In this document: in pieces, positions 1 through 64,000 of the stretch | How the letters are laid out: every line of letters starts with the position of its first letter | Position numbering within the stretch: position 1 is the first letter of the stretch | Source of the DNA: Candidatus Omnitrophota bacterium | Lineage (GTDB): Bacteria > Omnitrophota > Omnitrophia > Omnitrophales > Aquincolibacteriaceae | NCBI GenBank assembly: GCA_016196545.1 | Contig: JACPXM010000020.1 | Location: 4,168-68,167 of the forward strand | Reading direction: 5' to 3' | DNA length: 64,000 nt | Translations under genes and position numbers: made by a program | Notes under the pieces: generated by a model | What the model was told of the DNA's origin: nothing | The model's database searches: none | What the model saw: the letters and a program-made list of their open reading frames with translations, nothing else

Positions 1-731
1 TCCGGCGTTTGGAAAAAAAGGGGTGTCGCGTTGAAGCAACGCAAAGGTCAAGCACAGGGATTCGATTCAAAGAACGAATGAATTTGTTTGATTCCGAAGA
101 ATTCCGTTCGGGCCTTTTTGAAATTCAAGATGAAGGCTCTCAGATTCTTTGTGAAAGGATGTCCCCCGTTCCGGGTGAGATCCTTTGGGATGTGTGCGCG
201 GGCGGTGGAGGCAAAAGCCTGGCCCTTGCCGCTCTGATGCAAAATAAAGGGCGCATCCTCGCAACGGACATTCGAACTCAAAAATTAATGGATTTAAAAA
301 AGCGTGCCCGGCGGGCTGCGATCACTAACATTTTTCCAGCAGAACTTGACCGGATTTCTGAAACCCAGGCCATGAAAAAGGGCGCGGATAAAATTCTTGT
401 GGATGCACCGTGCTCCGGTACCGGAACTTTTCGGCGCAATCCCGATGCCAAATGGAAATTAAGGGAAGAAGATTTCGATCGGTTTCAAAGCGAGCAGCTG
501 AAAATTCTGGAAGAAGCGCTCCCTTATCTTAAGCCCGGCGGTGTGCTATATTATGCCACTTGTTCCCTTGAGCCTGAGGAAAATGAAGAGGTGATTGAAG
601 GATTTCTCGAGAGGCACCCGGAATGCCGGCTTGAAACATCCCTACGACTTTATCCCCATCGGGAAGCAACCGACGGGTTTTTTATGGCAACGTTGAAAAA
701 ATTAGAATCTAAAAACGGGGAGAAATCCTAA
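1..731 (+). CDS. NOL1/NOP2/Sun-family RNA cytosine-C5 methyltransferase (RsmB/RsmF-like), 5'-truncated by the window edge
   Basis: ORF reads from the window start. Family motifs DAPCSGTGTFRRNPDAKW and the SAM-binding stretch CAGGGGKS are present, and the conserved C-terminus ends ...DGFFMA. Confidence 0.75.
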   Translation, partial: RRLEKKGCRVEATQRSSTGIRFKERMNLFDSEEFRSGLFEIQDEGSQILCERMSPVPGEILWDVCAGGGGKSLALAALMQNKGRILATDIRTQKLMDLKKRARRAAITNIFPAELDRISETQAMKKGADKILVDAPCSGTGTFRRNPDAKWKLREEDFDRFQSEQLKILEEALPYLKPGGVLYYATCSLEPEENEEVIEGFLERHPECRLETSLRLYPHREATDGFFMATLKKLESKNGEKS

Positions 732-1100
732 ATGAAAAAAAGTTGCCTTATATTTTTAATAATTATTTTTTTACTTCCTTCCATTGTTTTTGCGCTCGAT
801 GAAGATGGCCGCACAACGCAGTCGCCGCTTACACGGCCGTGGATGCTCATGGGCCGGGGAGTGGTCAATATCGTGGGCCTTCCCATGGAAATTCCTTTGA
901 CCCTCGCGCGCGAAGGAGATAAGCATTCCTGGCTTTGGCCGGTCAGCTTCCCTCCCAGACTCGTTACAAATATCATCACACGCAGCGCCTCGGCCGTGAA
1001 TGATTTCTTTTTCTTCCCGTGGGTGGCCTCTTTTACGGATGATCTTTCGCCGTGGACGGAACCGATGGGACTTCCGGAATATCCCTGGCAGTTTGAGTAG
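732..1100 (+). CDS. small secreted hypothetical protein
   Basis: N-terminal signal peptide MKKSCLIFLIIIFLLPSIVFA. Internal motif MLMGRGVVNIV also occurs in the secreted protein at 4186-4671. Confidence 0.45.
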   Translation: MKKSCLIFLIIIFLLPSIVFALDEDGRTTQSPLTRPWMLMGRGVVNIVGLPMEIPLTLAREGDKHSWLWPVSFPPRLVTNIITRSASAVNDFFFFPWVASFTDDLSPWTEPMGLPEYPWQFE

Positions 1101-1107
1101 ATAAGCC

Positions 1108-1683
1108 GTGACTAAAGTCGATAAAGCCCCCCGCAATCACAAAACCGAAGGCGCTTATGTAAAGAAGGGTCTTATCCTTGTCCATACGGGAGCGGGTAAG
1201 GGAAAAAGCACGGCCGCGTTTGGAACGGCCCTGCGAGCCGTGGGACGGGGCTGGAAAGTGGCGGTGGTTCAATTTATTAAGGGCAAATGGAAAACAGGGG
1301 AAGCCGAGGCCGCCAAAAAATATTTCGGAAAATCCATGGAGTTTTTCCCCATGGGAGACGGCTTTACCTGGGAGACGAAAAATTTTAAGCAGGACGTCCA
1401 AAAGGCCCAGGAGGCCTGGAAGCGATGCGTGAAGTTTTTGCATGACAAAGAGCACGCCCTTGTGATCTTCGATGAAATTAATTATGTCCTGAAATACAAT
1501 TTTTTAGACGTGAAAGAGGTTCTTCGGGAGCTGAAAAAAAAACCACCGATGAAGCACGTGATTCTCACCGGTGGCGGGGTCCCCGAAGAATTGATTGAAA
1601 TCGCAGACCTCGTCACCGAAATGAAATGCATCAAACATCCCTATCAGAAGGGCATCAAAGCGCAGCCCGGCATAGAGTACTAG
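1108..1683 (+). CDS. cobO: cob(I)yrinic acid a,c-diamide / cobalamin adenosyltransferase (CobO/BtuR family)
   Basis: P-loop-like GAGKGKSTAAFG followed by VVQFIKG, characteristic of CobA/CobO/BtuR. Length 191 aa. Confidence 0.8.
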   Translation: MTKVDKAPRNHKTEGAYVKKGLILVHTGAGKGKSTAAFGTALRAVGRGWKVAVVQFIKGKWKTGEAEAAKKYFGKSMEFFPMGDGFTWETKNFKQDVQKAQEAWKRCVKFLHDKEHALVIFDEINYVLKYNFLDVKEVLRELKKKPPMKHVILTGGGVPEELIEIADLVTEMKCIKHPYQKGIKAQPGIEY

Positions 1684-1697
1684 TTATCCTGAATTGC

Positions 1698-2081
1698 ATG
1701 GCCATCCATTGCCCCAAATGCGGAATGAAACATGATGTGGTGAAATTTGAGGAAGGCCGGCGTGTCAAATGTCGCTGTGGCCTGAAACTCGATTTAGGTT
1801 TAATGCAGACGGTGGATGATTTTCTGCGATTTTTTGAAAGTGAAAAGGAAAGAAAAAAGGCCAAGGAAATTCAGGACCACGCCGAGCAGATTTGCCAGAT
1901 GATTTTAGATGAGCATTCCGCGGATATCGATATTGAAATTGCGAAGCAGAAATTAAGAGAAAAAGTGGAGTCCTATTTTCCCGACAAGCTTGAAACCTAC
2001 CGCATGATTTATGAGGCCCGCTTCAGACGTCTTTGGGAGCAATTCCGAGCGCCTGGCGGGCAAGATCCGGCCGGTCCGTAA
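1698..2081 (+). CDS. zinc-ribbon domain hypothetical protein
   Basis: CPKCG...16 aa...CRCG double Cys pair right after an internal ATG at 1698. The longer ORF from 1626 would overlap cobO, so the 1698 start is preferred. Confidence 0.45.
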   Translation: MAIHCPKCGMKHDVVKFEEGRRVKCRCGLKLDLGLMQTVDDFLRFFESEKERKKAKEIQDHAEQICQMILDEHSADIDIEIAKQKLREKVESYFPDKLETYRMIYEARFRRLWEQFRAPGGQDPAGP

Positions 2082-2814
2082 TAATTCCATCCACTCCCCG
2101 CTGGCCCAGTTGTTGGATGTGGTGGCGATCATTAATCGTCCAAAAAAAGACGCGCATTTTTCGGCGCTTTAAAAAAGCAATCATTTCTGAGCTATCCAGC
2201 GCGAACTTAAATTTTTTAGGCGGGAGGCTCGCCACCGCGAAGGAATCAATTTTTCGCGGGTCCTCTTTTTTCTGTTTAAAATCCACGACCTGTTCCAAAA
2301 TTTGTCTTTGAGAAAGAAAGCGCGAAATTTCCGGAAACTCCCGGGCAAGCGTTTCAGCAACCCTGAAATGCTTGGATCCCACAATGACGCGCGAGCTGGC
2401 TTTAAAACGGTCCACAAGCTGCATGACGGAGCGGGTAGTTTCCACGGAATTTTCCTTGATCTCGATTGCAAACATTTTTTCCGGATATCGATCAAAGACC
2501 TGTTCCAGCGTCGGAATCTTGAGGCCTTTGCCGCGTTCGGGAAAGGATTTATTTTTTTGAGGGTCAAAGCGAAATCCGGCGTCCAGGGATTCGATTTCCC
2601 CCAAGGTCTTTTGAAAAATATAGCCGGAACCGTTTGTGGTGCGCTCAAGCCGGGCATCGTGTAAAATGACGGGAATTTTGTCGCGGGTCCTATGCACGTC
2701 GAATTCAATCATGTCCGCCTGCATTGGGCCCAGGGCCAGATCAAAGGACTCAAGCGTATTTTCCGGCAAATAGGCACCAGCCCCGCGATGGCCAATTACA
2801 AAAGGGTGTTTCAT
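2023..2814 (-). CDS. glycerophosphoryl diester phosphodiesterase (GDPD/UgpQ family)
   Basis: N-terminus HPFVIGHRGAGAYLPENTLESF is the GDPD catalytic His-Arg signature. Length 263 aa. Confidence 0.8.
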   Translation of the reverse strand: MKHPFVIGHRGAGAYLPENTLESFDLALGPMQADMIEFDVHRTRDKIPVILHDARLERTTNGSGYIFQKTLGEIESLDAGFRFDPQKNKSFPERGKGLKIPTLEQVFDRYPEKMFAIEIKENSVETTRSVMQLVDRFKASSRVIVGSKHFRVAETLAREFPEISRFLSQRQILEQVVDFKQKKEDPRKIDSFAVASLPPKKFKFALDSSEMIAFLKRRKMRVFFWTINDRHHIQQLGQRGVDGIITDRPDLARQALGIAPKDV

Positions 2815-3582
2815 ATGATTTGCGTCATTTTAGTCGAACCGGAGTCTTCTGACAATATCGGAGCTGTCGCAAGGGCCATGAAAAATATGGGCCTGGCGGA
2901 TCTCAGGCTTATTTTGCCTCCGAAAGACTTCAAAAGGAAGGCCAAAAAAATGGCCATGTCGGCGCAGGGCACCCTTCGCCGGGCAAGGGTTTTTAAGGAT
3001 TTAAAATCGGCCTCCAAAGATTTGCAGTTTTTGATAGGAACAACCCGTCGGTTGGGGAAAAAAAGAGGCTATTCACTGGAGTTTTCCGAGGCCCTTTATA
3101 AACTTTTAAGCTCAGGGCTCAAGTCCGGGATTGTCTTTGGCAAAGAATCCAAGGGATTGGCGAATTCGGATTTATCTCTTTGCGATGCCGTTGTAACGAT
3201 TCCTTCTTCTTCAAAATATCCTTCGCTTAATCTTGCCCAGGCCGTGATGATTTTTGCATTTGAGTTATTTTTTAAATCATCCCAAGCGAAGGCGGGCCGG
3301 CCGGCTCCAGCCTTAGTCTCCAAGGCCAGAATTCACAACATCCTTCAATGGATGCATGAGGCCTTAACGGTCCTTAAATATCACCCTGAAGTCATCCAAC
3401 GCATTCAAGTTACTTTTTCAAATTTGTTGAAGCGAGCGGGTTTGGAAGAACCCGAGGCACAGATGTTCACGGGATTGTTTCAAAGAATCCATCAGCAAAA
3501 ATCAATCGGTACCAGGTTCCTTTTTAAAAAAAGGAACCTGGTACCTTTCGGGGCTCCATGCTACAATTTTCCGCATGAATGA
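2815..3582 (+). CDS. trmJ: SpoU/TrmH-family RNA 2'-O-methyltransferase, TrmJ-like
   Basis: ICVILVEPESSDNIGAVARAMKNMGL matches the TrmJ N-terminus (E. coli [26 protein letters not shown], from memory). The ATG at 2815 directly abuts the minus-strand GDPD start at 2814. Confidence 0.75.
   Translation: MICVILVEPESSDNIGAVARAMKNMGLADLRLILPPKDFKRKAKKMAMSAQGTLRRARVFKDLKSASKDLQFLIGTTRRLGKKRGYSLEFSEALYKLLSSGLKSGIVFGKESKGLANSDLSLCDAVVTIPSSSKYPSLNLAQAVMIFAFELFFKSSQAKAGRPAPALVSKARIHNILQWMHEALTVLKYHPEVIQRIQVTFSNLLKRAGLEEPEAQMFTGLFQRIHQQKSIGTRFLFKKRNLVPFGAPCYNFPHE
3507..3547 (+). terminator. perfect 18-bp palindromic hairpin inside the trmJ 3' end, 28 nt upstream of pyrE (terminator/attenuator candidate)
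   Basis: ggtaccaggttccttttt / aaaaaggaacctggtacc is a perfect inverted repeat followed by tttcgg. Its right arm AAGGAACCTGGTACCTTT recurs at 43151. Confidence 0.4.
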
Positions 3583-4123
3583 ACAGGAACTCAAAGAGGA
3601 ACTCCTAAAACTTCTTAAAGAAAAAGCAGTGATTCGCGGCTCGCGTACGCTCGCTTCCGGAAAAAAGTCAGATTATTACATCGATGGCAAGCAGATCACG
3701 CTGGATTCTCACGGACTTTTAATCGTCGGAAAATTGATTCTCTCACTCATCCACGGAACGAATGCGGATGCGGTGGGCGGACCCACGCTTGGAGCAGATC
3801 CTCTGGCTTCCGCGGTAGCCCTTCTAAGTTCTCATACCGGAAAACCGCTGAAAGCCTTTATTGTCCGCAAGGAAGCCAAAAAACACGGTATGCAAAAAAT
3901 GATTGAAGGTCCCTTGTTAAAGCTCGGAGACAAGGTCGTTATTGTGGAAGATGTCATTACGACGGGCGGCTCGGTCTTGACGGCCATTCAAGAAGTTGAA
4001 AAAATCGGAGCAAAAATAGTAAAAGTGATTTGCCTCGTGGATAGGAACGAAGGTGCCTTCGAAAAACTCTCGCCGTATAATTACTCGCCGATCTTTACGT
4101 TAAGTGATTTGGGACTCAAATAA
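3575..4123 (+). CDS. pyrE: orotate phosphoribosyltransferase
   Basis: PRPP-binding motif VVIVEDVITTGGS. N-terminal region ...YYIDGKQ... is typical of PyrE. Length 182 aa. Confidence 0.85.
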   Translation: MNEQELKEELLKLLKEKAVIRGSRTLASGKKSDYYIDGKQITLDSHGLLIVGKLILSLIHGTNADAVGGPTLGADPLASAVALLSSHTGKPLKAFIVRKEAKKHGMQKMIEGPLLKLGDKVVIVEDVITTGGSVLTAIQEVEKIGAKIVKVICLVDRNEGAFEKLSPYNYSPIFTLSDLGLK

Positions 4124-4170
4124 AACAAACCGGGGACAGGTTTGAATTTCAAGCCTGTCCCCGGTTTGTT
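4124..4170. terminator. bidirectional intrinsic terminator between convergent pyrE and the minus-strand secreted-protein gene
   Basis: 16-bp perfect stem acaaaccggggacagg / cctgtccccggtttgt with a 13-nt loop. A T-run follows the stem on the minus strand. Confidence 0.6.
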
Positions 4171-4185
4171 ACTTACCCCTTAAAA

Positions 4186-4671
4186 CTATTTCTTTACATA
4201 CTCCATCGGGTCATGTTGCTTGGCAGGAACCACGGGTTCCTCCGCGATGACGGTTGAAGCAACCGGAGTAGCGTAGGTTGAACCCGCCTCGGGAGCAGGA
4301 GCCGCAACCTCATCCATTTCGAGACAATTGGAATAAGAACGTCCCACCGGAATCCCATTAAATCCGGGTACCCAGAATGTTGCAACATCCAGAACTCCCG
4401 AAGTCGCACGAAGCGCAGTGCATCCAATGCCGCCGCCGAGACCTGTAAGAGTGCCCACAAAAGGAGGTCCTTCTTGTGTGCCTTCGACCGTCTGAACAAT
4501 GACGTCCACAAAACAAGTGACCGCATTTAAAAGACCCCGTCCCAGCATACCGCCGGCTTTCTTTCCGTATTTATCTGATTGTGCCATGTCCCAAACGGTT
4601 TCTTGAGCAAAAGCCGTTGATGTCAGGCCGAGCAAAACAAGGACTGCAATGAGCATAATCCCTTTTTTCAT
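4186..4671 (-). CDS. secreted hypothetical protein
   Basis: Signal peptide MKKGIMLIAVLVLLGLTSTAFA. Shares the motif MLGRGLLNAV with the ORF at 732-1100. Confidence 0.45.
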   Translation of the reverse strand: MKKGIMLIAVLVLLGLTSTAFAQETVWDMAQSDKYGKKAGGMLGRGLLNAVTCFVDVIVQTVEGTQEGPPFVGTLTGLGGGIGCTALRATSGVLDVATFWVPGFNGIPVGRSYSNCLEMDEVAAPAPEAGSTYATPVASTVIAEEPVVPAKQHDPMEYVKK

Positions 4672-4848
4672 TGAGCTTACTCCTTTGTTTAATGAGGCGT
4701 TTGATGAAGTGCCGAAAAAACGGAAAATAGCATATTACAAATAATCAAATGAAGCAATAATTTTCTTCCGACCATCAAACACACTTTAACTCAAGGCTAT
4801 TAAAGGAGTTAAGGCGTCGCTTTTGGATATAATAATAACTATCAAAAC

Positions 4849-4877
4849 TTGACAATTTATAGTGATGATATTACTAT
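4849..4877 (+). promoter_or_regulatory. candidate sigma70-type promoter for the HTH gene and the polysaccharide locus
   Basis: TTGACA (4849-4854), a 17-nt spacer, then TACTAT. It lies inside a 265-bp AT-rich non-coding stretch. Confidence 0.3.
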
Positions 4878-4935
4878 TTAGTCTAGATTATAACTCTAAC
4901 GATCTTTAACTCAAAAGGAAGAACAGGAACAAACA

Positions 4936-5148
4936 ATGGAACATCAAAAAATTGAACATCCGAAAAGACCCGAACGCACCCAAATCATGACGCCCAAAGA
5001 AGCAGCCAAGTATCTGGGCTTTCACTTGGTGACGATTTACCGGCTTCTAAAAAAGCACGAAATCCCGGCCACGAAAATCGGCGGACAGTGGCGCTTTAAA
5101 AAGGATGTTTTGGATGCCTGGCTCCTTGACCGGATGAACAAAGAATAA
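4936..5148 (+). CDS. excisionase/MerR-like helix-turn-helix DNA-binding protein
   Basis: MTPKEAAKYLGFHLVTIYRLLKKHEIPATKIGGQWRF is the classic excisionase-family HTH signature. Length 70 aa. Confidence 0.6.
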   Translation: MEHQKIEHPKRPERTQIMTPKEAAKYLGFHLVTIYRLLKKHEIPATKIGGQWRFKKDVLDAWLLDRMNKE

Positions 5149-5249
5149 ATTTTAGAATACCCCACGACAATTCCATCAAACGAAAGACAGGGATAAAAAA
5201 TCCTTTGTCCAGGAGCATTGTGTGCGGGTTATGAATTTAAGAGAACGCC

Positions 5250-5807
5250 ATGATTGAGCTTGCAGACTCTCCTAAGGTGGCGGCTTCCATGTTGGATGAA
5301 GACCATCGCAAATGGCATGAAGCCTATTGGTATGCCCTTTATACTCGAAGCCGTCACGAAAAATTTATCCGTGGAGAACTTGAGAAAAAGGGGATTGAAA
5401 CCTTTCTTCCCCTGAAGCGCGTCACACGCCGGTGGTCCGACCGAAAAAAAGTTATCGAAGAACCCCTTTTTAAGGGATATTTATTCGTCCATACGCCTCT
5501 TATAAACCGAATTTCTATTTTAAATACCAAGGGAGCCGTCCGATTTGTAGGGCCCTCGGTTTCTCCCCTTCAGGTTTCCGAAACAGAACTTGCCTCAATC
5601 CGCCATTTTATGGAAAACGAGCTCCCCATGGACCCTTTCCCTTACCTTAAGGAGGGAGAGCGCGTTTACATTCGCTCCGGACCCATGAAGGGCGTAGAAG
5701 GTTTTATTGTACGTAAAGATAAGCACTGCCGTCTGGTCATTTCACTCGACTTATTAATGCAGTCCGTATCGGTTTTGGTGGATCAAGCCATCGTCGAGAA
5801 GTTATGA
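5250..5807 (+). CDS. NusG-paralog transcription antiterminator (RfaH/UpxY-like) heading the polysaccharide locus
   Basis: NGN domain WYALYTRSRHEKFIRGELEKKGIETFLP...RRWSDR...PLFKGYLFVH. C-terminal KOW motif GERVYIRSGPMKGVEGFIV. Confidence 0.75.
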   Translation: MIELADSPKVAASMLDEDHRKWHEAYWYALYTRSRHEKFIRGELEKKGIETFLPLKRVTRRWSDRKKVIEEPLFKGYLFVHTPLINRISILNTKGAVRFVGPSVSPLQVSETELASIRHFMENELPMDPFPYLKEGERVYIRSGPMKGVEGFIVRKDKHCRLVISLDLLMQSVSVLVDQAIVEKL

Positions 5808-5924
5808 ATAGGTAGGACATAGCGCAGAGCCCAGGCGTAAAAGTTGTGTTATGGATTTTGAAGCTCTGGAGGTTACAGCTTCCTGTGACTGAAGGGGCGA
5901 AGCTATGAAAAGGGGAAATTCAAA

Positions 5925-6899
5925 ATGAGCTATTGGACCTGTAAAAAAGTGCTGGTAACGGGAGGGGCGGGCTTTATCGGTTCCTATTTGGCGGAAGGGC
6001 TTGTCAATGCCGGTGCCGAAGTTACGGTGGCTGACAATCTCAACCGGGGAAGCCGGGAGCGGCTTGAATCTGTGATTTCAAAAATTCAGTTGAGGGAAGT
6101 CGACCTTTTTAATTCCACCCATTGTGACGAAGTCTGCAAAGGCCAGGATATAGTCTTGAACTTGGCGGCCAAGGTGACAGGGATTGAATATAACCGCTTT
6201 CATATGGCGGACATGTTTGAGGCGAATATGAAACTTCAAATCAACATGCTTCATGCCGCAGCCGATGCCGGCGTGAAACGTTTTTTACAAGTCAGTACCG
6301 CGTGCATTTATCCGCACGATGCAAAGGTTCCCACACCGGAATCGGAGGGAGATCGCGGCTCGCCGGAGCCCACCAACGAAGGTTATGGATTTGCTAAATT
6401 AATGGGGGAGAAGCTTGCAAAATATTATACGCGTGAGCGAAAAATTGAGGTGCTCATCGGCCGGCCTTTTAATGCCTATGGGCCTCGGGATCATTTTGAT
6501 GAAGCAACCAGTCATGTCATCCCTGCCATTATGAAGCGTGTTTTAGAGGGCGAGGATCCCGTCGTGATTTGGGGATCCGGCAATCAATCGCGCGTGTTTG
6601 TCCACGCCAAAGACATTGCGCGGGGCATGATGCTTCTTACCGAAAAAGCTCCGGCCGCAACGCCGATCAATATCGGCCATGACCAGGAAGTGGCCATCAA
6701 GGAACTCTTTGAGCTCATTTGCAAAGTGACGGGCAAAAATCCAAGGCCCTATTATGACACCACCAAACCCGACGGCTATCCGCGCCGGGCGGCTGATGTC
6801 AAGCTCCTTCGTAAATACACAGGGTTTGTTCCCTCGATTTCGCTTGAGGACGGCTTAAAAGAGATGTTTGATTATTTTCTTGCCAAGAAAAATTCTTGA
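5925..6899 (+). CDS. NAD-dependent nucleotide-sugar epimerase/dehydratase (SDR family)
   Basis: Rossmann motif VLVTGGAGFIGS. Catalytic YxxxK in YGFAKLMGEK. Length 324 aa. Confidence 0.8.
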   Translation: MSYWTCKKVLVTGGAGFIGSYLAEGLVNAGAEVTVADNLNRGSRERLESVISKIQLREVDLFNSTHCDEVCKGQDIVLNLAAKVTGIEYNRFHMADMFEANMKLQINMLHAAADAGVKRFLQVSTACIYPHDAKVPTPESEGDRGSPEPTNEGYGFAKLMGEKLAKYYTRERKIEVLIGRPFNAYGPRDHFDEATSHVIPAIMKRVLEGEDPVVIWGSGNQSRVFVHAKDIARGMMLLTEKAPAATPINIGHDQEVAIKELFELICKVTGKNPRPYYDTTKPDGYPRRAADVKLLRKYTGFVPSISLEDGLKEMFDYFLAKKNS

Positions 6900-6921
6900 G
6901 GGGGAGTTTAAACTTTAGGTT

Positions 6922-8016
6922 TTGCGAATTTTAGTTCTACTTTCGGATGCCTTTGGCGGATTTGGCGGTATCGCCAAGTTTAATCGAGATTTATTAAAAG
7001 CCCTTTGTTCTTTTTCGGAGGTTGAAGAAGTTGTCGCGATTCCCCGGAAAGCTTCCGAAACGATCGGGGAACTGCCTTCAAAGTTAGTTTATATCACCGA
7101 GGCCCTGAATCATAAAGGGAAGTATCTTCTTACTATTTTTAAAGTCCTATACCGCAAATCCGATTTTGATTTGATCCTTTGCGGGCATATTCATCTTCTT
7201 TTTTTGGCCTTTCTGGTTAAAAGCCTGCTCGGGAAGGGGCAATTAGTCCTTATGGCTCACGGTATCGAAGTTTGGAGGCCGCGGCATTTTTTGACCCGTT
7301 GGGCTGCCGGGCAAGTCAATGTTTTAATTTCAGTCAGCCGGTTTACGGAAAATCAATTTCAAAAATGGGCCTCTCTTCGAAAGGCGCGGCCCTTTCTTCT
7401 TCCGAATAGCGTTGATTTAGATCAGTTTAAACCCGGTGCAAAAAGAAGTGACTTAATGAACCGATACGGTCTTGAGGGAAAAAAAATTATCATGACGCTC
7501 GCCAGGCTTAACGCATCCGAGCGCTACAAAGGAATTGATGAAGTCCTCGAAGCACTGCCCGCACTGATTTCAGAAATCCCGGATATTCTCTATCTGATCG
7601 TGGGAGACGGTACGGACCGCAAGCGTTTTGAGCGGAAAGTCCAAAGTTTGAATTTAAACAAGCAGGTTATTTTTGCGGGCCAGATTTCAGAAGCAGAAAA
7701 AGTGGATTATTATCGATTGGCCGATGTCTTTGTCATGCCAGGCCGCGGGGAGGGATTCGGGATTGTTTATTTGGAAGCCCTTGCCTCGGGCATTCCCGTC
7801 ATCGGGAGCAAACGGGATGCCAGCCGGGAAACTTTGTGCGAGGGGGAACTGGGAATTTTAGTGGACCCGGATAATCCCAAGGAAATTCAATCCGCAATCA
7901 AAGAAGCTTTCAACAAACCCAGAAACGATGTTTCCCAAAAACTTCGCATTTTCTCAACGGATCATTTCAACGAAAGCCTTCATCAAATCCTGAATGAGGT
8001 CGCAGGGCGCAACTGA
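6922..8016 (+). CDS. glycosyltransferase, GT4-like (GT-B)
   Basis: C-terminal EGFGIVYLEALASGIPVIGS, the E-X7-E region. TTG start. Confidence 0.75.
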   Translation: MRILVLLSDAFGGFGGIAKFNRDLLKALCSFSEVEEVVAIPRKASETIGELPSKLVYITEALNHKGKYLLTIFKVLYRKSDFDLILCGHIHLLFLAFLVKSLLGKGQLVLMAHGIEVWRPRHFLTRWAAGQVNVLISVSRFTENQFQKWASLRKARPFLLPNSVDLDQFKPGAKRSDLMNRYGLEGKKIIMTLARLNASERYKGIDEVLEALPALISEIPDILYLIVGDGTDRKRFERKVQSLNLNKQVIFAGQISEAEKVDYYRLADVFVMPGRGEGFGIVYLEALASGIPVIGSKRDASRETLCEGELGILVDPDNPKEIQSAIKEAFNKPRNDVSQKLRIFSTDHFNESLHQILNEVAGRN

Positions 8017-8611
8017 TTTGAAGACGCCGGGGATTACCGCATTTCACACGCTCCTCTATTTTTTAAAGATCCATGAAGCCCATACTCAAACCACCCAAAA
8101 AGAGCGGGAAGCCTTATCGAAATATTCTTCAGGGAAGAAAAAGGCCGTCGAAATTGGTGTTTATGAAGGAGTTAATACGCGAATCATTGCGCAGCATTTA
8201 GATTCTCAAGGAGTTTTATATGCAGTCGACCCTTTTTTCCGCGGAAGAATCGGGATTTGTTGGAATGAATTTATTGCGCGAGGAGAAATTCGCCGGGGAA
8301 AAGTTAAAAACGTGGTTCAATTTGTTCATGCGACAAGCCATGAAGCGACTCAAACACTAAAAGGTCAATTCGATTTTATTTTTATAGATGCGGATCATTC
8401 TTATGAAGGAATCAAGTCTGATTGGGAAGATTGGTCCCCACGAATCGAAAAAGAGGGGATTATCGCATTGCATGATACTCAAGTTCCCGACCATGACGCT
8501 AGTATTGCTCAACTGGGCTCTTACCGATTTTTTCAGGAGCATATTCGACAGGATGCGCGATTCGAAATCCTGAAACAGACGGACTCTTTGAGTATTTTAA
8601 AGCGAAAATAA
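7994..8611 (+). CDS. class I SAM-dependent methyltransferase (TylF/CmcI-like O-methyltransferase fold)
   Basis: EIGVYEGVNT...FIFIDADHSYEGIKSDWEDW matches the sugar O-methyltransferase family. Confidence 0.65.
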   Translation: MRSQGATDLKTPGITAFHTLLYFLKIHEAHTQTTQKEREALSKYSSGKKKAVEIGVYEGVNTRIIAQHLDSQGVLYAVDPFFRGRIGICWNEFIARGEIRRGKVKNVVQFVHATSHEATQTLKGQFDFIFIDADHSYEGIKSDWEDWSPRIEKEGIIALHDTQVPDHDASIAQLGSYRFFQEHIRQDARFEILKQTDSLSILKRK

Positions 8612-8613
8612 AA

Positions 8614-9642
8614 TTGCTTCATATCGCCATCACCGCAGATCCTGAGCTTCCTATCCCGCCAAAGTTGTATGGAGGGATCGAACGTGTGATCGCCATTATG
8701 ATTCCCGAACTCCTAAAAAGGGGACATCAAGTCACCTTATTTGCTCATCCGAATTCAAAAATAGCCTGCAATTTGATTCCCTATTCCGGGAAAAGCAGCG
8801 TTTCCCTCGTCGATACTTGGAAGAATATGCAATGTATCAAAAAAGCCTATTTCGCCAAAAAATTTGATGTCCTTCATAGTTTTGGCCGGCTGGCTTATCT
8901 TTTACCACTCTTATCGAAGCCCTTTCCTAAAATTATGACGTATCAAAGAAAAATTAGTCCGAGGTCAATTCTTTGGGGAAGTCGATTGTCGCGTGGCAGC
9001 CTTCATTTTACCGCAATTAGTCATCATATGGTGGAGCCGGTAAAAAAATTATCGGATTGGAAAGTGATTTACAACGCCGTTGATATCAGAACTTTTCAAT
9101 TTCAAGCTCAGGTGGATTCGCAGGCCCCCTTAATCTTTTTAGGACGCGTGGAGGAAATCAAAGGCCCCCATCTCGCCATTGAAGTGGCACAAAAAAGCGG
9201 CCGCCGGCTCCTCATCGCAGGCAATATCCCTCAAGGAAGCAAGCATCAAAACTATTTTGAAACCCGTATCAAACCTCATCTTATGCCCCGTTTTATTGAC
9301 TATATCGGTCCCGTGGAGGATGCCCAAAAAAATGAGTTGTTGAGGCAGGCCGCTGCACTCCTGATGCCTATTTTGTGGGAGGAGCCCTTTGGAATTGTGA
9401 TGGCGGAAGCGCTTGCATGCGGTACGCCGGTGATTGGGCTGCGTCAAGGCTCGGTTCCGGAAGTCATCTTGCAGGGACAAAATGGATTTGTTTGTGACAG
9501 CGTGGGTGAAATGATTGTGGCGGTGGCAAAGATAGGCCAGATTTCACGCGCAAAATGCCGCGAGGACGCGGAGAAAAGATTCAGTCATTCGGTTTTAGTC
9601 GATCAATATGAAAATTTGTATCAAAGCGCTTTAAAAAAATGA
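8614..9642 (+). CDS. glycosyltransferase, GT4-like
   Basis: LHIAITADPELPIPPKLYGGIERV and EEPFGIVMAEALACGTPVIG. TTG start; an in-frame ATA two codons upstream would give MKLLHIA. Confidence 0.75.
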   Translation: MLHIAITADPELPIPPKLYGGIERVIAIMIPELLKRGHQVTLFAHPNSKIACNLIPYSGKSSVSLVDTWKNMQCIKKAYFAKKFDVLHSFGRLAYLLPLLSKPFPKIMTYQRKISPRSILWGSRLSRGSLHFTAISHHMVEPVKKLSDWKVIYNAVDIRTFQFQAQVDSQAPLIFLGRVEEIKGPHLAIEVAQKSGRRLLIAGNIPQGSKHQNYFETRIKPHLMPRFIDYIGPVEDAQKNELLRQAAALLMPILWEEPFGIVMAEALACGTPVIGLRQGSVPEVILQGQNGFVCDSVGEMIVAVAKIGQISRAKCREDAEKRFSHSVLVDQYENLYQSALKK

Positions 9643-10415
9643 ATCCGTCAACTTCCTCAATATCGGAACAACCGCTCATGGGCTCCCTGCGATTAAGGAG
9701 ATTCAAACAACGGATGGGTAAAATCCTTATTCCGAGCCTGCCGATTTGCCGGGCCACCTTCAATCAATTGAGAACGGAGCTGGTTGCCTTCGGGGTGCGG
9801 CTTTCTTGCCGCATCAATCCCTGGAAAATTTATAAAATTAAAATGCTGCAAAAAGCCAACGATTTATCAGTCAACATTGGCTGCGGTCCTTTTGGGGAGA
9901 CCGGGTGGATTAATTTGGATATTATTAAGGCCCCGAATTTATGGAAGCGCTTCGACGTCCGCAAGTCGCTGCCCCTAAGAGAAAATTCAGCGCTGCGCAT
10001 AAGATGTGAGCATTTTCTTGAGCATCTGGATTTTCATGACGAGGTGCCCCATTTTTTAAGGCATTGTTTACGCTGCCTAAAAAAAGGAGGAATTTTAAGA
10101 ATCGTGGTCCCGGATATTCCGAAGTATTTAGCCGCCTATCAATCGGGAAATAAGAATGAATGGAAGCGTTTGGGATGGGATTTGGACCATATGCCTGAGG
10201 GTTTTGAAACCCAAATGGACATCCTGAATCACGTTTTTCGGCAAAACGGCGAGCATCGGTATGCCTATGATTACCGCACCTTGGCCCGCTTGCTTCAAAA
10301 AGTCGGCTTTTCTGAAGTGAGGCAGATGCGCTTTGGCCTATCCTCGGATGAGGCGCTTCAAGGCGACTTAGAAAATCACAAAAATTATTCCCTCTATTTG
10401 GAAGCGGTTAAATGA
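9639..10415 (+). CDS. class I SAM-dependent methyltransferase
   Basis: SAM motif I VNIGCGPFGETGWINLD and motif II-like LKKGGILRIVVPD. ATGA overlap with the upstream gene. Confidence 0.65.
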   Translation: MNPSTSSISEQPLMGSLRLRRFKQRMGKILIPSLPICRATFNQLRTELVAFGVRLSCRINPWKIYKIKMLQKANDLSVNIGCGPFGETGWINLDIIKAPNLWKRFDVRKSLPLRENSALRIRCEHFLEHLDFHDEVPHFLRHCLRCLKKGGILRIVVPDIPKYLAAYQSGNKNEWKRLGWDLDHMPEGFETQMDILNHVFRQNGEHRYAYDYRTLARLLQKVGFSEVRQMRFGLSSDEALQGDLENHKNYSLYLEAVK

Positions 10416-11674
10416 TGAGGAATGACCCGTCTCAAAAAACGGTTTGCATTCTGACAACCGGTCAGCCCTCCACAAATCCTCGAGTTGTAAAGGAAGCGGA
10501 CGCGCTCTCGGAGGCCGGTTATCGCGTGATGGTGATTGCGTCTTTCTGGGCGGATTGGGCCTCTTCGTTTGATCCCCAATTAATGTCCAGCCGAAAATGG
10601 CAATGCCAAATGGTGGGCGGAAGCCCTACCTCAGAACCCTGGATTTATTTTTGGAGTCGCCTTCGCTTTAAAGTTGCTCGTCTCTTTGCCCCTATTTGGC
10701 CAAAAGGCATGAATCAAAGACCCGAAATCGCGATTTCAAGAACCTCCGAGGAACTCCGAAAAGCAGCTGAGTCGATTCCCGCGGATTTGTATATTGCCCA
10801 TTATCCCGCCGCACTTCCCGCAGCCTTTTTTGCGGCAAAAAAGTATCGGGCAAAGTTAGGTTTTGATGCCGAAGATTTTCACAGCGGAGAGTTTAATCCC
10901 AAAGAGGATCAACCCCTTCATGGGCTTATCAGCGATCTCGAACAAAAATACATTCCAAGGTGTGATCACTTCACGGTAGCAAGCCCTTTAATCGGAAAGG
11001 CCTACAAGCCCATTTGGAATGGGAAAAGTCCTTTGACGATTCTTAATGTATTCCCAAAAAATTTGCGTCCCCCAAAACTTTCCATGAATTCCTCCGGCGA
11101 GGCCTTGAAACTTTTTTGGTTTTCACAGTCCATCGGAGAGAGGAGGGGGATTGAAGATGTGATCGAAGCTATGGGAAAGTTAACCAAAGAACAAATAGAA
11201 TTCCATCTTTTGGGGAGAATACTTCCGGATTATAAAGCGCGGCTGGATTCCCTCATCTCCCAGAAAGGGTTGAGATCCTCCCAAGTGGTTTTTCATAAAC
11301 CCCTTCCGCCCGAGGAATTGGTCCGTTATTCGGCGCAATTTGACATTGGCGTATCCCTCGAGCAGCCCATTAATCTTCATAAAAAGTATTGTTTAAGCAA
11401 CAAATTATTTACCTATCTCTTAGCGGGGAATGCGCTTATCTTGACAAACTTGGAGGGGCAAAGAATGATTGCCGAGGAACTCAAAGACGCCTGCCTGGAA
11501 TACTCGCCCGGAGATATTGCACAACTTGCCTCAGGGCTATCCCATTGGATCCAGGATAGAGATTCTCTGCTTCGAAGCCGTCAAAGGTCCTGGGAATTAG
11601 GAGAAAACAAATACAACTGGGATCTTGAGAAAGAAAAATTCGTAGAAAGCATTCATCATTTATTTGGTCATTAA
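10412..11674 (+). CDS. glycosyltransferase (GT-B, GT4-like)
   Basis: Length 420 aa. N-terminus VCILTTGQPSTNPRV. Donor-binding domain in the C-terminal half. Translationally coupled to the upstream gene. Confidence 0.65.
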   Translation: MMRNDPSQKTVCILTTGQPSTNPRVVKEADALSEAGYRVMVIASFWADWASSFDPQLMSSRKWQCQMVGGSPTSEPWIYFWSRLRFKVARLFAPIWPKGMNQRPEIAISRTSEELRKAAESIPADLYIAHYPAALPAAFFAAKKYRAKLGFDAEDFHSGEFNPKEDQPLHGLISDLEQKYIPRCDHFTVASPLIGKAYKPIWNGKSPLTILNVFPKNLRPPKLSMNSSGEALKLFWFSQSIGERRGIEDVIEAMGKLTKEQIEFHLLGRILPDYKARLDSLISQKGLRSSQVVFHKPLPPEELVRYSAQFDIGVSLEQPINLHKKYCLSNKLFTYLLAGNALILTNLEGQRMIAEELKDACLEYSPGDIAQLASGLSHWIQDRDSLLRSRQRSWELGENKYNWDLEKEKFVESIHHLFGH

Positions 11675-11698
11675 TCTTATAAATTCAAAAGCCCAGCG

Positions 11699-12718
11699 AT
11701 GAGACAAAATATCAAAAAATTGCTTTACTCTTCGGGTTTTTACCACACCGTGGCGAAACAGTTAAGGCTCAATAAAATAGGTGTCCTTTGTTATCACGGG
11801 CTCACAGCGAAAGATTCCGAAGCCGTGAACCATATTCCCAACGCCTTTCTGCATACCCCCATTAAAGAATTTGAATTGCAGATGAAATTTATAAGCGAAG
11901 CATTTAATGTTCTTACGTTAACCAAACTCTGGGAGCATTTCACCCGTCGCAGAGAATTGCCTTCGAATTCTGTCTTAATTACCTTTGATGATGGATATAA
12001 GACGATTTATCGATTGGCGAAACCAGTTTTAGAAAAATATAACATTCAGCCCGTTATTTTTATCACCACAGAAAATATTGGGAAATATGATTTAATTTGG
12101 CCAGATGCAGTTTTTTTATATTATCAAGACCGAACGATTCCGAGCAAGCAGTTCCCAGACGGCTATACGGCAAATCCCAAAATTTCATCTTCGCCTTCTC
12201 AGATGGATGAAGAGGCCATTTACGATATTATCCGGTGGTTGAAAAAAGTAAAAAATCAAAAAAGATTGGAATTTTTGAACCGGATTATGAGCAAACCAGA
12301 TTTTATCAGCCGCATTCCTCAGGAATGTTTAGTGCTTAATGAGGATGAGATTTTTCAGCTTTCTTCCTTGGGCTTTAATATCGGATCTCACACCAATTCT
12401 CATTCAATCCTTTCTCGTATGTCCGCCGAAGAACAAGAAAACGAAATTGCCCTCTCGAAAAAGATCTTGGAAGAAATAACCTCAAAACCGGTTTGTAGTT
12501 TCGCTTATCCTGAGGGAGGAGCCCACGATTTTAATGACGTCACCATTCAACTCCTGAAGAAACACAACTATACCTCAGCCTTTACGACCATTGAGGGTTA
12601 CGATGGCAAAGATGAAAATTTATACAAGCTCAAACGCATCTTTGTGATGGGCAATCTCCCGATTTGGGAATTTTGTCACCGCATGGTTTTCAGCTGGCCC
12701 GCAACCTATATCCGATGA
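11699..12718 (+). CDS. polysaccharide deacetylase (CE4/NodB domain)
   Basis: NodB motif 1 ITFDDGYKT. Downstream His motifs in NIGSHTNSHS. Confidence 0.75.
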   Translation: MRQNIKKLLYSSGFYHTVAKQLRLNKIGVLCYHGLTAKDSEAVNHIPNAFLHTPIKEFELQMKFISEAFNVLTLTKLWEHFTRRRELPSNSVLITFDDGYKTIYRLAKPVLEKYNIQPVIFITTENIGKYDLIWPDAVFLYYQDRTIPSKQFPDGYTANPKISSSPSQMDEEAIYDIIRWLKKVKNQKRLEFLNRIMSKPDFISRIPQECLVLNEDEIFQLSSLGFNIGSHTNSHSILSRMSAEEQENEIALSKKILEEITSKPVCSFAYPEGGAHDFNDVTIQLLKKHNYTSAFTTIEGYDGKDENLYKLKRIFVMGNLPIWEFCHRMVFSWPATYIR

Positions 12719-13434
12719 TGAAACACCTTAAAAATTTATTGCCTCATTCGTTTAAAAGAAAATTATGGAGGCAGCGTCAAAATTGGAAGGTCTCTCCCGC
12801 AAATTGGGAATTATTGAGAAGATTATCTCCGCTGAGCCCTCATTATGGTGTGGAAAGAGGGCAGCCCATTGATCGCTATTATATAGAAAATTTTTTAGCG
12901 AAATATTCCGCCGATATCAAAGGCCGTGTTCTTGAGATTCAATCTTCAGGCTATACCCGGCAATTTGGAAAAGGCAGGGTGAATCAATCGGATGTTTTGG
13001 ATATCGATTCGGCCAATCCCCAAGCGAGCTTGGTTGTGGATTTAAGCAAAGCCGACGGGATTCCTTCCGGCCAATTTGATTGTTTTATATTAACGCAATC
13101 CCTTCAATATATGTTTGATCTGAAATCGGCGCTTGGGCATGCTTTCCGGATTTTAAAACCCGAAGGCGTTTTGCTGGTGAGCGTCCCCGCCATTGCGCGA
13201 ATCGACCCGGGCGCCCGGGCAACAGATTATTGGAGATTTACACCCATGGGTTTATGCAAACTAATGGAAGAACACACCCAACCTCAAAATATTGAAATCA
13301 CCGTCCATGGAAATGTGCTGTCTGATTTTGGATTCTTGATGGGTTTGTCTCATCATGAGTTGTCGGAGCGAGAATTAAATACCACCGATACGGATTTTCC
13401 TCTTGTCCTTTGCGCCCGAGCGGTTAAATCATGA
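12715..13434 (+). CDS. class I SAM-dependent methyltransferase
   Basis: Motifs VLEIQSSGY, then ILKPEGVLLVSVP. The ATGATGA start overlaps the upstream stop codon. Confidence 0.6.
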   Translation: MMKHLKNLLPHSFKRKLWRQRQNWKVSPANWELLRRLSPLSPHYGVERGQPIDRYYIENFLAKYSADIKGRVLEIQSSGYTRQFGKGRVNQSDVLDIDSANPQASLVVDLSKADGIPSGQFDCFILTQSLQYMFDLKSALGHAFRILKPEGVLLVSVPAIARIDPGARATDYWRFTPMGLCKLMEEHTQPQNIEITVHGNVLSDFGFLMGLSHHELSERELNTTDTDFPLVLCARAVKS

Positions 13435-14003
13435 TTCTTCCTTATAAATTCAAGAATTCCATCATTTCTCAATTGAGCTTATCCGCCAAAAAATTAATGA
13501 ATTCAATTTTTCGACGCAATCTATTGTTTTTGCCGCAATCGACATCCCGGGAAGCAAATTATCTTAATGTCCAATACAGCTATCGAGTGGAGAATGAATG
13601 CGCACAAATTAAAATTTCAGACCGCAGTGTCGGAAAACTCTCGGTAATTCTAAAGGCCGTTCAGGAAAGTCATCCGGTGCTCTTGTCCCTTGAAAAGATT
13701 GAATTCAATTTTAAAGAAATGATTAAAATCGATTTTAAAAATAAAGTCATCGAATTTAAAGAAAGCGCAGACAGCCATCCTTTTGAACCAGCTGTCCAAA
13801 GCCGAAGGTATGAGCTCGAATTAACCTTACGCGACTATTTGGGCAAAACAAAAAAAAGGACTTGTTCCCTGTATGTGCCCGGCGGGGGGGCCCATTCAAG
13901 GGAATTATTTTCAGGGGTGGAATTATTTCGATTACGAAACCCAAGCGCTCGGAGACGCCCTCTTTATCAGTCAATGGATTCGAGATTGGACAGCACCCTG
14001 TAA
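13431..14003 (+). CDS. hypothetical protein; possibly the N-terminal domain of the downstream methyltransferase if a frameshift at the G7 tract is not real
   Basis: ORF only. Its last 130 nt overlap the next ORF in the +1 frame across a G7 run at 13884-13890. Confidence 0.3.
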   Translation: MILPYKFKNSIISQLSLSAKKLMNSIFRRNLLFLPQSTSREANYLNVQYSYRVENECAQIKISDRSVGKLSVILKAVQESHPVLLSLEKIEFNFKEMIKIDFKNKVIEFKESADSHPFEPAVQSRRYELELTLRDYLGKTKKRTCSLYVPGGGAHSRELFSGVELFRLRNPSARRRPLYQSMDSRLDSTL

Positions 14004-14583
14004 AATCTTAGAGATTGGTTGCGGCTCGGGTCTTGCCTTGAAGCGGCTTGAGGAAATGGGTTTTGAAAGTTACGGCGTGGACATTGCCGATTGGGCGGTC
14101 CATGAGGCGAAAAAGAAAATGGGGAGTGAGCGCATCCACTTATGTGACATTGAGAAAGAGCCCCTTCCCTTTCAAGCCCCCTTTGATGCTATTTTTCTCA
14201 GCGCCGTATTTGAGCATTTTCATAAGCCTTATGAGGTCATCAAGAAGTTACTTCCCCTTACGAGGAAGGGGACACTGATCTTTATCCGCACGGCGAATCC
14301 AAAATCTCTGACGCGCCAGCTTTTCAAGCAAAATTGGGAGGGGTATTTTGACTACAGTCATTATGGCATTGAGCAGGTATTTCCCTCGGAGCTTCGCAAA
14401 CAATTTTCCGATCTAGGTTGGAAAATCATGTCTTTGGATACAGACAGTATTTGGACCTGCAATGGAGATGAAGTCGCGGCCGCTTTTCGGGACTTTTATA
14501 GTGGCGATGCAAGGTTTCGTTTGTTTATCAAAGAATTTGAACTTGGGGATTTTATCAGCCTCGTGGCAAGGCGGACCGTTTAA
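13873..14583 (+). CDS. class I SAM-dependent methyltransferase
   Basis: SAM motif ILEIGCGSGLALKRL. Motif II-like IFLSAVFEHF. Confidence 0.65.
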   Translation: MCPAGGPIQGNYFQGWNYFDYETQALGDALFISQWIRDWTAPCKILEIGCGSGLALKRLEEMGFESYGVDIADWAVHEAKKKMGSERIHLCDIEKEPLPFQAPFDAIFLSAVFEHFHKPYEVIKKLLPLTRKGTLIFIRTANPKSLTRQLFKQNWEGYFDYSHYGIEQVFPSELRKQFSDLGWKIMSLDTDSIWTCNGDEVAAAFRDFYSGDARFRLFIKEFELGDFISLVARRTV

Positions 14584-14679
14584 GGAATGAGGACTTAAAA
14601 CCCCATCGTTAAACCTCTTAAAATCATTTTAGGCGCGGGATGGTATTTTCCTCAAAGTACCGGAGGGATAGAAGTCTAT

Positions 14680-15960
14680 GTGTCGACGCTCGCTAAAATC
14701 TTCCAGGGCCTGGGTCATGACGTCGGCGTGGTGGTCCCGCATTTCGGCGAGAAAGTGGAGCACGATCGTTATGAAGGAATTTCGGTTTATCGATATCCCG
14801 TGCCCGCTTCCCCTTTTTGGGAGGAAGTTCAAGGGACAGTTTCTCCCCGCTTTTTTTCTCATTTCGTTGATTTAATTCAATCCCTTCGGCCAGATGTTAT
14901 TCATTTTCACACGACTTCATGGACCATGGGGCTTACGCATATCAAGGCAGCTTATCGGTCCGGTGCGGTGACTCTTCTGACCCATCATACGCCGAGCCTG
15001 GGATATCTTTGCCCTCGAGGGACAGGTATGCTTTGGGGAAAAGTGGCTTGTGACGGAATCGTCACGGCCTCGCGCTGCAGCGTCTGTCTTCTGCAGCAAA
15101 AAGGGATTCCGCCCATTTTGGGAAATCCCTTGGGAAGAATTCCTCCGGCGGTAGGGAAACACTTTCAAACCACATTCAAGAAAAACAAATTCTCTACTCT
15201 GGTGAGTCTTCCCTTCTTGATCGAGCAAAGAAAGGAAATGCATTCTGAGATTTTAGACCATGTCCATGCCGTTATTTGCTTGACCGAATGGGGAAGACAG
15301 ACGCTTCTGCGAAACGGCACGCCCTCTGAAAAGTTAATCCTTTGCCGCTTAGGGGTTGCAGGAAAGAACTGTTTGGGAAAATCCTCGCGACCTTCAAGTG
15401 AACCTTGTTTGGTGATGGGTTATATCGGACGCTACGATCCGATCAAGGGATTGGAGCCTCTCCTCAAGGCTTTCATGAAATTACCTTCTAAAGAGAAGGT
15501 GACCCTTCGAATTTATGGAGTTTCCAATGAAGATTCAACGTACGAACATTTTTTAAGAAAAATGGCGCAACCCGATGCCCGGATTAAGTTTGAAAATCCT
15601 TTAAAACCCGATCAGGTGAGAAAAGCTTTAAGGGAATTAGATGTGCTTGCGGTTCCCTCCTTGTGTATGGAAGGAGGGCCTACGGTTTTGCTGGAGGCCT
15701 TAGCAGAAAAAGTGCCGGTGATAGGTTCTGACCTCGGAGCCATCCCGGAATATATTCAAGCGGGGAAAAACGGCCTCCTTTTTCCGCCGGGGGATATCGA
15801 AGCGATTCAGCAAACCCTCACACGGCTTTCCTCCGACAGAGAACTCCTTTCAAATTTAGTTGAGGGCATTGAAGATGTCAGAACCCTGCAGGATGTCGCC
15901 CGGGAGCACATGGAATTCTATACATCGCTGAACCCCAAAAGGTCACTCTTTCAATGTTAA
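14680..15960 (+). CDS. glycosyltransferase, GT4-like; the start is probably upstream of the GTG called by the ORF track
   Basis: C-terminal EGGPTVLLEALAEKVPVIGSD. The conserved N-terminal motif ILGAGWYFPQSTGGIEVYV is encoded in-frame at 14617-14679 with no canonical start codon. Confidence 0.75.
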   Translation: MSTLAKIFQGLGHDVGVVVPHFGEKVEHDRYEGISVYRYPVPASPFWEEVQGTVSPRFFSHFVDLIQSLRPDVIHFHTTSWTMGLTHIKAAYRSGAVTLLTHHTPSLGYLCPRGTGMLWGKVACDGIVTASRCSVCLLQQKGIPPILGNPLGRIPPAVGKHFQTTFKKNKFSTLVSLPFLIEQRKEMHSEILDHVHAVICLTEWGRQTLLRNGTPSEKLILCRLGVAGKNCLGKSSRPSSEPCLVMGYIGRYDPIKGLEPLLKAFMKLPSKEKVTLRIYGVSNEDSTYEHFLRKMAQPDARIKFENPLKPDQVRKALRELDVLAVPSLCMEGGPTVLLEALAEKVPVIGSDLGAIPEYIQAGKNGLLFPPGDIEAIQQTLTRLSSDRELLSNLVEGIEDVRTLQDVAREHMEFYTSLNPKRSLFQC

Positions 15961-16640
15961 ACCTCCTTGATGAATTGGCGATCAAGCACGGCACGGACAA
16001 GTCCTCCCTACATCACAATTATACGGAACCCTATTTTCAGATCTTTCAGCCCCTGCGCCAAAAAAAACTCAAGCTCGTAGAAATCGGAGTCTATAACGGG
16101 TCCTCTCTAAGAATGTGGGAAGACTTTTTCCCGAATGCCGAAATTTATGGGATCGATTTGGACCCGAAGGCCATGGCCCATCAAAAAGGCCGAATCAAAA
16201 TAGCCCTTGGAGACCAGAACGACGAAAATTTTTTGCAGCGCTTTCAAAAAAAAGTCGGAAAAATAGACATCCTCATTGACGATGGAAGCCATCGACCCGA
16301 ACATCAATTAAAAAGTCTGAATTGTCTTTTCCCCTCACTTCTTAAAAACGGCATTTATGTGATCGAAGATTTATGCAGTTCCTTTTTGAAGACCTACGGG
16401 CCGTCAGCCGGCCTGCATAATTCAAGGAACACGCTGGAATACTTAAAGTCCGTCCTGGATGTGATTCACGCTGAAAAAAGTCACGGAGGCCTCCTGGGAG
16501 ATGAAGTGACGGAGCATATCAAGGCGATTCACTTTTATCCAAGGATTGCGTTTTTATTTAAAGGAAAGGTCTGCAAACAATTGCCTGGAACTAAAGGGAT
16601 CGATAAAAGAAAAAAGAGGGGTCGATTTCTATGGGGATGA
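15954..16640 (+). CDS. class I SAM-dependent sugar O-methyltransferase (TylF/CmcI-like)
   Basis: GTDKSSLHHNYTEPY...LVEIGVYNGSSLRMW...DILIDDGSH. Confidence 0.7.
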   Translation: MLNLLDELAIKHGTDKSSLHHNYTEPYFQIFQPLRQKKLKLVEIGVYNGSSLRMWEDFFPNAEIYGIDLDPKAMAHQKGRIKIALGDQNDENFLQRFQKKVGKIDILIDDGSHRPEHQLKSLNCLFPSLLKNGIYVIEDLCSSFLKTYGPSAGLHNSRNTLEYLKSVLDVIHAEKSHGGLLGDEVTEHIKAIHFYPRIAFLFKGKVCKQLPGTKGIDKRKKRGRFLWG

Positions 16641-17941
16641 AACGGGTTGCCATGGTTTCGCCTTATTTTCCTCCAAGTACGCTGGCGGGTGTGCATCGGG
16701 CTCGGCTTTTAGCCAAGCATCTCAATAAATTTAGCTGGGAGCCGGTTGTTTTTTGTGTTGATGAACATTATCACGAACAATCTTTGGATCTGGAATTGGA
16801 AAAGCTTGTTCCCAAAACGATTCGGGTGATCAAAAGCAAGGCCTTCCGGATTCAAATGACTCGGCTTTTTGGAGTGGGGGATATCGGCCTTCGAGGCTAC
16901 CGGGGCATGTATCAAGCGCTTGAAGATTTTTTAGGCAGGGAAAAAGCGGATCTTTTGTTCATTACCCTGTCTCCCTATTACCCGTCCCTCATGGGGCCCT
17001 CGCTGAAAAGAAAATTTAAACTTCCATTCATTTTAGATTATCAAGATCCCTGGGTATCGAAATTTGGAGCCCGTCAGCCTATTTTTACCAAGGCGGGATT
17101 ATCCCACATTTTAGCCAAGTGGCTGGAACCCAAGGTCCTGCGTTGGGCGGACCATATTACTTCGGTGTCGGAAGGAACCAATCAGGAAATTAGAATGCGC
17201 TACCCCAAACTCAACAAGGATATTTTTAGCGTGCTCCCAATTGGCGGGGACCCTGAAGATTATGAATATCTTGAGTCTCATCCATTTCCTTTGAAAATCG
17301 CAACGCTCTCCGATAAGGAGCTTAATTTTTGTTATGTGGGAACCCTTTTACCCCGGGCCCACAGGACCTTAAGGGCATTGCTTAAAGCGATCAAAATTAT
17401 TCGCGAAAAAAACCCAACGTTGTATCAAAAAATGAAGTTTCACTTTATTGGAACAAGTAATTTGCCCGATGGTTTTAAAGATTTTAAGGTTCTTCCGATG
17501 GCAAGAGAAGAAGGGGTGGAAGAGCGCATTCGCGAAATACCCGAGCGAGTGCCCTATCTAGAAGCCTTAAAAATTCTTTCTTCGTCGAATGTTATTTTGA
17601 TGCTGGGCTCGGATGAAAAGCATTATACGGCATCAAAACTTTTTCCCGGTCTTTTGTCAGGCCGTCCCATTCTAGCGCTTTATCATGAGGCAAGCAGCGT
17701 TTGTGAAATCGTCAAGCAGACCGGAGGCGTTCATCTTATTAAGTTCTCGGATGAGGTGCCGGCTCAAGACCAGGTAGGAAATATTTCAAAGGATTTGGAA
17801 CTTCTGGCATTGCATCCCGAGGTGGTTCAGCCGGCTTCTTTAGATGCAATGAAAAGTGTGCTTGCGTCGTCCATTGCGGGTCAGTTCGCAAAACTATTTG
17901 ATTCCGTGGTATCCCGAGGACCCTCTCAGGCAGCATGGTAA
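16637..17941 (+). CDS. glycosyltransferase (GT-B)
   Basis: N-terminus MKRVAMVSPYFPPSTLAGVHRARLLAKHL is GT4-like. ATGA overlap with the upstream gene. Confidence 0.65.
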   Translation: MKRVAMVSPYFPPSTLAGVHRARLLAKHLNKFSWEPVVFCVDEHYHEQSLDLELEKLVPKTIRVIKSKAFRIQMTRLFGVGDIGLRGYRGMYQALEDFLGREKADLLFITLSPYYPSLMGPSLKRKFKLPFILDYQDPWVSKFGARQPIFTKAGLSHILAKWLEPKVLRWADHITSVSEGTNQEIRMRYPKLNKDIFSVLPIGGDPEDYEYLESHPFPLKIATLSDKELNFCYVGTLLPRAHRTLRALLKAIKIIREKNPTLYQKMKFHFIGTSNLPDGFKDFKVLPMAREEGVEERIREIPERVPYLEALKILSSSNVILMLGSDEKHYTASKLFPGLLSGRPILALYHEASSVCEIVKQTGGVHLIKFSDEVPAQDQVGNISKDLELLALHPEVVQPASLDAMKSVLASSIAGQFAKLFDSVVSRGPSQAAW

Positions 17942-20286
17942 AACCTTCCATCGGTATTTTGGCGAGCCACCCGATTCAATATCAGGCGCCTTGGTTTCGC
18001 GAGCTCGCGAAAGAATTTGATCTCCATGTTTATTTTGCCCATAGGCAAACGTCCAAGCAACAAGCCGAAGCGGGGTTCGGCCAAACTTTTGATTGGGATA
18101 CGAATTTATTGGAGGGATACTGTTATACCTTTCTTGAAAACCGATCCCAATCTCCCGGCGTAGACCATTTCTTGGGTTGCGATACCCCCCAGATCCAACA
18201 AATCATTAGGCAGCAAAATTTTGATTTATTTATTGTGTGCGGCTGGAATCTAAAGTCCTACTGGCAGGCCGTTCATGTCTGCCGAAATTTAGGAATTCCT
18301 GTCCTTGCGAGAGGGGATTCTCAATTGAACTCACCCCGACCTTGGTATCTGGCCTCGCTTAAGGAAATTGCCTACCGGATTTTACTCGGGCAATTTAACG
18401 GATTTCTCTGCGTGGGCCAGAGAAATCGGGAGTATCTCCTTCACTACGGCGTAGCGCCCAAGAGGATTTTTGATGCTCCCCACTGTGTGGATAATGACTG
18501 GTTTAAAAGGCAGGCAAAAATCGATAATGTCCACCGGCAAGCACTCAGGCGTCAACTGGGGATTTCCCCGGACGCCACGCTTCTTCTCTTTGTGGGAAAG
18601 CTGGTTCCAAGAAAATACCCTCTCGATTTGATTCAAGCTTTAAGTTTGCTCAAAAACAAAGGGATTCATGTCGAGGGCCTTTTTGTGGGTTCGGGCGAAA
18701 TGGAATCCTTGATTCGTCAAAGGGCCCAAAACCTTTCTTTAAAAGTTCATCTTGCGGGTTTTAAAAATCAGAGCGAATTGCCCCGCTATTATGCCTTGGC
18801 GGATATGCTTGTGCTTCCTTCTGACGGAAGCGAAACCTGGGGATTGGTGGCGAATGAGGCCATGGCCTGCGGCCTTCCGGCCGTGGTGTCACGTCAAGCA
18901 GGGTGTGCCGCTGATTTAATTGATGAAGGAAAAACAGGTGCCACTTTCCGTTTTGGAGATGCGGAAAATTTGGCAGAGCGTATTCAGTCCCTGCTGCCGC
19001 AATTAGGGTCCGAAGATCTTTCTTGTGCGATACAAAAAAAAATTGAAAAATACGCCCCTTCTGAAGCTGTCCAAGGGGTTAAAAAGGCCGTCGATTTTTT
19101 TGACCCTTTATCTTCAGGCCGACAAAAACTCACCCCTTCAGAGATTCGGATCTTGGTTATTTTTGGAAATATTCCTTTATACGGTCAGGAACGGGCGACC
19201 ATCCAATTATTTCATTCCCTTAAAAAAGAAGGAGTCTCTAGTTTATTGGTGACCCATAAGCAATGGGGGGGCCTTCATATCCAACCGGCACTCAACCAAT
19301 TTCAACTTCCATGGGTGGCCGCCACTTATGCGGACCGCTTTAGAAAAAACATGTCTTTTAATGAAAGAGTGGATAATATCAAAAAAATCATTGTTGGATC
19401 TTGGGAGATTTTAAAAATCGCGAGGGATTTTCAACCGACCCACATCCATGTTGTCAATGAAACTTATTTGCTCGTTACTTTTCCCGCCCTCCTTTGCATC
19501 GGAAAACCCATTGTCTATTTAGTCTGTGATTTACCCTTGAGGCATCGGCCTCTCTTTCGTTTTTGGTGGAAATGGATCCTCGCTAAAGTCGTCCGGCGAT
19601 TTGTCTGTGTCTCCCGGCATATTCAAAAATGCGTTCTCACGGCCGGTGTCAAAAGAAACAAAACAAACGTCATTTTTCTTTATCCCCCCGAAAGAATTCC
19701 TGCCCAAAAAGACAACAATACCTTACCGGATCGTTACACGAAGGGAATCACCGTGACCTATATCGGACAAATCGCTCAGCACAAAGGAGTCGATCTCTTC
19801 GTCCAGGCGTCCCTTGAGATTTGTCAATCCGAAAAGAATGTCCGATTTTTAATTGCGGGGGATTATGCCTGGGAAAATCCCTTTGCCGATTCTCTAAGAA
19901 CTCGGGTCACTCAAAGCGGCTATTCCGATAGGATTTTATTTTTAGGGAATATGGAGGCTATTGAGGATCTGCTCGCCATGACACAAATCCATGTTTGTCC
20001 TTCGATTTGGGAAGAACCCCTCCCTACGGTTGTTTTAGAGGCCAAGAGGGCCCAAGTGCCTTCCGTCGTGTTTGCCTCAGGGGGAATTCCTGAACTTGTG
20101 ATTCATGAGGAAGACGGATTTGTGTGCTCGGAAAAGACAACCGCTTCTTTAAAGGAAGGGATTGAGTATTTCATGAAGGATTCAGTCCGTTCCAGCGAAG
20201 CGGGGAAAAAAGCCAGGACTTCCTTGAAGAATTTAGGAATCGATGATTTTTCTAAACAATGGCGTACCCTTTATGAGCGCACCTAA
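17935..20286 (+). CDS. bifunctional glycosyltransferase carrying two tandem GT4-like modules (783 aa)
   Basis: Two separate donor-binding regions, ETWGLVANEAMACGLPAVVS and EEPLPTVVLEAKRAQVPSVV. Each follows its own N-terminal GT-B half. Confidence 0.75.
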   Translation: MVKPSIGILASHPIQYQAPWFRELAKEFDLHVYFAHRQTSKQQAEAGFGQTFDWDTNLLEGYCYTFLENRSQSPGVDHFLGCDTPQIQQIIRQQNFDLFIVCGWNLKSYWQAVHVCRNLGIPVLARGDSQLNSPRPWYLASLKEIAYRILLGQFNGFLCVGQRNREYLLHYGVAPKRIFDAPHCVDNDWFKRQAKIDNVHRQALRRQLGISPDATLLLFVGKLVPRKYPLDLIQALSLLKNKGIHVEGLFVGSGEMESLIRQRAQNLSLKVHLAGFKNQSELPRYYALADMLVLPSDGSETWGLVANEAMACGLPAVVSRQAGCAADLIDEGKTGATFRFGDAENLAERIQSLLPQLGSEDLSCAIQKKIEKYAPSEAVQGVKKAVDFFDPLSSGRQKLTPSEIRILVIFGNIPLYGQERATIQLFHSLKKEGVSSLLVTHKQWGGLHIQPALNQFQLPWVAATYADRFRKNMSFNERVDNIKKIIVGSWEILKIARDFQPTHIHVVNETYLLVTFPALLCIGKPIVYLVCDLPLRHRPLFRFWWKWILAKVVRRFVCVSRHIQKCVLTAGVKRNKTNVIFLYPPERIPAQKDNNTLPDRYTKGITVTYIGQIAQHKGVDLFVQASLEICQSEKNVRFLIAGDYAWENPFADSLRTRVTQSGYSDRILFLGNMEAIEDLLAMTQIHVCPSIWEEPLPTVVLEAKRAQVPSVVFASGGIPELVIHEEDGFVCSEKTTASLKEGIEYFMKDSVRSSEAGKKARTSLKNLGIDDFSKQWRTLYERT

Positions 20287-21724
20287 CACGTATCTTCGAT
20301 TGCCCACGACGGCATGGTTTCTTATCGCCTTAGGATTGTTGACTTGTCTTGGAACTGCCAATCCCGCTTTTACCATGGCCAGTTTGATGTCCTTGGTTTT
20401 TTTTATCACGCTCTTGTGGCGGAAAGGGGAACCTCCGGTACTTTTTTTTGCGATCGCGTTTCAATGGCTACAGGTTAGCATAAAAATCTTTCATGCCAAT
20501 TTTATGGGATTCACGCTCGCCGATATGTTCGGAGATACCGATATCGAAAAAGCGATTACGCTTAGTCTTAGTGGATTGGCGGTACTGGGGTTGGGCATGA
20601 GATTCGGTCTCATTAATTTTAAGGGCACTCGAGAACAAAAAATAAAGGATGAGATTAAGCATTTTTCGGTGAAAAAAATCTGGGTCGTTTATCTTTTCAC
20701 GTTTATAGCCTCCTTAGTCTTCAAAGGGCTCATATGGAAAATTCCGCCTTTGACCCAGATTCTCCTTGCGGCATTCAATTTGAAATGGGCGGTTTTTTAT
20801 TTGCTGGCTTATACCATCATCGCAAAACGGATAGGGGCTTACTTTCTGATTTTAGCGGTCCTTATGGAAGTCATCGTTGGTGTGACGGGTTTTTTTTCAG
20901 ATTTCAAACAAGTCTTTTTTGTCTTATTTGTCGTCATGTGGACCGTGGGCTATCGCATGACGCCCAAAAATACGATCCGAACTCTCGCCATCGCCGTTTT
21001 GGTGTTTTTTATGGGGGTGGTTTGGACTTCGGTTAAAACAGAGTATCGAAAATTTGTGAGCGACGAAACCGGCCAACAAGTTACGCTTGTTTCCTATAAT
21101 GAAAGACTGAGTAAGATCATTGACCTTTCCTTGAGTATTGATTCGGAGCGTTTAACCAAAGGCGTTGAAAAACTTGCGGAACGGATAGCCTATGTGGATA
21201 TGTTCGCAAACGTATTGAATTATGTTCCGGACGTTATGCCTCATGAAAACGGAGCGCTTTGGAAGAAATCGATTATGCACATTCTTGCGCCCCGTATATT
21301 TTTTCCCAACAAACCCGTTTTGGAATCCGATTCTGAATTGACCATGAAATACACGGGGTTACAAATGGCAAGCGGTCAACAGGGAACCTCGATCAGCATC
21401 GGCTATATGGCGGAAAGCTACATCGATTTCAAAATTCCGGGAATGTTTATTCCTATTTTTATCCTCGGGATTTTATGGGGAGGAATGTATCGATACTTCA
21501 TAAGGAGATCTCGAACCAAAATATTTGGTTATGCCATTGCCGTGGCCGTTTTAATTCAAGCGAATCAGTTTGAAATTCATAATACCAAATTAGTTGGGGG
21601 CATGTTAATGAGTTTTATCGTTATGGGACTTGTACAGAAGTTTGGAATCCCCGTGATTAGTCAATGGGTGTTGATCGGTAGAGAGAAAAATGTCGCTGGT
21701 ATTACTCAAGAAAAACTATGTTGA
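20273..21724 (+). CDS. polytopic membrane protein, Wzy-like repeat-unit polymerase candidate
   Basis: More than 10 predicted TM helices and a roughly 110-aa hydrophilic loop at residues 270-380. It sits between the GT genes and the exporter. Confidence 0.45.
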   Translation: MSAPNTYLRLPTTAWFLIALGLLTCLGTANPAFTMASLMSLVFFITLLWRKGEPPVLFFAIAFQWLQVSIKIFHANFMGFTLADMFGDTDIEKAITLSLSGLAVLGLGMRFGLINFKGTREQKIKDEIKHFSVKKIWVVYLFTFIASLVFKGLIWKIPPLTQILLAAFNLKWAVFYLLAYTIIAKRIGAYFLILAVLMEVIVGVTGFFSDFKQVFFVLFVVMWTVGYRMTPKNTIRTLAIAVLVFFMGVVWTSVKTEYRKFVSDETGQQVTLVSYNERLSKIIDLSLSIDSERLTKGVEKLAERIAYVDMFANVLNYVPDVMPHENGALWKKSIMHILAPRIFFPNKPVLESDSELTMKYTGLQMASGQQGTSISIGYMAESYIDFKIPGMFIPIFILGILWGGMYRYFIRRSRTKIFGYAIAVAVLIQANQFEIHNTKLVGGMLMSFIVMGLVQKFGIPVISQWVLIGREKNVAGITQEKLC

Positions 21725-22926
21725 CAAATCTTTTTAGGTATCGGGACAAAGCTTTGATGATCATTGCGGGGTTTTTAGCCATTGTGAGTATAGGGAAAGG
21801 ATATCGAAATGCGTTAATGCCCGGTCAAAGCCAGGATTTGTTGCTTGTTTACAATTGGACAAAAATATGGTTATGGAACGGAGTCAATCCTTATGATGCA
21901 TCATACGCCAATTATCTGCCTCATGGACTGTTAATCCTTAGTCCTTTAACCCTTTTTTCTGAGGAATGGATATCCCCGATTTGGGGGGTATTAAATCTCA
22001 TTATTGCTCCTTTAATAGGTTACTTGGCTTTTCGTATGATTTGCCCCCAAGAGCCGATTCGTAAGGCAATTACCTTTACACTCATGGTATGCACCTGGGC
22101 TGGGATAAGAGTTGGAATAGGGAACGGTCAGTTCAGTTTATGGGCATTTGGGTTAGGACTGCTTGCCGTTGCGATAAGCGATAAAAAGCCATACTTAAGC
22201 GGTATCTTGTTGGCATTGTCTTTGACGAAACCCCATATTGGGTGTGCTTTTGTTTTATGGGCTTTATTTGTCTGTAAATTTAAGATTCTGATTATAAGTG
22301 TTTGCATCATGATCGCAGGGTGGAGTTTATTCTCTCTCCGAGTTTTACAGACGCCCCTCGAAGTGGCTCATTCTTTTTTTGTGGTGCTTGAGGATCAATT
22401 TTTCGTATCTGATTTTTTTCGGGGGAATTTTGAACTACGGCCCCTTATTTATGTTTTTCTATCAGATTCCATTTCGGCGGGAATTGTACATAACATCATC
22501 GTTGTTTCAAGCCTAATCGTAATAGGCACGATTATTATTCGAGAACGCGATAAACAGAAGTTAAATAAGAGTTTCTTCATCCTCAATCTCTGCTGTGTGT
22601 GGTGCCTCATGAGTTTTTTTCATAATGTCTATGACATTGTATTGATGATCCCGTTTATGGCTGATCTTTATGGGACTATGATCAGTCCCAATCGATCAGT
22701 GATTTTAGGTTCCCTTCCACGGGCTGTATTTTGGGGCTTTCAATTTTCTTTTGTTGCGCATCTTCCAGGGATTGTTTGGAAACTAACTCAGCAAACACAT
22801 CAGATCGTAAACTTATCTATGATTCATCCCTTACTGCATTTTGACAGGCTTTTTCCTCTCTTGGCTCTAGCATATCTTTTATACCTTTTTTGGGGGAGGA
22901 ATCATATTTTTTTAAAGCATGTATGA
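21718..22926 (+). CDS. polytopic membrane protein (possible GT-C glycosyltransferase or O-antigen ligase/polymerase-like)
   Basis: Hydrophobic throughout. No soluble catalytic motif recognised. Confidence 0.35.
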   Translation: MLTNLFRYRDKALMIIAGFLAIVSIGKGYRNALMPGQSQDLLLVYNWTKIWLWNGVNPYDASYANYLPHGLLILSPLTLFSEEWISPIWGVLNLIIAPLIGYLAFRMICPQEPIRKAITFTLMVCTWAGIRVGIGNGQFSLWAFGLGLLAVAISDKKPYLSGILLALSLTKPHIGCAFVLWALFVCKFKILIISVCIMIAGWSLFSLRVLQTPLEVAHSFFVVLEDQFFVSDFFRGNFELRPLIYVFLSDSISAGIVHNIIVVSSLIVIGTIIIRERDKQKLNKSFFILNLCCVWCLMSFFHNVYDIVLMIPFMADLYGTMISPNRSVILGSLPRAVFWGFQFSFVAHLPGIVWKLTQQTHQIVNLSMIHPLLHFDRLFPLLALAYLLYLFWGRNHIFLKHV

Positions 22927-22965
22927 AAGCAATCCATAATATTTTAAGTTCACTTTGAGGCGAAT

Positions 22966-24138
22966 ATGTTGAAACTGCTTCATATTATTCCTTCCATGAG
23001 TCCTTCTTATGGAGGGCCCAGTCATACGCTGCAGCAATTAGCCAGAGCCTTGAAAGGGAAAGGGGTAAGCGTCACCATTCTGACGACCCATCATAAAAAG
23101 GAAACAACGTTTAAAGATCAGAATGCGGAAATAGTCTCTATTCCTCGTTTGACAGATTTCATTTTTTATGCACCGCTGATGGGGCCTTGGCTTAAAAAAA
23201 ATATTTTTGGATTCGACATCGTCCATATTCACTCTTTATTTTCTTTCCCTGCCTTTATCGGAGGCTATTATGCGCGAACTTTCAAAAAACCTTATGTGAT
23301 TCGTCCTTTTGGGACTCTGGATGCCGAGTCTTTGCGGCATCATCCAATAAGAAAAAAAATTTACTTTGAACTTTTTGAAAAGAAAAACCTCCAAGGTGCT
23401 CAATGGATACACTGTACCTCGCGCTCGGAGGAAGAGGCCCTACGGCATCTGGGGCTAAGAATCCCCACAAAATTAATTCCCATGGGATTGATACTGAATC
23501 TTGACAATGACAAGACCTCCCAAGCCAGGGATCGGTTGGATCCGCAGACCTTCGGGAAGAAGAAACTCCTATTTTTGGGAAGAATTCACCCGAGAAAGGG
23601 TCTTGATTTTCTTATGGAGGTTATCTCAAAACTTAAACAGCGAAGAAGTGACTTCGTATTGCTTCTTGCTGGAAGTGGAGAAGAAAAATATATAAAAACT
23701 CTACAACAGAAAATTGAAAAGGAAAATATTAAAGATCATATTATTTGGTTGGGTGAAATTTCGGATCGATTGAAAAAAAGGGAGCTTTTAAAACAGGCAG
23801 ACCTTTTTCTATTGCCCTCTCATCGTGAGAGTTTCGGTCTCGCCGTGGTCGAAGCGATGGAAATGGGATGTCCTGTTTTGATCTCGGATCAGGTTGCGCT
23901 CGCGGCAGACATTCAGGAGGCAAAAGCCGGAATCGTTCTACCCCTCTCAACGGAACAATTTTCTAACGTTATCTGTGACATTCTGAATAACCCCAAAGCC
24001 CGTGATTTGTTCGGGTCTCAGGGGATAAAATTAGTTAAAGAAAAATTTGATTTGGGGAAAAACGTCGAAAATCTAATTGGGGAATACCAAAACATTTTAA
24101 AGAACAACTCCTCTCTATGTCCGATCAACCTAAAGTAG
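22966..24138 (+). CDS. glycosyltransferase, GT4-like
   Basis: ESFGLAVVEAMEMGCPVLISD. N-terminus LLHIIPSMSPSYGGP. Confidence 0.75.
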   Translation: MLKLLHIIPSMSPSYGGPSHTLQQLARALKGKGVSVTILTTHHKKETTFKDQNAEIVSIPRLTDFIFYAPLMGPWLKKNIFGFDIVHIHSLFSFPAFIGGYYARTFKKPYVIRPFGTLDAESLRHHPIRKKIYFELFEKKNLQGAQWIHCTSRSEEEALRHLGLRIPTKLIPMGLILNLDNDKTSQARDRLDPQTFGKKKLLFLGRIHPRKGLDFLMEVISKLKQRRSDFVLLLAGSGEEKYIKTLQQKIEKENIKDHIIWLGEISDRLKKRELLKQADLFLLPSHRESFGLAVVEAMEMGCPVLISDQVALAADIQEAKAGIVLPLSTEQFSNVICDILNNPKARDLFGSQGIKLVKEKFDLGKNVENLIGEYQNILKNNSSLCPINLK

Positions 24139-24944
24139 CGATTATCACGCCCTTTTACAAAAGGGATTTGAGTCCGGAGGAAACAATTTCCCTGAGGCAT
24201 TTGAATCATTTTTTGGGCCCCTATGATAAATATCTAGTGATGCCGGAAGGTAAAAAAGGGGGCCTCAAGGGGTTTCAAAAAACTTTTGTTCCCCAAAAAT
24301 ATTTTAAGAGCCTCGATTCTTACAGTCATTTGCTTTTATCAAAGAAATTTTACCAGCGGTTTGCCCGCTATGATTACATTTTGATTTATCAGCTTGATTC
24401 TTTAGTGTTCTCAGATCAACTCATGGAGTGGTGTGTTCGAGGCTATGATTATATTGGGGCCCCCTGGTTAAAGGAATTCGGATTCCCCTGGACTCAAGGA
24501 AAGGATTTGGTGGGAAATGGAGGGTTTTCCCTGAGAAAGGTTGATAAATTTATTGAGATATTAGAAAATTACAACCATATCGAATTTCTTACCAAACGCT
24601 TGCTTTCCAGCGCCAGACGATTAACATTGAGATTACCGAAGCGCATCTACAAGGCCATTGTTCGGAGCGAGGCGAAGACCACGCTTTACGATCTGTATCA
24701 TAATCCTTATCGATTGTTGAATTGGCTGAATCGAGGATATTCCGGAGAAGACCTTTTTTGGTCGGTCGAGGCCTCTCAGTATGTAAGGCAATATATCAAA
24801 GCCCCCGTGGAGCAAGCCTTGGCCTTCTCCTTTGAAGCAAATCCCGCCTCTTGCTTCAAGAAAAATCATAACACGCTGCCTTTTGGGTGTCATGCGTGGC
24901 CGAAAAATAACAGAAATTTTTGGGAGGCCTATCTTTTGCAATGA
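24117..24944 (+). CDS. conserved hypothetical protein (GT-A-like?), paralog A
   Basis: About 60% identical to the ORF at 26748-27569. Shared blocks SLRHLNHFLGPY, YILIYQLDSLVFSDQL, YDYIGAPWLKEF, GNGGFSLRKV and LPFGCHAW. Confidence 0.5.
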   Translation: MSDQPKVAIITPFYKRDLSPEETISLRHLNHFLGPYDKYLVMPEGKKGGLKGFQKTFVPQKYFKSLDSYSHLLLSKKFYQRFARYDYILIYQLDSLVFSDQLMEWCVRGYDYIGAPWLKEFGFPWTQGKDLVGNGGFSLRKVDKFIEILENYNHIEFLTKRLLSSARRLTLRLPKRIYKAIVRSEAKTTLYDLYHNPYRLLNWLNRGYSGEDLFWSVEASQYVRQYIKAPVEQALAFSFEANPASCFKKNHNTLPFGCHAWPKNNRNFWEAYLLQ

Positions 24945-26764
24945 AGATTTCAGACGATATTTTACGTTTTAAATCTCTGATTCAAAAAACGGAATTAAAA
25001 CTATATTATTTCGTTTTGCCCTCGACCCTTGCGATCCTTTCGTCTCTTTTGGAAGGGGCAACCGTGATGCTTCTTCCCTCTCTTCTCCAAGCGATTTTGA
25101 CCTTAAACATGAATGCCCTCGATCATTCCTTTATTTTTCGATGGCTGGATCCCGTTTTTCCGCTTGATCAAATTTCGAATAGCTCAAAATTCTTGCTTAC
25201 CGTAAGTTTTGTTTTCATCGGCAGTATTGCCCGGCAGATCTTCCAGTATGGAGCTCTGGTGAGTTCCGCTTATCTGGTAAGAACTTTTGCAGACCGCCTG
25301 AGGCAGGCGATCTTCAGCCGATGCCTGAGTTTTAATAAGCATTTTTTTGATGCAACCAGCATCGGGTACATGCATGAAACGGTCAATTACCCAAAGCAGA
25401 TTGCTGCGAAATTGCTGGAAGCGCAGTCGGTCATGATTCAATTGCTTCTCACTGTTGTTTACGTAACCATCCTTTTTTATATTTCGTGGGAATTGACCCT
25501 GATTAGTTTATTTTCATTTTTCTGCACGTATTTTTCCCTGCGGTGGCTGATCTTTAAAATTAAGCATTCTTCCAGAGACTATGTGATATCCCAAAATGAA
25601 TTGGGGAAAAAAATTTATGAAATCTTTTCTTGCATCCCTTTGGTGAAGGCCTATTCCAGGGAAACCGAAGAAAAAAAGAATTTTTCTGAATTGAGCCGGC
25701 AGGTGAGCCTGTTTGAATTTAGCATTGATAAAAAATGGCTCTTGATACCGTCGATTCAGGAAATGATTCAGCTGCTTTCAATTTTAGTGGTTTTATCCGC
25801 AATGGTTTATTTGGTGATTCATGGCGAGGGTGCCGATAGAATCGCTCAATACCTTGTCTTTTTTTACATTATGAGAAGGACCTCTGCGTCCATCGCGATC
25901 ATTAATTCCGCGAGAGGTGCTTTTGCCACCATCAGCGGTCCCGTGGAGGCTATCTCTAAGCTTTTAGAAGGCACAAGCCCGTATGAGATTCAAGAGGGGG
26001 ATAAAGAATTTTCCGGTATTCAAAAGGAAATCCATTTTCGTCATCTTAATTTTTCCTATCCTGGAAATCCAAACGTTCTGCAAGATGTTAATTTAATTTT
26101 GAAGCGAGGAGAAACAACAGCCCTCGTAGGTCCTTCCGGAGCCGGCAAAAGCACCTTGGTTCATTTGCTCCTTCGTTATTATGATTGCCCCCAAGGCTCG
26201 ATTCTTCTTGACGGTGAGGACATCCAGTCTTTCACCAATAAATCGCTTAGAAAGAAAATGGCGCTGGTCAGCCAGGATATTTTCTTGTTTCACCTATCCC
26301 TTCGTGAAAATCTTTTGTATGGCTTAGAAAGTCCAGTCCCGGAAGGGACCATTCAAAAAGTGCTGCATCAATCAAGACTAGCTGAATTTGTGCGGGGCCT
26401 TCCCTCAGGACTTGAGACCGTCGTCGGGGATCGCGGTATAAAACTTTCGGGGGGTGAGAAGCAAAGGCTTTCGATTGCCCGCGCAATTTTAAAGGATGCT
26501 GAAATTCTCATTCTGGATGAGGCCACAAGCTCCCTTGACAGTGTGACGGAGCGGTTGATTCAGGAAGCGATGGACGAACTTGTCAAAGGAAAGACCGTTA
26601 TGGTGATTGCCCATCGCTTTTCGACGATTCAAAAAGCGGATAAAGTGGTTTATCTTGAAAATGGGCGGGTCCTGGAAGAGGGGAAGTGGGAAGGGCTTTT
26701 GAAGCAAAAGGGCAAGGTCTACGAGGCCTGGAAGAATCAAAAAATTAATGTCGAATCCCTCTAA
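24941..26764 (+). CDS. ABC exporter, fused permease plus ATPase (MsbA/PglK-type)
   Basis: Six-TM N-terminal domain, then Walker A GPSGAGKST, signature LSGGEKQRLSIARAIL and Walker B ILILDEATSSLD. Confidence 0.85.
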   Translation: MKISDDILRFKSLIQKTELKLYYFVLPSTLAILSSLLEGATVMLLPSLLQAILTLNMNALDHSFIFRWLDPVFPLDQISNSSKFLLTVSFVFIGSIARQIFQYGALVSSAYLVRTFADRLRQAIFSRCLSFNKHFFDATSIGYMHETVNYPKQIAAKLLEAQSVMIQLLLTVVYVTILFYISWELTLISLFSFFCTYFSLRWLIFKIKHSSRDYVISQNELGKKIYEIFSCIPLVKAYSRETEEKKNFSELSRQVSLFEFSIDKKWLLIPSIQEMIQLLSILVVLSAMVYLVIHGEGADRIAQYLVFFYIMRRTSASIAIINSARGAFATISGPVEAISKLLEGTSPYEIQEGDKEFSGIQKEIHFRHLNFSYPGNPNVLQDVNLILKRGETTALVGPSGAGKSTLVHLLLRYYDCPQGSILLDGEDIQSFTNKSLRKKMALVSQDIFLFHLSLRENLLYGLESPVPEGTIQKVLHQSRLAEFVRGLPSGLETVVGDRGIKLSGGEKQRLSIARAILKDAEILILDEATSSLDSVTERLIQEAMDELVKGKTVMVIAHRFSTIQKADKVVYLENGRVLEEGKWEGLLKQKGKVYEAWKNQKINVESL

Positions 26765-27569
26765 CGTTGCAGTGATTGTCCCTTTTCATAAGGGATCACT
26801 GAGCCGGGATGAATCAATTTCTCTCAGGCACCTGAATCATTTTTTGGGTCCCTACGAAAAATTTCTTGTGATTCCGGAAAATCTTAGCTTGGACCTTCAA
26901 GGGTTTCAGAAAATGGTTTTTCCGGAAAAATTATTTCGGAGCGTTCAATCCTACAATTATCTGCTCTCCAAAAGAGATTTTTATCTTACTTTTAAGCGCT
27001 ACGAATATATCTTAATTTATCAGCTGGACTCCCTTGTCTTTTCTGATCAGCTCCTGCACTGGTGCTCCCAGGGCTATGATTACATTGGGGCGCCGTGGCT
27101 GAAGGAGTTTAAGCTTCCCTGGACCGAGGGAAAAGACCTCGTAGGAAACGGCGGCTTTTCACTCAGGAAGGTAGAAACCTTTCTGGAGGTCTTAGATACT
27201 TATGAAAAATCTCCCAGGCGATTCATCCCAATTCTCGGTCGCCTCTTACAAAGGGTCCCGCATTGGATTCGTAGGGGGAGGAATGCCCAAGCAAGAAGGA
27301 AAATATTAAGCGATTTTAAGAAGCATCCCTTTGGGGTCCTCAATTGGCTCGAGCGGGGAAACTGCAATGGGGAAGACATGTTTTGGTCCATTATGGTTCC
27401 AAAATTTAGTCCGAAATTCAAAAAAGCACCCCCCCGGAAGGCCTTATCTTTCTCTTTTGAATTTAACCCGAGGCTGTCCTTTCAAATGAATCATAAGGCG
27501 CTGCCTTTCGGGTGCCATGCCTGGGCCAAATATGACCGGGCCTTTTGGGAGCCTTACCTTCTTTCATGA
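26748..27569 (+). CDS. conserved hypothetical protein, paralog B of 24117-24944
   Basis: See paralog A. The two flank the ABC exporter. Confidence 0.5.
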   Translation: MSNPSNVAVIVPFHKGSLSRDESISLRHLNHFLGPYEKFLVIPENLSLDLQGFQKMVFPEKLFRSVQSYNYLLSKRDFYLTFKRYEYILIYQLDSLVFSDQLLHWCSQGYDYIGAPWLKEFKLPWTEGKDLVGNGGFSLRKVETFLEVLDTYEKSPRRFIPILGRLLQRVPHWIRRGRNAQARRKILSDFKKHPFGVLNWLERGNCNGEDMFWSIMVPKFSPKFKKAPPRKALSFSFEFNPRLSFQMNHKALPFGCHAWAKYDRAFWEPYLLS

Positions 27570-28480
27570 GTCCGGCACCCCAAGTGGGACCTCTCAAAAA
27601 AAAATGCGCACTGTTGACCTTGGTCAAAAATGAAAACATATTTCTCCCGCTTTGGCTTCAGTATTACTCAAAAATTTTCAACCCGGAAGATATTTATATC
27701 CTGGATCATGAAAGTAATGATGGGAGCATCGAGGAATGCCTTAAAAAATATTCCTTTCAACATATCCCCTTGCGCTGGGGTTATTATGACGAAATCTGGA
27801 AGGTCGAGAGGGTCCGCGAAAAGCAACGCGAATTACTTCAATTTTACGAATATGTTTTGTTTACGGATGCGGATGAAATCCTGATTCCTAATCCCCGAAA
27901 ATTTGGCAGTTTGCGCAACTATATCGATGGTCTTGACCGCGATTATGTCCTTTCCACGGGATTTCAGCTCATTCATCAAAGGGGGCTTGAGCCAAGGCTT
28001 GATCTGAGGCGGCCCCTTTTAGAACAGAGAAGCTATTGGTATCCCGATAAAATGTACGACAAACCGCTTCTCGCCCGTAAACCCCTGGACTGGATGCCAG
28101 GATTTCACGAGGCTAAAAATGCCAGCGGTGTCAGGGATCCTGATCTTTGGCTCTTGCATCTGCATAAAATGGATTTTGACATTTGCTGGTTAAAGCACCA
28201 GGCCATCGCAAAATTATCGCATCATCCCGATTGCGTTAAAAAAAAGTTTTCCTGGCATTATCGAATCCTTAATCTCCGTGAATTTGAGGATTATTTCATT
28301 CCACGCGAATTGAAAAAAGGGGGCGCACGCCATTATTTAAAAAAAGGAATCCTTTTTTTTGAGTGGTTGAAGGAAACCCTCTTAAAGCAGAATTCCCTTT
28401 CATGGTCGGAATGGATTTCTGAACGCATCCCTAAAATGACAAAAATGCCCCAGGATTTGATTCAAAAAAAAGTGATTTGA
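27566..28480 (+). CDS. GT-A fold glycosyltransferase-like protein (family 2-like)
   Basis: ALLTLVKNENIFLPLWLQYY N-terminus and DxD-like FTDADEILIP. ATGA overlap with the upstream gene. Confidence 0.45.
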   Translation: MSPAPQVGPLKKKCALLTLVKNENIFLPLWLQYYSKIFNPEDIYILDHESNDGSIEECLKKYSFQHIPLRWGYYDEIWKVERVREKQRELLQFYEYVLFTDADEILIPNPRKFGSLRNYIDGLDRDYVLSTGFQLIHQRGLEPRLDLRRPLLEQRSYWYPDKMYDKPLLARKPLDWMPGFHEAKNASGVRDPDLWLLHLHKMDFDICWLKHQAIAKLSHHPDCVKKKFSWHYRILNLREFEDYFIPRELKKGGARHYLKKGILFFEWLKETLLKQNSLSWSEWISERIPKMTKMPQDLIQKKVI

Positions 28481-28490
28481 TCCGCTAAGA

Positions 28491-30311
28491 ATGCTAATTT
28501 TCAATTTAAATTTTACCGATATCCCCCTCGAAACCCGCCGAAGGCTTGAGCCTTTATTGGAACTAAACGAAAAAACAGTGATTCTAGATATGGCGGATTG
28601 CGAGTCCTTTTCGCTTAAAGGTCAAAGGGTCGAGAGAAGAATATGGAAGGAAGATTTTCGGGAAAGCATCTCAGAGGCTCGCCGTGGAATTTCGTTTCTG
28701 CTCAATCCTTGGTTGAATGATAAAACACCGTGGGACTATCGAGGTCTTCCGCTACGAAAGATCCTGGAGGGGGAATTGCGTTCTATCGTTTTCTACCGTT
28801 TCCTCATGTTCATATTTTTCACGAAGGCCTTGAAGGCCACGACGTCAAAGCGAGTCGTGATGATCCGAAATAAGCAAGGTTACAATCCGGAGCTGGACCT
28901 GTGGTTTGAAGCGCTCAAGGGATTGGCCCATAACCGCTCTCTGGAATTATTGGAAATCGAAATCCCATCTCAAGGGGTCCCGTTTCGGCGTTGGCTTCGC
29001 CGGGGCTTAAAAGTTTTCCGAAAAGGTCTGACTCAAAAACGCTCAAATCGAATCACGGAATTGGGAAATCAAGAAAAAATCCTTGCGATGGGTTTTGATT
29101 TTCCGACGGCTTTTGAATTAATAACCCCCGTCTTTATCGATTTAAAAAAAGATTATGCTGTCAAATTGTGTCTTTCCGAAGCTTCCGGAGAAAAAGCGGA
29201 TCTTTTGATCAAAACCGCCCAACATTGTGACATCCCTTTTGAAATCCCAAGCCTTGGAGATTGCATTCAGCTTGAGAGGGAACCGCTGCCCGAAATGTAT
29301 CCCCTTTTTGAAACGGGCGCGCGCGACGCCGAATTGTGGAGATTTTTAAAACCCACCTTGGAGGAATATTTCGCTCCACGGGCTTTGCAAAACAAGTTTC
29401 GCCTCATTGAGAGCGTCCGGTTATGGCTTGAGGAAGACAAGGTGAAGGCCGTAATTTTACCCGCCGAAAAAACCGCGGTTCAAAGGGCCGCTTGTTATTG
29501 GGCGGGCATGAAGGCAATCAAAACCGTTATTGTGCCGCATTATTACGACCAATTTTCAATCAAACAGCGCGGCGATTTGTGGCATTCGCCGCCTTTGGCC
29601 ACTCAATGGGCAGTTTTGGGGGAGAAAATCAAAGAAGAATTGATCGATGGCGGAATGGATCGCGGGCGTATTACGGTAACGGGACTTCCTAAGTTCGATA
29701 TCTGCGAGACGGCCCCCGTAAATCAAAGTATCCTTCTTGACCGATTGAAGATTCGGGGAAGGTTCTCTGGAATATTTGTTTGGGCCTTGCAAGGGTTTCG
29801 GGAAGAGGCCTTGCTATTGGAGCATTTGAAGGCGGCCATGAAATTTTTTCCGGATAAGCTTTTAATTGTCAAACCGCATCCGTTTCAGGATCAAAAAGTA
29901 GAAGTCAAAGGGATAAAGAATATCGTGATTCATTCCCTCATGAGCATGAGGGATTTAATTTCCGCCGCCGAAATGCTTCTAACGGGAACTTCTATTAGTG
30001 CCTTTGAAGCGATTCTTATGGGGAGGCCGGTTCTCATTCTGAATTTATTTAACACCCTCTATCCCTATCCCTTTCTTGAGGCTCAAGCCGCATTCGAGGT
30101 GACAAAACCGGCTGAAATCGTCCCGACCATTAAAAAGATCTTGGAGGATACGAATGCTCAAAGTCAATTAAGGGCGGGCCGCGAGCAGATTCGTAAAGCC
30201 TATGGTCCCTGCGCAGGGCGGGATGCGAGGCAAAGATTAAGGGATCTCATTTTATCTGAGGACACGACATGCCTGAAATCCACGAACAATATCAAAAATT
30301 TAACGAGTTAA
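28491..30311 (+). CDS. large HP-motif GT-B protein, capsule-synthesis KpsC-like (Kdo/CMP-sugar transferase family) candidate
   Basis: C-terminal KPHPFQD, and about 40 aa later TGTSISAFEAILMGRPVLIL (HP motif then a serine-rich block). Length 606 aa, close to the roughly 675 aa I recall for KpsC (length not verified). Confidence 0.35.
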   Translation: MLIFNLNFTDIPLETRRRLEPLLELNEKTVILDMADCESFSLKGQRVERRIWKEDFRESISEARRGISFLLNPWLNDKTPWDYRGLPLRKILEGELRSIVFYRFLMFIFFTKALKATTSKRVVMIRNKQGYNPELDLWFEALKGLAHNRSLELLEIEIPSQGVPFRRWLRRGLKVFRKGLTQKRSNRITELGNQEKILAMGFDFPTAFELITPVFIDLKKDYAVKLCLSEASGEKADLLIKTAQHCDIPFEIPSLGDCIQLEREPLPEMYPLFETGARDAELWRFLKPTLEEYFAPRALQNKFRLIESVRLWLEEDKVKAVILPAEKTAVQRAACYWAGMKAIKTVIVPHYYDQFSIKQRGDLWHSPPLATQWAVLGEKIKEELIDGGMDRGRITVTGLPKFDICETAPVNQSILLDRLKIRGRFSGIFVWALQGFREEALLLEHLKAAMKFFPDKLLIVKPHPFQDQKVEVKGIKNIVIHSLMSMRDLISAAEMLLTGTSISAFEAILMGRPVLILNLFNTLYPYPFLEAQAAFEVTKPAEIVPTIKKILEDTNAQSQLRAGREQIRKAYGPCAGRDARQRLRDLILSEDTTCLKSTNNIKNLTS

Positions 30312-31309
30312 AAGCAATTTTCATCGGAGGATTGAATCGCTCGGGAACCTCTTTAGTTCTCAGGCTTTTGGACGGGCATCCTAAATTGCTGGTTTATCCT
30401 ACGGAAAATTGCATGATTCGCGACTATTTTTCGGTGGATTCGAAGCATCCCATTCGAAAGGGAATGGACGAAGGAATGGCATCGCGGGATGCCCAAAAGG
30501 TTTTTGACCATATAAGGATTCAGCCGCGGGCATGGCAATTAACACGTTTAAGGATTAAGGCAAGCGCCGAGCTTCTTTGGCAGCGGCACCCTCATCCCGA
30601 AAGAATCTCTGATGTTTTTACTTCTTTTAACATTCAGGATTTCGAAAAATGTTTCATTGTAACTTTAAATCTGATTAGCTCGGAATGGGACATCGGTCAT
30701 TTGGTGAGGGCTTGGAATTTCAGCTATTTTTGGACCCTTGGCATCCAGGACATGACAAAATTTTCCGGATGGGTCAGCAAATGCCCCAATTCGGAAAATC
30801 ACTATGGTGCTTACCTTTCGTTATTTCCCAAAGGCCGTACGATTCATATCCTTCGGGATCCCCGTGCAATTTTTATCTCCGCGAAAGAAAAAAAGAAGTT
30901 TTCCGGCCAAGGCCAAAGGGAACTTTTGAGCCTGCAGCCTTTCAAAGAGCTTGTTTTGTCCATTCAAACCTATAAAAACCGGTGGGCGAAAGTGGCGGAG
31001 GCCTCCCAGCTTTATCCAAGTGATTTTAAGATTTTAAAATATGAGGATTTGATTCAAAACCCTCAGCGCGAGATGGAAAAAATAAGCCATTTTTTGGGGA
31101 TCGAATACGACGCTATTTTGTTGACTCCGACTTTTATGGGGGATCCGTGGTATGCGAATTCCAGTTTTGAGCTTCAAAAAGATAAAACGGGAATTATTTT
31201 TCAAGATTCTTTAAAGCGATGGCAGAAGGAGATCTCCATTTGGGAAAGACTGCTGCTCAATTGCCACTTTTCAAAAATTCTTAAGGAGTGGAATTACCCC
31301 CGCTACTAA
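30269..31309 (+). CDS. sulfotransferase, paralog 1
   Basis: 5'-PSB loop GGLNRSGTSL and 3'-PB-like ILRDPRAIFIS. Confidence 0.7.
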   Translation: MPEIHEQYQKFNELKAIFIGGLNRSGTSLVLRLLDGHPKLLVYPTENCMIRDYFSVDSKHPIRKGMDEGMASRDAQKVFDHIRIQPRAWQLTRLRIKASAELLWQRHPHPERISDVFTSFNIQDFEKCFIVTLNLISSEWDIGHLVRAWNFSYFWTLGIQDMTKFSGWVSKCPNSENHYGAYLSLFPKGRTIHILRDPRAIFISAKEKKKFSGQGQRELLSLQPFKELVLSIQTYKNRWAKVAEASQLYPSDFKILKYEDLIQNPQREMEKISHFLGIEYDAILLTPTFMGDPWYANSSFELQKDKTGIIFQDSLKRWQKEISIWERLLLNCHFSKILKEWNYPRY

Positions 31310-31324
31310 AAGTGAGGAGCTTTG

Positions 31325-32338
31325 ATGTCTGAAATCCAAAAACAATTTCAAGCCTTCAGTAAGTTAACGGCGATTTTTATCGGGGGACTGGCACGATCGG
31401 GAACCTCCCTCATGCTACGCTTGTTGGATGGGCATCCCAAATTGCTCGTCCACCCGATTGAAAATTGCATCCTACGAGATTTTTTCGAAGCGCCCCCCAC
31501 GCATCCGGTCCGCAAGGGGATTGAAGAAGGGATGGGATCGCGGGATGCACAGAAGATTTTTGATCATTTGAAGACCAATCCCCGGGCATGGAGGCTTACC
31601 CGCGTAAGGACAGAAGGAGAGGGAGAAATCGTGGAGGAACACTCTTCCTTTAATGTGGAAGGGTTTGAAAAATGCTTTTTAGAAACCTTAAGCGGCGTCA
31701 ATTCCGCATGGGACATTCATCATTTACTTCAGGTTTGGCTTTTTAGTTATTTTTGGACGCTCAAAAAGCGGGACATGTCCCTGTATTCCGGTTGGGTCAT
31801 CAAATGTCCGAGTGCGGCCAAGTATTATAAAACCTACGCGGACTATTTTCCCGAGAGAAGGATTATCCATTTGATGCGCGATCCCCGCGCCGTCTATCTG
31901 TCGGCAAGGGAAAAAAAGACTTCCGCGCAAAATCAGGAAGTGGTCACTGTCCTTTTAAGAAAAAGGCCCCTTTTGGGAGTCCCGCTTTTGATGCGATTTT
32001 ACAAGGATGAAATAGATCGTGCCCAAGCCTTTGCCAAAGCTCAGCGTGTCAAATTTACCCTCATAAAGTATGAAGATTTGGTGAACTTCCCTCAAGATCA
32101 AATGGAAAAAATTAGCCATTTTTTAAACATCCCCTATGATCCTATTTTGGCAATGCCTACTTTCGGGGGACGGCCGTGGGTTGCCAATTCCAGTTTTGAG
32201 GTTCCGAGAGATCAAAGCGGAAAAATTTTTGAGGATTCTTCCAAACGCTGGGAAAAAGGGATCTCCGTTTGGGAAAGGCTTTTATTCGGGGTTTATTTTT
32301 CAAAAACGATTAAGGAGTGGAATTACCCCCGCTACTAA
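31325..32338 (+). CDS. sulfotransferase, paralog 2
   Basis: GGLARSGTSL and LMRDPRAVYLS. It shares a 30-nt identical 3' end, encoding KEWNYPRY, with paralog 1. Confidence 0.7.
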   Translation: MSEIQKQFQAFSKLTAIFIGGLARSGTSLMLRLLDGHPKLLVHPIENCILRDFFEAPPTHPVRKGIEEGMGSRDAQKIFDHLKTNPRAWRLTRVRTEGEGEIVEEHSSFNVEGFEKCFLETLSGVNSAWDIHHLLQVWLFSYFWTLKKRDMSLYSGWVIKCPSAAKYYKTYADYFPERRIIHLMRDPRAVYLSAREKKTSAQNQEVVTVLLRKRPLLGVPLLMRFYKDEIDRAQAFAKAQRVKFTLIKYEDLVNFPQDQMEKISHFLNIPYDPILAMPTFGGRPWVANSSFEVPRDQSGKIFEDSSKRWEKGISVWERLLFGVYFSKTIKEWNYPRY

Positions 32339-32347
32339 AGGTTGCTC

Positions 32348-33322
32348 ATGCCGGATATCTCCTTCATTATCCCTGCCTTGAATGAAAAGGAAACCCTGCG
32401 TTATACCCTTGCGAATCTCTTTAAGACGGTTACGCAACAAAGTTTTGAAGTCATTGTCGTGGATGACGGCTCTGAGGAAGACCTTTCAGGAGAGCTGATT
32501 GATCCCGGTAAGGTGATTTATATCAAAAATCACCAAAGATTGGGAGTCTCAAAATCCCGAAATCGCGGTGCCCGCCAGGCCCGGGGCCAAGTCCTCGTAT
32601 TTTTAGATGCCCATGTATGTTTTGTGGGGGATTGGCTCAGTAAAATTTTAAAAAAAAGAAAGCAGTTCAAGGATGCCGTCATGGGCATCATGACATATCC
32701 CTTAACAGATATTCAGGTGTTTTGGGAAATTGCCCTCTCGGGCGTCCCTCCTAAGAAAAAAATAAAGTCGCAGCCTTGTTACGGGTTTACCATGACTTCA
32801 TTGCCCATGCCGGAGCTTCATGCCATTTCTTCGAAACGATTCCATTCACCCTTTGAGGTCCCCATCGTAACGGCCCGCGCTATGATCGTTGAAAAAAATT
32901 TATTCTTTGAACTCGGGGGATTTCTTAATGAACTTACCGGTTATGGGGCCCTCGAAGATACGGAATTTTGTATGCGGGCTTGGATTTTTGGGAAAAAAGT
33001 GCTCGCCTTTGCCGATACGGAGTGCTATCACTGCCTTTACGGGCCGAGGTCTACCAAAAGCACACGCGTCGAATATGAAAAAATACCTTTTTATACCGAA
33101 AAATATGAAGGCGGTGTGGAAAACGCGTTTCGAATCTTTTACCTGCACTCTTCCGAAAATCAATTTAAGCAACTGATCGACTTCCATAAAAATCTCTCGG
33201 GGTTTAGCCCGAACCTTTCGGCGATTCTGACGGACGAATTAAAGGCCCAAAAAGAATGGATTTCCAAAAAAAGAATTCATGATGAGGACTGGCTTTTTCA
33301 GAGAATGAAAAAGGTAGGTTGA
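32348..33322 (+). CDS. glycosyltransferase family 2
   Basis: ISFIIPALNEKETL...FEVIVVDDGS. Confidence 0.8.
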   Translation: MPDISFIIPALNEKETLRYTLANLFKTVTQQSFEVIVVDDGSEEDLSGELIDPGKVIYIKNHQRLGVSKSRNRGARQARGQVLVFLDAHVCFVGDWLSKILKKRKQFKDAVMGIMTYPLTDIQVFWEIALSGVPPKKKIKSQPCYGFTMTSLPMPELHAISSKRFHSPFEVPIVTARAMIVEKNLFFELGGFLNELTGYGALEDTEFCMRAWIFGKKVLAFADTECYHCLYGPRSTKSTRVEYEKIPFYTEKYEGGVENAFRIFYLHSSENQFKQLIDFHKNLSGFSPNLSAILTDELKAQKEWISKKRIHDEDWLFQRMKKVG

Positions 33323-33324
33323 GA

Positions 33325-33774
33325 ATGTTTCCTCCGATCGTGATTGTGACCGATTCCCTAAAAAGGATGGAGGAATTTAAAAATAACGAGAGGTATTTAA
33401 TTGTCGCCACCCGGCCCCACCTAATTTTGGAATTCAAAGAAATGGGGTATTTGAATACCCGCGATTTGGGTCAATATCAAACGGGGAGGTTTCACGACTA
33501 TAACGATTTATACCGTCACTACGAGGCAGAGGTCCTCAAAGGGTCCGGATTGGCAGAAAAGGAGGAGGCCCTCTCGTGGGAGAATTTCCGTCAAACCTTG
33601 ATGTCTGCCCTTGCACCCATTTACTTCCTGCGAGATACCCTGAGCTCGCTTGCTCAAAAGGAAGGGGCCCACGAATTTATATTGAAAGTTCAAGACCCGG
33701 AATCAAAACTTAATTTTCAAATGGCCGTAAATGAACTCCATGAAAAAAATCTTATTCGCATTTTATCATCGTGA
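33325..33774 (+). CDS. hypothetical protein
   Basis: ORF only. Overlaps the next gene by about 40 nt. Confidence 0.3.
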   Translation: MFPPIVIVTDSLKRMEEFKNNERYLIVATRPHLILEFKEMGYLNTRDLGQYQTGRFHDYNDLYRHYEAEVLKGSGLAEKEEALSWENFRQTLMSALAPIYFLRDTLSSLAQKEGAHEFILKVQDPESKLNFQMAVNELHEKNLIRILSS

Positions 33775-34840
33775 TGATTTTCCCACGATAGAACCGCTTC
33801 CGCTTCCTTTAGCGAGGCGGGGGGCTGAGGCCTTTCTCTGTAATAGTTATCTGCCCCGATTTAGGTTTAAAACCTCAAATTGGAAAACGATTTTTCCCAA
33901 GCCTTCAAGGATAAAAGATTCAAACAAAGAATATTTATCCCAAGTTTTAAGCCCTCTGGCGAGAGGCATCTTAAATAAAAGGTACGGCAGTAATACGGTT
34001 ATTGAACATTTGCATAGTTATCAAACCGATATTCCCCCTTTTCTTGAAAGGACTCTTCAAACCCTGAAACCGGATTTGGTGGTACTCTCTTTGAGCGAAG
34101 TTGAAAGTATGCTGGCCCGGGACGCCTGCAAACGATTTTCCGTGAAATATTGCTATTTGTTGCCGCAGTATTTTGAATTCAAGACCCTCGGCTATTTTAA
34201 AATCGAGCCCGTCCCTTATCTCGTGGCCGGAGAGGAGGGAAAAGAGCGCCTGATTCGTAAAGGGGCCCGCCCGGAACAGATCTTCGTTACCGGAAACGCT
34301 TCCTACGACAAAGTCTTTCGTATCCTCAAAAAAAAGATCCCCAAAGATACTTCCCATAAAACTATTCTATTTGCCCAGCAAAATAGAAGTGAGGACGCCA
34401 TTCTAATGGATCTTTTAAAGCGCTATTTATCGAGACGAAAAACGGTGCGATGGGTTAACCGTCCTCATCCCACAGAGTTAAGCGGCAAGAGGCGGTCTTT
34501 TGCACAGTCTCAAAGCCTTCATTCCGACCTTTTAAAATCAGATGTCTTGGTGACGGCATCTTCCCTAACGCTGCTTGACGCAATCGTCTTGAATGTTCCG
34601 GCCCTTTCATTTAAATGCGACTATTTTCCTGAAGAAATTTCCTTTGCGGACCATGGCGATGTACTTCCGGCGCGTAACTACGGAGAATTGGAGAAATTTT
34701 TAGATCTTATTCTTTTTGATTCAGAATTTCGAAGGGTTTGGCGCAAATCCCGTGAAGATGCCTCTAAAAAATATCTGTCTCAGGGTGACGACCCTGCTGC
34801 GGAAAAAATTGCCGAGGTCTTGCTTGACCTTGCTTCCTAA
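33731..34840 (+). CDS. HP-motif GT-B protein, capsule-synthesis KpsS-like candidate
   Basis: VNRPHPTE, and 32 aa later VTASSLTLLDAIVLNVPAL. Length 369 aa, close to the roughly 390 aa I recall for KpsS (length not verified). Confidence 0.35.
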   Translation: MNSMKKILFAFYHRDDFPTIEPLPLPLARRGAEAFLCNSYLPRFRFKTSNWKTIFPKPSRIKDSNKEYLSQVLSPLARGILNKRYGSNTVIEHLHSYQTDIPPFLERTLQTLKPDLVVLSLSEVESMLARDACKRFSVKYCYLLPQYFEFKTLGYFKIEPVPYLVAGEEGKERLIRKGARPEQIFVTGNASYDKVFRILKKKIPKDTSHKTILFAQQNRSEDAILMDLLKRYLSRRKTVRWVNRPHPTELSGKRRSFAQSQSLHSDLLKSDVLVTASSLTLLDAIVLNVPALSFKCDYFPEEISFADHGDVLPARNYGELEKFLDLILFDSEFRRVWRKSREDASKKYLSQGDDPAAEKIAEVLLDLAS

Positions 34841-34841
34841 C

Positions 34842-35849
34842 TTGAATCAAAAAATTACAGTGCGTTCCTACGAAGCGGGGGATGAGGCCGGCGTTCGGGA
34901 TTTGTTTCATCGTGTCTTTGGAAAAGAAAAAAGGAAGGAAATTTGGGAATGGGAATTTTTCAGCGCCGAAAACGGCCCGTCTCTTTTGACAGTTGCGGCT
35001 GATGACGACGGTCATATTGTTGGATTTTGCGGAGGGGTGTCTCTACGGTTTCAGTATCAGGAAAGGGTATTAAAGGTTTATCAAATCGTGGACCTTATGG
35101 TCCATCCCGATTGTCGGTGCCGAGGACTTTTGCGTGACTTGATGCAATACCATTTTAAAAGTGCCCCGGGAGCTGATTACGGATTTATGTACGGATTTCC
35201 TTCCCCGGAGGCCGCGCGTTTGTTGAAATTTCATCAATTGAGCGAAGCGGCCTCGGAGATCACCGAGTGGAAAATGAAGCTTGGCTGGAGAAAGGGGCTC
35301 AAACTTTTATGGAAGCAGAACGCCTCAAAGGGAAATACTTTCGTGTTCACGCCTCTTAAGAAGTTTGATTCAGAAATCGATAGGTTCTGGGAATCTGTAA
35401 AAGGGGATTATCCCTGTGGGATTATTCGAGATAGTCAGTATCTTAATTGGCGCTATGCAGACGCTCCAGGACATCCTTATGATCTTTTTGTTGCCAGAGA
35501 CTCTCAAACCCGCTCGATTCAGGGATTAGCCGTGACCGAGGCGGTAGCGAATTCCGGCCGCTGGGAGATTATTTTATGGGAACTTTTTGTTCGCCCGAAT
35601 GACGACGCGTGCTTGCGATTTATGCTTGATCGTTTGGCGCTTCGCTGCTGGCTTCGTGGAAAGAAAGCCCTTCGCTTTTTTCAGGCGCCTCAAAAAAAAC
35701 CCCCGATTTTTATGTCCCTTGGATTTAAGAAAAAAGCGTTTGAGGCATGCCGATTTCTGCCCTTGTTTTATGGTCCCTCGGTCGATCGTTCCTTTATCAA
35801 GGACCGTCATTATTATTCACCAGGTGATATGGATCTTTTCTTCTTTTAA
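34842..35849 (+). CDS. GNAT-fold acyltransferase
   Basis: acyl-CoA-binding-like VGFCGG...RCRGLLRDLMQY. TTG start at 34842, straight after the upstream stop. Confidence 0.45.
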   Translation: MNQKITVRSYEAGDEAGVRDLFHRVFGKEKRKEIWEWEFFSAENGPSLLTVAADDDGHIVGFCGGVSLRFQYQERVLKVYQIVDLMVHPDCRCRGLLRDLMQYHFKSAPGADYGFMYGFPSPEAARLLKFHQLSEAASEITEWKMKLGWRKGLKLLWKQNASKGNTFVFTPLKKFDSEIDRFWESVKGDYPCGIIRDSQYLNWRYADAPGHPYDLFVARDSQTRSIQGLAVTEAVANSGRWEIILWELFVRPNDDACLRFMLDRLALRCWLRGKKALRFFQAPQKKPPIFMSLGFKKKAFEACRFLPLFYGPSVDRSFIKDRHYYSPGDMDLFFF

Positions 35850-35850
35850 A

Positions 35851-36822
35851 ATGGTCAATCCCAAATCGATTTGTGAAAAGCTCGACCGAAGGCTTTCAGC
35901 CGTCTTAGGATCACGCATTGTCATTTTAAATTATCATCATGTCCTCGCCTCCCGTCAGGATTTATTCAATATCTGTGTCGCGCCCAAAAATTTTGAGGCC
36001 CATTTGGAATTCCTCAAGCGCCGGTATCGGGTCTTGGGTCTTTCGGAACTATTGGGTCTTTTGAAAATAGGCAAAATTCCCCACAGGGCCGTAGTCCTGA
36101 CTTTCGACGACGGATATTCAGATAACTATTTGAACGCGGTGCCTCTTTTAGAAAAATATCGAATGCCCGCAACTTTTTTTGTGACCACACAACATCTAGA
36201 TACCCTTGAGGAATTTTGGTGGGATGGGATTCAAAGACTGGCTTTGTCCCTCAAAAAATTTCCGGAAAAGGTTCATCTTGAAATTTCCGGTGAGGATTGT
36301 GAATTGGCATTGGGGTCATCTCCCGAACCGACATTGAGATTATTATCCCAAAAAATGTATTCGCTGGAGGAGGAAAGCCGGAGGCGTCTTCTCCAGGAAC
36401 TATTTCGAAAATGTGGCGTTCGGGACGAGCCCCGAGCTGAGTACCGGTGTTTTTCGTCAGAAGAGCTCTTTTTGATTTCTAAAAATCCCCTTTTTGAAAT
36501 GGGTGCCCATACGGTTTCACACCGGTCCCTTAAATCGCTCCCCCTTGAAACCCAGAGGATGGAAATTTTGGCGAGCAAGAAATGCTTAGAAGAAATCATT
36601 CAAAAGACAATCCGGCATTTTGCGTATCCCTTTGGAACGCCGGAGCATTACACGCCTGAAACACAACGGTTAGTTCAAGCATGTGGATTTAAAAGCGCCT
36701 GCACGGTGGGATCTAGCGCGGTGAATCCTGACAGCCCTTTATTTGGTCTCTGCCGACTGGCGGTTGGAGATGGCCCAGCGACTTCATTTTCACAAAAGCT
36801 TGCGGAGTGTTTTCATTCTTAA
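35851..36822 (+). CDS. polysaccharide deacetylase (CE4/NodB domain)
   Basis: LTFDDGYSDNY and the later GAHTVSH. The ATG at 35851 follows the upstream stop codon by one nucleotide. Confidence 0.75.
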   Translation: MVNPKSICEKLDRRLSAVLGSRIVILNYHHVLASRQDLFNICVAPKNFEAHLEFLKRRYRVLGLSELLGLLKIGKIPHRAVVLTFDDGYSDNYLNAVPLLEKYRMPATFFVTTQHLDTLEEFWWDGIQRLALSLKKFPEKVHLEISGEDCELALGSSPEPTLRLLSQKMYSLEEESRRRLLQELFRKCGVRDEPRAEYRCFSSEELFLISKNPLFEMGAHTVSHRSLKSLPLETQRMEILASKKCLEEIIQKTIRHFAYPFGTPEHYTPETQRLVQACGFKSACTVGSSAVNPDSPLFGLCRLAVGDGPATSFSQKLAECFHS

Positions 36823-36829
36823 ACCCTTT

Positions 36830-38008
36830 ATGAAGCAAAAACTCAAATTGCATTCTCTCGCTATTTTCTGTGCTTCGCTTGTTATGTCTTCGGCCTTGGC
36901 CTGGCCCTTTTTGCCGGCGGTGAGGAATAAGCAATACGCCGTCTTTCCTCCAAAGTGGCGGGAAGTCTTAAAGCCAGATCCAAAAATTTTGTCCGGAATC
37001 GAGGGTGAATCCAGATTCAGCACGAACCGTTTGGGACTGCGGGGCGATGAACTTGGCGATCCAAAGATTAGAATTCTTGTTCTGGGAGGATCTGCGACAG
37101 AGTGCGGGTACTTGGATGATTCGGAGACCTGGCCTTATTTGATTCAAAAACAGCTTTCAAATTCACTCGCTGAAACCGTATGGGTAGGAAATGCCGGAAG
37201 GTCAGGGCATCATTCCTTGCATCACCTCGCACAGATGGAAATATTACTCGATCAAATCAAGCCCATCCATTTGGTAATTGTCATGATGGGATTCAATGAT
37301 ATGGCCGCTTGGCTCCGTCGCAAAGAGGATACCTTTGAAACTTGGCAGGATGCTGCCGTCCGCGAGAAATATACGCGCTCGGCCTTCTCCCGCGCCCCCG
37401 TAAAAGGGTTTAAAAATCAGCTTCGTCAAAGCCTTCACTCCCTTCGTAATTTTTTTAACGGAAAGGATCATTGGCATTCGGAAGAAATTCGTACCGGAAG
37501 TCAATATCGAGGCCTTCGAGAAAGAAGAATGAAAAGCGATCAAATTCTAATTCCGGAAGAAAAACTGGCAACGCTACCCTTCGCCTTAAAGAGGTATCAA
37601 CAAAACATTGAACAAATAATTCAAATTGCGAAAAATCATCAGACCCCATTGCTTTTTTTGACCCAACCCGGACTTTATCATGAATCGATGTCGCCTGAAG
37701 AGACGGCGCTTTTATGGTTTGGTGCCATTCAAGGAACCGAGGATATCAGGGCCCCTGCCGCAAATTATGCCCGAGTGGAGGAAATGAGAAGCGTTTTGAG
37801 CGATTATAACCAGATCCTCCTCAAAACGGCTGGGATGCATTCGATTGAAACATTGGATTTAGACCGGCTTTTACCCGCAAGCACCGAGATTTTTTATGAC
37901 GATGTTCATTTTCATGAAGCCGGGGCCGCAAGGGTTGCCCAACTCGTGGTTCAATCTTTATGTGACTCCAGGATTCTGAGTATGCCTTGCCGGAGAGAGG
38001 TCGCATGA
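36830..38008 (+). CDS. SGNH/GDSL-family hydrolase or acyltransferase, secreted or membrane-anchored
   Basis: Signal-peptide-like N-terminus. Block I ILVLGGSATECG; the later VMMGFNDM block resembles block III. Confidence 0.55.
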   Translation: MKQKLKLHSLAIFCASLVMSSALAWPFLPAVRNKQYAVFPPKWREVLKPDPKILSGIEGESRFSTNRLGLRGDELGDPKIRILVLGGSATECGYLDDSETWPYLIQKQLSNSLAETVWVGNAGRSGHHSLHHLAQMEILLDQIKPIHLVIVMMGFNDMAAWLRRKEDTFETWQDAAVREKYTRSAFSRAPVKGFKNQLRQSLHSLRNFFNGKDHWHSEEIRTGSQYRGLRERRMKSDQILIPEEKLATLPFALKRYQQNIEQIIQIAKNHQTPLLFLTQPGLYHESMSPEETALLWFGAIQGTEDIRAPAANYARVEEMRSVLSDYNQILLKTAGMHSIETLDLDRLLPASTEIFYDDVHFHEAGAARVAQLVVQSLCDSRILSMPCRREVA

Positions 38009-38841
38009 TGGAGAAACCTCCTTTAGTGAGTGTTATTGTTCCGACCTATAATCGTCCGGCCATGCTTCAGGAAGCGCTTCAAAGTGTCTTGAATCAGACC
38101 TATAAAAATATTGAAGTCCTTGTCGTCAATGACGGCGGTAGGGATGTGGAAAAAGACATTGCTTCTTTGGGATTCAAAGAACGTCTGATTTATATCCGCC
38201 ACCCTGAACACAAAGAAAGGTCTCGGGCAAGGAATACGGCGATAAAGGCTTCCCAGGGCAAATACATTGCGTATCTCGATGACGATGACATTTATTATCC
38301 CGATCATTTAGAAACCTTGGTGAATTTTCTCGAAACTCATCCTTATGCCATCGCTTATACGGATGCTTATCACGCCTTTCAAAAGAAAAAAAATGAACAA
38401 TATGTTACCGTGTCAAAAAAAATATTATTTTCTTATGATTTTAACCGGGATGAGTTAATGATAAAAAATCTCATTCCCATCCTTTGCCTCATGCATCAAA
38501 AAGAATGCCTCGAAAAAGCCGGCGGTTTTGATGAAACGCTCACAACCCACGAAGACTGGGATTTGTGGATTCGTCTTTCCAGGCACTTTGATTTTGCGCA
38601 CATTAAAGAATTCACATGCGAAGTTCGTTGTCATGACGGCACGACCACGGCCCAGCAAAAGGCCGATTTTTTACGTACGAAGATGCTTATTTATGAGAAA
38701 TACAAAAAATATGTCGAAGGAAAACCCGGCATTCTAAAAAGACAAAGCGAAGATTTAAAACAATACGGCTCCTTTTGTGAAGCATTCGAAGCGGCCGTGA
38801 AAAAATTAGGGAGATTATTTCATGATCATCCTCGGAATTAA
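38005..38841 (+). CDS. glycosyltransferase family 2
   Basis: VSVIVPTYNRPAMLQEALQSVLNQTYKNIEVLVVNDGG and the DXD motif YLDDDD. Confidence 0.8.
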   Translation: MMEKPPLVSVIVPTYNRPAMLQEALQSVLNQTYKNIEVLVVNDGGRDVEKDIASLGFKERLIYIRHPEHKERSRARNTAIKASQGKYIAYLDDDDIYYPDHLETLVNFLETHPYAIAYTDAYHAFQKKKNEQYVTVSKKILFSYDFNRDELMIKNLIPILCLMHQKECLEKAGGFDETLTTHEDWDLWIRLSRHFDFAHIKEFTCEVRCHDGTTTAQQKADFLRTKMLIYEKYKKYVEGKPGILKRQSEDLKQYGSFCEAFEAAVKKLGRLFHDHPRN

Positions 38842-40597
38842 CGCCTATCATCCGGATGCATCGGTAGCGCTCCTGCGAGACGGAGAGCTCCTCTGGGCCG
38901 CAGAGGAGGAGCGTTTCAACCGGGTCAAACACGCCTCCGGATTTCCGCACCTTGCCTTGAAACACTGTCTTGAGGAGACCGGAATTCCGGCCACGGCGAT
39001 TGATGTGGTGGCTGTTTCAAAAAATCCTCACGCGAATTTCATGAAGAAGGTTCAATTTGTATTGAAATACAGACCCGCCAAAAAATTAATCCTCGACCGT
39101 ATCTTGGCGTTTCGAAAATTTTCACATTTGGATGAAGATTTTTATCGCGACCTCCACACCACTCCAGGATTTCTCAAAGCCAAATTTATGTACGTGGAGC
39201 ATCACCAGTCGCATATTGCTTCGAGTTATTATTTTTCGGGATTTGAGCGGGCCGCCTTTCTCTCCTTGGACGGTATGGGGGATTTTTCATCCGCCATGTG
39301 GGGCCTGGCTGAGGAAGGACACTTGCGGGTGATAGACCGTGTCTTTTTTCCGCACTCCGCAGGATTTCTTTATACGGCCGCAACGCAATTTCTCGGGTTT
39401 CATAAATTTGGCGATGAGTATAAAGTCATGGGACTTGCCGGTTACGGCCAGCCCAAATATTTAGATCTCCTCCGTCATGTTTATCACCTCAAGCGAAACG
39501 GAGGCTTTGAACTGAATCTTCGCTATTTCCTGCATCAGGAGGGTGCCGCCAAAATACGCTGGAAGGGAGGTGCGCCGGAACAGGATATCCTTTTTTCGCG
39601 ACACTGGGAAGAAAAGCTCGGGCGTCCACGCTTGCCGGATGAAGCGATCACACAGCGGGACAAAGATATTGCCGCCTCGTTACAAGCCGCTTTAGAAGAA
39701 ATTTATTTTCATGTGCTAAGAAATCTTTTTCAAAAGACAGAGGAGAGCCGCCTTTGTCTGGCGGGAGGGTGCGCTTTTAATAGTGTCGCCAATGGCAAAA
39801 TTACAAAGGCCACGGGATTTCGCGAGATCTACATTCAGCCCGCCGCAGGAGATGCCGGAACCGCGGTGGGAGCCGCAGCCTTTATTTCTTACGCTGTGTT
39901 CAAAGAGCCAAAACGTACCGTCATGAATCATGCCCACTTTGGAAGCAGCTTTGAAGAGAGGACCCTTGAATCGTGCATTCAATTAAAATTAAAAGAGCTG
40001 GAAAAGGAGCAAGACGGGAACTCAAAGTTCTTTAGGGCTCATTTTTCTGAGGACGAATTAATTGCGAAAACCGTTGAGGCGCTTTCCGAAGGCAAAGTCG
40101 TGGGCTGGTTTCAGGGAAAAATGGAGTTTGGCCCACGCTCCCTTGGCGCACGAAGCATTCTTGCCGATCCCCGCAACCTGGACATGAAAGATATTCTCAA
40201 TCGTCGCATCAAACACCGCGAAACGTTCCGTCCTTTTGCCCCCTCCGTTCCCGAGGAACGGGCCGGCGAATTCTTTGAGATGGACTGCAAGTCATCCCCG
40301 TTTATGTTGAAGGTTTTTCCGGTAAGGCCCGAAAAAAGGTCTGTCCTCCCGGCCGTGACTCATGTGGACGGTAGCGCACGCGTTCAAACAGTTTCTAAAG
40401 AGGTCAATCCGCTTTACTGGAAACTTCTTGAGGCCTTTGGGAAAAAGACCGGTGTCCCGGTTCTCTTAAATACCTCTTTTAACGAACATGAACCCATTGT
40501 GTGCACTCCTGAAGAAGCCATAGACTGTTTCGTGAAGACCCCTATGGATGTGCTCGTTATGGGAAACTATTTTCTTGAAAAAAAGATTCAAGACTAA
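38822..40597 (+). CDS. carbamoyltransferase (NodU/CmcH family)
   Basis: N-terminal Kae1/YgjD-like LGINAYHPDASVALL...AAEEERFNRVKH and a C-terminal carbamoyltransferase domain. Length 591 aa. Confidence 0.8.
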   Translation: MIILGINAYHPDASVALLRDGELLWAAEEERFNRVKHASGFPHLALKHCLEETGIPATAIDVVAVSKNPHANFMKKVQFVLKYRPAKKLILDRILAFRKFSHLDEDFYRDLHTTPGFLKAKFMYVEHHQSHIASSYYFSGFERAAFLSLDGMGDFSSAMWGLAEEGHLRVIDRVFFPHSAGFLYTAATQFLGFHKFGDEYKVMGLAGYGQPKYLDLLRHVYHLKRNGGFELNLRYFLHQEGAAKIRWKGGAPEQDILFSRHWEEKLGRPRLPDEAITQRDKDIAASLQAALEEIYFHVLRNLFQKTEESRLCLAGGCAFNSVANGKITKATGFREIYIQPAAGDAGTAVGAAAFISYAVFKEPKRTVMNHAHFGSSFEERTLESCIQLKLKELEKEQDGNSKFFRAHFSEDELIAKTVEALSEGKVVGWFQGKMEFGPRSLGARSILADPRNLDMKDILNRRIKHRETFRPFAPSVPEERAGEFFEMDCKSSPFMLKVFPVRPEKRSVLPAVTHVDGSARVQTVSKEVNPLYWKLLEAFGKKTGVPVLLNTSFNEHEPIVCTPEEAIDCFVKTPMDVLVMGNYFLEKKIQD

Positions 40598-40603
40598 AGA
40601 CAC

Positions 40604-41815
40604 TTGAAACTTCTTCTGATTAATCAAGTTTTTTGGCCGGATGTAGCGGCGACCGCGCAGCATCTTACGGACCTTGCCTGTGAACTCATAAATCAGGGCC
40701 ATGAAGTGACAGTCCTTTGCGCCCGCCGTGGATATACGGAGCCGCATTCTATATTTGCCAAAAAAGAAATTTACCAAGGGATTCACATTGTTCGAGTGTG
40801 GCCCTTCTCTTTGGGCAGAAAATATAAAATTCTTAGAGTTTTAGATTCCCTTATTTTAAATTTTGCGTTTGCGCTGCGACTTGCGAGGCTGGGACATTTT
40901 GAGCGTATCCTTGTTCTTACGTCGCCTCCGCTCGTGGGTGGGGTGGCCGGTTTTTTTGCCAAGCTTTGGAGAAAACCTCTTATTTTGTGGATGATGGATG
41001 TGAATCCCGATGAGGCCATTGAGGCGGGTTGGATTCGACGAAACTCCTTGGAAGCTCACATGCTGGAGTCCGCGCTTCGATGGGTATTAAATCAAAGCCA
41101 AAAAATCATCGTGCTGGACCGCTTTATGCGGGACCGCATCCTTCTTAAAGGCGCCGATCCGAACAAAGTAAAAGTCATCGCGCCCTGGTCTCATGATGAA
41201 GCGATTCAACTTATTCCTCATCGTGATAATCCGTTTCGAAAAAAAAATAATCTTGATGGAAAATTCGTCGTTATGTATTCAGGTAATCTCAGCATTTGCC
41301 ATCCCCTGAACACGCTTTTGGAGGCTGCGTTTTTGCTCAAAGAGGAGCCTACGATTTCCTTTGTTTTCATCGGAGGCGGCCAGCGCACCCAAGATATCCT
41401 TCAGGCCCGCAAAGAGCGCTCTTTATCGAATGTTTTTTATTTTCCTTATCAACCCCGGACAGAGATCAAATATTCTCTTTCGGCAGCCGATCTTCATACC
41501 GTGGTGATGGGGGAACCTTATGTGGGGATTGTTCACCCCTGCAAAATTTACGGAATTTTAAGGCTTGGCCGGCCTTTCATTTACATCGGCCCTCAACAAA
41601 GCGCCCCCGGAGAATTGATGGAGGCCCTAAAGACGGGCGCTCGCGTCGATCACGGAGAAGCGGAAAGGCTTGCGGGGCTCATCCTTAAAATGAAAAATTT
41701 GAGCGAAGCTGAAAAAATGGAAATCCAAAAAATAAATCAGGCACTCGCGCAGCAGTTTTCCGGTCATGAAATTTGCGCCGGGCTCGCGCGCGAAATAACA
41801 GGGAAATTAAATTGA
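40604..41815 (+). CDS. glycosyltransferase, GT4-like (WcaI-like)
   Basis: LLLINQVFWPDVAATAQHLTDLACEL is a GT4 N-terminus. TTG start. Confidence 0.7.
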   Translation: MKLLLINQVFWPDVAATAQHLTDLACELINQGHEVTVLCARRGYTEPHSIFAKKEIYQGIHIVRVWPFSLGRKYKILRVLDSLILNFAFALRLARLGHFERILVLTSPPLVGGVAGFFAKLWRKPLILWMMDVNPDEAIEAGWIRRNSLEAHMLESALRWVLNQSQKIIVLDRFMRDRILLKGADPNKVKVIAPWSHDEAIQLIPHRDNPFRKKNNLDGKFVVMYSGNLSICHPLNTLLEAAFLLKEEPTISFVFIGGGQRTQDILQARKERSLSNVFYFPYQPRTEIKYSLSAADLHTVVMGEPYVGIVHPCKIYGILRLGRPFIYIGPQQSAPGELMEALKTGARVDHGEAERLAGLILKMKNLSEAEKMEIQKINQALAQQFSGHEICAGLAREITGKLN

Positions 41816-41817
41816 GG

Positions 41818-43143
41818 ATGATCTCTCAGCGAAGTTTCTTTCTTCTGAGCTGCGATTTATTGTCGCTTGCGATTGCCTATGTCTTTGGTTTCGGCATGCG
41901 CACGGGATTTAACGAATACGCGCTTTCACGGCTGAGCTTTCTTTATTTTTCTTTTATCGTCTTTCCCATTCTCTTTTACACGTTTGACCTTTACTATCCC
42001 TACAAGCATTTTGGCGGCATGCAAACGTTCATTGACGTCGTGCTGGCCGTTGTGACCGGGATTATCCTTTCTGCCGCCGCGGCCTATGCCGACCGTTCCC
42101 TTATTCTGCCCCGGCTTATCTTTTTCTATACCATGATTTCTCTCATTCCCACGATTTACGCGGCCCGACTTTTTTATGATTTTCTTTTTGGCTCAAGACT
42201 CCTCGATAAAAAAGTCATTGTCATTGGAACCGGTCCGCTGGCGCTGGAAATCGTGCGCACCATTCGTGCGACCCCTCATTCGGGAATGGATATTGTCGGC
42301 CTTGTCAGCACAAAAAAAGTGCCCTCGGAAAAAAAGCACGGAATTCCGATCACGGGTTCCCTCAAGGACCTGATCACTTTGATTGACTGGTACAACATTC
42401 AGCTTGTGGTGATGGCGCTGGAGGCCGGAGAAGACCATTCCGAGACTCATGTGATGGCAGACCTGCTGATGCACCGGGTCCAAGTCGTGAGCTCTATCCA
42501 TTTATTTGAGCGGCTGACGCAGGAAATTCCCTATAAGCTATTGGGGCCTCAATACCTTCTCGGATTAATGTCCCAAGTCAAAATTAGGCCTTATCTGAAA
42601 ATGAAGCGGGTTCTTGATCTCATCACGGCCTCTTTATTATTGATCTTTCTTTTGCCTGTTTTTATGTTCGCGTTGTTTTTTCTTTCGATCACGGCGCGCG
42701 GAAAAATATTTTTTTATCAGGACCGCATTGGAAAAGACAGCATCCCCTTCCGTCTCTATAAATTGAGGACGATGGCAGAGTCCCAAAAGGGGCATCTTTA
42801 CATCACGCGTTTCGGAGGATTCCTCAGGAAATTCCGGATCGACGAAATTCCTCAGCTATGGAATGTGATCAAAGGGGATATGAGCCTGATCGGCCCGCGG
42901 CCGGAAATCCCTTATTTTGTGACCCGCTGCCGCAAGCGCATTCCTTTTTATGACGCTGTCTTTGCCGTCAAACCCGGCCTTACGGGATGGGCTCAGGTGA
43001 AATTCCGTTACACGGTATCCGCCAAGGATTATGAGCAGAAATTTCGATACAACTTGTACTATTTAAAAAATATTTCCTTTGCGCTGGATCTTTTGATTGT
43101 TTTGAAGACGATTCGCGTGGTGTCGCTGGGGAGAGGAAAATAA
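41818..43143 (+). CDS. polyprenyl-phosphate sugar-phosphate transferase (WbaP/EpsL-type initiating transferase)
   Basis: KRVLDLITASLLLIFLLPVF...YKLRTM...DEIPQLWNVIKGDMSLIGPRPE is the bacterial sugar transferase domain. Confidence 0.85.
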   Translation: MISQRSFFLLSCDLLSLAIAYVFGFGMRTGFNEYALSRLSFLYFSFIVFPILFYTFDLYYPYKHFGGMQTFIDVVLAVVTGIILSAAAAYADRSLILPRLIFFYTMISLIPTIYAARLFYDFLFGSRLLDKKVIVIGTGPLALEIVRTIRATPHSGMDIVGLVSTKKVPSEKKHGIPITGSLKDLITLIDWYNIQLVVMALEAGEDHSETHVMADLLMHRVQVVSSIHLFERLTQEIPYKLLGPQYLLGLMSQVKIRPYLKMKRVLDLITASLLLIFLLPVFMFALFFLSITARGKIFFYQDRIGKDSIPFRLYKLRTMAESQKGHLYITRFGGFLRKFRIDEIPQLWNVIKGDMSLIGPRPEIPYFVTRCRKRIPFYDAVFAVKPGLTGWAQVKFRYTVSAKDYEQKFRYNLYYLKNISFALDLLIVLKTIRVVSLGRGK

Positions 43144-43172
43144 ACCAGAAGGAACCTGGTACCTTTTGGTTA
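43144..43172. terminator. hairpin at the distal end of the locus, convergent with the minus-strand gcvT-family gene
   Basis: aaccagaagg / ccttttggtt stem carrying the 18-nt repeat AAGGAACCTGGTACCTTT. Confidence 0.4.
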
Positions 43173-44273
43173 GGAACGGGGTTTATCGGAAGAAATAAAG
43201 GGCAATTCGCGGGTCCGTGCCGAAATTTCAGAGTCCGCTGTTTTAATCATTACTTCCTCACTCATACCAAAAGCCTCTTTTGTGACATAGCCTAAGGCAA
43301 TACCCTTTCCAAGCGTCGGTGAAAAACACGCGCTTGTAATCCATCCCGCTTCCAAGCCGTTTTTTAGGACCTTGTTCCCGGATCCCGGGAGCGGACCTCT
43401 CTCGAAGACAAATCCCGTCATTTTTCGCTGGAGTCCCCCGTAAGTTTTTACCCGCGCCACGACTTCTTGTCCTGGATAACAGCCTTTCGTTTCGCTTGCG
43501 GCAAGGCCTTCCAGGCCGGTTTCAGGGAGGGAAATATCCTCGTCCACGTCAATCCCGTAACGAAGCACGCCCGCCTCAATTCTTAAAATTTCACTGGTTC
43601 CATGTCCCACGGGTTGCAGCCCGTAAAGTTTTCCCACCACCATGACACGCTCTGCAACCCGCATGGCGTTTTCTTTGGCCACCGTCAAATGATAGCCCCA
43701 TTCCCCGGTGCGGCTGATGCGGATCACGGTGACCTCCACATCCCCCATGTGAAAATTTCCATGCTGGCGCTTGGAGAGTTCGGGAAAGGGGCCGGGAAAA
43801 AGCGTGTGGGCGAGGGCCTCGGAGCGCGGTCCCTGCAGGGCGAGCAGCGCAAAGTCCTCCGTGATGTCGCGTAATTTTACGTCTTCATTAATAAGGTATT
43901 TATTAAGGTGGGAAATCAGCCGCTTTTCCATCCCCATATCCACGCCCAGCAAGATGGAATTAGCAAAGACAAGGACATTCATATCCATTAAAATCTTTCC
44001 CGTGGCCGTCAAAAGCGCCGCATAACAGCCGTTTCCCAATCCCAAATTTTGAATGTCATTGGAAAGCATGCGATGAAGAAATGCGGCGCGGTCTTTTCCC
44101 GTCACTTCGATTTTCCCCCGGTAGGACTGGTCAATTAATCCCACGGCTTTTCTTACGGCATGATATTCAGTTTGAAAATCCTTAAAAAGGGAAGGGATGC
44201 GCCAATCTTGTTCTACCTTCAGAGTTGCCCCAAGGGATTCCCACAGGGGGTTGAGCGGAAGATCACGAATCAT
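43170..44273 (-). CDS. GcvT-family folate-binding protein (aminomethyltransferase / YgfZ-like)
   Basis: ...KAVGLIDQSYRGKIEVTGKDRAAFLHRMLSNDI... is characteristic of the GcvT N-domain. Confidence 0.65.
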   Translation of the reverse strand: MIRDLPLNPLWESLGATLKVEQDWRIPSLFKDFQTEYHAVRKAVGLIDQSYRGKIEVTGKDRAAFLHRMLSNDIQNLGLGNGCYAALLTATGKILMDMNVLVFANSILLGVDMGMEKRLISHLNKYLINEDVKLRDITEDFALLALQGPRSEALAHTLFPGPFPELSKRQHGNFHMGDVEVTVIRISRTGEWGYHLTVAKENAMRVAERVMVVGKLYGLQPVGHGTSEILRIEAGVLRYGIDVDEDISLPETGLEGLAASETKGCYPGQEVVARVKTYGGLQRKMTGFVFERGPLPGSGNKVLKNGLEAGWITSACFSPTLGKGIALGYVTKEAFGMSEEVMIKTADSEISARTRELPFISSDKPRS

Positions 44274-45420
44274 GCTTTGAAATGTCCTCTGCGATTTTAC
44301 GGTGGGGCGAAGGAAGGGGATAGAATTTAAGGCGGTCTGTGGAAATCCAACGAGAAGGACGCGAGCGAGAAGACTCGAGAAGGGGAAGGCCCATTTTCCT
44401 TGTCGTTTGCCTCATTGCCGTTGCCTCTTTTAATTCGAAGACCTCAAGTGAAATTCGGTATTTTGTAAATCCATGATGGACAGTCATGCGATGGGATAGC
44501 AGGGCCTGCCTTGCCCCGGCACTCGATTTTATGCGACGCATCATTTCATTTCTCGTTTTCCAAAACGGGAATATCCAAAGACCGCCCCAGCGCTCGTCAA
44601 GGGACTGCTTTTGAATTAAGACGTGGCCGTTCCTTCTTAAGATTAAGGCATAATTCCTGATTTTTTCAATAGTTTCTTTCCGTGCCTTCACCGGAAATTT
44701 TTCGGGGTTTCTCCCCTGAAATCCCAGGCAATGGGATTTTAGGGGGCAGGCCGGGCAGCGGGGAGCGTCGGGAAGACAAACCGTTGCCCCCAATTCCATC
44801 AGGGCCTGATTAAAATCACCGGGGTGGAAATCTTTAGACAGAAAGGGATTACGATTGGCCCCGACAAGCGTTGATGCGATGCCCCATAATTTTTTTTGAC
44901 CTTCCGTGGAATCTGCCGGCGTCTTGATTGCGAAAAACCTTGTGAGGACTCGAATCACATTCCCATCCAGCACTGGCACCCTTTCTCGGAACGCAATACT
45001 TGCAATGGCCCCTGCTGTGTAGCGGCCGATACCGGGAAGTGTCATCAACTCGGAGGCCGTTTCAGGGAAACGCTTATTTATAGCAAGCCTTTTTGCAGTT
45101 TCGTGAAGCATTCTGACGCGGCGGTAATAGCCAAGACCCGTCCACAATTTCATTACTTCCTGGAGAGATGTTCGCGCCAAAGATGTAAGGGAGGGAAACC
45201 GCGCAATCCAACGTTTGTAATAGGGGATCACGGTTTTGACCTGTGTTTGTTGCAGCATAATTTCTGAGATCCAAATCTTGTAGGGATCTTTCGTCTGCCT
45301 CCACGGTAAATCCCTCGCCCTCAGCCGATACCATTTAAGAAGGCGATTTCGAAACAACGGATGCGAATGCATGAAATGAAAGTACTGAATTCCGCCTTCA
45401 AAATCAAGGATTAAAACCAA
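44263..45420 (-). CDS. mutY: A/G-specific adenine DNA glycosylase
   Basis: LLKWYRLRARDLPWRQTKDPYKIWISEIMLQQTQVKTVIPYYKRWIARFP plus a C-terminal NUDIX-like domain. True start is probably the internal ATG near 45372. Confidence 0.85.
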   Translation of the reverse strand: MVLILDFEGGIQYFHFMHSHPLFRNRLLKWYRLRARDLPWRQTKDPYKIWISEIMLQQTQVKTVIPYYKRWIARFPSLTSLARTSLQEVMKLWTGLGYYRRVRMLHETAKRLAINKRFPETASELMTLPGIGRYTAGAIASIAFRERVPVLDGNVIRVLTRFFAIKTPADSTEGQKKLWGIASTLVGANRNPFLSKDFHPGDFNQALMELGATVCLPDAPRCPACPLKSHCLGFQGRNPEKFPVKARKETIEKIRNYALILRRNGHVLIQKQSLDERWGGLWIFPFWKTRNEMMRRIKSSAGARQALLSHRMTVHHGFTKYRISLEVFELKEATAMRQTTRKMGLPLLESSRSRPSRWISTDRLKFYPLPSPHRKIAEDISKHDS

Positions 45421-45460
45421 CTAGTGTTTGTACATTTTTCATGATTGAGGGCGAAGGAAT

Positions 45461-45570
45461 CCGCTACCTCCCCCCACCCGGTGTTTAAAAGCTTTTTCAC
45501 ACCGAGTGGGGGGAGGGTTGCCGGGAGAATGACAATTGCACGAACTGGTAGACACCCCCTGGTACTTTTT
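45461..45570. repeat. composite GC-rich repeat: a 50-nt near-perfect palindrome (45467-45516) fused to a 45-nt module shared with 48520-48576
   Basis: cctccccccacccggtgt...acaccgagtggggggagg, with 1 mismatch in 18 bp. Then gttgccgggagaatgacaattgcacgaactggtagacacccc. Confidence 0.55.
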
Positions 45571-45594
45571 GGGTGCTGCTGCGAGGACTGAGAG

Positions 45595-46716
45595 GTGTAT
45601 AATCGAGCCGTGGCGAAACGGACCTTAGATCAAATATTGGCCGAACACACGCGTGAAGGCGAGCTTTACGAAAAGCTGCCGGATGGGAGAATCCGCTGCT
45701 TCGCCTGCGGCCACCGCTGTCCGATCCCGGAAGGCCGGGCCGGTGTTTGTAAAATCCGTTTTAATCAAGGTGGAATTTTGCATGTCCCCTGGGGTTATGT
45801 CGGCGGCCTTCAAGATGATCCCGTCGAAAAGAAACCCTTTTTCCATGCCATGCCCGGGGTGCGTGCGCTCAGCTTCGGGATGCTGGGATGCGACTTTCAT
45901 TGCAGCTATTGCCAAAACTGGATTACAAGTCAGGCCCTTCGAGATCCCGAGGCCGTTTCCCCGCCGGTTGAAATTTCCCCCAAAGAACTAGTAAATTTAG
46001 CGATCGAAAGGCAATGTCAATTGGTCACGAGTACTTATAATGAGCCTTTGATTACAAGTGAATGGGGCATTGAAATTTTTAAAGAAGCGAAACACCGCGG
46101 CCTTGTGACGTCCTATGTCTCAAACGGAAATGGAACGTCGGAAGTCCTTGATTATATTCAACCTTGGGTGGATCTCTATAAAGTGGATCTAAAAAGTTTC
46201 GAAGACAGTCACTATCGGGAGCTTGGCGGCGCTCTAAAAAATGTTTGCGAGACAATCCGCGGGCTTTACGAGCGCAAAATCTGGCTGGAAGTCTTAACGC
46301 TCTTAATTCCGGGATTCAATAATTCTGATGAGGAACTTACCCGCCTTGCGGAATTTCTCGTTTCGGTTTCGCCCGATATCCCCTGGCATGTAACGGCCTT
46401 CCATAAAGATTACAAAATGATGCACTCTGAAAACACACAACCGGAACATCTTCTCCGCGCTGCAGAGATCGGAAAAAAAGCGGGGATTCGTTACCTCTAT
46501 CTCGGCAATCTCCCCGGCCAGGTGGGAGGATGGGAAAATACAATTTGTCCGGAATGCGGAGAAATCCTAGTCCGGCGATTTGGTTTTAAAGTTCTCTCCG
46601 ATTTCCTTACGAAATCCGAAGGTTATTGTCCTAAATGCCGATACAAAATCCCAGGGTTTTGGAAGAAACCAACGGTTCACCGGAGTTCAGAAGGTTATGT
46701 GCAACCTCTCCTGTAA
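45595..46716 (+). CDS. radical SAM enzyme (AmmeMemoRadiSam-system / PflA-like type)
   Basis: N-terminal CFACGHRC...C zinc-ribbon-like Cys cluster, then the CDFHCSYCQN CX3CX2C motif. Confidence 0.7.
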   Translation: MYNRAVAKRTLDQILAEHTREGELYEKLPDGRIRCFACGHRCPIPEGRAGVCKIRFNQGGILHVPWGYVGGLQDDPVEKKPFFHAMPGVRALSFGMLGCDFHCSYCQNWITSQALRDPEAVSPPVEISPKELVNLAIERQCQLVTSTYNEPLITSEWGIEIFKEAKHRGLVTSYVSNGNGTSEVLDYIQPWVDLYKVDLKSFEDSHYRELGGALKNVCETIRGLYERKIWLEVLTLLIPGFNNSDEELTRLAEFLVSVSPDIPWHVTAFHKDYKMMHSENTQPEHLLRAAEIGKKAGIRYLYLGNLPGQVGGWENTICPECGEILVRRFGFKVLSDFLTKSEGYCPKCRYKIPGFWKKPTVHRSSEGYVQPLL

Positions 46717-47446
46717 GAAAAAAGGCGAAAAGCAAAAATTTCCCCTACGAGGTTTCCGCATTGCAGGGAACCTGGTGCTCGTGGGGTTATTTTCCCTTTC
46801 GTCTTTTGCTGCAGAAGATTCCTCCTCGAATTGGTATTCAGAAAAAGACAATGTGACGGCGGATGAAAAACTTTATTTAGAAAAGGCGAGCCAAGAATTT
46901 GTAATCGTGGAGGAGCATTTGGCGGAACTTCGAAGACAGAAGACGTTTAGGCAATTGGAGAATCAAAATACCCTCCAAGAAATCGAAAAAGAGAAAAGTT
47001 TCGCGGAGGGCCGGCTTAAAATTCTAAAATCGGCATCAGAGGCGGAACGCGCCCATGCGCAACAGGAATTTGAAAAATCACTTTCGCACTTTAATCAAGG
47101 GATGGAAAAAACCTCTAAAAATATGCTCTCGGAAGATCATTATTTTCTCTGGCAGCTTCGTTCCCAAATGCGCGACCGGGAATATCAAGAAAAGCAAATT
47201 CATAAAATTAAGCCCGACCCGAGTTGGGGAAATAAGGAAAAGCTCGATCAAAAATTGAAGGCCGCCATCGGTAAAAGAAAGACCTTGGATGAGAAAATTA
47301 AGGCCTATGAGAAATCCAAAGGAAAGGCACGCGACGAGGCCCGTCAAGCCCTTGAAGAGGAAATGAAATCTCTAAATAAGGAATATAAGGAAATCCTTTC
47401 AAGGTCCAAACGCAGCCAGGGGCCGGTGATTAAAACGATCCAATAA
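46697..47446 (+). CDS. secreted or membrane-anchored coiled-coil protein
   Basis: Hydrophobic N-terminus GNLVLVGLFSLSSFAAE, then a low-complexity E/K/Q-rich heptad-like sequence. Confidence 0.4.
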   Translation: MCNLSCKKKGEKQKFPLRGFRIAGNLVLVGLFSLSSFAAEDSSSNWYSEKDNVTADEKLYLEKASQEFVIVEEHLAELRRQKTFRQLENQNTLQEIEKEKSFAEGRLKILKSASEAERAHAQQEFEKSLSHFNQGMEKTSKNMLSEDHYFLWQLRSQMRDREYQEKQIHKIKPDPSWGNKEKLDQKLKAAIGKRKTLDEKIKAYEKSKGKARDEARQALEEEMKSLNKEYKEILSRSKRSQGPVIKTIQ

Positions 47447-47487
47447 GTTAATTTCAGATTTTATTAAGATATCCTTTGCCAACGTTA

Positions 47488-47506
47488 TTCCCCCCCCTCC
47501 CCACCC
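47488..47506. repeat. poly-C tract C8TC4AC3 (G-quadruplex motif on the minus strand)
   Basis: ttcccccccctccccaccc. Related to the left arm of the 45467 palindrome. Confidence 0.45.
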
Positions 47507-47637
47507 ATTCTCCTAAAGCAACCCAGTCAAATAGGAATGAATTGTAACTTTTGATTGTTTTATTATGTCATAACTTGTTTATTTTTAAATGGTTATAGCT
47601 ATTGCAATGAAATCTTAATGTGGTAATTTTCCCTATA

Positions 47638-47654
47638 GGGGGGGGGTTGGGGCC
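47638..47654. repeat. poly-G tract G9TTG4 immediately upstream of the GAF gene RBS
   Basis: gggggggggttgggg. It is a mirror partner of the poly-C tract 130 bp upstream. Confidence 0.45.
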
Positions 47655-47673
47655 TTTAGCAGAAAGGAGTCCG

Positions 47674-48519
47674 ATGCAAATCGAGCAAAGGGGGCCGTAT
47701 CTGAGTTTTCAATGGATAGTTCCCCTCACTATTCTTCTTCTAAGTTTTACCCTCTGGGACGCCGCTTTGAAATCCTATCCCGCGATTTGCGGGGGATCTT
47801 TCGGTTGTCTTTATTTAGGTTTCGGTTTTTTGTTGTCTGGCGCGGTCGGATTTTGGATTCGTACTCGCGAATATCAGGAGAAGGTTCTGAAAGATGCTTT
47901 TCAGGAAAAAAGAAAACAACTGTCTGAGAAATTGAGAGACATGAATCATTCTGACCGTGCCACCTCCTTTCTTTATCAATGCTGTCAAGAGCTTCACACC
48001 TCCATTCATTTGGAGGAACTTCTTTCCCGCGTGATGGCACTGATTCATAAAGGGCTTCACGCGGACGAGGGTTCGGTGATGCTGCTTAACGAAAATAATA
48101 TGCTTTCCATCGCAGCCAGTTCCGGAATTCCGGAAGAAATCGCTCGTACGGTAAGGCTCAAACTTGGAGAACGCGTGGCGGGGAGGGCAGCACTGCTGCG
48201 CAAGGAATTTCTGCTGATTGAAGGGCTCGAGCATTACCCTGAATTCCGGGATATTCAAACAAATCCAAGAATCCGCTCTTCTATTGTGTGTCCCATGATT
48301 GCCAACTGCGAGCTTATCGGAGTCCTTACGTTGAATAGGACGCAAAACACAAAAAATTTTACAGTCACGGATTTAATGCATACTTCCGTGATAGCCTCCG
48401 AAATCGCCCAGGCCATCCAAAATACCAGGCTTCATGCAGTTCTTCAGAATAAAAACGAAGAGCTCGAAGCCGCCAGCCGCATGATTTTGGAGCTTAAAGA
48501 AAAAATCGGCGAAGTTTAA
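47674..48519 (+). CDS. membrane-anchored GAF-domain protein
   Basis: Two N-terminal TM segments, then a GAF-like core ...HADEGSVMLLNENNMLSIAASSG...GERVAGRAAL... The ATG at 47674 has a perfect aaaggag RBS. Confidence 0.55.
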   Translation: MQIEQRGPYLSFQWIVPLTILLLSFTLWDAALKSYPAICGGSFGCLYLGFGFLLSGAVGFWIRTREYQEKVLKDAFQEKRKQLSEKLRDMNHSDRATSFLYQCCQELHTSIHLEELLSRVMALIHKGLHADEGSVMLLNENNMLSIAASSGIPEEIARTVRLKLGERVAGRAALLRKEFLLIEGLEHYPEFRDIQTNPRIRSSIVCPMIANCELIGVLTLNRTQNTKNFTVTDLMHTSVIASEIAQAIQNTRLHAVLQNKNEELEAASRMILELKEKIGEV

Positions 48520-48576
48520 CCGTTTAGAGGGCACCTACCAGTTCATGCAATTGTCATTCTCCCGGCTACCTCCCCC
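48520..48576. repeat. inverted copy of the 45517-45560 repeat module
   Basis: Its reverse complement, gggggaggtagccgggagaatgacaattgcatgaactggtaggtgccc, is about 90% identical to 45509-45555. Confidence 0.55.
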
Positions 48577-48632
48577 TTGACAAATCGGTTAGAATACTCA
48601 GAAAATTGCCGATACCTTGGATACCTTGAATC

Positions 48633-49391
48633 ATGATTGACGTCAAAGATCTCACCATGCATTACGGCGGATTCGTTGCCCTAACAGGGGTTTCTTTCCA
48701 AGCCCGGGAAAAAGAAATTCTCGGACTTTTAGGGCCAAACGGCGCAGGCAAAACCACAGCCATGCGCATTTTAACCACTTACCTTTATCCCACGTCGGGC
48801 ACCGCGAAAGTCGACGGCCACGATATCTTGGAACATCCCGAGGAAGTCAGAAAGCGAATTGGATATCTTCCGGAAACGGCCCCTCTTTATCCGGATATGC
48901 AAGTCGAAGAATACCTTCAATTTGTGGGAAGCGCCCGGGGGCTGTCAAAGTCTGCCTTAATCGCAAGGCTTCGATGGGTTCGAGAGGCCTGCGGCTTGGA
49001 GGCGGTCTGGAAACATACTGTGAATGAACTCTCAAAAGGCTATCGACAAAGAACCGGACTTGCGCAGGCCTTGATCCATGATCCTAAAGTCCTCATTCTT
49101 GATGAACCCACCTCCGGACTTGATCCGCTTCAAATTATCGGAATCCGCGATTTGATCAAACAATTGGCCAAGGAAAAAACCATTATCTTTTCCACCCACA
49201 TCTTGCAGGAAGTGGAGGCCGTGGCCGACCGCGTCGTCATTATTAATGAAGGAAAAATCGTTGCGCAGGGCACACAAAAGGAATTGGCGGAAGAAGTGAG
49301 GACGCGCGGCCATCAGAAATCGGACCTGAATTTAGAAGACATTTTCATTTCGCTTTTAATGCCGAAAAAGAGGGAAAAACAGTCGGTATGA
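48633..49391 (+). CDS. ABC transporter ATP-binding protein (GldA-like)
   Basis: Walker A GPNGAGKTT, signature LSKGYRQR and Walker B LILDEPTSGLD. Confidence 0.85.
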   Translation: MIDVKDLTMHYGGFVALTGVSFQAREKEILGLLGPNGAGKTTAMRILTTYLYPTSGTAKVDGHDILEHPEEVRKRIGYLPETAPLYPDMQVEEYLQFVGSARGLSKSALIARLRWVREACGLEAVWKHTVNELSKGYRQRTGLAQALIHDPKVLILDEPTSGLDPLQIIGIRDLIKQLAKEKTIIFSTHILQEVEAVADRVVIINEGKIVAQGTQKELAEEVRTRGHQKSDLNLEDIFISLLMPKKREKQSV

Positions 49392-51913
49392 AGAGTTTGT
49401 CGAATATCCTTACCGTCTTCCGGCGTGAACTGAGCGCTTATTTTAACGCGGCCATTGCTTATATTTTCATCATCGTCTTTGTGCTTTTAAACGGCGGTCT
49501 TTTCATGACGCAATTTTTTGTGATTGACCGCGCGGACATGCGCCCCTTTTTCGGCACGCTCCCCTTTATCCTTTCTGTTTTTCTGCCCGCCGTTACGATG
49601 CGTCTTTGGGCGGAGGAAAAAAGAGGGAATACTCTGGAACTCCTTTTGACTTTTCCGATGGCTACCCATGAACTTGTCCTCGGAAAATTTCTGGCAAGTT
49701 TACTGTTCTATTTTACTGCGCTGGCCGGAACGTTCACGATCCCGGTCATGCTTTCCGTGATCAGCCGCCCCGATTTGGGGGTTGTCTTTGGAGGTTATTT
49801 AGGAGCAGCCCTTTTGGGGGCATTTTATCTTGCTATCGGAATTTTTATTTCGGGGCTTTGCCGCGATCAAATCGTTTCCTTCATTCTTTCCATGATGATT
49901 TGTTTCGGTCTCTTTTTGGTGGGAACGGAATTTTTGTCTTCTTCCATTGACGGCTGGATTCCCGGGCTCGGCTCCTTTTTCAGCCAATTTCTCGGCACCT
50001 CTTCTCATTTCGATTCCTTTGCCAAAGGCGTCATCGATGGCGGGGATCTCCTTTATTTTGTGATTGGGTCTTTGATCTTTCTTGTTTTAAACGGTTTTTG
50101 GTTGGAGGGCCGCATGAGGCCGCGTGCAAAGAGTATCTTTGCTACGGCCACGCTCATTTGCGCCGGGATTTTTCTTACTACCAACTGGCTTTTTGCCGGG
50201 GTTTCCATCGGTCGCTTTGATTTGACGGAAGGGAAAATCTATACGATTGCCCCCGCGACAAAAAAAATCCTTCGCGAGCTCAAGGCTCCTGTGACGGCCA
50301 AATTTTATGTTTCTCCAGTCGATAAAATGCCGACGGGAATGAAGACGATCGAACAGGATGTCCTGGACAAACTGGATGAGTTTAAAGTAGCCTCGGGCGG
50401 AAATTTTAACTACAAAATTTTTCGAATGGAAGCAGCGAACGTCGTGGAGGGAACGGGAAAGGCCGGCGAAGAATCCCTGGAAGAGCAGCTGCAAAAAAAA
50501 GGGATTCAACCCTTTCAGGTGCGGGCCATTGTTTCCGATGAAGTGGCGGTTCGTTTGATTTATTCCTCGATTAGCGTTGCCTACAAAGAAAAACCCGAGG
50601 AAATCATTGCGCGCGTTTATCCGGACAATTTGGATGAGCTGGAATACATGTTGGCTTCAAAGATTTACCGAATGACCTTATCCAGCATTCCAAAAATCGC
50701 GCTCGTGGCACCTTATGAAGAAAAAAGCGTGGAGCCGGAGGTGCAGGCCCTTCTCGCACAGCTCGGCGGCCAGGCCCCGGAGGCTTATCGCGAAGATAAC
50801 TATGAACTTCTTCCCCTGGCACTGGAATATGAAGGCTATGAAGTTTCGCGCATTCAACTCAATGAAAAAGAGTCCCTTCCCGAGGACGTCAAGACCGTTG
50901 TGATCGTAGAGCCTCGGGAACTCAATGAGCGCCAAAAATATGAGATCAGCCGATTCTTGAGCCGCGGCGGATCGGTCTTTCTCGCGGTTCAGAACTACGA
51001 ATATCAATACGCGCCCAGCGGCCGGGATCTTTCCATTTTCCCGAAAGAAAAAAAACCAGAGGTTAATCCCTTGCTTGAAAATTGGGGCCTGGAAGTGGAC
51101 GAACAAATTCTTGTGGACGAACAAAGCGATGTCATTAATTTAAGCGGGGCGGCCCGCCTGGGGCCCTTCGAGGTCTCGGTACCGGTCAAAGTCCCGATCC
51201 AGATTCTTATCACACAGGAACAAATGAATTCCCAAATTTCCGTGACTTCGAATCTCGCCTCTTTGTTTTATCTCTGGGGAACGGCGATCAAACCCAATGA
51301 AGAAAAAATAAAAGATCAGAAACTTAAAGTGGATACACTTTTTAGCTCAAGCCGCCAGTCCTGGACAGTGCCGTTTCAGTCCGGCTCCCTTCAACCCGCG
51401 CATTTAGAATATAAAGCCGAGAGCAGCCGAAAAGGGCCTTTCCCGCTTGCGGTCTATGTCCAGGGGATTTTTGCCGACGCTTACAAGGACAAGGCCGTTC
51501 CCGAATGGCCGAAAACAGAGCCTGCTGCCAGTGCTGAAGAAACCAAAGAAGAGGCCAAAAAAGAAGAGCTAAAATCGGAAGCGGTTCTGTCGCCTGCGCC
51601 GGGAAAGCTGATCGTGGTAGGTGCGGCCACGCTTTTTCAAAAACATCTCGTAAAGGGGGGAGGCAATCTTCAGTTATTTATGAATTCCGTGGATATCTTG
51701 AGCCTTGGAGAGGAGCTTGTCACGATTCGCTCCAAGCGCCCCATTGACCGCTCCGTCGGACGCGTTCCCTCCGCGGCCAAGATGGGTTGGAGATTTTTTG
51801 TCACGGTCTTAATTCCTGTGATCCTTGCGGTGCTGGGGGCCCTTCGCTTATTTCTGAGGCGCCAGACCAAAAGTCTTTATTTAAAATCCCTTCAAATCAG
51901 CTCTGTCTCATGA
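49388..51913 (+). CDS. fused ABC-2 permease (GldF-like) plus GldG-like auxiliary domain
   Basis: Six-TM ABC-2 N-terminal half, a large extracytoplasmic domain and a C-terminal TM anchor. Length 841 aa. ATGA coupling with the ATPase gene. Confidence 0.65.
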   Translation: MKSLSNILTVFRRELSAYFNAAIAYIFIIVFVLLNGGLFMTQFFVIDRADMRPFFGTLPFILSVFLPAVTMRLWAEEKRGNTLELLLTFPMATHELVLGKFLASLLFYFTALAGTFTIPVMLSVISRPDLGVVFGGYLGAALLGAFYLAIGIFISGLCRDQIVSFILSMMICFGLFLVGTEFLSSSIDGWIPGLGSFFSQFLGTSSHFDSFAKGVIDGGDLLYFVIGSLIFLVLNGFWLEGRMRPRAKSIFATATLICAGIFLTTNWLFAGVSIGRFDLTEGKIYTIAPATKKILRELKAPVTAKFYVSPVDKMPTGMKTIEQDVLDKLDEFKVASGGNFNYKIFRMEAANVVEGTGKAGEESLEEQLQKKGIQPFQVRAIVSDEVAVRLIYSSISVAYKEKPEEIIARVYPDNLDELEYMLASKIYRMTLSSIPKIALVAPYEEKSVEPEVQALLAQLGGQAPEAYREDNYELLPLALEYEGYEVSRIQLNEKESLPEDVKTVVIVEPRELNERQKYEISRFLSRGGSVFLAVQNYEYQYAPSGRDLSIFPKEKKPEVNPLLENWGLEVDEQILVDEQSDVINLSGAARLGPFEVSVPVKVPIQILITQEQMNSQISVTSNLASLFYLWGTAIKPNEEKIKDQKLKVDTLFSSSRQSWTVPFQSGSLQPAHLEYKAESSRKGPFPLAVYVQGIFADAYKDKAVPEWPKTEPAASAEETKEEAKKEELKSEAVLSPAPGKLIVVGAATLFQKHLVKGGGNLQLFMNSVDILSLGEELVTIRSKRPIDRSVGRVPSAAKMGWRFFVTVLIPVILAVLGALRLFLRRQTKSLYLKSLQISSVS

Positions 51914-53301
51914 AGCCGAAACAAATTATTTTTCTCGCCATTCTTTTCGGTGTTTTGGTGATTGCCGTGACCGTGAAAAATTTCCAGAAGCCCGCCGAGC
52001 TTGCAACCCAGGAATTTACCCCGTTGGACCTGTCGTTGAACGTGGATGAAATTGAAAAAATTGAAATTACAAAGCCTAAGAGCGGGGATGTGGAAAAGGA
52101 AGAATATGTGGAACTTCATAAAATGAAGGGCGAGTGGCGGGTTAAAAGCCTTTACGATGCCCGTGCAGAGGAGGACAAGGTGAAGGCCCTTTTGGAGGAG
52201 ATAAAAAATGCCAAAGGAGAGCTTCGGGCCCGCGACAAGGAATTGCATGCAGATTTCAAGATTAAGGAAGAAGAGGCCCTTGGGATCAAACTTTCCACAA
52301 GTTCGGGTGCGACGGCCCTTCATTTATTGGTGGGCATGCGCAAATCCGGTCAGATGATTTTTATCCGAAAAAGCGGGGAAGACACAGTCTATCTTACAGA
52401 AGCGGACCTTATGGGACAGGTGGGCCTTTTTGGGGATACGGATAGAGAAGGCCTCTCCAGTGACTTCTGGGCTTCCATGGTGCTTGCCGAGCCCGATCCT
52501 GAAAAAGTAGATAAATTTGAAATTCACCGGCTTGAAGGCGGGGACTTCATTTCAGCGAGCCTTGAAAAGGCGCCGGACCCTGCGGACGCCTCACGAAAGA
52601 TCTGGCAATTTTCACGTCCCCTTCAAAATCCGTTCAAGGCGGACCCGGAAAAGGTGAAGCTTTATCTTGAGAATATCAAAACATGGCGTGCCCAAAAGGT
52701 GCTGGACCCTCAGGCGAAGGATTACGGATTCTCAAAACCCCAATGGAAATTGATCATAACTCAAGAAGGCGGCCAAACCCTTGAGATTACGGCCCCAGCT
52801 CCGGATGAAACAACAAAGTCTTATCCGATGAAGGTCACCGATAAACCCGTGATTTTTCAATTGATTCATTATTATTTTGAAAATTTGGACGCCGATGACA
52901 GCCGTTTTTATACCGATGAAAATCTTTTGGGAATTGAAAATGAAAAGATCGTAAAACTCGTGATTTATGCCGGCAAAAAGGAAATGAAATTTAATCCGAA
53001 AGAAAGAACTTGGGACGCTTTAACGAATTATATGAATTCTCTGAAAAGCGATTTTCATATCAAACGTCTCCTCTTTCATCCTTCCGATCAGAAGAAAGTG
53101 CGGGCCAACGCAAGTACGTGGATAGAAATTCAAAAAGAAGGGGAAGCTTCTAAGTTTATCGATCTGGGTGATAAGATTTCTCCGGATTCACCGGAATACG
53201 CCGCCCAACTCCGGGGCACCGGTATACCGTTTGCGATCGAGGAATCGCTTTTTAAGAAATTGGTTGAAAATCTCGACCCGCTCGCCGAACCGAAGCCGTA
53301 A
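51910..53301 (+). CDS. DUF4340-like periplasmic protein with an N-terminal anchor
   Basis: Single N-terminal TM KQIIFLAILFGVLVIAV. ATGA overlap with the GldG-like gene, a gene order that often accompanies GldG. Confidence 0.45.
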   Translation: MKPKQIIFLAILFGVLVIAVTVKNFQKPAELATQEFTPLDLSLNVDEIEKIEITKPKSGDVEKEEYVELHKMKGEWRVKSLYDARAEEDKVKALLEEIKNAKGELRARDKELHADFKIKEEEALGIKLSTSSGATALHLLVGMRKSGQMIFIRKSGEDTVYLTEADLMGQVGLFGDTDREGLSSDFWASMVLAEPDPEKVDKFEIHRLEGGDFISASLEKAPDPADASRKIWQFSRPLQNPFKADPEKVKLYLENIKTWRAQKVLDPQAKDYGFSKPQWKLIITQEGGQTLEITAPAPDETTKSYPMKVTDKPVIFQLIHYYFENLDADDSRFYTDENLLGIENEKIVKLVIYAGKKEMKFNPKERTWDALTNYMNSLKSDFHIKRLLFHPSDQKKVRANASTWIEIQKEGEASKFIDLGDKISPDSPEYAAQLRGTGIPFAIEESLFKKLVENLDPLAEPKP

Positions 53302-54086
53302 TGCTTCGTTTCTTCATCAATTTTCTCATGACCTCCCTTATTTTTTTTCCTGAAAAAACACATTTCGAAACGCCCAAAGATTATGGACTTCTCTTTGAAG
53401 ATGTTTTCTTTAAAACGGCCGATGGGATTAAACTTCACGGCTGGTTTCTAGAAGCAAAACCAGACCCCGCCGGGGTTTTGCTTTTCTTCCACGGCAATGC
53501 CGGGAATATCTCGGGTCGTCTTTTCAAAGCAAAAGGATGGATTAAACGCGGTTATTCAGTCTTCTTGGCGGATTATCGCGGATACGGCAAAAGCGAAGGA
53601 AAAATCGATCACGAAGAGGACGTGACAAAGGACGCCCAAGCGGCTTGGAAATGGCTTCGGGAAGAAAATAAATTTACGGAAGAAAAAATAATTATTTTTG
53701 GCGAGTCTTTAGGCAGCCATCCCGCGATTCGCCTGGGAGGGCTTTACCGGCCCAAGGCGGTCCTTTTAGAAGCCCCTTTCACTTCCTTTATCGATCTTGC
53801 CAAACTTCATTATGGAGCCATTCCCGGCATTGATTTCCTAATGAGGGATTTTCAATTTCAAAATATAAATTTTATCTCCCAAATCAACGCTCCGCTTTTT
53901 ATTCTCCACGGGACATCGGATGAAACTTGTCCCTTTGAAATGAGTGAAAAGCTTATGGCCAAGGCCCCGGAACCCAAGGAACTTTTTTCAATTTCAAATG
54001 GATTTCACAATGATTTGCCCCAAAAATCCGGGGAGGCCTATTGGGATAAACCCGTCGAATTTCTTCAGAAAACCGGAAGTTTCTAG
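53301..54086 (+). CDS. alpha/beta hydrolase
   Basis: Nucleophile elbow GESLGS. Catalytic-triad spacing in HGTSDE...GFHND. Confidence 0.65.
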   Translation: MLRFFINFLMTSLIFFPEKTHFETPKDYGLLFEDVFFKTADGIKLHGWFLEAKPDPAGVLLFFHGNAGNISGRLFKAKGWIKRGYSVFLADYRGYGKSEGKIDHEEDVTKDAQAAWKWLREENKFTEEKIIIFGESLGSHPAIRLGGLYRPKAVLLEAPFTSFIDLAKLHYGAIPGIDFLMRDFQFQNINFISQINAPLFILHGTSDETCPFEMSEKLMAKAPEPKELFSISNGFHNDLPQKSGEAYWDKPVEFLQKTGSF

Positions 54087-54137
54087 CGGCCAAGATTCGC
54101 TTCGTCATTGCGCGTCATTGCCGGTACAATACCTCTT

Positions 54138-55403
54138 ATGAATTCACAAAAAAAATCATTCCTGATCATTGGCGGTGGGATTGTGGGGCTTGCCACAGCG
54201 CGCGAAATTTTGCTTCGTAACCCTGAAGCGAAAGTTACGGTTCTAGAAAAGGAATCACAAATTGCCCTGCATCAAAGTGGCCACAATAGCGGTGTTATTC
54301 ATTCCGGAATTTATTACAAGCCCGGCACCGAAAAGGCCAAGACTTGTCGCGAGGGGATTCGTCTCCTTCATGAATTCTGTGAGGAAAAAGGAATTGTGCG
54401 CCGGCGTGTGGGGAAATTAATTATCGCAATCTCGGAAGAAGAAAGACAGCGGCTTGGTCCGCTGAAGGAGCAAGGCCTTGCAAACGGGATTAAAGATATT
54501 AAGCAAGTCCGTCAAGACGAAATCAAAGGTTATGAACCTTCCGTTTCAGGAATTGAAGGAATCTATCTTCCGGAAGTCGCGCTTGTAGATTTTAAGGAGG
54601 TCAGTGAGGCGCTCAAGGCGGATATTGAAGCGCATGGCGGGGAAGTGGTCGTGCATCGTAAGGTGACGAAAATTGTGAGATTGCGAGATCGGACCCCTTT
54701 ACCTTTATCCTCTCCCCCTTTAAGGGGGGGAGGGCAGGGTGAGGGAGAAATTATTGTTCTTGCCGACAATTGCGAATACAAAGCCTCTTTCCTCATTAAT
54801 TGCGCGGGTCTTTACAGCGATAAAATTGCAAGGCTTTCCGGGCTTTACCCAAGAGTCCGAATCGTTCCCTTTCGCGGCGAATATTTCTGGCTCAATCCGG
54901 AAAAAGCAAAACTTATCCGAGGGCTTGTCTACGGGGTTCCCGATCCACGGCTTCCATTTTTAGGCATGCATTTAACTCCGACCTTGGAGGGACGCGTCAA
55001 AGTGGGACCCAATGCCGTCCTTGCCCTCGCGCGCGAAGGCTATTTTTCAAATCAAATCAACGCCCAAGAGACATTTGAACTTGTGGCTTCACCCGTCTTT
55101 TGGCGAATGGCATTACGTTATTGGAAAACAGGAATTTCTGAAGTGATTCATTCCCGGATGATGAATTTTTATCTGGCCACGCTTCGGAAATTTCTCCCCA
55201 CGGCGGAAATTTCAGATTTAACGCCGGGTCCTACGGGCGTGCGTGCGCAGGCCGTCGATGAAAAGGGCCAGCTCGTAAGTGATTTTTATTTTATGGAAGA
55301 GTCCGACGCCTGCCATGTCTTGAATGCCCCGTCTCCGGCTGCCACTGCTGCCCTCGCCATTGCCAAGCGCGTCGTGGATCAAATCAAGATGCAGGATTTT
55401 TAA
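54138..55403 (+). CDS. FAD-dependent oxidoreductase, L-2-hydroxyglutarate oxidase (LhgO)-like
   Basis: FAD motif SFLIIGGGIVGLATA. HNSGVIHSGIYY is typical of LhgO-like enzymes. Confidence 0.65.
   Translation: MNSQKKSFLIIGGGIVGLATAREILLRNPEAKVTVLEKESQIALHQSGHNSGVIHSGIYYKPGTEKAKTCREGIRLLHEFCEEKGIVRRRVGKLIIAISEEERQRLGPLKEQGLANGIKDIKQVRQDEIKGYEPSVSGIEGIYLPEVALVDFKEVSEALKADIEAHGGEVVVHRKVTKIVRLRDRTPLPLSSPPLRGGGQGEGEIIVLADNCEYKASFLINCAGLYSDKIARLSGLYPRVRIVPFRGEYFWLNPEKAKLIRGLVYGVPDPRLPFLGMHLTPTLEGRVKVGPNAVLALAREGYFSNQINAQETFELVASPVFWRMALRYWKTGISEVIHSRMMNFYLATLRKFLPTAEISDLTPGPTGVRAQAVDEKGQLVSDFYFMEESDACHVLNAPSPAATAALAIAKRVVDQIKMQDF
54694..54747. repeat. GC-rich palindromic element inserted in-frame in the LhgO-like gene
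   Basis: cccctttacctttatcctctccccctttaagggggggagggcagggtgagggag encodes RTPLPLSSPPLRGGGQGEGE. It shares the module ccctcaccc..ccctc with the acnA element. Confidence 0.5.
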
Positions 55404-55542
55404 ATTTCTTCTCTCCATGACTTTTCTTTTCTCTTCTCACGATGACGCTTATAGGATTTGTCGGAATCTTTGACGCGGGATTTGGGATTGATGCGCCAGA
55501 CGTGACGAGGTTTTGGAAGGGTCCGCTTCTTTTTTCGCTTTT

Positions 55543-56334
55543 TCATTTCCCGAGATTTTGATAAGGCTTCAGGACAGCGAGCATTTCCTCGTGAATGAAT
55601 CCGTTCGAGGCCACATTTTGTACGTCTTCTAAAGTCAGGGGATTTCCGGAAAAATTGCTCAGACATCCTCCGGCTTCAGCAACAATCAACATTGCCGCAG
55701 CCTTGTCCCAAGGATTCAATTTAACCTCGTAATAACCGTCAAAGCGCCCGCAGGCTACGTAGCAAAGGTCAAGGGCGGCCGCGCCAAGACGCCTCATCCC
55801 TTGAGTTTTCACAACGAAATCTTTAAACGGGGGGATATAGTCATTGATTTTTTCGCGGCGGTCATAGGGAAATCCGGTCACCACCAGAGATTCGTTAAGT
55901 GTGGAAATTCGCGAGACCGTAATCGGTTCTCCATTGAGGGTCGCGCCATTGCCGCGCTCGGCGAAAAAAAGTTCATTGCGGAAGGGATCTAAAATTCCGC
56001 CCATTTCCACCACCCCGTTTTCTTCATAAGCAATGGAAACACAGGCGATAGGAAAAGTGTGGGCAAAATTGGTAGTTCCGTCCAAAGGGTCAATAATCCA
56101 TCGCGATCGGGATTGTCCCATCGGGGGAGACTCCTCCGTCAAAAAGGCGTGATCCGGAAAAATGATTCGAATTGTATCAAGAATAATTTGCTCCGCTTTT
56201 TTGTCCGAAGCCGTAACAAGGCTGAGCTCCGATTTCTTTTGAACAACGTGGCGTTCACGCAGGGTGCATTTTAAATGCTTTCCTGAATCTGTGAGGGCCT
56301 TTAAGAGGGTCCTTTTAATTTTCTTCTTATTCAT
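55543..56334 (-). CDS. suhB: inositol monophosphatase family protein
   Basis: [17 protein letters not shown] metal-binding motif. Confidence 0.8.
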
Positions 56335-56423
56335 ATAGAATAATCACTTTATTTAACAGAAATTCGCAAAAAGTCAAAAGAATTAAGAGCACTTTTGCCT
56401 TGTGCCCTTCTAAGGAGTTAGCT

Positions 56424-57521
56424 ATGAAATCCTATCGTGTAACCTTAATTCCCGGAGACGGTGTGGGTCCAGAAATCGCAGATACGGCCAGGGCCTGTAT
56501 CGATGCCACGGGCGTTGCCATCGACTGGGACATTCAGCATGCCGGCCTTGAGGTCATGGAAAAGGAAGGGACGCCGCTTCCGGAGCGCGTGATCGAATCT
56601 ATTCGTAAAAACAAGGTGGCGCTCAAATCCCCGATTACCACGCCGGTCGGCACCGGATTTCGTTCCGTGAATGTCGCACTTCGCAAGGAACTCGATTTAT
56701 ATGCCTGCCTCCGGCCCTGTAAATCTTATGAAGGCGTCCGGTCACGATATAAGAATATTGATCTTGTCATTGTGCGCGAAAATACCGAAGACCTTTATGC
56801 CGGCATCGAATTTCAAAAGGGTACCAAGGAGGTTCAGGAGATCATTGCCGCGATTGAAAAATATTCCGGAAAAAAAATACGTCCCGATTCAGGCGTCAGC
56901 ATTAAACCCATTTCCGTTTCGGGTACGGAACGCGTGGTAAAATTCGCGTTTGATTACGCACGCCAGTATAAACGTAAAAAAGTCACAGCAGTTCACAAGG
57001 CCAATATTATGAAATTCTCCGACGGCCTTTTTCTTGAAGTCGCGCGCGAAATCGCCAAAAAATACACGGACATTCAATTTGAAGACCGCATCGTTGACAA
57101 CATGTGCATGCAGCTTGTACAGGTGCCGGAACAATACGATGTCCTCGTTCTCCCGAATCTTTACGGTGATATTTTGTCGGATCTTTGCGCGGGTTTAATC
57201 GGAGGACTGGGCGTGGCTCCCGGCGCAAATATTGGAACCGACGGAGCCCTTTTTGAAGCAACGCATGGCTCCGCGCCTAAGTATAAAGGCCTTAATAAGG
57301 TCAATCCCACGGCCGTGATTCTTTCCGGCGTGCTGATGCTTCGCTATCTGGGTGAGACCCAGGCGGCGGACAGGCTGGAAAGGGCAATCGCCGAGGTGAT
57401 TCGAGAGGGTAAAAACGTGACTTATGATATGAAGGCCGATCGCAAGGATCCTACCGCCGTGGGCACGCGCGAAATGGGGCAGGCGATTATCGATAAAATG
57501 AAGAGAACTGTTAATGTCTAA
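56424..57521 (+). CDS. icd: NAD(P)-dependent isocitrate dehydrogenase (isocitrate/isopropylmalate dehydrogenase family)
   Basis: [14 protein letters not shown]-terminus. aaggag RBS. Lies next to mdh and acnA. Confidence 0.6.
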
Positions 57522-58437
57522 AGTTACGGTTGTCGGAGCGGGATTTGTCGGCGCAACCACGGCGCAACGATTAGTCGAAAAAGATCTCGCGGATGTGGTG
57601 ATGATTGACGTGGTGGAAGGTCTTCCGCAAGGCAAGGCGCTTGATATGATGGAATCGGCGCCGATTGAAGGTTTTAAATCCAAAATTGTCGGATCGAATG
57701 ATTATAAAGACACTCAAAATTCTGATATTGTTGTTGTGACTGCAGGAATTGCGCGTAAGCCCGGAATGACTCGCGATGATTTGGTAAATACAAACGCCGG
57801 AATTGTCGGAAGCGTTGTCACTGAAGCCGTAAAATATTCTCCCAAGGCGATTTTTGTTATTGTTTCCAATCCTCTTGATGTGATGACTTACCTTGCCTGG
57901 AAAAAAACGGGACTCGATACGAAGCGCGTTTTCGGAATGGCGGGCGCGCTTGATTCCGCGCGAATGGCTTATTTTATCGCGGAGGCCGCGGGCTGTCTTC
58001 CTTCCGAAGTTGACGCCACCGTGCTCGGCGGCCACGGCGATGAAATGGTGCCTGTACCCGCGCTCACCAAAGTCAAAGGCAAGTCGATTACGGAAGTTCT
58101 CAAGGCCGACAAAATCGAGGCCATCAATCAACGCACGCGCGACGGCGGCGCGGAAATTGTGAAATACCTCAAAACCGGAAGCGCCTTCTACGCGCCATCT
58201 TCTTCCGTCGTCCGAATGGTAAGCGCGATTCTGCAGGATAAAGGAGAAGTTATTCCTTCTTGTGTTTATCTCACGGGTCAATACGGCTTAAAAGACGTTT
58301 ATTGCGGGGTCCCGGCCAAACTTGGTAAGGGAGGCGTGAAGGAAGTGGTGGAAGTGAAATTATCCCCCGCGGAAAAAGAGGCCCTCCAGAAGTCCGCAGA
58401 GCACGTGCGTGAAAACTGCGCGAAACTAAATTTATGA
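57514..58437 (+). CDS. mdh: malate dehydrogenase (LDH-like family)
   Basis: [15 protein letters not shown], and [19 protein letters not shown]. Confidence 0.85.
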
Positions 58438-58461
58438 AAAGGATTATTTGAGATTATTAAA

Positions 58462-61263
58462 ATGAGCGGCAAGCATTTATTGAAGATTAAGGGGAAAGAT
58501 TATCACTTCTTTCGATTAGAGGTCTCTAGGAAACTTCCCTATTCCATCCGGATTCTGCTGGAGAATTTACTGCGGCATGAAGATGGAAAAGCGGTGCGGC
58601 GGGAAGATATTGAGGCGCTTGCAGCGTGGGATTCTAAACAGACATCGAATAAGGAAATTGCCTTTATCCCTGGCCGGGTGATTCTTCAGGATTTTACGGG
58701 GGTTCCCTGTGTTGTTGATCTGGCTGCGATGCGCGACAAAATCCGTGAAATGCGGGGCGACGCCAAAAAGATCAATCCGCTTGAGCCCGTGGATTTGGTG
58801 ATCGACCATTCCGTGCAAGTCGATGCCTTCGGCTCTCCGGAAGCCTTCCGTAAAAATGTGGAGCTTGAATTCCAAAGAAATAAAGAACGCTACCAATTCC
58901 TTCGCTGGGGCCAGCAGGCCTTTAGAAATTTCCGCGTGGTGCCGCCGGGAACGGGGATCGTTCATCAAGTAAATCTCGAATATCTTGCCGGTGTCATTCT
59001 CACCAAAAAAGTTGGAAACGAAACACTTCTTTATCCGGACACGCTGGTTGGAACGGATTCTCATACCACGATGATTAATGGCCTGGGCGTTCTGGGTTGG
59101 GGGGTGGGCGGCATTGAGGCCGAGGCTGCAATGCTCGGCCAGCCCATTTCCATGTTGATTCCCGAAGTCGTGGGATTTCGCTTCACCGGAAAACTACAAG
59201 AGGGTGCCACGGCAACGGATCTTGTATTGACGGTTACTGAAATGCTCCGCAAAAAAGGTGTGGTTGGAAAATTCGTGGAATTTTTTGGTCCCGGGCTGGA
59301 TCATTTGACGCTCGCCGATCGCGCGACGATTGCCAATATGGCTCCCGAATACGGGGCAACCACGGGCTATTTTCCCGTGGATGTTGAAACTATGAACTAT
59401 CTTAGATTAAGCGACCGGCAGGCAGAACACGTCGAATTAGCAGAGGCTTATTTTAAAGAACAAGGGCTTTTCCGTACTCCAAATTCTCCTGAGCCCGTTT
59501 TCTCCGACACGCTTGAATTAAACCTTTCCCAAATTGAAGCCAGTCTTGCCGGTCCCAAAAGACCCCAAGATCGAGTCGCCCTGAAAAAGGTAAAACAAAA
59601 TTTCCAAGAAACTTTAAAAACAATCATAAAAGGAAAACCGTTGCCTGAAACGGACCCGAGGCGCGTCAATCATTGGCAGGCGGAAGGCGGAAGCACGAAG
59701 CCCTTAGCTGCCCAATTGCAAAAGGAGCCGTTGGAAATTTCTGAGCCGGTTGAAATCCGGACTGAAGATCAATCTTTCAAAATCAATCATGGCTCTGTGG
59801 TGATTGCTGCCATTACAAGCTGCACGAACACATCCAATCCCGCGGTGATGATGGGCGCGGGGCTTCTTGCGAAAAAGGCAGTGGAACGTGGTCTCAACGC
59901 CAAACCTTGGGTGAAAACTTCGCTGGCCCCGGGTTCCAAAGTCGTGATGGATTATTTGGAAAAGACGGGGCTTAAGACCTATCTTGAGAAATTAAATTTT
60001 CATTTGGTAGGCTACGGATGCACCACGTGTATCGGAAATTCGGGGCCGCTTCTCGAGGAAATCGGTGCTGCGGTCAAAGAAAATGATTTATATGTTGCGG
60101 CCGTACTTTCGGGCAACCGCAATTTTGAAGGACGTGTGAACCCTTTGGTGCGCGCCAATTACCTGGCCTCACCTCCGCTTGTTGTGGCCTACGCGCTCGC
60201 GGGGACCGTCGAAAAAGACCTCACCACGGAACCGCTTGGCCAAGATTCCAAGGGAAATCCTGTTTATCTCAAAGACATTTGGCCCACACAAAAGGAAATT
60301 GAAAACGCGATGCGCGAGGTCGATGCCGCCATGTTTCGAAGACAATATGAAAATGTCTTTGACGGTGAAGAGGCCTGGCGCATCATGAAAGTTCCGACCG
60401 GCGACAATTTTCAATGGGATGAAAAATCCACCTACATCAAAAAACCCCCCTATTTTGAGGGGATGCCCCAAGCGCCTTCCGCTCTTCAGGATATTAAAAA
60501 TGCGCGCGTGCTTGTCAGGGTGGGTGATTCCGTCACAACGGATCATATTTCACCCGCAGGCTCCATTGCCAAAGACAGTCCGGCCGCAAAATATTTAATG
60601 GAGCAAGGTGTTTTGCCCAAAGATTTTAATTCTTACGGGGCCCGCCGGGGAAATCACGAAGTCATGATGCGAGGGACTTTCGCGAATACTCGACTCAAAA
60701 ATGAATTGGCCCCAGGTACGGAGGGCGGCTGGACTCGGTATTTTAATTCGCCCTCACCCCAACCCTCTCCCTCAGGGGGAAAGTTGGGTGAGGGGAATAT
60801 CTCGGTTTATGACGCGGCAGTGGAATATCAAAAACAGGCAACGCCGCTTCTTGTCATTGCGGGAAAGGAATACGGCTCAGGATCCTCCCGTGATTGGGCG
60901 GCCAAAGGCCCCGCGCTGCTTGGCGTCAAGGCCGTGATCGCGGAGAGTTTTGAACGCATTCACCGCTCGAATCTCATTGGAATGGGGATTCTTCCGCTTG
61001 AATTTGAACAAGGTCAAACGCGAAAATCATTGGGATTAACCGGGGAGGAGATTTTTTCCATCGAAGGAATTGCAAAGGATCTTGTACCCGGAAAAAAATT
61101 AGCCGTAGGGGCGCGCCCGGAACCGGGCGGGGAAAATCCCACCCCTCCATCAAAACAATTTTTCGTCAAATGCCGGATTGACACCCCGGTGGAACTTGAA
61201 TATTATCGCCACGGCGGTATCTTACAGTACGTATTAAGACAATTAATAGCAGAAAACAAATAA
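58462..61263 (+). CDS. acnA: aconitate hydratase A
   Basis: Length 933 aa. Fe-S ligand region [10 protein letters not shown] and a C-terminal [17 protein letters not shown]...[21 protein letters not shown] almost identical to E. coli AcnA (from memory). Confidence 0.9.
60749..60796. repeat. GC-rich palindromic element inserted in-frame in acnA
   Basis: cgccctcaccccaaccctctccctcagggggaaagttgggtgagggg encodes [16 protein letters not shown]. The segment is absent from the corresponding E. coli AcnA stretch GGMTRHLPDSDVVSIYDAAM. Confidence 0.6.
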
Positions 61264-61341
61264 CAGAAGACAGAGAACCAATGATCGATAAAACTGTTTT
61301 TTTAATTTTTTGTTCTCTTTCCCCCTATCCTCTGAAGCGAC

Positions 61342-61971
61342 ATGGACGCAAACGACATTAAAATATCCCCCCATTTCTGGCTTAGGCGGCTTCACTCGCT
61401 TTCCGGAGTTTTCCCCATCGGCGCCTTCTTGCTGGAGCATATGTTTTCTAATGCCCTGATTATCAAAGGTCCGGCGGCCTACAATGAACAAATCGCTTTC
61501 TTAAGCGGGCTTCCGTATGTGATTTGGCTGGAAATCTTTTTCATTTATTTGCCCATTCTCTTTCACGCCTTTTATGGTTTTTATGTGATGTTTACGGGAA
61601 AAAGCAATTTGATTTGGTATCCCTATCCGGCCAATTGGATGTATTTTTTGCAGCGCGCTTCAGGCGTTATCACCTTTGTTTATGTGTTTTATCATTTTTA
61701 TCACACACGCGGTGTGAATCTTCTCTACGGGACGGAAGTGAGCTTCGCCCGTATGCAAGAGCTTATGAAAAACCCTGCAATATTTTGGTTTTATATCGTG
61801 GGTCTTTTGGCAGTGATGTTTCATTTCGCTAACGGCCTTTGGGGGTTTTTCATCAGCTGGGGCATAACGATCGGCCCTAAATCCCGCGCGGTTTCAGGCG
61901 TCCTTTGCGCCGGCCTCGGCATAACGCTTTTTGTCGTGGGCGTTAACTCCCTCATTCATTTAATCCCATGA
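61342..61971 (+). CDS. sdhC: succinate dehydrogenase cytochrome b558 subunit (Bacillus-type)
   Basis: Five predicted TM helices with His-containing segments. Directly upstream of sdhA with a 4-nt overlap. Confidence 0.7.
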   Translation: MDANDIKISPHFWLRRLHSLSGVFPIGAFLLEHMFSNALIIKGPAAYNEQIAFLSGLPYVIWLEIFFIYLPILFHAFYGFYVMFTGKSNLIWYPYPANWMYFLQRASGVITFVYVFYHFYHTRGVNLLYGTEVSFARMQELMKNPAIFWFYIVGLLAVMFHFANGLWGFFISWGITIGPKSRAVSGVLCAGLGITLFVVGVNSLIHLIP

Positions 61972-63701
61972 ACTCAAAACCTAAATTCGTAGTGGTGGGT
62001 GGCGGTTTAGCGGGATTGATGACGACCCTCAAACTTGCGGAAGCAGGCTGCCAGATTGATTTAATTTCTGTGGTGCCTTGCAAGCGTTCGCATTCGGTTT
62101 GCGCGCAGGGGGGCATCAACGCCTCGGTTAACACCAAAGGCGAGGGCGACTCTCCACAAATTCATTTCGAAGAAACCATTCTTGGCGGCGACTTTCTTGC
62201 GAATCAGCCGCTTGTGATGGAAATGTGTAAAAATGCCCCGAGCTTTGTTTATATGCTGGACCGGATGGGTGTTCAATTTAACCGCACCCCCGAGGGCCTT
62301 ATCGATTTCCGCCGGTTCGGTGGTACCAAATTTCACCGCACTGCCTTTGCCGGCGCCACCACAGGTCAGCAAATGCTTTACGCACTTGATGAGCAAGTCC
62401 GCCGCTTTGAAGTCGAAGGCAAAGTCATGCGTTTTGAGGGCTGGGAATTTCTTTCGGCAGTGATTGACGACGCCGGCGTTGGCCGTGGTGTTGTTGCGAT
62501 GAATCTCACGAATTTTGAGATTCGAGTCTTCCCTGCGGTGGCTACCGTATTTGCCACGGGCGGCTGCGGCATGATTTACGGCCGTTCCACGATGTCCATG
62601 ATTTGCACGGGCGCTGCGGCGGGCTCGCTTTTTCAGCAGGGTGTTCATTATGCCAACGGCGAATTCATTCAAGTGCATCCCACGGCGATTGCGGGCGAAG
62701 ACAAAAACCGCCTGATTTCCGAAGCCGTGCGCGGCGAAGGCGGCAGGCTTTGGACCTACAAAGAAGGCAAGCGCTGGTATTTTATGGAAGAGTGGTATCC
62801 CAAATACGGGAACCTCGTGCCCCGTGACATTGCCTCACGTGCCATTTTTAAGGTTTGCCGCGAGATGAAGCTCGGCGTGGAGGGCCAGGACATCGTCTAT
62901 TTGGATATTTCGCACATCGATTCGAAAGTCCTTCACGAAAAACTGGGGGGCATCATCGAAATCTACGAAAAATTCATGAATGAAGACCCCAGTAAAGTTC
63001 CGATGCGCGTGTTTCCTTCCGTGCATTATTCCATGGGCGGCATTTATATTGACGGAAGGCATAGGACCAATATTCCAGGACTTTGGGCGGCCGGTGAATG
63101 CGATTATCAGTATCACGGCGCAAACCGTCTGGGCGCGAATTCGCTGCTTTCCGTGCTTCAAGGCGGGCTGACTTCCGCGAAGTCCGCGCAAGAATATGCG
63201 GAAGGTCTAACATCGAGCTTGGATGCAAGTTCCAAATGGTTTGATCAGCAAGTTAAAAAAGAGGAAGCAAAAAATGACGAACTCCTTCGCCGTAAGGGCA
63301 AGGAAAATGCATATTACCTTTGGGAAGAAATGGGGAAGGTGATGACTGACAATGTTACGGTTGTGCGCCACAACAAAAACTTGGAAGCCACCGATAAAAA
63401 GCTTGTGGAATTGAAAGACCGCGCCAAAGAAATTAATGTGATGGACAATTCCAAATGGGCGAATCAAACTTTAGTCTTCACGCGACAGCTCTTAAATATG
63501 CTAGAAATTGCGCGCGTCATTACGCTCGGGGCCCTTGCCCGCAATGAAAGCCGCGGCGCTCATTACAAGCCAGATTTCCCAAATCGCGATGACGCCAATT
63601 GGCTAAAAACCACAGTCGCCAAGTACACACCCAAAGGCCCTGAGCTTTCTTACGAAGCGGTCGATACATCCCTATTGAAGCCGCGGGAGAGAAAGTATTG
63701 A
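61968..63701 (+). CDS. sdhA: succinate dehydrogenase flavoprotein subunit
   Basis: FVVVGGGLAGL...RSHSVCAQGGINA (covalent-FAD His) and HPTAI. Strong similarity to B. subtilis SdhA (from memory). Confidence 0.9.
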   Translation: MNSKPKFVVVGGGLAGLMTTLKLAEAGCQIDLISVVPCKRSHSVCAQGGINASVNTKGEGDSPQIHFEETILGGDFLANQPLVMEMCKNAPSFVYMLDRMGVQFNRTPEGLIDFRRFGGTKFHRTAFAGATTGQQMLYALDEQVRRFEVEGKVMRFEGWEFLSAVIDDAGVGRGVVAMNLTNFEIRVFPAVATVFATGGCGMIYGRSTMSMICTGAAAGSLFQQGVHYANGEFIQVHPTAIAGEDKNRLISEAVRGEGGRLWTYKEGKRWYFMEEWYPKYGNLVPRDIASRAIFKVCREMKLGVEGQDIVYLDISHIDSKVLHEKLGGIIEIYEKFMNEDPSKVPMRVFPSVHYSMGGIYIDGRHRTNIPGLWAAGECDYQYHGANRLGANSLLSVLQGGLTSAKSAQEYAEGLTSSLDASSKWFDQQVKKEEAKNDELLRRKGKENAYYLWEEMGKVMTDNVTVVRHNKNLEATDKKLVELKDRAKEINVMDNSKWANQTLVFTRQLLNMLEIARVITLGALARNESRGAHYKPDFPNRDDANWLKTTVAKYTPKGPELSYEAVDTSLLKPRERKY

Positions 63702-63749
63702 GCCATTCTAACGAAGAAGAAAGAAACAATATCGATCCGTTAAAAAGCG

Positions 63750-64000
63750 CCATGGAAAGAGGTAGAATTTTTGGCATTGGCGCCACGGGGAAATATAAGA
63801 AGAAACCGATTGTACGTATAGGTTTTTGTATTTTAGCGATTCCGTTATTGGCTGCTGGATTTCGTTTTTCAGTCATTGTATTCAGAGCATTCCCCCTTCA
63901 AGGTGCTGAAGAAAGTTTGGCAACATTATGGATTGGTGTTCTGGCAGCGGGCTCAACACTATTGGCATTAGCATTCGTTGTTAATGCGATAAGAAAATAA
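63750..64000 (+). CDS. small hydrophobic membrane protein of unknown function
   Basis: ORF with two predicted TM segments. The ATG at 63750 or a TTG at 63698. It ends at the window edge, and its local GC is lower than the flanks. Confidence 0.3.

Follow-up and report, generated by a model that had tools for sequence, protein, structure and literature searches.

A 50-nt palindrome lies in the spacer between the divergent mutY and radical SAM genes of a Candidatus Omnitrophica MAG, and a sequence module beside it recurs 3 kb away in opposite orientation, upstream of a gldA-like ABC operon. Such an arrangement raises the question of whether the repeats are regulatory sequences, products of a local rearrangement, or remnants of a mobile element. 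Omnitrophota are a phylum known almost only from MAGs. We therefore examined both repeats in the window, which is the whole 64-kb stretch of DNA that was analysed, and compared them with contigs of relatives.

The palindrome and the repeated module

The original prediction held that a palindrome at 45467-45516 is followed by a module present twice in opposite orientation, and both proved real. The palindrome arms (45467-45491 and 45492-45516, 25 nt each, spacer 0) were 88% complementary, and 45461-45520 formed a stable hairpin as single-stranded DNA at -21.3 kcal/mol on the + strand and -23.1 kcal/mol on the - strand (z-scores -6.7 and -7.4, equally good folds in 0/200 shuffles). The module was a 51-nt inverted repeat, 45510-45560 (+) against 48526-48576 (-), with 84% complementarity. 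Its 32-nt core, GCCGGGAGAATGACAATTGCAYGAACTGGTAG, occurred exactly twice, at 45520-45551 (+) and 48535-48566 (-); the two copies were identical at 31/32 positions, the flanks were less conserved, and none would be expected by chance (a match in 0/100 shuffles, 3 mismatches tolerated). No third copy was found within the 64-kb window by blastn (word size 7) or nhmmer. The fragment ctacctccccc, said to be common to both loci, was recovered within a 12-nt identity between 45463-45474 and 48565-48576, and the 11-mer match alone was not significant (at least 2 hits in 17/100 shuffles).

Both copies lie where they had been placed. Copy 1 occupies the spacer between MutY (- strand, ORF end 45420, probable ATG 45372) and an AmmeMemoRadiSam radical SAM gene starting at 45595 or 45610 (product of 368 aa in the NCBI annotation, P0121), and copy 2 follows the GAF-gene stop at 48519 and precedes the ABC ATPase start at 48633. 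Coordinates of all features are given in Table 1.

Table 1. Parts of the two repeat copies and the adjoining promoter regions, in window coordinates.
Feature	Position	Strand	Description
Decayed left terminal arm of the copy-1 foldback	45416..45437	+	CCAACTAGTGTTTGTACATTTT; pairs with 45527-45549 in the single-stranded DNA fold
Left subterminal segment	45427..45462	+	TTTGTACATTTTTCATGATTGAGGGCGAAGGAATCC; degenerate REP-like half with a TGTC tag; its homologue is the left half of the L034 element
Central 50-nt palindrome	45467..45516	.	C-rich and G-rich arms, AAAAGCTTTT centre; core hairpin of the copy-1 foldback
Module copy 1, right arm of the foldback	45510..45560	+	Terminal repeat 45533-45557 (CAATTGCACGAACTGGTAGACACCC); subterminal motif GAGAATGACA
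Radical SAM promoter context	45596..45612	+	Conserved TGTATAAT -10-like box and GTG start (45610)
Module copy 2, solo arm	48526..48576	-	Terminal repeat 48529-48553; inner end 48565-48576 (GCTACCTCCCCC) identical to 45463-45474
gldA-like promoter and leader	48577..48632	+	TTGACAAATCGGTTAGAATA...ATTGCCGATA; conserved in comparison with L037, abuts copy 2

Palindrome and module had been treated as two units, which was not borne out, as a left arm that had been overlooked pairs with the right arm. In the single-stranded DNA fold of 45405-45565 (MFE -28.5 kcal/mol, z -3.4), 45416-45437 paired with 45527-45549, and 0/200 shuffles folded equally well. Moreover, 45427-45456 was identical at 25/30 positions to the segment TTTATACAGTTGTCAT-TCTGAGGGCGAAG of the relative L034, with a score of 33 that was reached by 0/1000 shuffles (maximum 26). 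The palindrome forms the centre, the module the right arm and 45416-45462 the decayed left arm of one ~150-nt foldback, and copy 1 is this foldback, entire but decayed (~45408-45557). mutY and the radical SAM gene have their core promoters back to back, and copy 1 is wedged between these. The TGTATAAT box just upstream of the radical SAM start was conserved in L034 and L042, and the box region is the ancestral promoter, directly right of the insertion. The mutY/radical-SAM spacer was ~237 nt in the window versus 49 nt in L033, 85 nt in L034 and 64 nt in L038; these three relatives with short, empty spacers are all distant (70-77% protein identity; 77% for the radical SAM protein of L034).

Copy 2 is a truncation remnant consisting of one arm, immediately ahead of the gldA-like ABC operon promoter. 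It ends at 48576, exactly where the sequence becomes homologous to the gldA promoter of L037 (the GldA-like ATPases of L037 and the window are 87% identical), and a promoter-like site (TTGACA-18-GAAAAT) was called just outside it. In relatives, tRNA-Ala or tRNA-Pro is located upstream of gldA. Copy 2 was also considered as a tRNA remnant, which was rejected because ARAGORN found no tRNA in the window.

The isolated module was unstructured, both strands of both copies being less folded than shuffles (z +0.5 to +1.8). An ATG within it opens an ORF of 20 codons (MTIARTG...) in copy 1 and of 4 codons (MTIA*) in copy 2; with such different lengths the ORF is not conserved, and a small-peptide reading of the module was rejected.

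Related foldbacks with the same termini

The outer 25 nt of the module (consensus CAAyTGyAtNAAsTGG-N6-CCC) formed both termini of complete foldbacks in two related Omnitrophica-like contigs, L034 and L035. An HMM of the two window copies alone matched L034 at 2193-2229 (E ~0.01-0.02 in 313 kb, 27/37 ungapped identity), and this match was one terminus of a 119-nt foldback of which the opposite terminus matched too. The L034 element, located between an M48 peptidase and a hydrolase, has inverted repeats at 2193-2215/2289-2311 (78%) and TTGTCATTCTGAG/CTCAGGATGACAA (92%), folds end to end (z -4.2) and is accompanied by a perfect 14-nt direct repeat, GCACCCGAACGCAT, at 2179-2192 and 2306-2319. Because 6 nt of the direct repeat fall within the right terminal repeat, the direct repeat may be read as 8 or 14 nt long, the 8-bp form being GAACGCAT. 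With an HMM of window and L034, two inverted matches were obtained in L035 (E ~0.007 each), which were the two ends of a 256-nt nested hairpin (z -15) between a histidine kinase and a toxin-antitoxin pair; no direct repeat was seen flanking the L035 element.

The pattern AYTGYAYNAASTGGNNNNNNCCC, with up to 2 substitutions, matched only six termini in ~230 kb, all in the window, L034 and L035, and had no match in a further 62 kb of relatives. The count was two copies in the 64-kb window and a single element in each of L034 and L035; ~150 kb from other relatives contained none. The single cross-genome E-values are modest because the matches are short, and the cross-genome case, drawn from sequence comparison, rests on short matches coinciding with predicted foldback termini. 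The exact 18-mer core was absent from 185,579 species-representative genomes and the JGI metagenome collection, neither of which includes the source MAG; the 11 hits in genome contigs and 15 in metagenome contigs were all chance (26 in total, no extension past the seed). The family, if it exists, is narrow or fast-evolving. A literature search found no published record of the repeat sequence itself.

Taken together, we presume, with reasonable confidence, that the window holds two remnants of one lineage-specific non-coding foldback repeat family, MITE-like and carrying TGTC/CGTC-tagged REP-type hairpins. The window repeats are an ordinary kind of selfish DNA. A MITE/REP-like family had been proposed from the outset, and the proposal is supported by the recurrence of the 25-nt ends in the L034 and L035 foldbacks, the L034 direct repeats and the empty mutY/radical-SAM spacers. 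The argument for mobility from the occurrence in both orientations is weak, since copy 1 lies in a divergent region and has the same orientation to mutY as copy 2 has to the ABC ATPase. Target-site duplications, which were to be checked, were not visible in the window at either copy.

Alternative explanations

The 32-nt core could instead be a cis-regulatory protein-binding site through which mutY or the radical SAM gene is regulated together with the gldA-like ABC operon, and the hairpin would then be incidental. Conserved core promoters lie immediately downstream of both copies, the module is oriented alike towards mutY and gldA, selection (or gene conversion) could account for a core identical at 31/32 positions within more divergent flanks, and a near-palindrome, ATGaCAATTGCAT, can be read inside the core. 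However, the same terminal sequence forms the paired ends of hairpin elements at unrelated sites in L034 and L035, the orthologous promoters of relatives are without the core, no DNA-binding regulator is encoded nearby, and the adjacent GAF protein has no DNA-binding domain. We consider a regulatory site unlikely. Among other candidate sites, a sigma-54-like reading of GGCAC...TGCA was rejected by eye, the spacing being wrong.

Without any mobile element, promoter-proximal DNA might have undergone a one-off local inverted duplication when X, GAF and the ABC operon came to lie behind the radical SAM gene. No more than two copies are visible, their distance is 3 kb, synteny is broken in this region, and by local alignment the similarity may reach from the module to the ATG regions (score 26, ~1-2% of shuffles). 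Anchored extension from the core was not significant, with 55/300 shuffles as good, an alignment in the opposite orientation was equally good around the self-complementary AATCATGATT, and the duplication would leave the homologous foldback termini in L034 and L035 unexplained; it is an improbable source of the repeats. Its more specific form, in which copy 1 is a duplicated gldA promoter and gene start, is unproven (local p ~0.01-0.02, anchored extension not significant).

Less probable still is a transcribed structured RNA, that is, an sRNA, a riboswitch-like leader or a terminator. The RNA hairpin would be very stable (MFE -57 kcal/mol for 146 nt, z -2.5), but no Rfam family reached its gathering score in the whole window, and in E-value mode Rfam gave only generic miRNA-hairpin noise (at most 25.8 bits versus gathering scores of 63-130). 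No T-run follows the stem on either strand, no terminator-like or promoter-like site was called in 45400-45600, the element is upstream of both conserved -10 boxes, and the module, as stated above, folds less well than shuffles whichever strand or copy is taken.

Finally, the inverted copies could be terminal repeats bounding a mobile or invertible segment of 3.1 kb with the genes for the radical SAM, coiled-coil and GAF proteins, given that the 51-nt inverted repeat flanks 2965 nt with three genes and that relatives differ in the block that separates the radical SAM gene from the downstream hydrolase, but this is highly improbable and largely refuted already by the arm orientation: by comparison with the complete L034 and L035 elements, the outer ends (...CCC) point inward to the 3-kb block (right arm, block, left arm, opposite to the order in a bounded element), so the arms do not bound a cassette, while the mutY/radical-SAM junction, kept in L033, L034 and L038, is ancestral and the radical SAM gene is therefore not cargo, copy 1 has its own left arm, and no recombinase or invertase is encoded in or beside the block.

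Comparison with known repeat classes

Prokaryotic MITEs are described as elements of <500 bp with terminal inverted repeats, direct repeats fading with age and stable stem-loops (PMC10969869). We applied a size limit of <500-800 bp without coding capacity (PMC10969869), within which copy 1 (~150 nt), the L034 element (119 nt) and the L035 element (256 nt) all fall, with only short non-conserved ORFs. Terminal inverted repeats are paired in L034 and L035, the decayed left arm of copy 1 still pairs, and copy 2 consists of one arm; in the window and the fetched loci we found neither a cognate autonomous element nor a transposase bounded by the same ends. Similar to the Correia elements of Neisseria and QMITE2 of Coxiella, the foldbacks are small and non-coding, with ~25-nt terminal inverted repeats and a stem-loop spanning the whole element. 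They also share with prokaryotic MITEs the intergenic location beside promoters, the decayed or solo copies and, in the best-preserved relative, L034, a flanking direct repeat. The likeness to the named MITEs is one of architecture and not of compared sequence. Unlike Correia/QMITE2-type MITEs, the centre is G+C-rich rather than AT-rich, and no promoter or IHF site was predicted inside.

Previous work on CGTC/TGTC-tagged REPs described a terminal tag followed by a stem with A and T at its first two positions, a canonical unit with an 8-9-bp stem, a 4-5-nt loop and a CCA tail, and dimers whose two units fold together as a single large hairpin; these repeats 'apparently lack a dedicated transposase' (Di Nocera et al. 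2013, PMC3733652). We found the tag followed by an AT stem in the window (TTGTC-ATTCTCCC), L034 (TGTC-ATTCTGAG) and L035 (CGTC-ATTGCGA). The foldbacks thus resemble this class in the subterminal (T/C)GTC with an AT-starting stem (TGTCATTCT..., CGTCATTGCGA...), in opposite-orientation units able to form one large hairpin, and in having no adjacent transposase. A self-contained hairpin with an 8-9-bp stem was not found, as the window module is unstructured and the stems in L034 and L035 are longer and interrupted. In addition, they differ by the extra ~25-nt terminal repeat outside the tag and by the flanking direct repeat in L034.

GTAG REPs of REP/RAYT systems have a GTAG tag beside a 20-40-nt palindrome, and the RAYT gene is flanked by repeats. 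The window family shares with REP/REPIN-RAYT systems the palindromic intergenic repeats and the doublets that form long hairpins, and the module contains GGTAG. In contrast to these systems, the stretch after GTAG forms no hairpin, the window encodes no RAYT or Y1 transposase, and the Y1_Tnp-domain genes of relatives are without these flanking repeats. The module as a GTAG-type REP (GTAG plus hairpin) was rejected by folding.

Rickettsia palindromic elements (RPE) are intragenic and in frame, as are the G/C-rich hairpins of the window genome, whereas the foldback studied here is intergenic. Such in-frame hairpins are present in this genome within aconitase and an LhgO-like gene. The suggestion that the repeats form one family with the intragenic poly-C/poly-G hairpins found no support: the best matches to the hairpins at 54725 and 60771 were 10-12 nt (E of at least 14), and the 13-nt identity GGGGGGAGGGTTG to an intragenic-type hairpin in L034 had E ~2, so that the likeness amounts to 10-13-nt runs of G or C (E of at least 2-14).

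Proposed mechanism and implications

We suggest that a full element of the MITE-like family would have ~25-nt terminal inverted repeats with the outer end GGGyryn..CCAsTTnATrCArTTG, then a subterminal (T)GTCATTC... / ...GAATGAC(A) motif, a G+C-rich hairpin centre and a mirror-image arm. Such elements may be moved in trans by a transposase encoded elsewhere, which would recognise the terminal repeats and leave short duplications of the target (in the L034 copy, 8 bp). In the window and all fetched loci, no gene for a transposase was found close to a copy; Pfam scans of the 28 window ORFs gave no transposase and no recombinase, and tblastn with the Y1_Tnp proteins of relatives gave no match in the window. 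These Y1_Tnp (RAYT-like) genes were rejected as the source of the mobilising enzyme, having no window homologue and no flanking repeats. In the relatives they are located behind c-di-GMP riboswitches. Both window copies are probably immobile fossils, because neither has an intact pair of ends or a visible target duplication. An effect on the neighbouring promoters, through spacing or a cruciform in the divergently transcribed spacer, is conjecture.

The broad biological importance is small. The analysis documents an undescribed small foldback repeat family in Omnitrophota and accounts for the unusual palindrome between divergent promoters as selfish DNA, not regulatory RNA. It is conceivable, though we doubt it, that the L034, L035 and window elements show TGTC/CGTC-tagged REP dimers moving not by themselves but as the cargo of a foldback with a conserved ~25-nt terminal repeat at its ends and an 8-bp target duplication, the latter as expected of a DDE-type transposase. 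If true, this would give an old and widespread repeat class a testable transposition mechanism, and if terminal repeat plus target duplication turned out to be the common design of TGTC/CGTC-tagged repeats, this would be relevant to how that class spreads. Hairpins of this kind also mark rearrangement-prone spots; relatives differ in the gldA operon and in the region that follows the radical SAM gene. Such hairpins break assemblies and can cause spurious ORF calls. The contig of the relative L012 begins inside a different large hairpin.

Palindrome and inverted module

The original prediction described a 50-nt palindrome and a repeated module, and its positions, structure and shared fragment all stand. 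The palindrome between mutY and the radical SAM gene (copy 1) was recovered by repeat search, the module was found again in opposite orientation before the ABC ATPase gene (copy 2; 51 nt, 84%), and the 12-mer common to both sites lies in the left arm of the palindrome in copy 1 and at the inner end in copy 2. Folded as ssDNA, the palindrome reached -21 to -23 kcal/mol (z -6.7 and -7.4; 0/200 shuffles equal), and the module folded alone was unstructured. The 32-nt well-kept core of the module, GCCGGGAGAATGACAATTGCAYGAACTGGTAG, occurs exactly twice in the window, with none expected by chance, and neither blastn (word size 7) nor nhmmer detected a third module copy in the 64 kb.

Positions of the repeat elements and associated features (window positions unless a related locus is named)
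Feature	Position	Details
Palindrome	45467-45516	arms 25 nt, 88% complementary
Module, copy 1 (+)	45510-45560	
Module, copy 2 (-)	48526-48576	
Shared 12-mer GCTACCTCCCCC	45463-45474; 48565-48576	
Stretch left of palindrome, copy 1, TTTGTACATTTTTCATGATTGAGGGCGAAG	45427-45456	25/30 identity with L034 left half
Box TGTATAAT and radical SAM start	45596-45612	6 nt ahead of radical SAM GTG
TACTTT and probable mutY start	45372-45385	6 nt upstream of probable mutY ATG (45372)
Tandem duplication, 9 nt, GATACCTTG GATACCTTG	48611-48628	ABC ATPase gene leader
Radical SAM-hydrolase slot	46717-53300	
Aconitase hairpin cctcaccccaaccctctccctcagggggaaagttgggtgagg	60750-60800	in frame; ORF 58462-61263
LhgO-like FAD oxidoreductase hairpin ctccccctttaaggggggag...	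54700-54745	C/G-rich, in frame; ORF 54108-55403; codes for PLPLSSPPLRGGGQGEGE
C8-T-C4-A-C3	47488-47506	spacer before GAF gene
G9-TT-G4	47636-47655	spacer before GAF gene
Probable GAF gene start	ATG 47674	preceded by AAAGGAG
Near-perfect hairpin	4124-4170	arms 23 nt, 96%; between convergent genes
Insertion relative to L033	4700-43150	~38 kb
NusG paralogue	5250-5807	first gene of insertion
HMM match	L034 2193-2229	
Different large hairpin CGCCCACCGCGTAGGTGGCCTTTT ... AAAAGGCCACCTACGCGGTGGGCG	L012 1-120	contig starts within it, just before gldA
tRNA genes	L028 9807-9881; L031 9864-9937	Ala-CGC, Pro-TGG
c-di-GMP-I riboswitch	L028 14747-14824; L031 14814-14893	passes Rfam gathering score

A foldback family in related genomes

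An HMM built from nothing but the two window copies matched L034, a locus of a related Omnitrophica-like genome (E ~0.01-0.02, 27/37 ungapped identity). This match belongs to a foldback of 119 nt, GGGCGCCCGCCACtttatacagTTGTCATTCTGAGGGCGAAGCCCGAAGAATCTAAAACCAGATCCTTCGCTCCGCTCAGGATGACAAttttgggtactgtatcaaGTGGTAAGCACCC, which lies between genes for an M48 peptidase and a hydrolase. The foldback has module-like sequence at both ends, two inverted-repeat layers confirmed by repeat search, and the perfect direct repeat GCACCCGAACGCAT on each side; if GCACCC closes the right terminal repeat, the duplication would be 8 bp, GAACGCAT. The HMM from window and L034 sequences gave two inverted matches in another such locus, L035 (E ~0.007 each), which are both ends of a 256-nt nested hairpin (z -15). 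Alignment of the six termini from the window, L034 and L035 yielded the consensus CAAyTGyAtNAAsTGG-N6-CCC; with at most 2 substitutions allowed, this pattern was found nowhere beyond the six termini in ~230 kb of window and relatives, and was also missing from a further 62 kb of relatives. Inward of the terminal repeat, at variable spacing, stand (T/C)GTCATTC... and ...GAATGAC(A/G), the tag-plus-AT-stem signature of the CGTC/TGTC-tagged REPs, which often form dimers of opposite orientation folding as one large hairpin (Di Nocera et al., PMC3733652).

The elements constitute a family of foldback repeats whose terminal inverted repeats are conserved and whose intergenic sites differ from genome to genome; flanking direct repeats are present at one copy (L034), and relatives lack the element at the corresponding sites, for the mutY/radical SAM spacer in distant relatives (70-77% protein identity). 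The feature is real, and we consider it likely to be an ordinary one that adds a new member, from a little-studied phylum, to the MITE/REP-like class. The family would be moved in trans by a transposase encoded elsewhere, and the window copies are probably inactive remnants. No transposase was found near any copy, nor any target duplication in the window. It is improbable that the core is instead a protein-binding site shared by two promoters: its 31/32 identity between the copies, its place upstream of the promoters and its single orientation towards mutY and gldA alike would fit such a site, but it leaves unexplained why relatives carry these termini in pairs at unrelated positions. The idea that a single local duplication produced both copies draws on a similarity that seems to run on towards the start codons (borderline statistically, orientation ambiguous), but is weakened by the homologues across genomes. 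An RNA element has no support; Rfam gave no match at gathering score, with only generic hairpin noise below it, and no promoter-like or terminator-like sites were predicted within the element.

Structure and setting of the two copies

The L034 homology left of the palindrome was not reached by any of 1000 shuffles, and in the fold of 45405-45565 the segment 45416-45437 paired with 45527-45549 (z -3.4). Copy 1 therefore reads as a complete but worn foldback of ~150 nt, with a decayed left arm and the C/G-rich palindrome at its centre. Its right arm is well preserved and corresponds to the module of the original prediction. Copy 2 is a single arm. Comparison with the complete elements shows that both arms turn their outer (…CCC) ends towards the 3-kb block between them, so this block is not enclosed by an element; its left junction (MutY/radical SAM) is ancestral anyway. 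A composite or invertible 3-kb segment ending in the two arms is contradicted by the arm orientation, this ancestral junction and the lack of a recombinase.

In the window, which derives from a Candidatus Omnitrophica MAG, GcvT (-) and MutY (-) precede copy 1. The + strand genes between the copies encode the AmmeMemoRadiSam radical SAM enzyme, a coiled-coil protein that is secreted and lacks any family match, and a GAF protein; a GldA-like ABC ATPase, a GldF/GldG-like fusion, DUF4340 and a hydrolase follow copy 2. Database proteins matched the radical SAM enzyme at 77% identity and the ATPase at 87% at best, and no close relative was present. The divergent MutY/radical SAM arrangement is kept in L033, L034 and L038 with spacers of 49, 85 and 64 nt, respectively, against ~237 nt in the window, and the TGTATAAT box directly before the radical SAM start is common to the window, L034 and L042; these short spacers and the conserved box indicate ~150 nt of extra DNA between both core promoters in the window. 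At copy 2, L037 homology (an 87% relative) upstream of the ATPase gene begins at TTGACA, 48577, 1 base past the copy end.

The box-to-start distances suggest that the mutY and radical SAM transcripts may be leaderless or have very short leaders. Leaders are longer in L038 and L042, the former with a Shine-Dalgarno sequence. Relatives differ in what separates the radical SAM gene from the hydrolase: L033 and L042 have nothing in this slot, L034 and L038 each have an M48 peptidase, and the window has the coiled-coil and GAF proteins followed by the GldA/GldFG/DUF4340 operon.

Other palindromes and differences among relatives

The proposed kinship with intragenic poly-C/poly-G hairpins, those in the LhgO-like and aconitase genes, was not borne out, their likeness to the palindrome being only 10-13-nt runs (E >= 2). 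The aconitase hairpin adds ~13 residues that the L033 orthologue lacks and resembles RPE-like intragenic palindromic insertions. The two C- and G-runs before the GAF gene flank ~130 nt of AT-rich sequence, and the 4124-4170 hairpin is probably a bidirectional terminator.

TGTC-type repeats occur upstream of gldA in L028 and L037, and with the L012 hairpin (an 82% relative) this side of gldA seems to gather palindromic repeats in several lineages. The tRNA genes of L028 and L031, of different types, lie directly before the gldA-like operon; the 64-kb window has no tRNA. Downstream of that operon in both loci, the riboswitch directly precedes a gene for a 404-411-aa protein with N-terminal Y1_Tnp (IS200-like) and a long C-terminal extension, which may be a domesticated HUH-transposase domain controlled by c-di-GMP. 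The L033 backbone reads CobA-GDPD-SpoU-PRTase-unknown, then GcvT-MutY-rSAM, and in the window insertion the NusG paralogue is followed by a long polysaccharide-biosynthesis cluster, all on one strand, with glycosyltransferases, a carbamoyltransferase, an ABC exporter and a Bac_transf protein.

Follow-up and report, generated by a model that had tools for sequence, protein, structure and literature searches.

A BoxC/PIT/TM_ECO-type palindromic repeat lies in frame in an L-2-hydroxyglutarate oxidase gene of an Omnitrophota bacterium, most likely as a tolerated passenger

The gene for L-2-hydroxyglutarate oxidase/dehydrogenase (LhgO) in the window, i.e. the whole 64-kb stretch of DNA analysed here, contains a palindrome that is very likely a copy of the BoxC/PIT/TM_ECO repeat in a two-sided form, carried in frame, tolerated by the host enzyme and most likely a passenger. 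This two-sided form can be written as CCCCTCACC-spacer-CCTCTCCCC-loop-GGGGAGAGG-spacer-GGGTGAGGG. The window holds two copies, one in LhgO and one in the aconitate hydratase gene (acnA), the two genes lying ~4 kb apart in one cluster. BoxC/PIT/TM elements (Bergler 1992; Bachellier, 1990s; Hoyne and Maher 2000) belong to the most broadly conserved short bacterial repeats and have been characterised almost only as intergenic E. coli DNA. The family and its wide conservation are thus already published; what appears to be new is its genic, recurrent and cross-phylum behaviour.

The LhgO element covers 54 nt on the plus strand (positions 54694-54747) and is an imperfect, G/C-rich, two-sided palindrome of the BoxC/TM type. 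It opens with a left outer block, CCCCTTTACC (54694-54703), slightly diverged from the consensus CCCCTCACC, which is the complement of GGGTGAGGG, and continues with the spacer TTTAT (54704-54708), diagnostic for the sub-variant of this copy. The hairpin proper is made up of the pyrimidine block CCTCTCCCCC (54709-54718) as 5′ arm, the loop TTTAA (54719-54723), the loop being the variable part of the BoxC/TM family, and the purine block GGGGGGGAGGG (54724-54734; consensus GGGGGAGAGGG) as 3′ arm. A CA spacer (54735-54736) and the third block GGGTGAGGG (54737-54745), together occupying 54735-54745, provide the 'third strand' of the triplex motif, and the element closes with AG up to position 54747. 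The original prediction had described this segment as an imperfect inverted repeat; its quoted sequence is exactly as written, and a repeat search placed the inner arms at 54709-54720 and 54722-54733, each of 12 nt and 92% complementary to the other. On folding, the outer blocks pair more loosely than these inner arms. The element is in frame and stop-free, encoding the peptide TPLPLSSPPLRGGGQGEGE (residues 196-214). Moreover, the sense strand carries, by sequence reading, a run of G-tracts (G7-A-G3-CA-G3-TGA-G3) extending from the purine block through GGGTGAGGG, which fits the canonical G-quadruplex pattern.

The assignment to the family follows from both architecture and sequence. In E. coli the repeat named BoxC later became known as the PIT element and subsequently as TM_ECO, which is a class II intrastrand triplex motif rich in G and C (Holder et al. 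2015, PMC4666352). It has the form CCCTC[T/G]CCC-loop-GGGAGAGGG-TTA/CCG-GGGTGAGGG, and its spacer is TTA in E. coli copies of type A and CCG in those of type B. It occurs in more than 260 genomes, and all of its 23 copies in strain K-12 are intergenic (PMC4666352). According to the same study, a triplex motif has three blocks in succession on one strand: one of pyrimidines, its purine complement, separated from it by a loop of 1-6 nt, and, beyond a spacer of 1-6 nt, a further purine block, GGGTGAGGG; one mismatched triad is allowed. The LhgO copy has these three blocks (CCTCTCCCCC / TTTAA / GGGGGGGAGGG / CA / GGGTGAGGG), with one hairpin mismatch and, by reading, one mismatched triad, and the acnA copy has them on the minus strand (CTTTCCCCC / TGA / GGGAGAGGG / TTG / GGGTGAGGG). 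Both copies also share the sequence identity of the BoxC/PIT/TM_ECO family. That is, block architecture and sequences match the 23 tabulated TM_ECO copies (PMC4666352) and the BoxC pair located between hrpB and mrcB in E. coli K-12, and CCCTCACCCTAACCCTCTCCCTCAAGGGAGAGGGG from this hrpB-mrcB region (NC_000913) is identical to the start of the acnA element at 23 of 24 nt, with a single difference.

The likeness to BoxC/TM_ECO includes an identical order of the same three blocks (CCCTC[T/G]CCC - loop - GGGAGAGGG - 2-3 nt - GGGTGAGGG), conserved stems with a variable loop, a wide spread over phyla and, for the palindromic layout of the LhgO and acnA copies, a resemblance to the inverted TM pairs of E. 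coli. A first difference is that the E. coli copies are always intergenic, a trait descriptive of E. coli and not strictly defining, whereas both window copies lie inside ORFs with strong family matches and are predicted to be translated. In addition, the third block is found on both sides of one hairpin in the LhgO and acnA copies, producing a compact palindrome of 45-54 nt, and the TTTAT spacer sub-variant is absent from E. coli types A and B. Triplex formation is known in vitro for TM_ECO; the folding computed for the window copies is of the Watson-Crick type. The CCCTCTCCCXX(X)GGGAGAGGG repeats of Enterobacter sp. 638, with 100 copies in the genome, share the same core hairpin but are located at the 3′ ends of genes, where they are presumed to be terminators, and copies in coding sequence are unreported for them (PMC2869309).

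The sister element in acnA is 45 nt long (60751-60795, plus strand), reads CCCTCACCC-CAA-CCCTCTCCC-TCA-GGGGGAAAG-TT-GGGTGAGGG-G and encodes 15 residues of aconitate hydratase AcnA (58462-61263, plus strand), itself identified by a strong family match. The two elements had been proposed to be related on the grounds that the G-rich arm of the LhgO copy is the complement of CCCTCACCC-TG-CCCTCC and matches the acnA module CCCTCACCC-CAA-CCCTCTCC, and this correspondence holds. The window contains CCCTCACCC at just three places, one in the LhgO element (minus strand) and two in the acnA element, and the two-module pattern CCCTCACCCNNNCCCTCYCC, searched with up to 3 mismatches, matches only these two elements, for 0.27 matches expected in the window. 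Since both elements are two-sided palindromes, they can be aligned directly on the plus strand, where they share the same reading frame (P-[S/L]-P ... G-E-G). The run of G-tracts in the acnA element lies on the template strand and not on the sense strand. At the corresponding site 112 of the 121 AcnA sequences are insert-free, the native loop being P-E-G-E or similar, so the acnA copy is an insertion and a second housekeeping gene does carry the same kind of in-frame repeat, as had been suggested. We considered whether P-E-G-E might be an excision footprint and rejected this on the basis of E. coli AcnA, which we take to have a homologous P-D-S-D at the position of the window's AcnA insert; the loop is probably native. 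An intergenic palindrome at 45467-45516 was also discarded as a third family member, as it shares only a C-run with the elements and is not widespread. Look-ups with SdhA, AcnA and a third protein, aimed at DNA beyond the window, yielded just a 4.9-kb Logan contig that falls within the window; a protein identical to one of the window is encoded in a Logan assembly of SRR12113416.

To what extent the repeat is shared by other genomes can be judged from two scans. Viral contigs were scanned with CCCTCACCC-N2-3-CCCTCYCC, which matched at least 120 stretches, and a complementary GGAGAGG arm was present within 24 nt in 116 of the 149 matches listed for this collection, indicating a wide distribution of the two-module-plus-hairpin architecture, well beyond any single genome. 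The two-sided layout was seen in 2 of these 149 generic matches listed, as opposed to about a third of the copies of the TTTAT sub-variant. A scan of one genome per GTDB species (596 Gb) found exact copies of the 17-mer ACCTTTATCCTCTCCCC (54701-54717) in at least 120 stretches, belonging to many genomes and many phyla; for a 17-mer, about 70 matches could be due to chance. However, CCTC precedes 107 of the 126 matches listed, giving them the full CCTCACCTTTATCCTCTCCCC context; in other words, CCTCACC-TTTAT-CCTCTCCCC is common to 107 listed copies in many phyla. Most of the listed matches continue into a loop and GGGGAGAGG, and about a third also into [C/G/A]A-GGGTGAGGGG. The hosts among the matches listed include Rokubacteria/Methylomirabilota, Omnitrophota, Nitrospirota, Thermodesulfobacteriota, Planctomycetota and Verrucomicrobiota, as well as WOR-3, a CPR Uhrbacterium, Clostridia, Thermoleophilia and the cultured Alphaproteobacteria Labrys, Nitratireductor and Alkalicaulis. 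Rokubacteria CSP1-6 is an example of a genome rich in copies, in contrast to relatives that have none. The cross-phylum consensus is CCCCCTCACC-TTTAT-CCTCTCCCCC-(1-6 nt, variable)-GGGGGAGAGGG-CA-GGGTGAGGGGG, with loops of 1-6 nt and many different sequences among 34 full copies. The LhgO arms are identical to it at 23 of 25 positions (left) and 22 of 24 positions (right), i.e. ~92%, the left arm departing by one substitution and one extra T. Judged by this nucleotide comparison, the LhgO copy is a member of a sharply conserved TTTAT sub-variant. The possibility that its left arm arose by random decay of CCCTCACCC-N-CCCTCTCC could be ruled out, the arm being that of the conserved sub-variant.

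The host gene of the first element (54108-55403, plus strand) matches NCBIfam NF008726 at 4.6e-143, the match covering 408 protein residues against 388 profile positions. Its ORF product is 100% identical to a database protein annotated as 'L-2-hydroxyglutarate oxidase [Candidatus Omnitrophica bacterium]' (P0001), whose length of 421 aa places the true start probably ~10 codons inside the ORF. We aligned LhgO with 29 homologs of 45-59% identity (30 sequences); no closer relatives were found among the 5.8 billion proteins searched. The 19 residues of the insert correspond to a gap in 28 of the 29 homologs, the sole exception being P0036, whose loop holds a short insert of unrelated sequence. 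In another homolog, P0002, an insert of 41 residues follows a few positions after the element site, so that the loop is length-variable in these other homologs as well. If exactly 54694-54747 are deleted, cgg-aaa-att (R-K-I) remains, in agreement with the aligned homologs to within one residue, and the insertion is therefore 54-57 nt long. The alignment thus confirms the view of the original prediction that an in-frame segment has been added to an otherwise ordinary LhgO, and orthologs keeping the peptide without palindromic DNA were not found among these homologs. An AlphaFold2 model built on the homolog alignment has a mean pLDDT of 90.6, with values below 50 for residues 195-208, which lie between strands 186-192 and 214-219. 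The insert is accordingly predicted by the model to fall between two beta-strands, in a low-confidence loop. The remaining fold superposes on Drosophila L2HGDH (8w7f, the best Foldseek match) with a TM score of 0.87-0.93.

Genic copies are also present elsewhere. An Omnitrophota-type contig (L121) with the same icd-mdh-acnA-sdhCAB order as the window has, in frame in its acnA, CCCCTCACCTTTATCCTCTCCCCCTTCAAGGGGGAGAGGGAAGGGTGAGGG, which is nearly the LhgO element and belongs to the same sub-variant. Of full elements in frame in acnA, L121 has three and L122 has three to four, the two contigs being syntenic and of Omnitrophota type, and a glycosyltransferase gene of L122 contains two elements in frame. 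At the DNA level, full in-frame elements occupy the AcnA insert sites of L121, L122 and a further contig, L246. A simple pyrimidine-hairpin scan picked up 2 elements in the window, with a further 3 in L121 and 5 in L122. Each of them lies within a called gene, a genic count that is partly an ascertainment effect, given that L121 and L122 were picked for their AcnA inserts. We make no statistical claim that all copies are genic: these contigs were preselected, and 10 out of 10 is not significant at a coding density of ~90%. In the cross-phylum sample, which is unbiased in this respect, at least 5 of the 107 listed copies lie in frame within Pfam-recognised proteins, i.e. arginase family, QueA, PRPP synthetase, PGM/PMM and YjeF_N-PAS-GGDEF proteins. 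Three left-arm frames and both orientations are used by the host proteins, giving peptides such as PSPLSSP (PLSSP), PHLYPLP and GEDKGEG, and the only closed frame of the element is GGG-TGA-GGG. A limited literature search found no report of coding-sequence copies of the BoxC/PIT/TM family, of their peptides or of the TTTAT variant, and the coding context of the family appears to be undescribed.

The AcnA family offers a view of how often such sites become occupied. Four loops of the 121 AcnA sequences, near residues 182, 421, 764 and 883, accommodate Pro/Ser...Gly-rich inserts. The window's element occupies the one near 764, a site filled in 9 of the 121 sequences, representing 8 distinct homologs. 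The nearest neighbours of the bearers are empty sequences and not other bearers, and Fitch parsimony on a neighbour-joining tree of the 121 homologs requires 8 changes at this site. A single ancestral insertion was rejected on these two grounds. The sequence comparison favours recurrent independent insertion into the 764 loop, many parallel losses being formally possible.

Taken together, these observations would fit a scenario in which transcription and translation of the gene include the LhgO element, adding to the protein a disordered loop of 18-19 residues rich in Pro, Ser and Gly. This would be tolerated by the enzyme as neutral baggage at a permissive surface position, and the consequence for LhgO is probably nil. 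Genic copies would be the survivors of a filter, namely those with a length that is a multiple of three, that avoid the TGA frame in GGGTGAGGG and that sit in permissive surface loops. Such a filter on genic insertions suggests that the element most likely contributes nothing to enzyme function and is a passenger, either selfish DNA or a by-product; passenger status is a default reading. We know of no transposase for the BoxC/PIT/TM_ECO family. Known for ~30 years, these elements lack, to our knowledge, both a function and a mode of spread. TM_ECO has been associated with local genomic instability and has no known link to mobile elements (PMC4666352).

A stronger version of the passenger reading can be put forward only tentatively: in Omnitrophota and several other uncultivated phyla, an actively spreading BoxC/triplex repeat may be colonising coding sequences and hitting the same permissive loops (~8 times in AcnA), perhaps guided by microhomology. 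The empty AcnA site in L247 (CCC GAG GGT GAG) resembles the CCC... / ...GGTGAG ends of the element, which could reflect microhomology-guided insertion or coincidence. Comparison of four to five filled AcnA sites with one empty site revealed no direct repeat or target-site duplication, and none was apparent on sequence reading at the LhgO flanks. A search of JGI metagenomes for empty and filled alleles gave 0 matches to the LhgO flanks and only the filled allele for the flanks of the L122 acnA element. With neither target-site duplication nor empty/filled polymorphism, mobility is inferred and not observed.

Among other readings, the element could be a functional nucleic-acid switch in the coding region (a hairpin, a G-quadruplex or, as DNA, an intrastrand triplex) selected to regulate TCA-related genes, which would pause RNA polymerase or ribosomes or alter mRNA stability. 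We consider this unlikely. It is true that in LhgO the hairpin is followed at once by five G3+ tracts, present on the sense strand and in the mRNA, that the motif in E. coli has itself been suggested to work as a G4-hairpin-duplex switch (bioRxiv 10.1101/032615), and that stems conserved over phyla with variable loops suggest a constraint on the element. However, although TM_ECO forms a stable triplex in vitro, it gave no in vivo triplex footprint and showed neither promoter or terminator activity nor an effect on RNA polymerase (PMC4666352). Furthermore, the cross-phylum host genes (arginase family, QueA, PRPP synthetase, PGM, glycosyltransferase) are unrelated in function, most homologs are devoid of the insert, and the two window copies would act differently, with their G-tracts on the template strand in acnA and on the sense strand in LhgO.

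Still less probable is that the insert represents an adaptive, lineage-specific protein loop, e.g. a linker, an interaction surface or a solubility feature, whose likeness to a DNA repeat reflects mere origin or coincidence. The insert is stop-free and has been kept in two essential-pathway enzymes, and similar peptides occur repeatedly in the same AcnA loop, which speaks for this reading. The DNA of the insert, though, is ~92% identical to a non-coding consensus from unrelated phyla, where selection at the protein level would have allowed synonymous drift; the differing frames and the opposite strand used in host proteins imply that no single peptide was selected; and the model predicts disorder.

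Folding energy is of little help in separating the element from chance. The hairpin of the LhgO element has a z-score of -1.0 to -1.4, no better than shuffled sequences, and that of acnA is significant, at -3.5 over a stretch of 76 nt and -2.5 when just the 47-nt element is folded. Hairpin energy by itself is unconvincing because shuffles of a C-run and a G-run also fold, and for the LhgO element it was dropped as evidence and replaced by sequence identity. Rfam returned no family at gathering score anywhere in the window. On the comparisons made here, the decisive evidence against chance is the identity to a widespread element. A chance palindrome, as the low z-score of the LhgO fold might suggest, or an artefact of a metagenome-assembled genome, in which repeats common to community members can confuse assemblers, is hardly credible, since the exact 17-mer and the ~92% arm identity to a consensus found in over 100 independent assemblies are impossible by chance in 64 kb, both LhgO flanks keep the reading frame and align with homologs on either side, as a mis-join would not, and independent assemblies of a relative (ENA, NCBI, JGI) share identical filled acnA alleles.

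With the passenger reading retained, the element can be set beside other repeat systems. The Rickettsia palindromic elements (RPE), which Ogata et al. reportedly described in 2000, are said to be about 100-150 bp long and restricted to Rickettsia, and the QMITEs of Coxiella are reported to be in-frame MITEs. By analogy, the LhgO and acnA copies would resemble RPE as palindromic dispersed repeats that are in frame in housekeeping genes, tolerated in surface loops and present in several genes per genome; in-frame palindromic insertion at permissive sites is indeed a trait of RPE and MITEs, shared here as functional analogy only. They differ from RPE in being 45-54 bp, G/C-rich and >90% identical over phyla, with no sequence relationship, and at 45-54 nt without a flanking direct repeat they show neither the size and sequence of RPE nor the terminal inverted repeats with target-site duplication of MITEs. 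REPs are extragenic by definition, and we know of no RAYT association for BoxC/TM elements. REP/REPIN sequences are RAYT-mobilised palindromes tagged with GTAG/CGTC (PMC3733652). On that description, the LhgO element would be like them in being a short (20-50 nt), G/C-rich imperfect palindrome with a conserved stem, a variable loop and many copies, but it carries neither tag at either end, its ends being CCCC... and ...GGGAG by sequence reading.

With the genic BoxC copies, the notion of 'selfish DNA in protein-coding genes' reaches beyond Rickettsia into phyla that are free-living or uncultivated, and does so with a wholly different element. The insertion sites of these copies are exact and the orthologs provide the empty state, so that target preference, timing and recurrence become measurable, and genic copies offer a practical route to the question of how BoxC/TM repeats spread. 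If active colonisation is true, conserved genes would provide datable filled-versus-empty sites and, with them, a first means of studying how copies of this pan-bacterial repeat are inserted, its origin having lacked an explanation since the 1990s. The genic copies also call for caution in annotation: where MAG proteins show loops rich in Pro, Ser and Gly (PSPxPSP...GEG, GEDKGEG, PLTFILSP), these derive from the repeat and are not lineage-specific features. In the PGM/PMM copy, the element unit is tandemly duplicated.

The empty AcnA (aconitate hydratase) site of homolog P0148 was located at approximately positions 2700-2765 of its locus, L247, and was set against three related acnA-carrying loci (L246, L121 and L122) and the window, in which the recurrent insertion site, a loop near residue 764, is filled. 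The native loop at the empty site has the sequence ccc gag ggt gag, encoding P-E-G-E, and therefore already resembles the termini of the BoxC/TM element, CCC... and ...GGTGAG. This likeness may reflect either microhomology or coincidence. The surrounding TCA-cycle cluster, icd-mdh-acnA-sdhC-sdhA(-sdhB), is conserved and common to the window (56400-63701) and all four of these loci, with variable small genes inserted in the mdh-acnA or the acnA-sdhC interval, NYN, MazE-like and DUF5674 genes among them.

In-frame peptides were also observed at another AcnA position, near window residue 188, in homologs P0133, P0142 and P0172 (...VMLSEATRLRVRHTSLSAAKPRSREHLRDPSASPQDD, KQSHEIASLTSFARNDI and ...MTSPGIASASLGLSPRND). 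These peptides are typical of short-repeat families other than BoxC/TM, and the AcnA loops in these phyla appear to have been colonised by several distinct repeat families. The LhgO (L-2-hydroxyglutarate oxidase) homolog P0002 carries an insert of 41 residues, SSPPACPAGRHGVRRESKDDPRLKACGDDEGVEICGNDTV (columns 257-299 of alignment A1), which adjoins the loop holding the insertion of the window's LhgO. The insert looks like a translated copy of a different palindromic repeat family; repeats would therefore have landed in this region of LhgO recurrently, in a further lineage as well.

In the phosphoglucomutase (PGM/PMM) gene of a Thermoleophilia MAG (L201:2338-2432), the BoxC/TM element has been tandemly duplicated together with its flanks. 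A unit of 26 residues, QMTKNGSASPDPSPPRGEDKGEGATP, occurs twice within the protein, in agreement with the local instability that has been described for this motif.

A near-perfect palindrome of 50 nt, CCTCCCCCCACCCGGTGTTTAAAAGCTTTTTCACACCGAGTGGGGGGAGG, lies at 45467-45516 of the window, within the 174-nt spacer separating two divergent ORFs, mutY-like (44263-45420, minus strand) and radical-SAM (45595-46716, plus strand). It does not belong to the BoxC/TM family. It had no match among the 248 fetched loci and a single one in viral contigs, and it may serve as an operator or as a site of bidirectional regulation. Two further strong palindromes in the window, at 4124-4170 (23-nt arms, 96% complementarity) and 3508-3545 (18-nt arms, 100% complementarity), may be terminators.

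Follow-up and report, generated by a model that had tools for sequence, protein, structure and literature searches.

The palindromic elements of Rickettsia (RPEs), reportedly described by Ogata and colleagues in 2000, are AT-rich repeats; REPs are extragenic by definition, and MITEs carry IS-derived terminal inverted repeats together with target-site duplications. The BoxC/PIT/TM motif is said to have been the subject of earlier work by Bachellier and colleagues in the 1990s and by Hoyne and Maher in 2000. To our knowledge, these elements have been noted since the 1990s without an established function or spreading mechanism. The family, known as BoxC, PIT, TM_ECO or the 'intrastrand triplex motif', has been described from E. 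coli (Holder et al., 2015, PMC4666352; Kaplan et al., 2016, PMC5100583), with the published search pattern CCCTCNCCC N3-6 GGGNGAGGG N3 GGGNGAGGG and at most one mismatched triplet. The E. coli copies were reported to be 'always' intergenic. Triplex and G4/hairpin formation have been published for the family in vitro, the triplex by CD and NMR (PMC4666352), and published tests of PIT elements found no promoter, terminator or in-vivo polymerase-blocking activity, and no in-vivo triplex footprint. The RPEs, from Rickettsia, are about 100-150 bp long, and the MITEs that occur inside genes include Correia, ERIC/IRU, BOX/RUP/SPRITE and the QMITEs of Coxiella (Delihas, 2011, PMC3184786).

The element described here lies in a 64-kb stretch of a 202-kb contig of an Omnitrophota bacterium; the stretch was analysed as a whole and is referred to as the window. 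It is located inside acnA (aconitate hydratase A; 58462..61263, + strand), an ORF of 933 aa that remains intact across the element. The product gave full Pfam matches to Aconitase (residues 56-581, E 1e-169) and Aconitase_C (709-850, E 9e-42), and was 100% identical to a protein annotated as AcnA in a Candidatus Omnitrophica MAG. In most of 120 aligned orthologs the loop in question reads TRH(L/F)PDGEKMSIYDAA, and the query presents a stretch of 29 residues at this position. The insert was missing in about 90% of the AcnA orthologs, and the query loop exceeded that of about 100 orthologs by 13 aa. The span from FAN to Y measured 50 residues in the query versus 37 in 67 of the 75 distant acnA loci where the site was readable, a net gain of 13 aa, and an alignment with IRP1, among the PDB matches, showed the same gap opposite the insert as the ortholog consensus. 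The codons for the 16 extra-loop residues (763-778), as given by the ORF frame and the ortholog alignment, occupy 60748-60795 on the + strand. The initial annotation had placed the element at 60749-60796, which is the right location, set one base off the codon boundary. It had also proposed an extra in-frame insertion of about 13 aa in a surface loop, and the AcnA ortholog alignment confirmed that insertion, most orthologs having a shorter loop.

An AlphaFold2 prediction made from the single sequence of the C-terminal 283 aa of AcnA (pLDDT 31) was set aside and redone with an 85-sequence alignment. The pLDDT then fell below 50 for residues 764-776, and only there in that region; the insert was modelled as coil, with strands at 757-759 and 779-781 on either side. 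The insert is accordingly described here as a predicted unstructured surface loop of domain 4. Another extra segment, of 16 residues near the C-terminus of AcnA (61111-61158), formed a weak hairpin only, and no match to a decayed copy was established for it.

The full palindromic element, as defined by the covariance model match and the hairpin fold, covers 60746..60799 on both strands. The covariance model R1, which was built from related copies and used to scan the window, matched 60747-60799 on the plus strand (56.2 bits, E 2.5e-11) and 60746-60798 on the minus strand. Within these limits, positions 60751-60794 are GC-rich and read as an imperfect palindrome, CCCTCACCC-caa-CCCTCTCCC-tca-GGGGGAAAG-tt-GGGTGAGGG, in frame in acnA. 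The outer left arm CCCTCACCC (60751..60759) is followed by the inner left arm CCCTCTCCC (60763..60771), the TCA hairpin loop (60772..60774, from sequence and fold), the inner right arm GGGGGAAAG (60775..60783), which is a decayed copy of the family consensus GGGAGAGGG and reads CTTTCCCCC on the minus strand, and the outer right arm GGGTGAGGG (60786..60794), read in frame as G-E-G. The outer arms are complementary at 9/9 positions and the inner arms are imperfectly paired; with this qualification, the GC-rich inverted repeat first noted in acnA is upheld by the sequence. The RNA fold of 60740-60805 reached -33.2 kcal/mol versus -21.4 +/- 3.0 for shuffled sequences (z = -4.0; 0/200 shuffles as good), and a 21-mer of the element did not occur once in 100 shuffles of the window. 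The element is free of stop codons in two of its three frames and therefore gets translated, the pyrimidine arms giving Pro/Ser and the purine arms Gly/Glu/Lys. A search of Rfam with the acnA element returned no meaningful match, only a spurious one to mir-320 (21 bits against a gathering value of 55.5, E 0.35). A scan of 60400-61400 for intrinsic terminators found nothing terminator-like at the element, whose tail is GAATATCTCGG; a terminator reading was rejected because the signature of a GC-hairpin plus U-tract was missing.

Judged by its sequence, the element is homologous to the BoxC/PIT/TM_ECO motif of E. coli and belongs to an already described family. The minus strand of the window copy reads CTTTCCCCC-TGA-GGGAGAGGG-TTG-GGGTGAGGG, in which the two G blocks and the two loops agree with the published pattern; the C block has 2-3 mismatches to it, which marks the window copy as decayed. 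At this acnA site, locus L001 has a copy that is an exact fit, CCCTCTCCC-CAA-GGGAGAGGG-AAA-GGGTGAGGG. The window minus strand was identical at 28/30 positions to TM_ECO no. 17 of E. coli K-12 (Table 1, PMC4666352), and BLASTN of 60745-60800 against 5426 E. coli genomes matched 1693 of them, at 88-95% identity over at most 48 nt (E 1e-6). The best E. coli matches had no annotated feature beneath them in 15/15 records listed. The two groups have the blocks CCCTCNCCC, GGGAGAGGG and GGGTGAGGG in common, in one case also the loop. Like the E. coli repeat, the one described here would be dispersed in multiple copies, and neither has an associated transposase or target duplication. They differ in that the E. 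coli copies are three-block (C-G-G), whereas those described here are four-block palindromes, decayed in the window copy. The initial annotation, which had not recognised the family, had regarded a repeat of this kind as unusual; as the family is already known, it is the in-frame behaviour, and not the element, that is the unusual part.

The 64-kb window contains two copies of the family, and the palindrome in acnA is therefore not the only one. The second, of the 'TTTAT' subfamily, was found at 54692..54750 (CM R1, 55.2 bits, E 4e-11), about 6 kb upstream of the acnA element, in the ORF of an L-2-hydroxyglutarate oxidase (LhgO-like FAD oxidoreductase; 54108..55403, + strand) whose product is 100% identical to P0121, annotated as L-2-hydroxyglutarate oxidase with PF01266. 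It reads ccctttacc-tttat-CCTCTCCCCC-tttaa-GGGGGGGAGGG-ca-GGGTGAGGG and is translated in frame as RTPLPLSSPPLRGGGQGEG, a 19-aa insertion present in the query only in a 60-ortholog alignment. This copy was 83% identical to the copy at acnA site 421 of L001, a locus from another genome, and 78-81% identical to the glycosyltransferase copies of L004.

The covariance model gave 15 matches in 177 kb of Omnitrophota-type DNA versus none in more distant acnA loci totalling 882 kb. The latter, metagenome relatives of other lineages at 55-63% identity, served as a negative control, and their insertion site was nearly always empty. Related genomes held 1-4 copies per locus of 8-23 kb. The same element was located at the same acnA loop (site 761) in P0007, P0010, P0013, P0017 and a P0051-like locus, and also at three further loops of related Omnitrophota-type acnA genes, the insertion sites being 180, 421, 761 and 883. 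Together with the copy in lhgO, these acnA copies substantiate the suggestion that the palindrome represents an RPE-like repeat family. Outside acnA and lhgO, copies occurred in a glycosyltransferase, in one gene tail (L090, where the copy provides the C-terminal tail plus the stop codon) and at one intergenic site. The intergenic location, which is part of the E. coli description and not of the family definition, does not hold here, since 13/15 Omnitrophota-type copies, both window copies included, are in frame inside genes. Two frames of the element are in use at different sites (GEG vs RVR/RAR). Palindromy was retained in 93% of pair cells over 11 copies; decay was also seen, with a mismatched inner stem in the window copy and degenerate copies in P0051 and P0052.

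The stretches that contain the core motif numbered at least 120 and came from many phyla, and in-frame coding insertions were also found in other phyla, in HsdR, Mfd, an ABC transporter and others. Among 150 matches to the pattern from a broad sampling of bacteria, only 3 were four-block, two of the three being the two strands of one element at the Omnitrophica locus L090. The fully palindromic four-block form, enriched in the Omnitrophota-type clade, appears to be new, as does the routine in-frame colonisation of coding loops, other phyla included; in the literature, we found nothing on the translated peptides (GEGRGEG and similar) or on in-frame BoxC/PIT insertions.

In their behaviour these copies resemble the RPEs, as palindromic repeats in frame in housekeeping genes that are translated as surface peptides, leave the protein intact, show various stages of decay and fill sites that are empty in other orthologs. 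Both acnA and lhgO fall in this class, each being an intact gene with an in-frame palindrome that is absent from orthologs. The element described here is, however, about 45-55 bp long, GC-rich and polypyrimidine/polypurine, with a family that extends across many phyla, and sequence homology to the Rickettsia RPE families is implausible for an element of this base composition and of about 45-55 nt. The REP/REPIN repeats are similar as short GC-rich hairpins with many dispersed copies, inserted without target duplication. An association with REP/REPIN-RAYT (IS200) was rejected: tblastn with the Y1_Tnp protein of the related locus L127 found nothing better than E 3.2 in the window, and the 25-nt inverted repeat on either side of this sole Y1_Tnp gene is unrelated to the element. 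The likeness to MITEs lies in small non-autonomous repeats that fuse in frame, internally or at gene 3' ends, as in the L090 tail. The present element is much shorter, and no target-site duplication or MITE-type terminal repeat was detected at the 11 junction pairs examined; with no direct repeat at any of the 11 copies, the MITE reading was not retained. Nor did an alignment of the 11 copies reveal a motif common to their left and right flanks.

We consider it likely that the acnA element is a copy of a dispersed BoxC-type repeat in a surface loop, a tolerated selfish or neutral insertion of a kind that has entered recurrently and independently. A repeat in the symmetric four-block form CCCTCACCC-nn-CCCTCTCCC-loop-GGGAGAGGG-nn-GGGTGAGGG would have inserted into a surface loop of aconitase domain 4 and then been translated, giving a flexible disordered loop, 13 residues above the normal length, that the enzyme would tolerate. 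Such an insertion would be selfish or neutral, of no benefit to aconitase, and the neutrality of the insert is assumed here. In related lineages, similar copies would have entered this loop and other permissive ones on several independent occasions, and old copies would decay into Pro/Gly-rich loop remnants.

The alternative that survives best is a single ancient insertion into the acnA loop of an Omnitrophota ancestor, with vertical descent, precise loss in most descendants and a hairpin kept either under selection or through gene conversion from further copies in the genome. Such an event could explain why the same loop is filled in at least six lineages and why the L001, L002 and L003 copies are 76-80% alike. 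It would also suit the placement of P0010, P0013, P0017 and P0052 in one clade of 78-82% identity. In that clade, P0013, P0017 and P0052 have P0003 as their nearest relative, which carries a short insert of 9 aa, possibly a remnant. The insert-bearing AcnA proteins are, however, scattered over the tree, each with a nearest relative that lacks an insert of this kind, and dozens of precise in-frame excisions would be needed. The window copy is also of another subfamily than those of L001, L002 and L003, with 52-55% identity to other site-761 copies versus 76-79% to copies at a different loop. Furthermore, identity at 4-fold sites in the acnA flanks was 0.33, which shows that the synonymous sites are saturated, yet several copies have near-perfect stems. 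The grouping of the elements by subfamily and not by site, together with the saturated flanks, points to repeated independent insertion, and from these sequence comparisons we infer that the acnA insertions arose independently, several times in related lineages. A single ancient insertion into the acnA loop is thus unlikely overall; within the clade of P0010, P0013, P0017, P0052 and P0003 (78-82%), one ancestral insertion followed by losses may have taken place.

We regard it as highly unlikely that the hairpin works as a nucleic acid, whether by ribosome pausing between the folding units of domain 4, through mRNA stability or processing, or as a triplex/G-quadruplex switch acting on replication or transcription. 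The stem is strong (-33 kcal/mol, z -4), 93% of its pair cells are kept across copies and the same loops are repeatedly occupied, so that recurrence and the retained stem could reflect selection on the hairpin, and the in-vitro structures published for the family agree with such a role. The host genes and loops are nevertheless unrelated (acnA at four sites, lhgO, a glycosyltransferase, a gene tail and an intergenic site) and have no common functional context; most orthologs lack the element, copies decay, as in the window and in P0051/P0052, the acnA element has no terminator signature, and the published tests gave no sign of promoter or terminator activity, nor of polymerase blocking or a triplex footprint in vivo. 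An adaptive Pro/Ser-Gly peptide, serving as a flexible linker with an effect on the movement of domain 4 or on an IRP-like RNA-binding moonlighting of AcnA, is hardly credible: domain 4 is mobile in IRP1-type aconitases, the insertion lies in this domain and similar peptides recur at the acnA loop, but the likeness is at the DNA level, in the palindrome, and not in the peptide alone, different frames (GEG vs RVR/RAR) are used at different sites, the same peptides occur in unrelated enzymes, and the insert is predicted to be disordered and is missing in about 90% of orthologs.

Returning to the tolerated insertion of a dispersed repeat, we considered how such copies might spread. One clue is that the symmetric four-block variant has repeatedly entered identical sites in Omnitrophota. 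Each of the four acnA hot spots is at, or adjoins, a conserved or ancestral Gly-Glu codon pair (GGNGAR), and one empty acnA gene has at the hot spot the exact heptamer GGGTGAG, which resembles the outer arm of the element. As a clue to insertion, these Gly-Glu codons are only a lead. An ancestral GGTGAG co-opted as an arm would fit the frame at three of the acnA sites (180, 421 and 761); general co-option was set aside since the arm is in another frame at site 883, and the mismatch keeps the microhomology idea tentative. It is possible, though we hold it doubtful, that BoxC/PIT repeats are mobile palindromes across many phyla that routinely enter coding loops and spread by microhomology-guided copying (template switching or short-homology conversion) instead of by a transposase. 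If this is true, the spread of the repeat, unexplained for 30 years, would become directly testable in conserved genes whose sites are filled in some cases and empty in others.

Translated copies in housekeeping enzymes, found repeatedly at the same loops across lineages, are direct evidence of movement, and the filled and empty sites in conserved genes provide a basis for reconstructing insertion junctions. The host range of the family is extended to candidate phyla, including Omnitrophota and Patescibacteria. The element also explains recurrent Pro/Ser...Gly-Glu-Gly low-complexity loops in metagenomic proteins, which can lead to errors in alignment, in the setting of domain boundaries and in predicted structures. 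Besides the Rickettsia RPEs, it would represent another case of selfish DNA making new protein segments.

The palindrome lies within acnA (58462..61263, +). This ORF encodes an aconitase A of 933 aa in which both the Aconitase and the Aconitase_C domain are complete, and its product is 100% identical to an annotated protein of a Candidatus Omnitrophica MAG (contig of 202,760 bp). The element itself occupies 60751-60794 and reads CCCTCACCC-caa-CCCTCTCCC-tca-GGGGGAAAG-tt-GGGTGAGGG. Its outer arms pair at 9 of 9 positions, the inner-arm pairing is imperfect, and fold computation gave a hairpin of -33.2 kcal/mol, which is 4 sd more stable than shuffled sequences. The palindrome noticed inside aconitase by the initial annotation is real. 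It lies in-frame and encodes 16 residues; two of its three frames are free of stop codons, and the third is closed by a TGA within GGGTGAGGG.

Ortholog alignment identified the usual loop at this site as TRH(L/F)PDGEKMSIYDAA in 120 orthologs (64-70% identity), relative to which the loop of the window AcnA is 13 residues longer. The site was also readable in 75 distant metagenome acnA loci; the stretch FAN...Y measured 37 aa in 67 of these and fell within two residues of that length in 72, compared with 50 aa in the window AcnA. An AlphaFold2 model built with an 85-sequence alignment had a mean pLDDT of 85.5, with values below 50 in three segments only, namely the interdomain linker (392-416), residues 692-700 and the insert (764-776). 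The insert was predicted as coil, with strands at 757-759 and 779-781 on either side. Most likely, the element has no role for the aconitase enzyme.

A second copy was located at ~54692-54750, 6 kb upstream of the acnA copy and inside lhgO (54108..55403), the L-2-hydroxyglutarate oxidase gene. Here it forms a 19-aa insertion (RTPLPLSSPPLRGGGQGEG) in a turn, present in the query alone among orthologs. In relatives, the palindrome occurred at the same acnA loop (loop 761, numbered by window AcnA residues) in all four ortholog DNAs fetched, which had been picked for Pro/Ser...Gly-Glu-Gly protein inserts; the version in locus L004 is doubled, and that in a metagenome locus resembling ortholog P0051 is degenerate and nested. 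According to protein alignment and DNA scans, three other acnA loops, around query residues 180, 421 and 883, also hold the element, and the acnA of locus L001 alone carries three copies. The element is read in the PSP...GEG frame at acnA sites 180, 421 and 761 and in lhgO, and in the other open frame (PHP...RVR/RAR) at site 883. Scanned with a covariance model built from 11 copies, 177 kb of Omnitrophota-type DNA yielded 15 elements (ten in acnA, one in lhgO, two in a glycosyltransferase gene, one in a MoaC/MogA fusion gene and one intergenic), exactly two of them in the window, and 882 kb of acnA-bearing contigs of more distant organisms yielded none. The inserts in acnA and lhgO, together with the copies in relatives, support the earlier proposal of a repeat family inserting in-frame in the manner of Rickettsia palindromic elements.

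A full-text literature search with the sequence blocks traced the family to Holder et al. 2015 (PMC4666352). Judged by sequence, the blocks correspond to the BoxC repeat of E. coli, which was rediscovered as the PIT element and then named TM_ECO, with the pattern CCCTCNCCC N3-6 GGGNGAGGG N3 GGGNGAGGG (PMC4666352). That study counted 3610 copies across 262 proteobacterial genomes, the 23 of K-12 being 'always located intergenically', and reported no link to transposons, phages or plasmids. Triplexes formed in vitro and none were detectable in vivo, and the element was associated with local genomic instability; earlier work, as cited there, found neither promoter nor terminator activity (PMC4666352). 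Kaplan et al. 2016 (PMC5100583) described the same sequences, likewise only intergenic, as a G-quadruplex/hairpin/duplex switch. The minus strand of the window element matches TM_ECO no. 17 at 28 of 30 positions, loop included. Of 5426 E. coli genomes, 1693 gave matches to the window element, with identities of 88-95%; in none of the 15 records listed did an annotated feature underlie the best match. The core motif CCCTCACCC-N1-4-CCCTCTCCC was met in at least 120 stretches whose source genomes span many phyla, including Proteobacteria, Cyanobacteria, Planctomycetota, Verrucomicrobiota, Chloroflexota, Acidobacteriota and Nitrospirota, as well as in Actinomycetota MAGs, an Uhrbacteria (CPR) MAG and Omnitrophica.

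The copies studied here differ in architecture and location. In this broad sample of the core motif, 111 of 150 matches were of the classic three-block form and only 3 were four-block palindromes, two of these being the two strands of one Omnitrophica element (locus L090), whereas all 11 aligned Omnitrophota-type copies were four-block. E. coli BoxC copies are reported as intergenic, while the Omnitrophota-type copies lie mostly in-frame within genes. Such in-frame copies also occur outside Omnitrophota: 40 of the 150 matches lie within ORFs that extend for 60 codons or more on either side. Ten of these were subjected to a Pfam test, and seven proved to be real proteins with domains flanking the element or the element within a domain (HsdR, an ABC transporter, Mfd with two copies, a radical-SAM protein, lipoamide dehydrogenase, a class I aminoacyl-tRNA synthetase and an IcmF-like fusion); in PrmC, the eighth protein, a domain matched on one side only.

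At L090:1134-1186 (Omnitrophica bacterium RIFCSPLOWO2_01_FULL_45_10b), the element provides the last ~13 residues (…HPLTLPSPRGRGIG) and the stop codon of the MoaC/MogA-type fusion gene 1141..2082 (-), and so extends the gene at its 3' end, as has been described for other small repeats. The sole intergenic four-block copy among the 15, L127:7367-7427, ends at the sdhB start codon (7424), and its purine arm (GGGGGAGAGGA...AGGTGAGGGGG) could also be a Shine-Dalgarno-like sequence.

In a neighbour-joining tree, proteins with the insert were scattered, and the nearest relative of each had no insert of the BoxC-type kind (for example P0010/P0028 at 86%, P0051/P0048 at 83% and P0111/P0077 at 81%). 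P0013, P0017 and P0052 share P0003 as their nearest relative, and its short insert of 9 aa is possibly a remnant. Identity at 4-fold sites beside the element was 0.33, which is saturated, and the elements grouped by subfamily rather than by site. The window acnA copy was 76-79% identical to loop-883 copies elsewhere, against 52-55% to other loop-761 copies. The lhgO copy belongs to the 'CCCTCACC-TTTAT-CCTCTCCCCC' subfamily together with the L001 acnA-421 copy (83% identity) and two L004 glycosyltransferase copies (78-81%). Given the scattered proteins, the saturated flanks and the grouping by subfamily, we conclude that loop 761 gained the element at least four times; for the P0010/P0013/P0017/P0052 clade, one gain with later losses is possible. 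Palindromy was kept in 93% of pair cells. Apparent compensatory changes were mostly register shifts and were therefore not taken as covariation.

In a compact genome most insertions would fall in genes, and those surviving would be in-frame, within loops that tolerate extra flexible residues. This survival filter alone can be enough to explain the hot spots. Copying guided by microhomology, such as template switching onto an ectopic copy, was suggested because the Gly-Glu codons of the hot spots resemble the core of the element's own arms, GGNGAG. All four acnA hot spots lie at or beside an ancestral Gly-Glu dipeptide; in the insert-free acnA of L125, four of six such dipeptides fall inside hot-spot windows making up 7% of the protein. 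The heptamer GGGTGAG occurs exactly twice in this 2.8-kb gene, at loops 761 and 883, and GGTGAGG once, beside loop 421. However, the loop-883 arm is read in a frame different from that of the ancestral Gly-Glu codons, the heptamers might be left over from earlier copies, and Gly-Glu dipeptides are in any case typical of exposed turns. The evidence being mixed, we therefore rate microhomology copying as a lead, and a rather doubtful one. No transposase, terminal repeats or target duplications were found associated with the element.

Several further features were met in the same genes and loci. The window acnA loop near residue 883 (61111-61158), a site of BoxC-type copies in relatives, has 16 residues, 7 aa more than the usual AKGKSGEKK; its DNA forms a weak hairpin only and is possibly a decayed BoxC-type copy. 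At 58516-58551 (acnA residues ~19-30), 7-8 residues are missing relative to seven other acnA genes compared, and CTCACCC or CCTCACC was found in this region of two relatives. A different and longer palindrome, with the outer stem GTCATGCTGAGCGAAGC / GCTTCGCCTCAGGATGAC, produces a 42-aa in-frame insert (KQSNPVMLSEATRLRVRHTSLSAAKPRSREHLRDPSASPQDD) in the acnA of P0013 (L003:10610-10735, loop near query residue 188). Similar-looking inserts occupy this loop in P0022 and P0052, and acnA loops in the P0013 clade are therefore colonised by a second repeat family as well. The LhgO ortholog P0122 (Logan contig) carries a ~41-aa in-frame insert (LSSSPPACPAGRHGVRRESKDDPRLKACGDDEGVEICGNDTVK) in a loop adjoining the one filled in the window lhgO, and this insert resembles a further translated repeat. 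A 50-nt intergenic palindrome at 45467-45516 (CCTCCCCCCACCCGGTGTTTAAAAGCTTTTTCACACCGAGTGGGGGGAGG), between the divergent genes 44263..45420 (-) and 45595..46716 (+), matched the covariance model weakly (E 0.5) and is perhaps an operator or some other repeat. Strong palindromes also occur at 4124-4170 (22-bp arms, AACAAACCGGGGACAGGTTTGA...), in a terminator-like position directly after ORF 3575..4123, and at 3508-3545 (GGTACCAGGTTCCTTTTTAAAAAAAGGAACCTGGTACC), close to the end of ORF 2692..3582. At L127:8294-9116, a 200-aa Y1_Tnp (IS200/RAYT-like) gene (8484..9086) lies between 25-nt inverted repeats (GTACCGTTTCCAAAAGTGCCAGGTT, 96% complementary); this REP/RAYT-like unit is unrelated to the BoxC-type element.

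The family is already known. No description of in-frame BoxC/PIT insertions was found in the literature searched; what appears undescribed so far is the four-block variant, the way the family enters housekeeping genes in-frame, and its repeated use of the same hot spots. The three-block pattern CCCTCTCCC-N2-8-GGGAGAGGG-N1-4-GGGTGAGGG was found in at least 120 predicted viral/prophage contigs (L209-L288, IMG/VR), which may include host flanks. TM_ECO in E. coli was reported without phage or plasmid association (Holder et al.). Phages could be a vehicle for the spread of the family across phyla.
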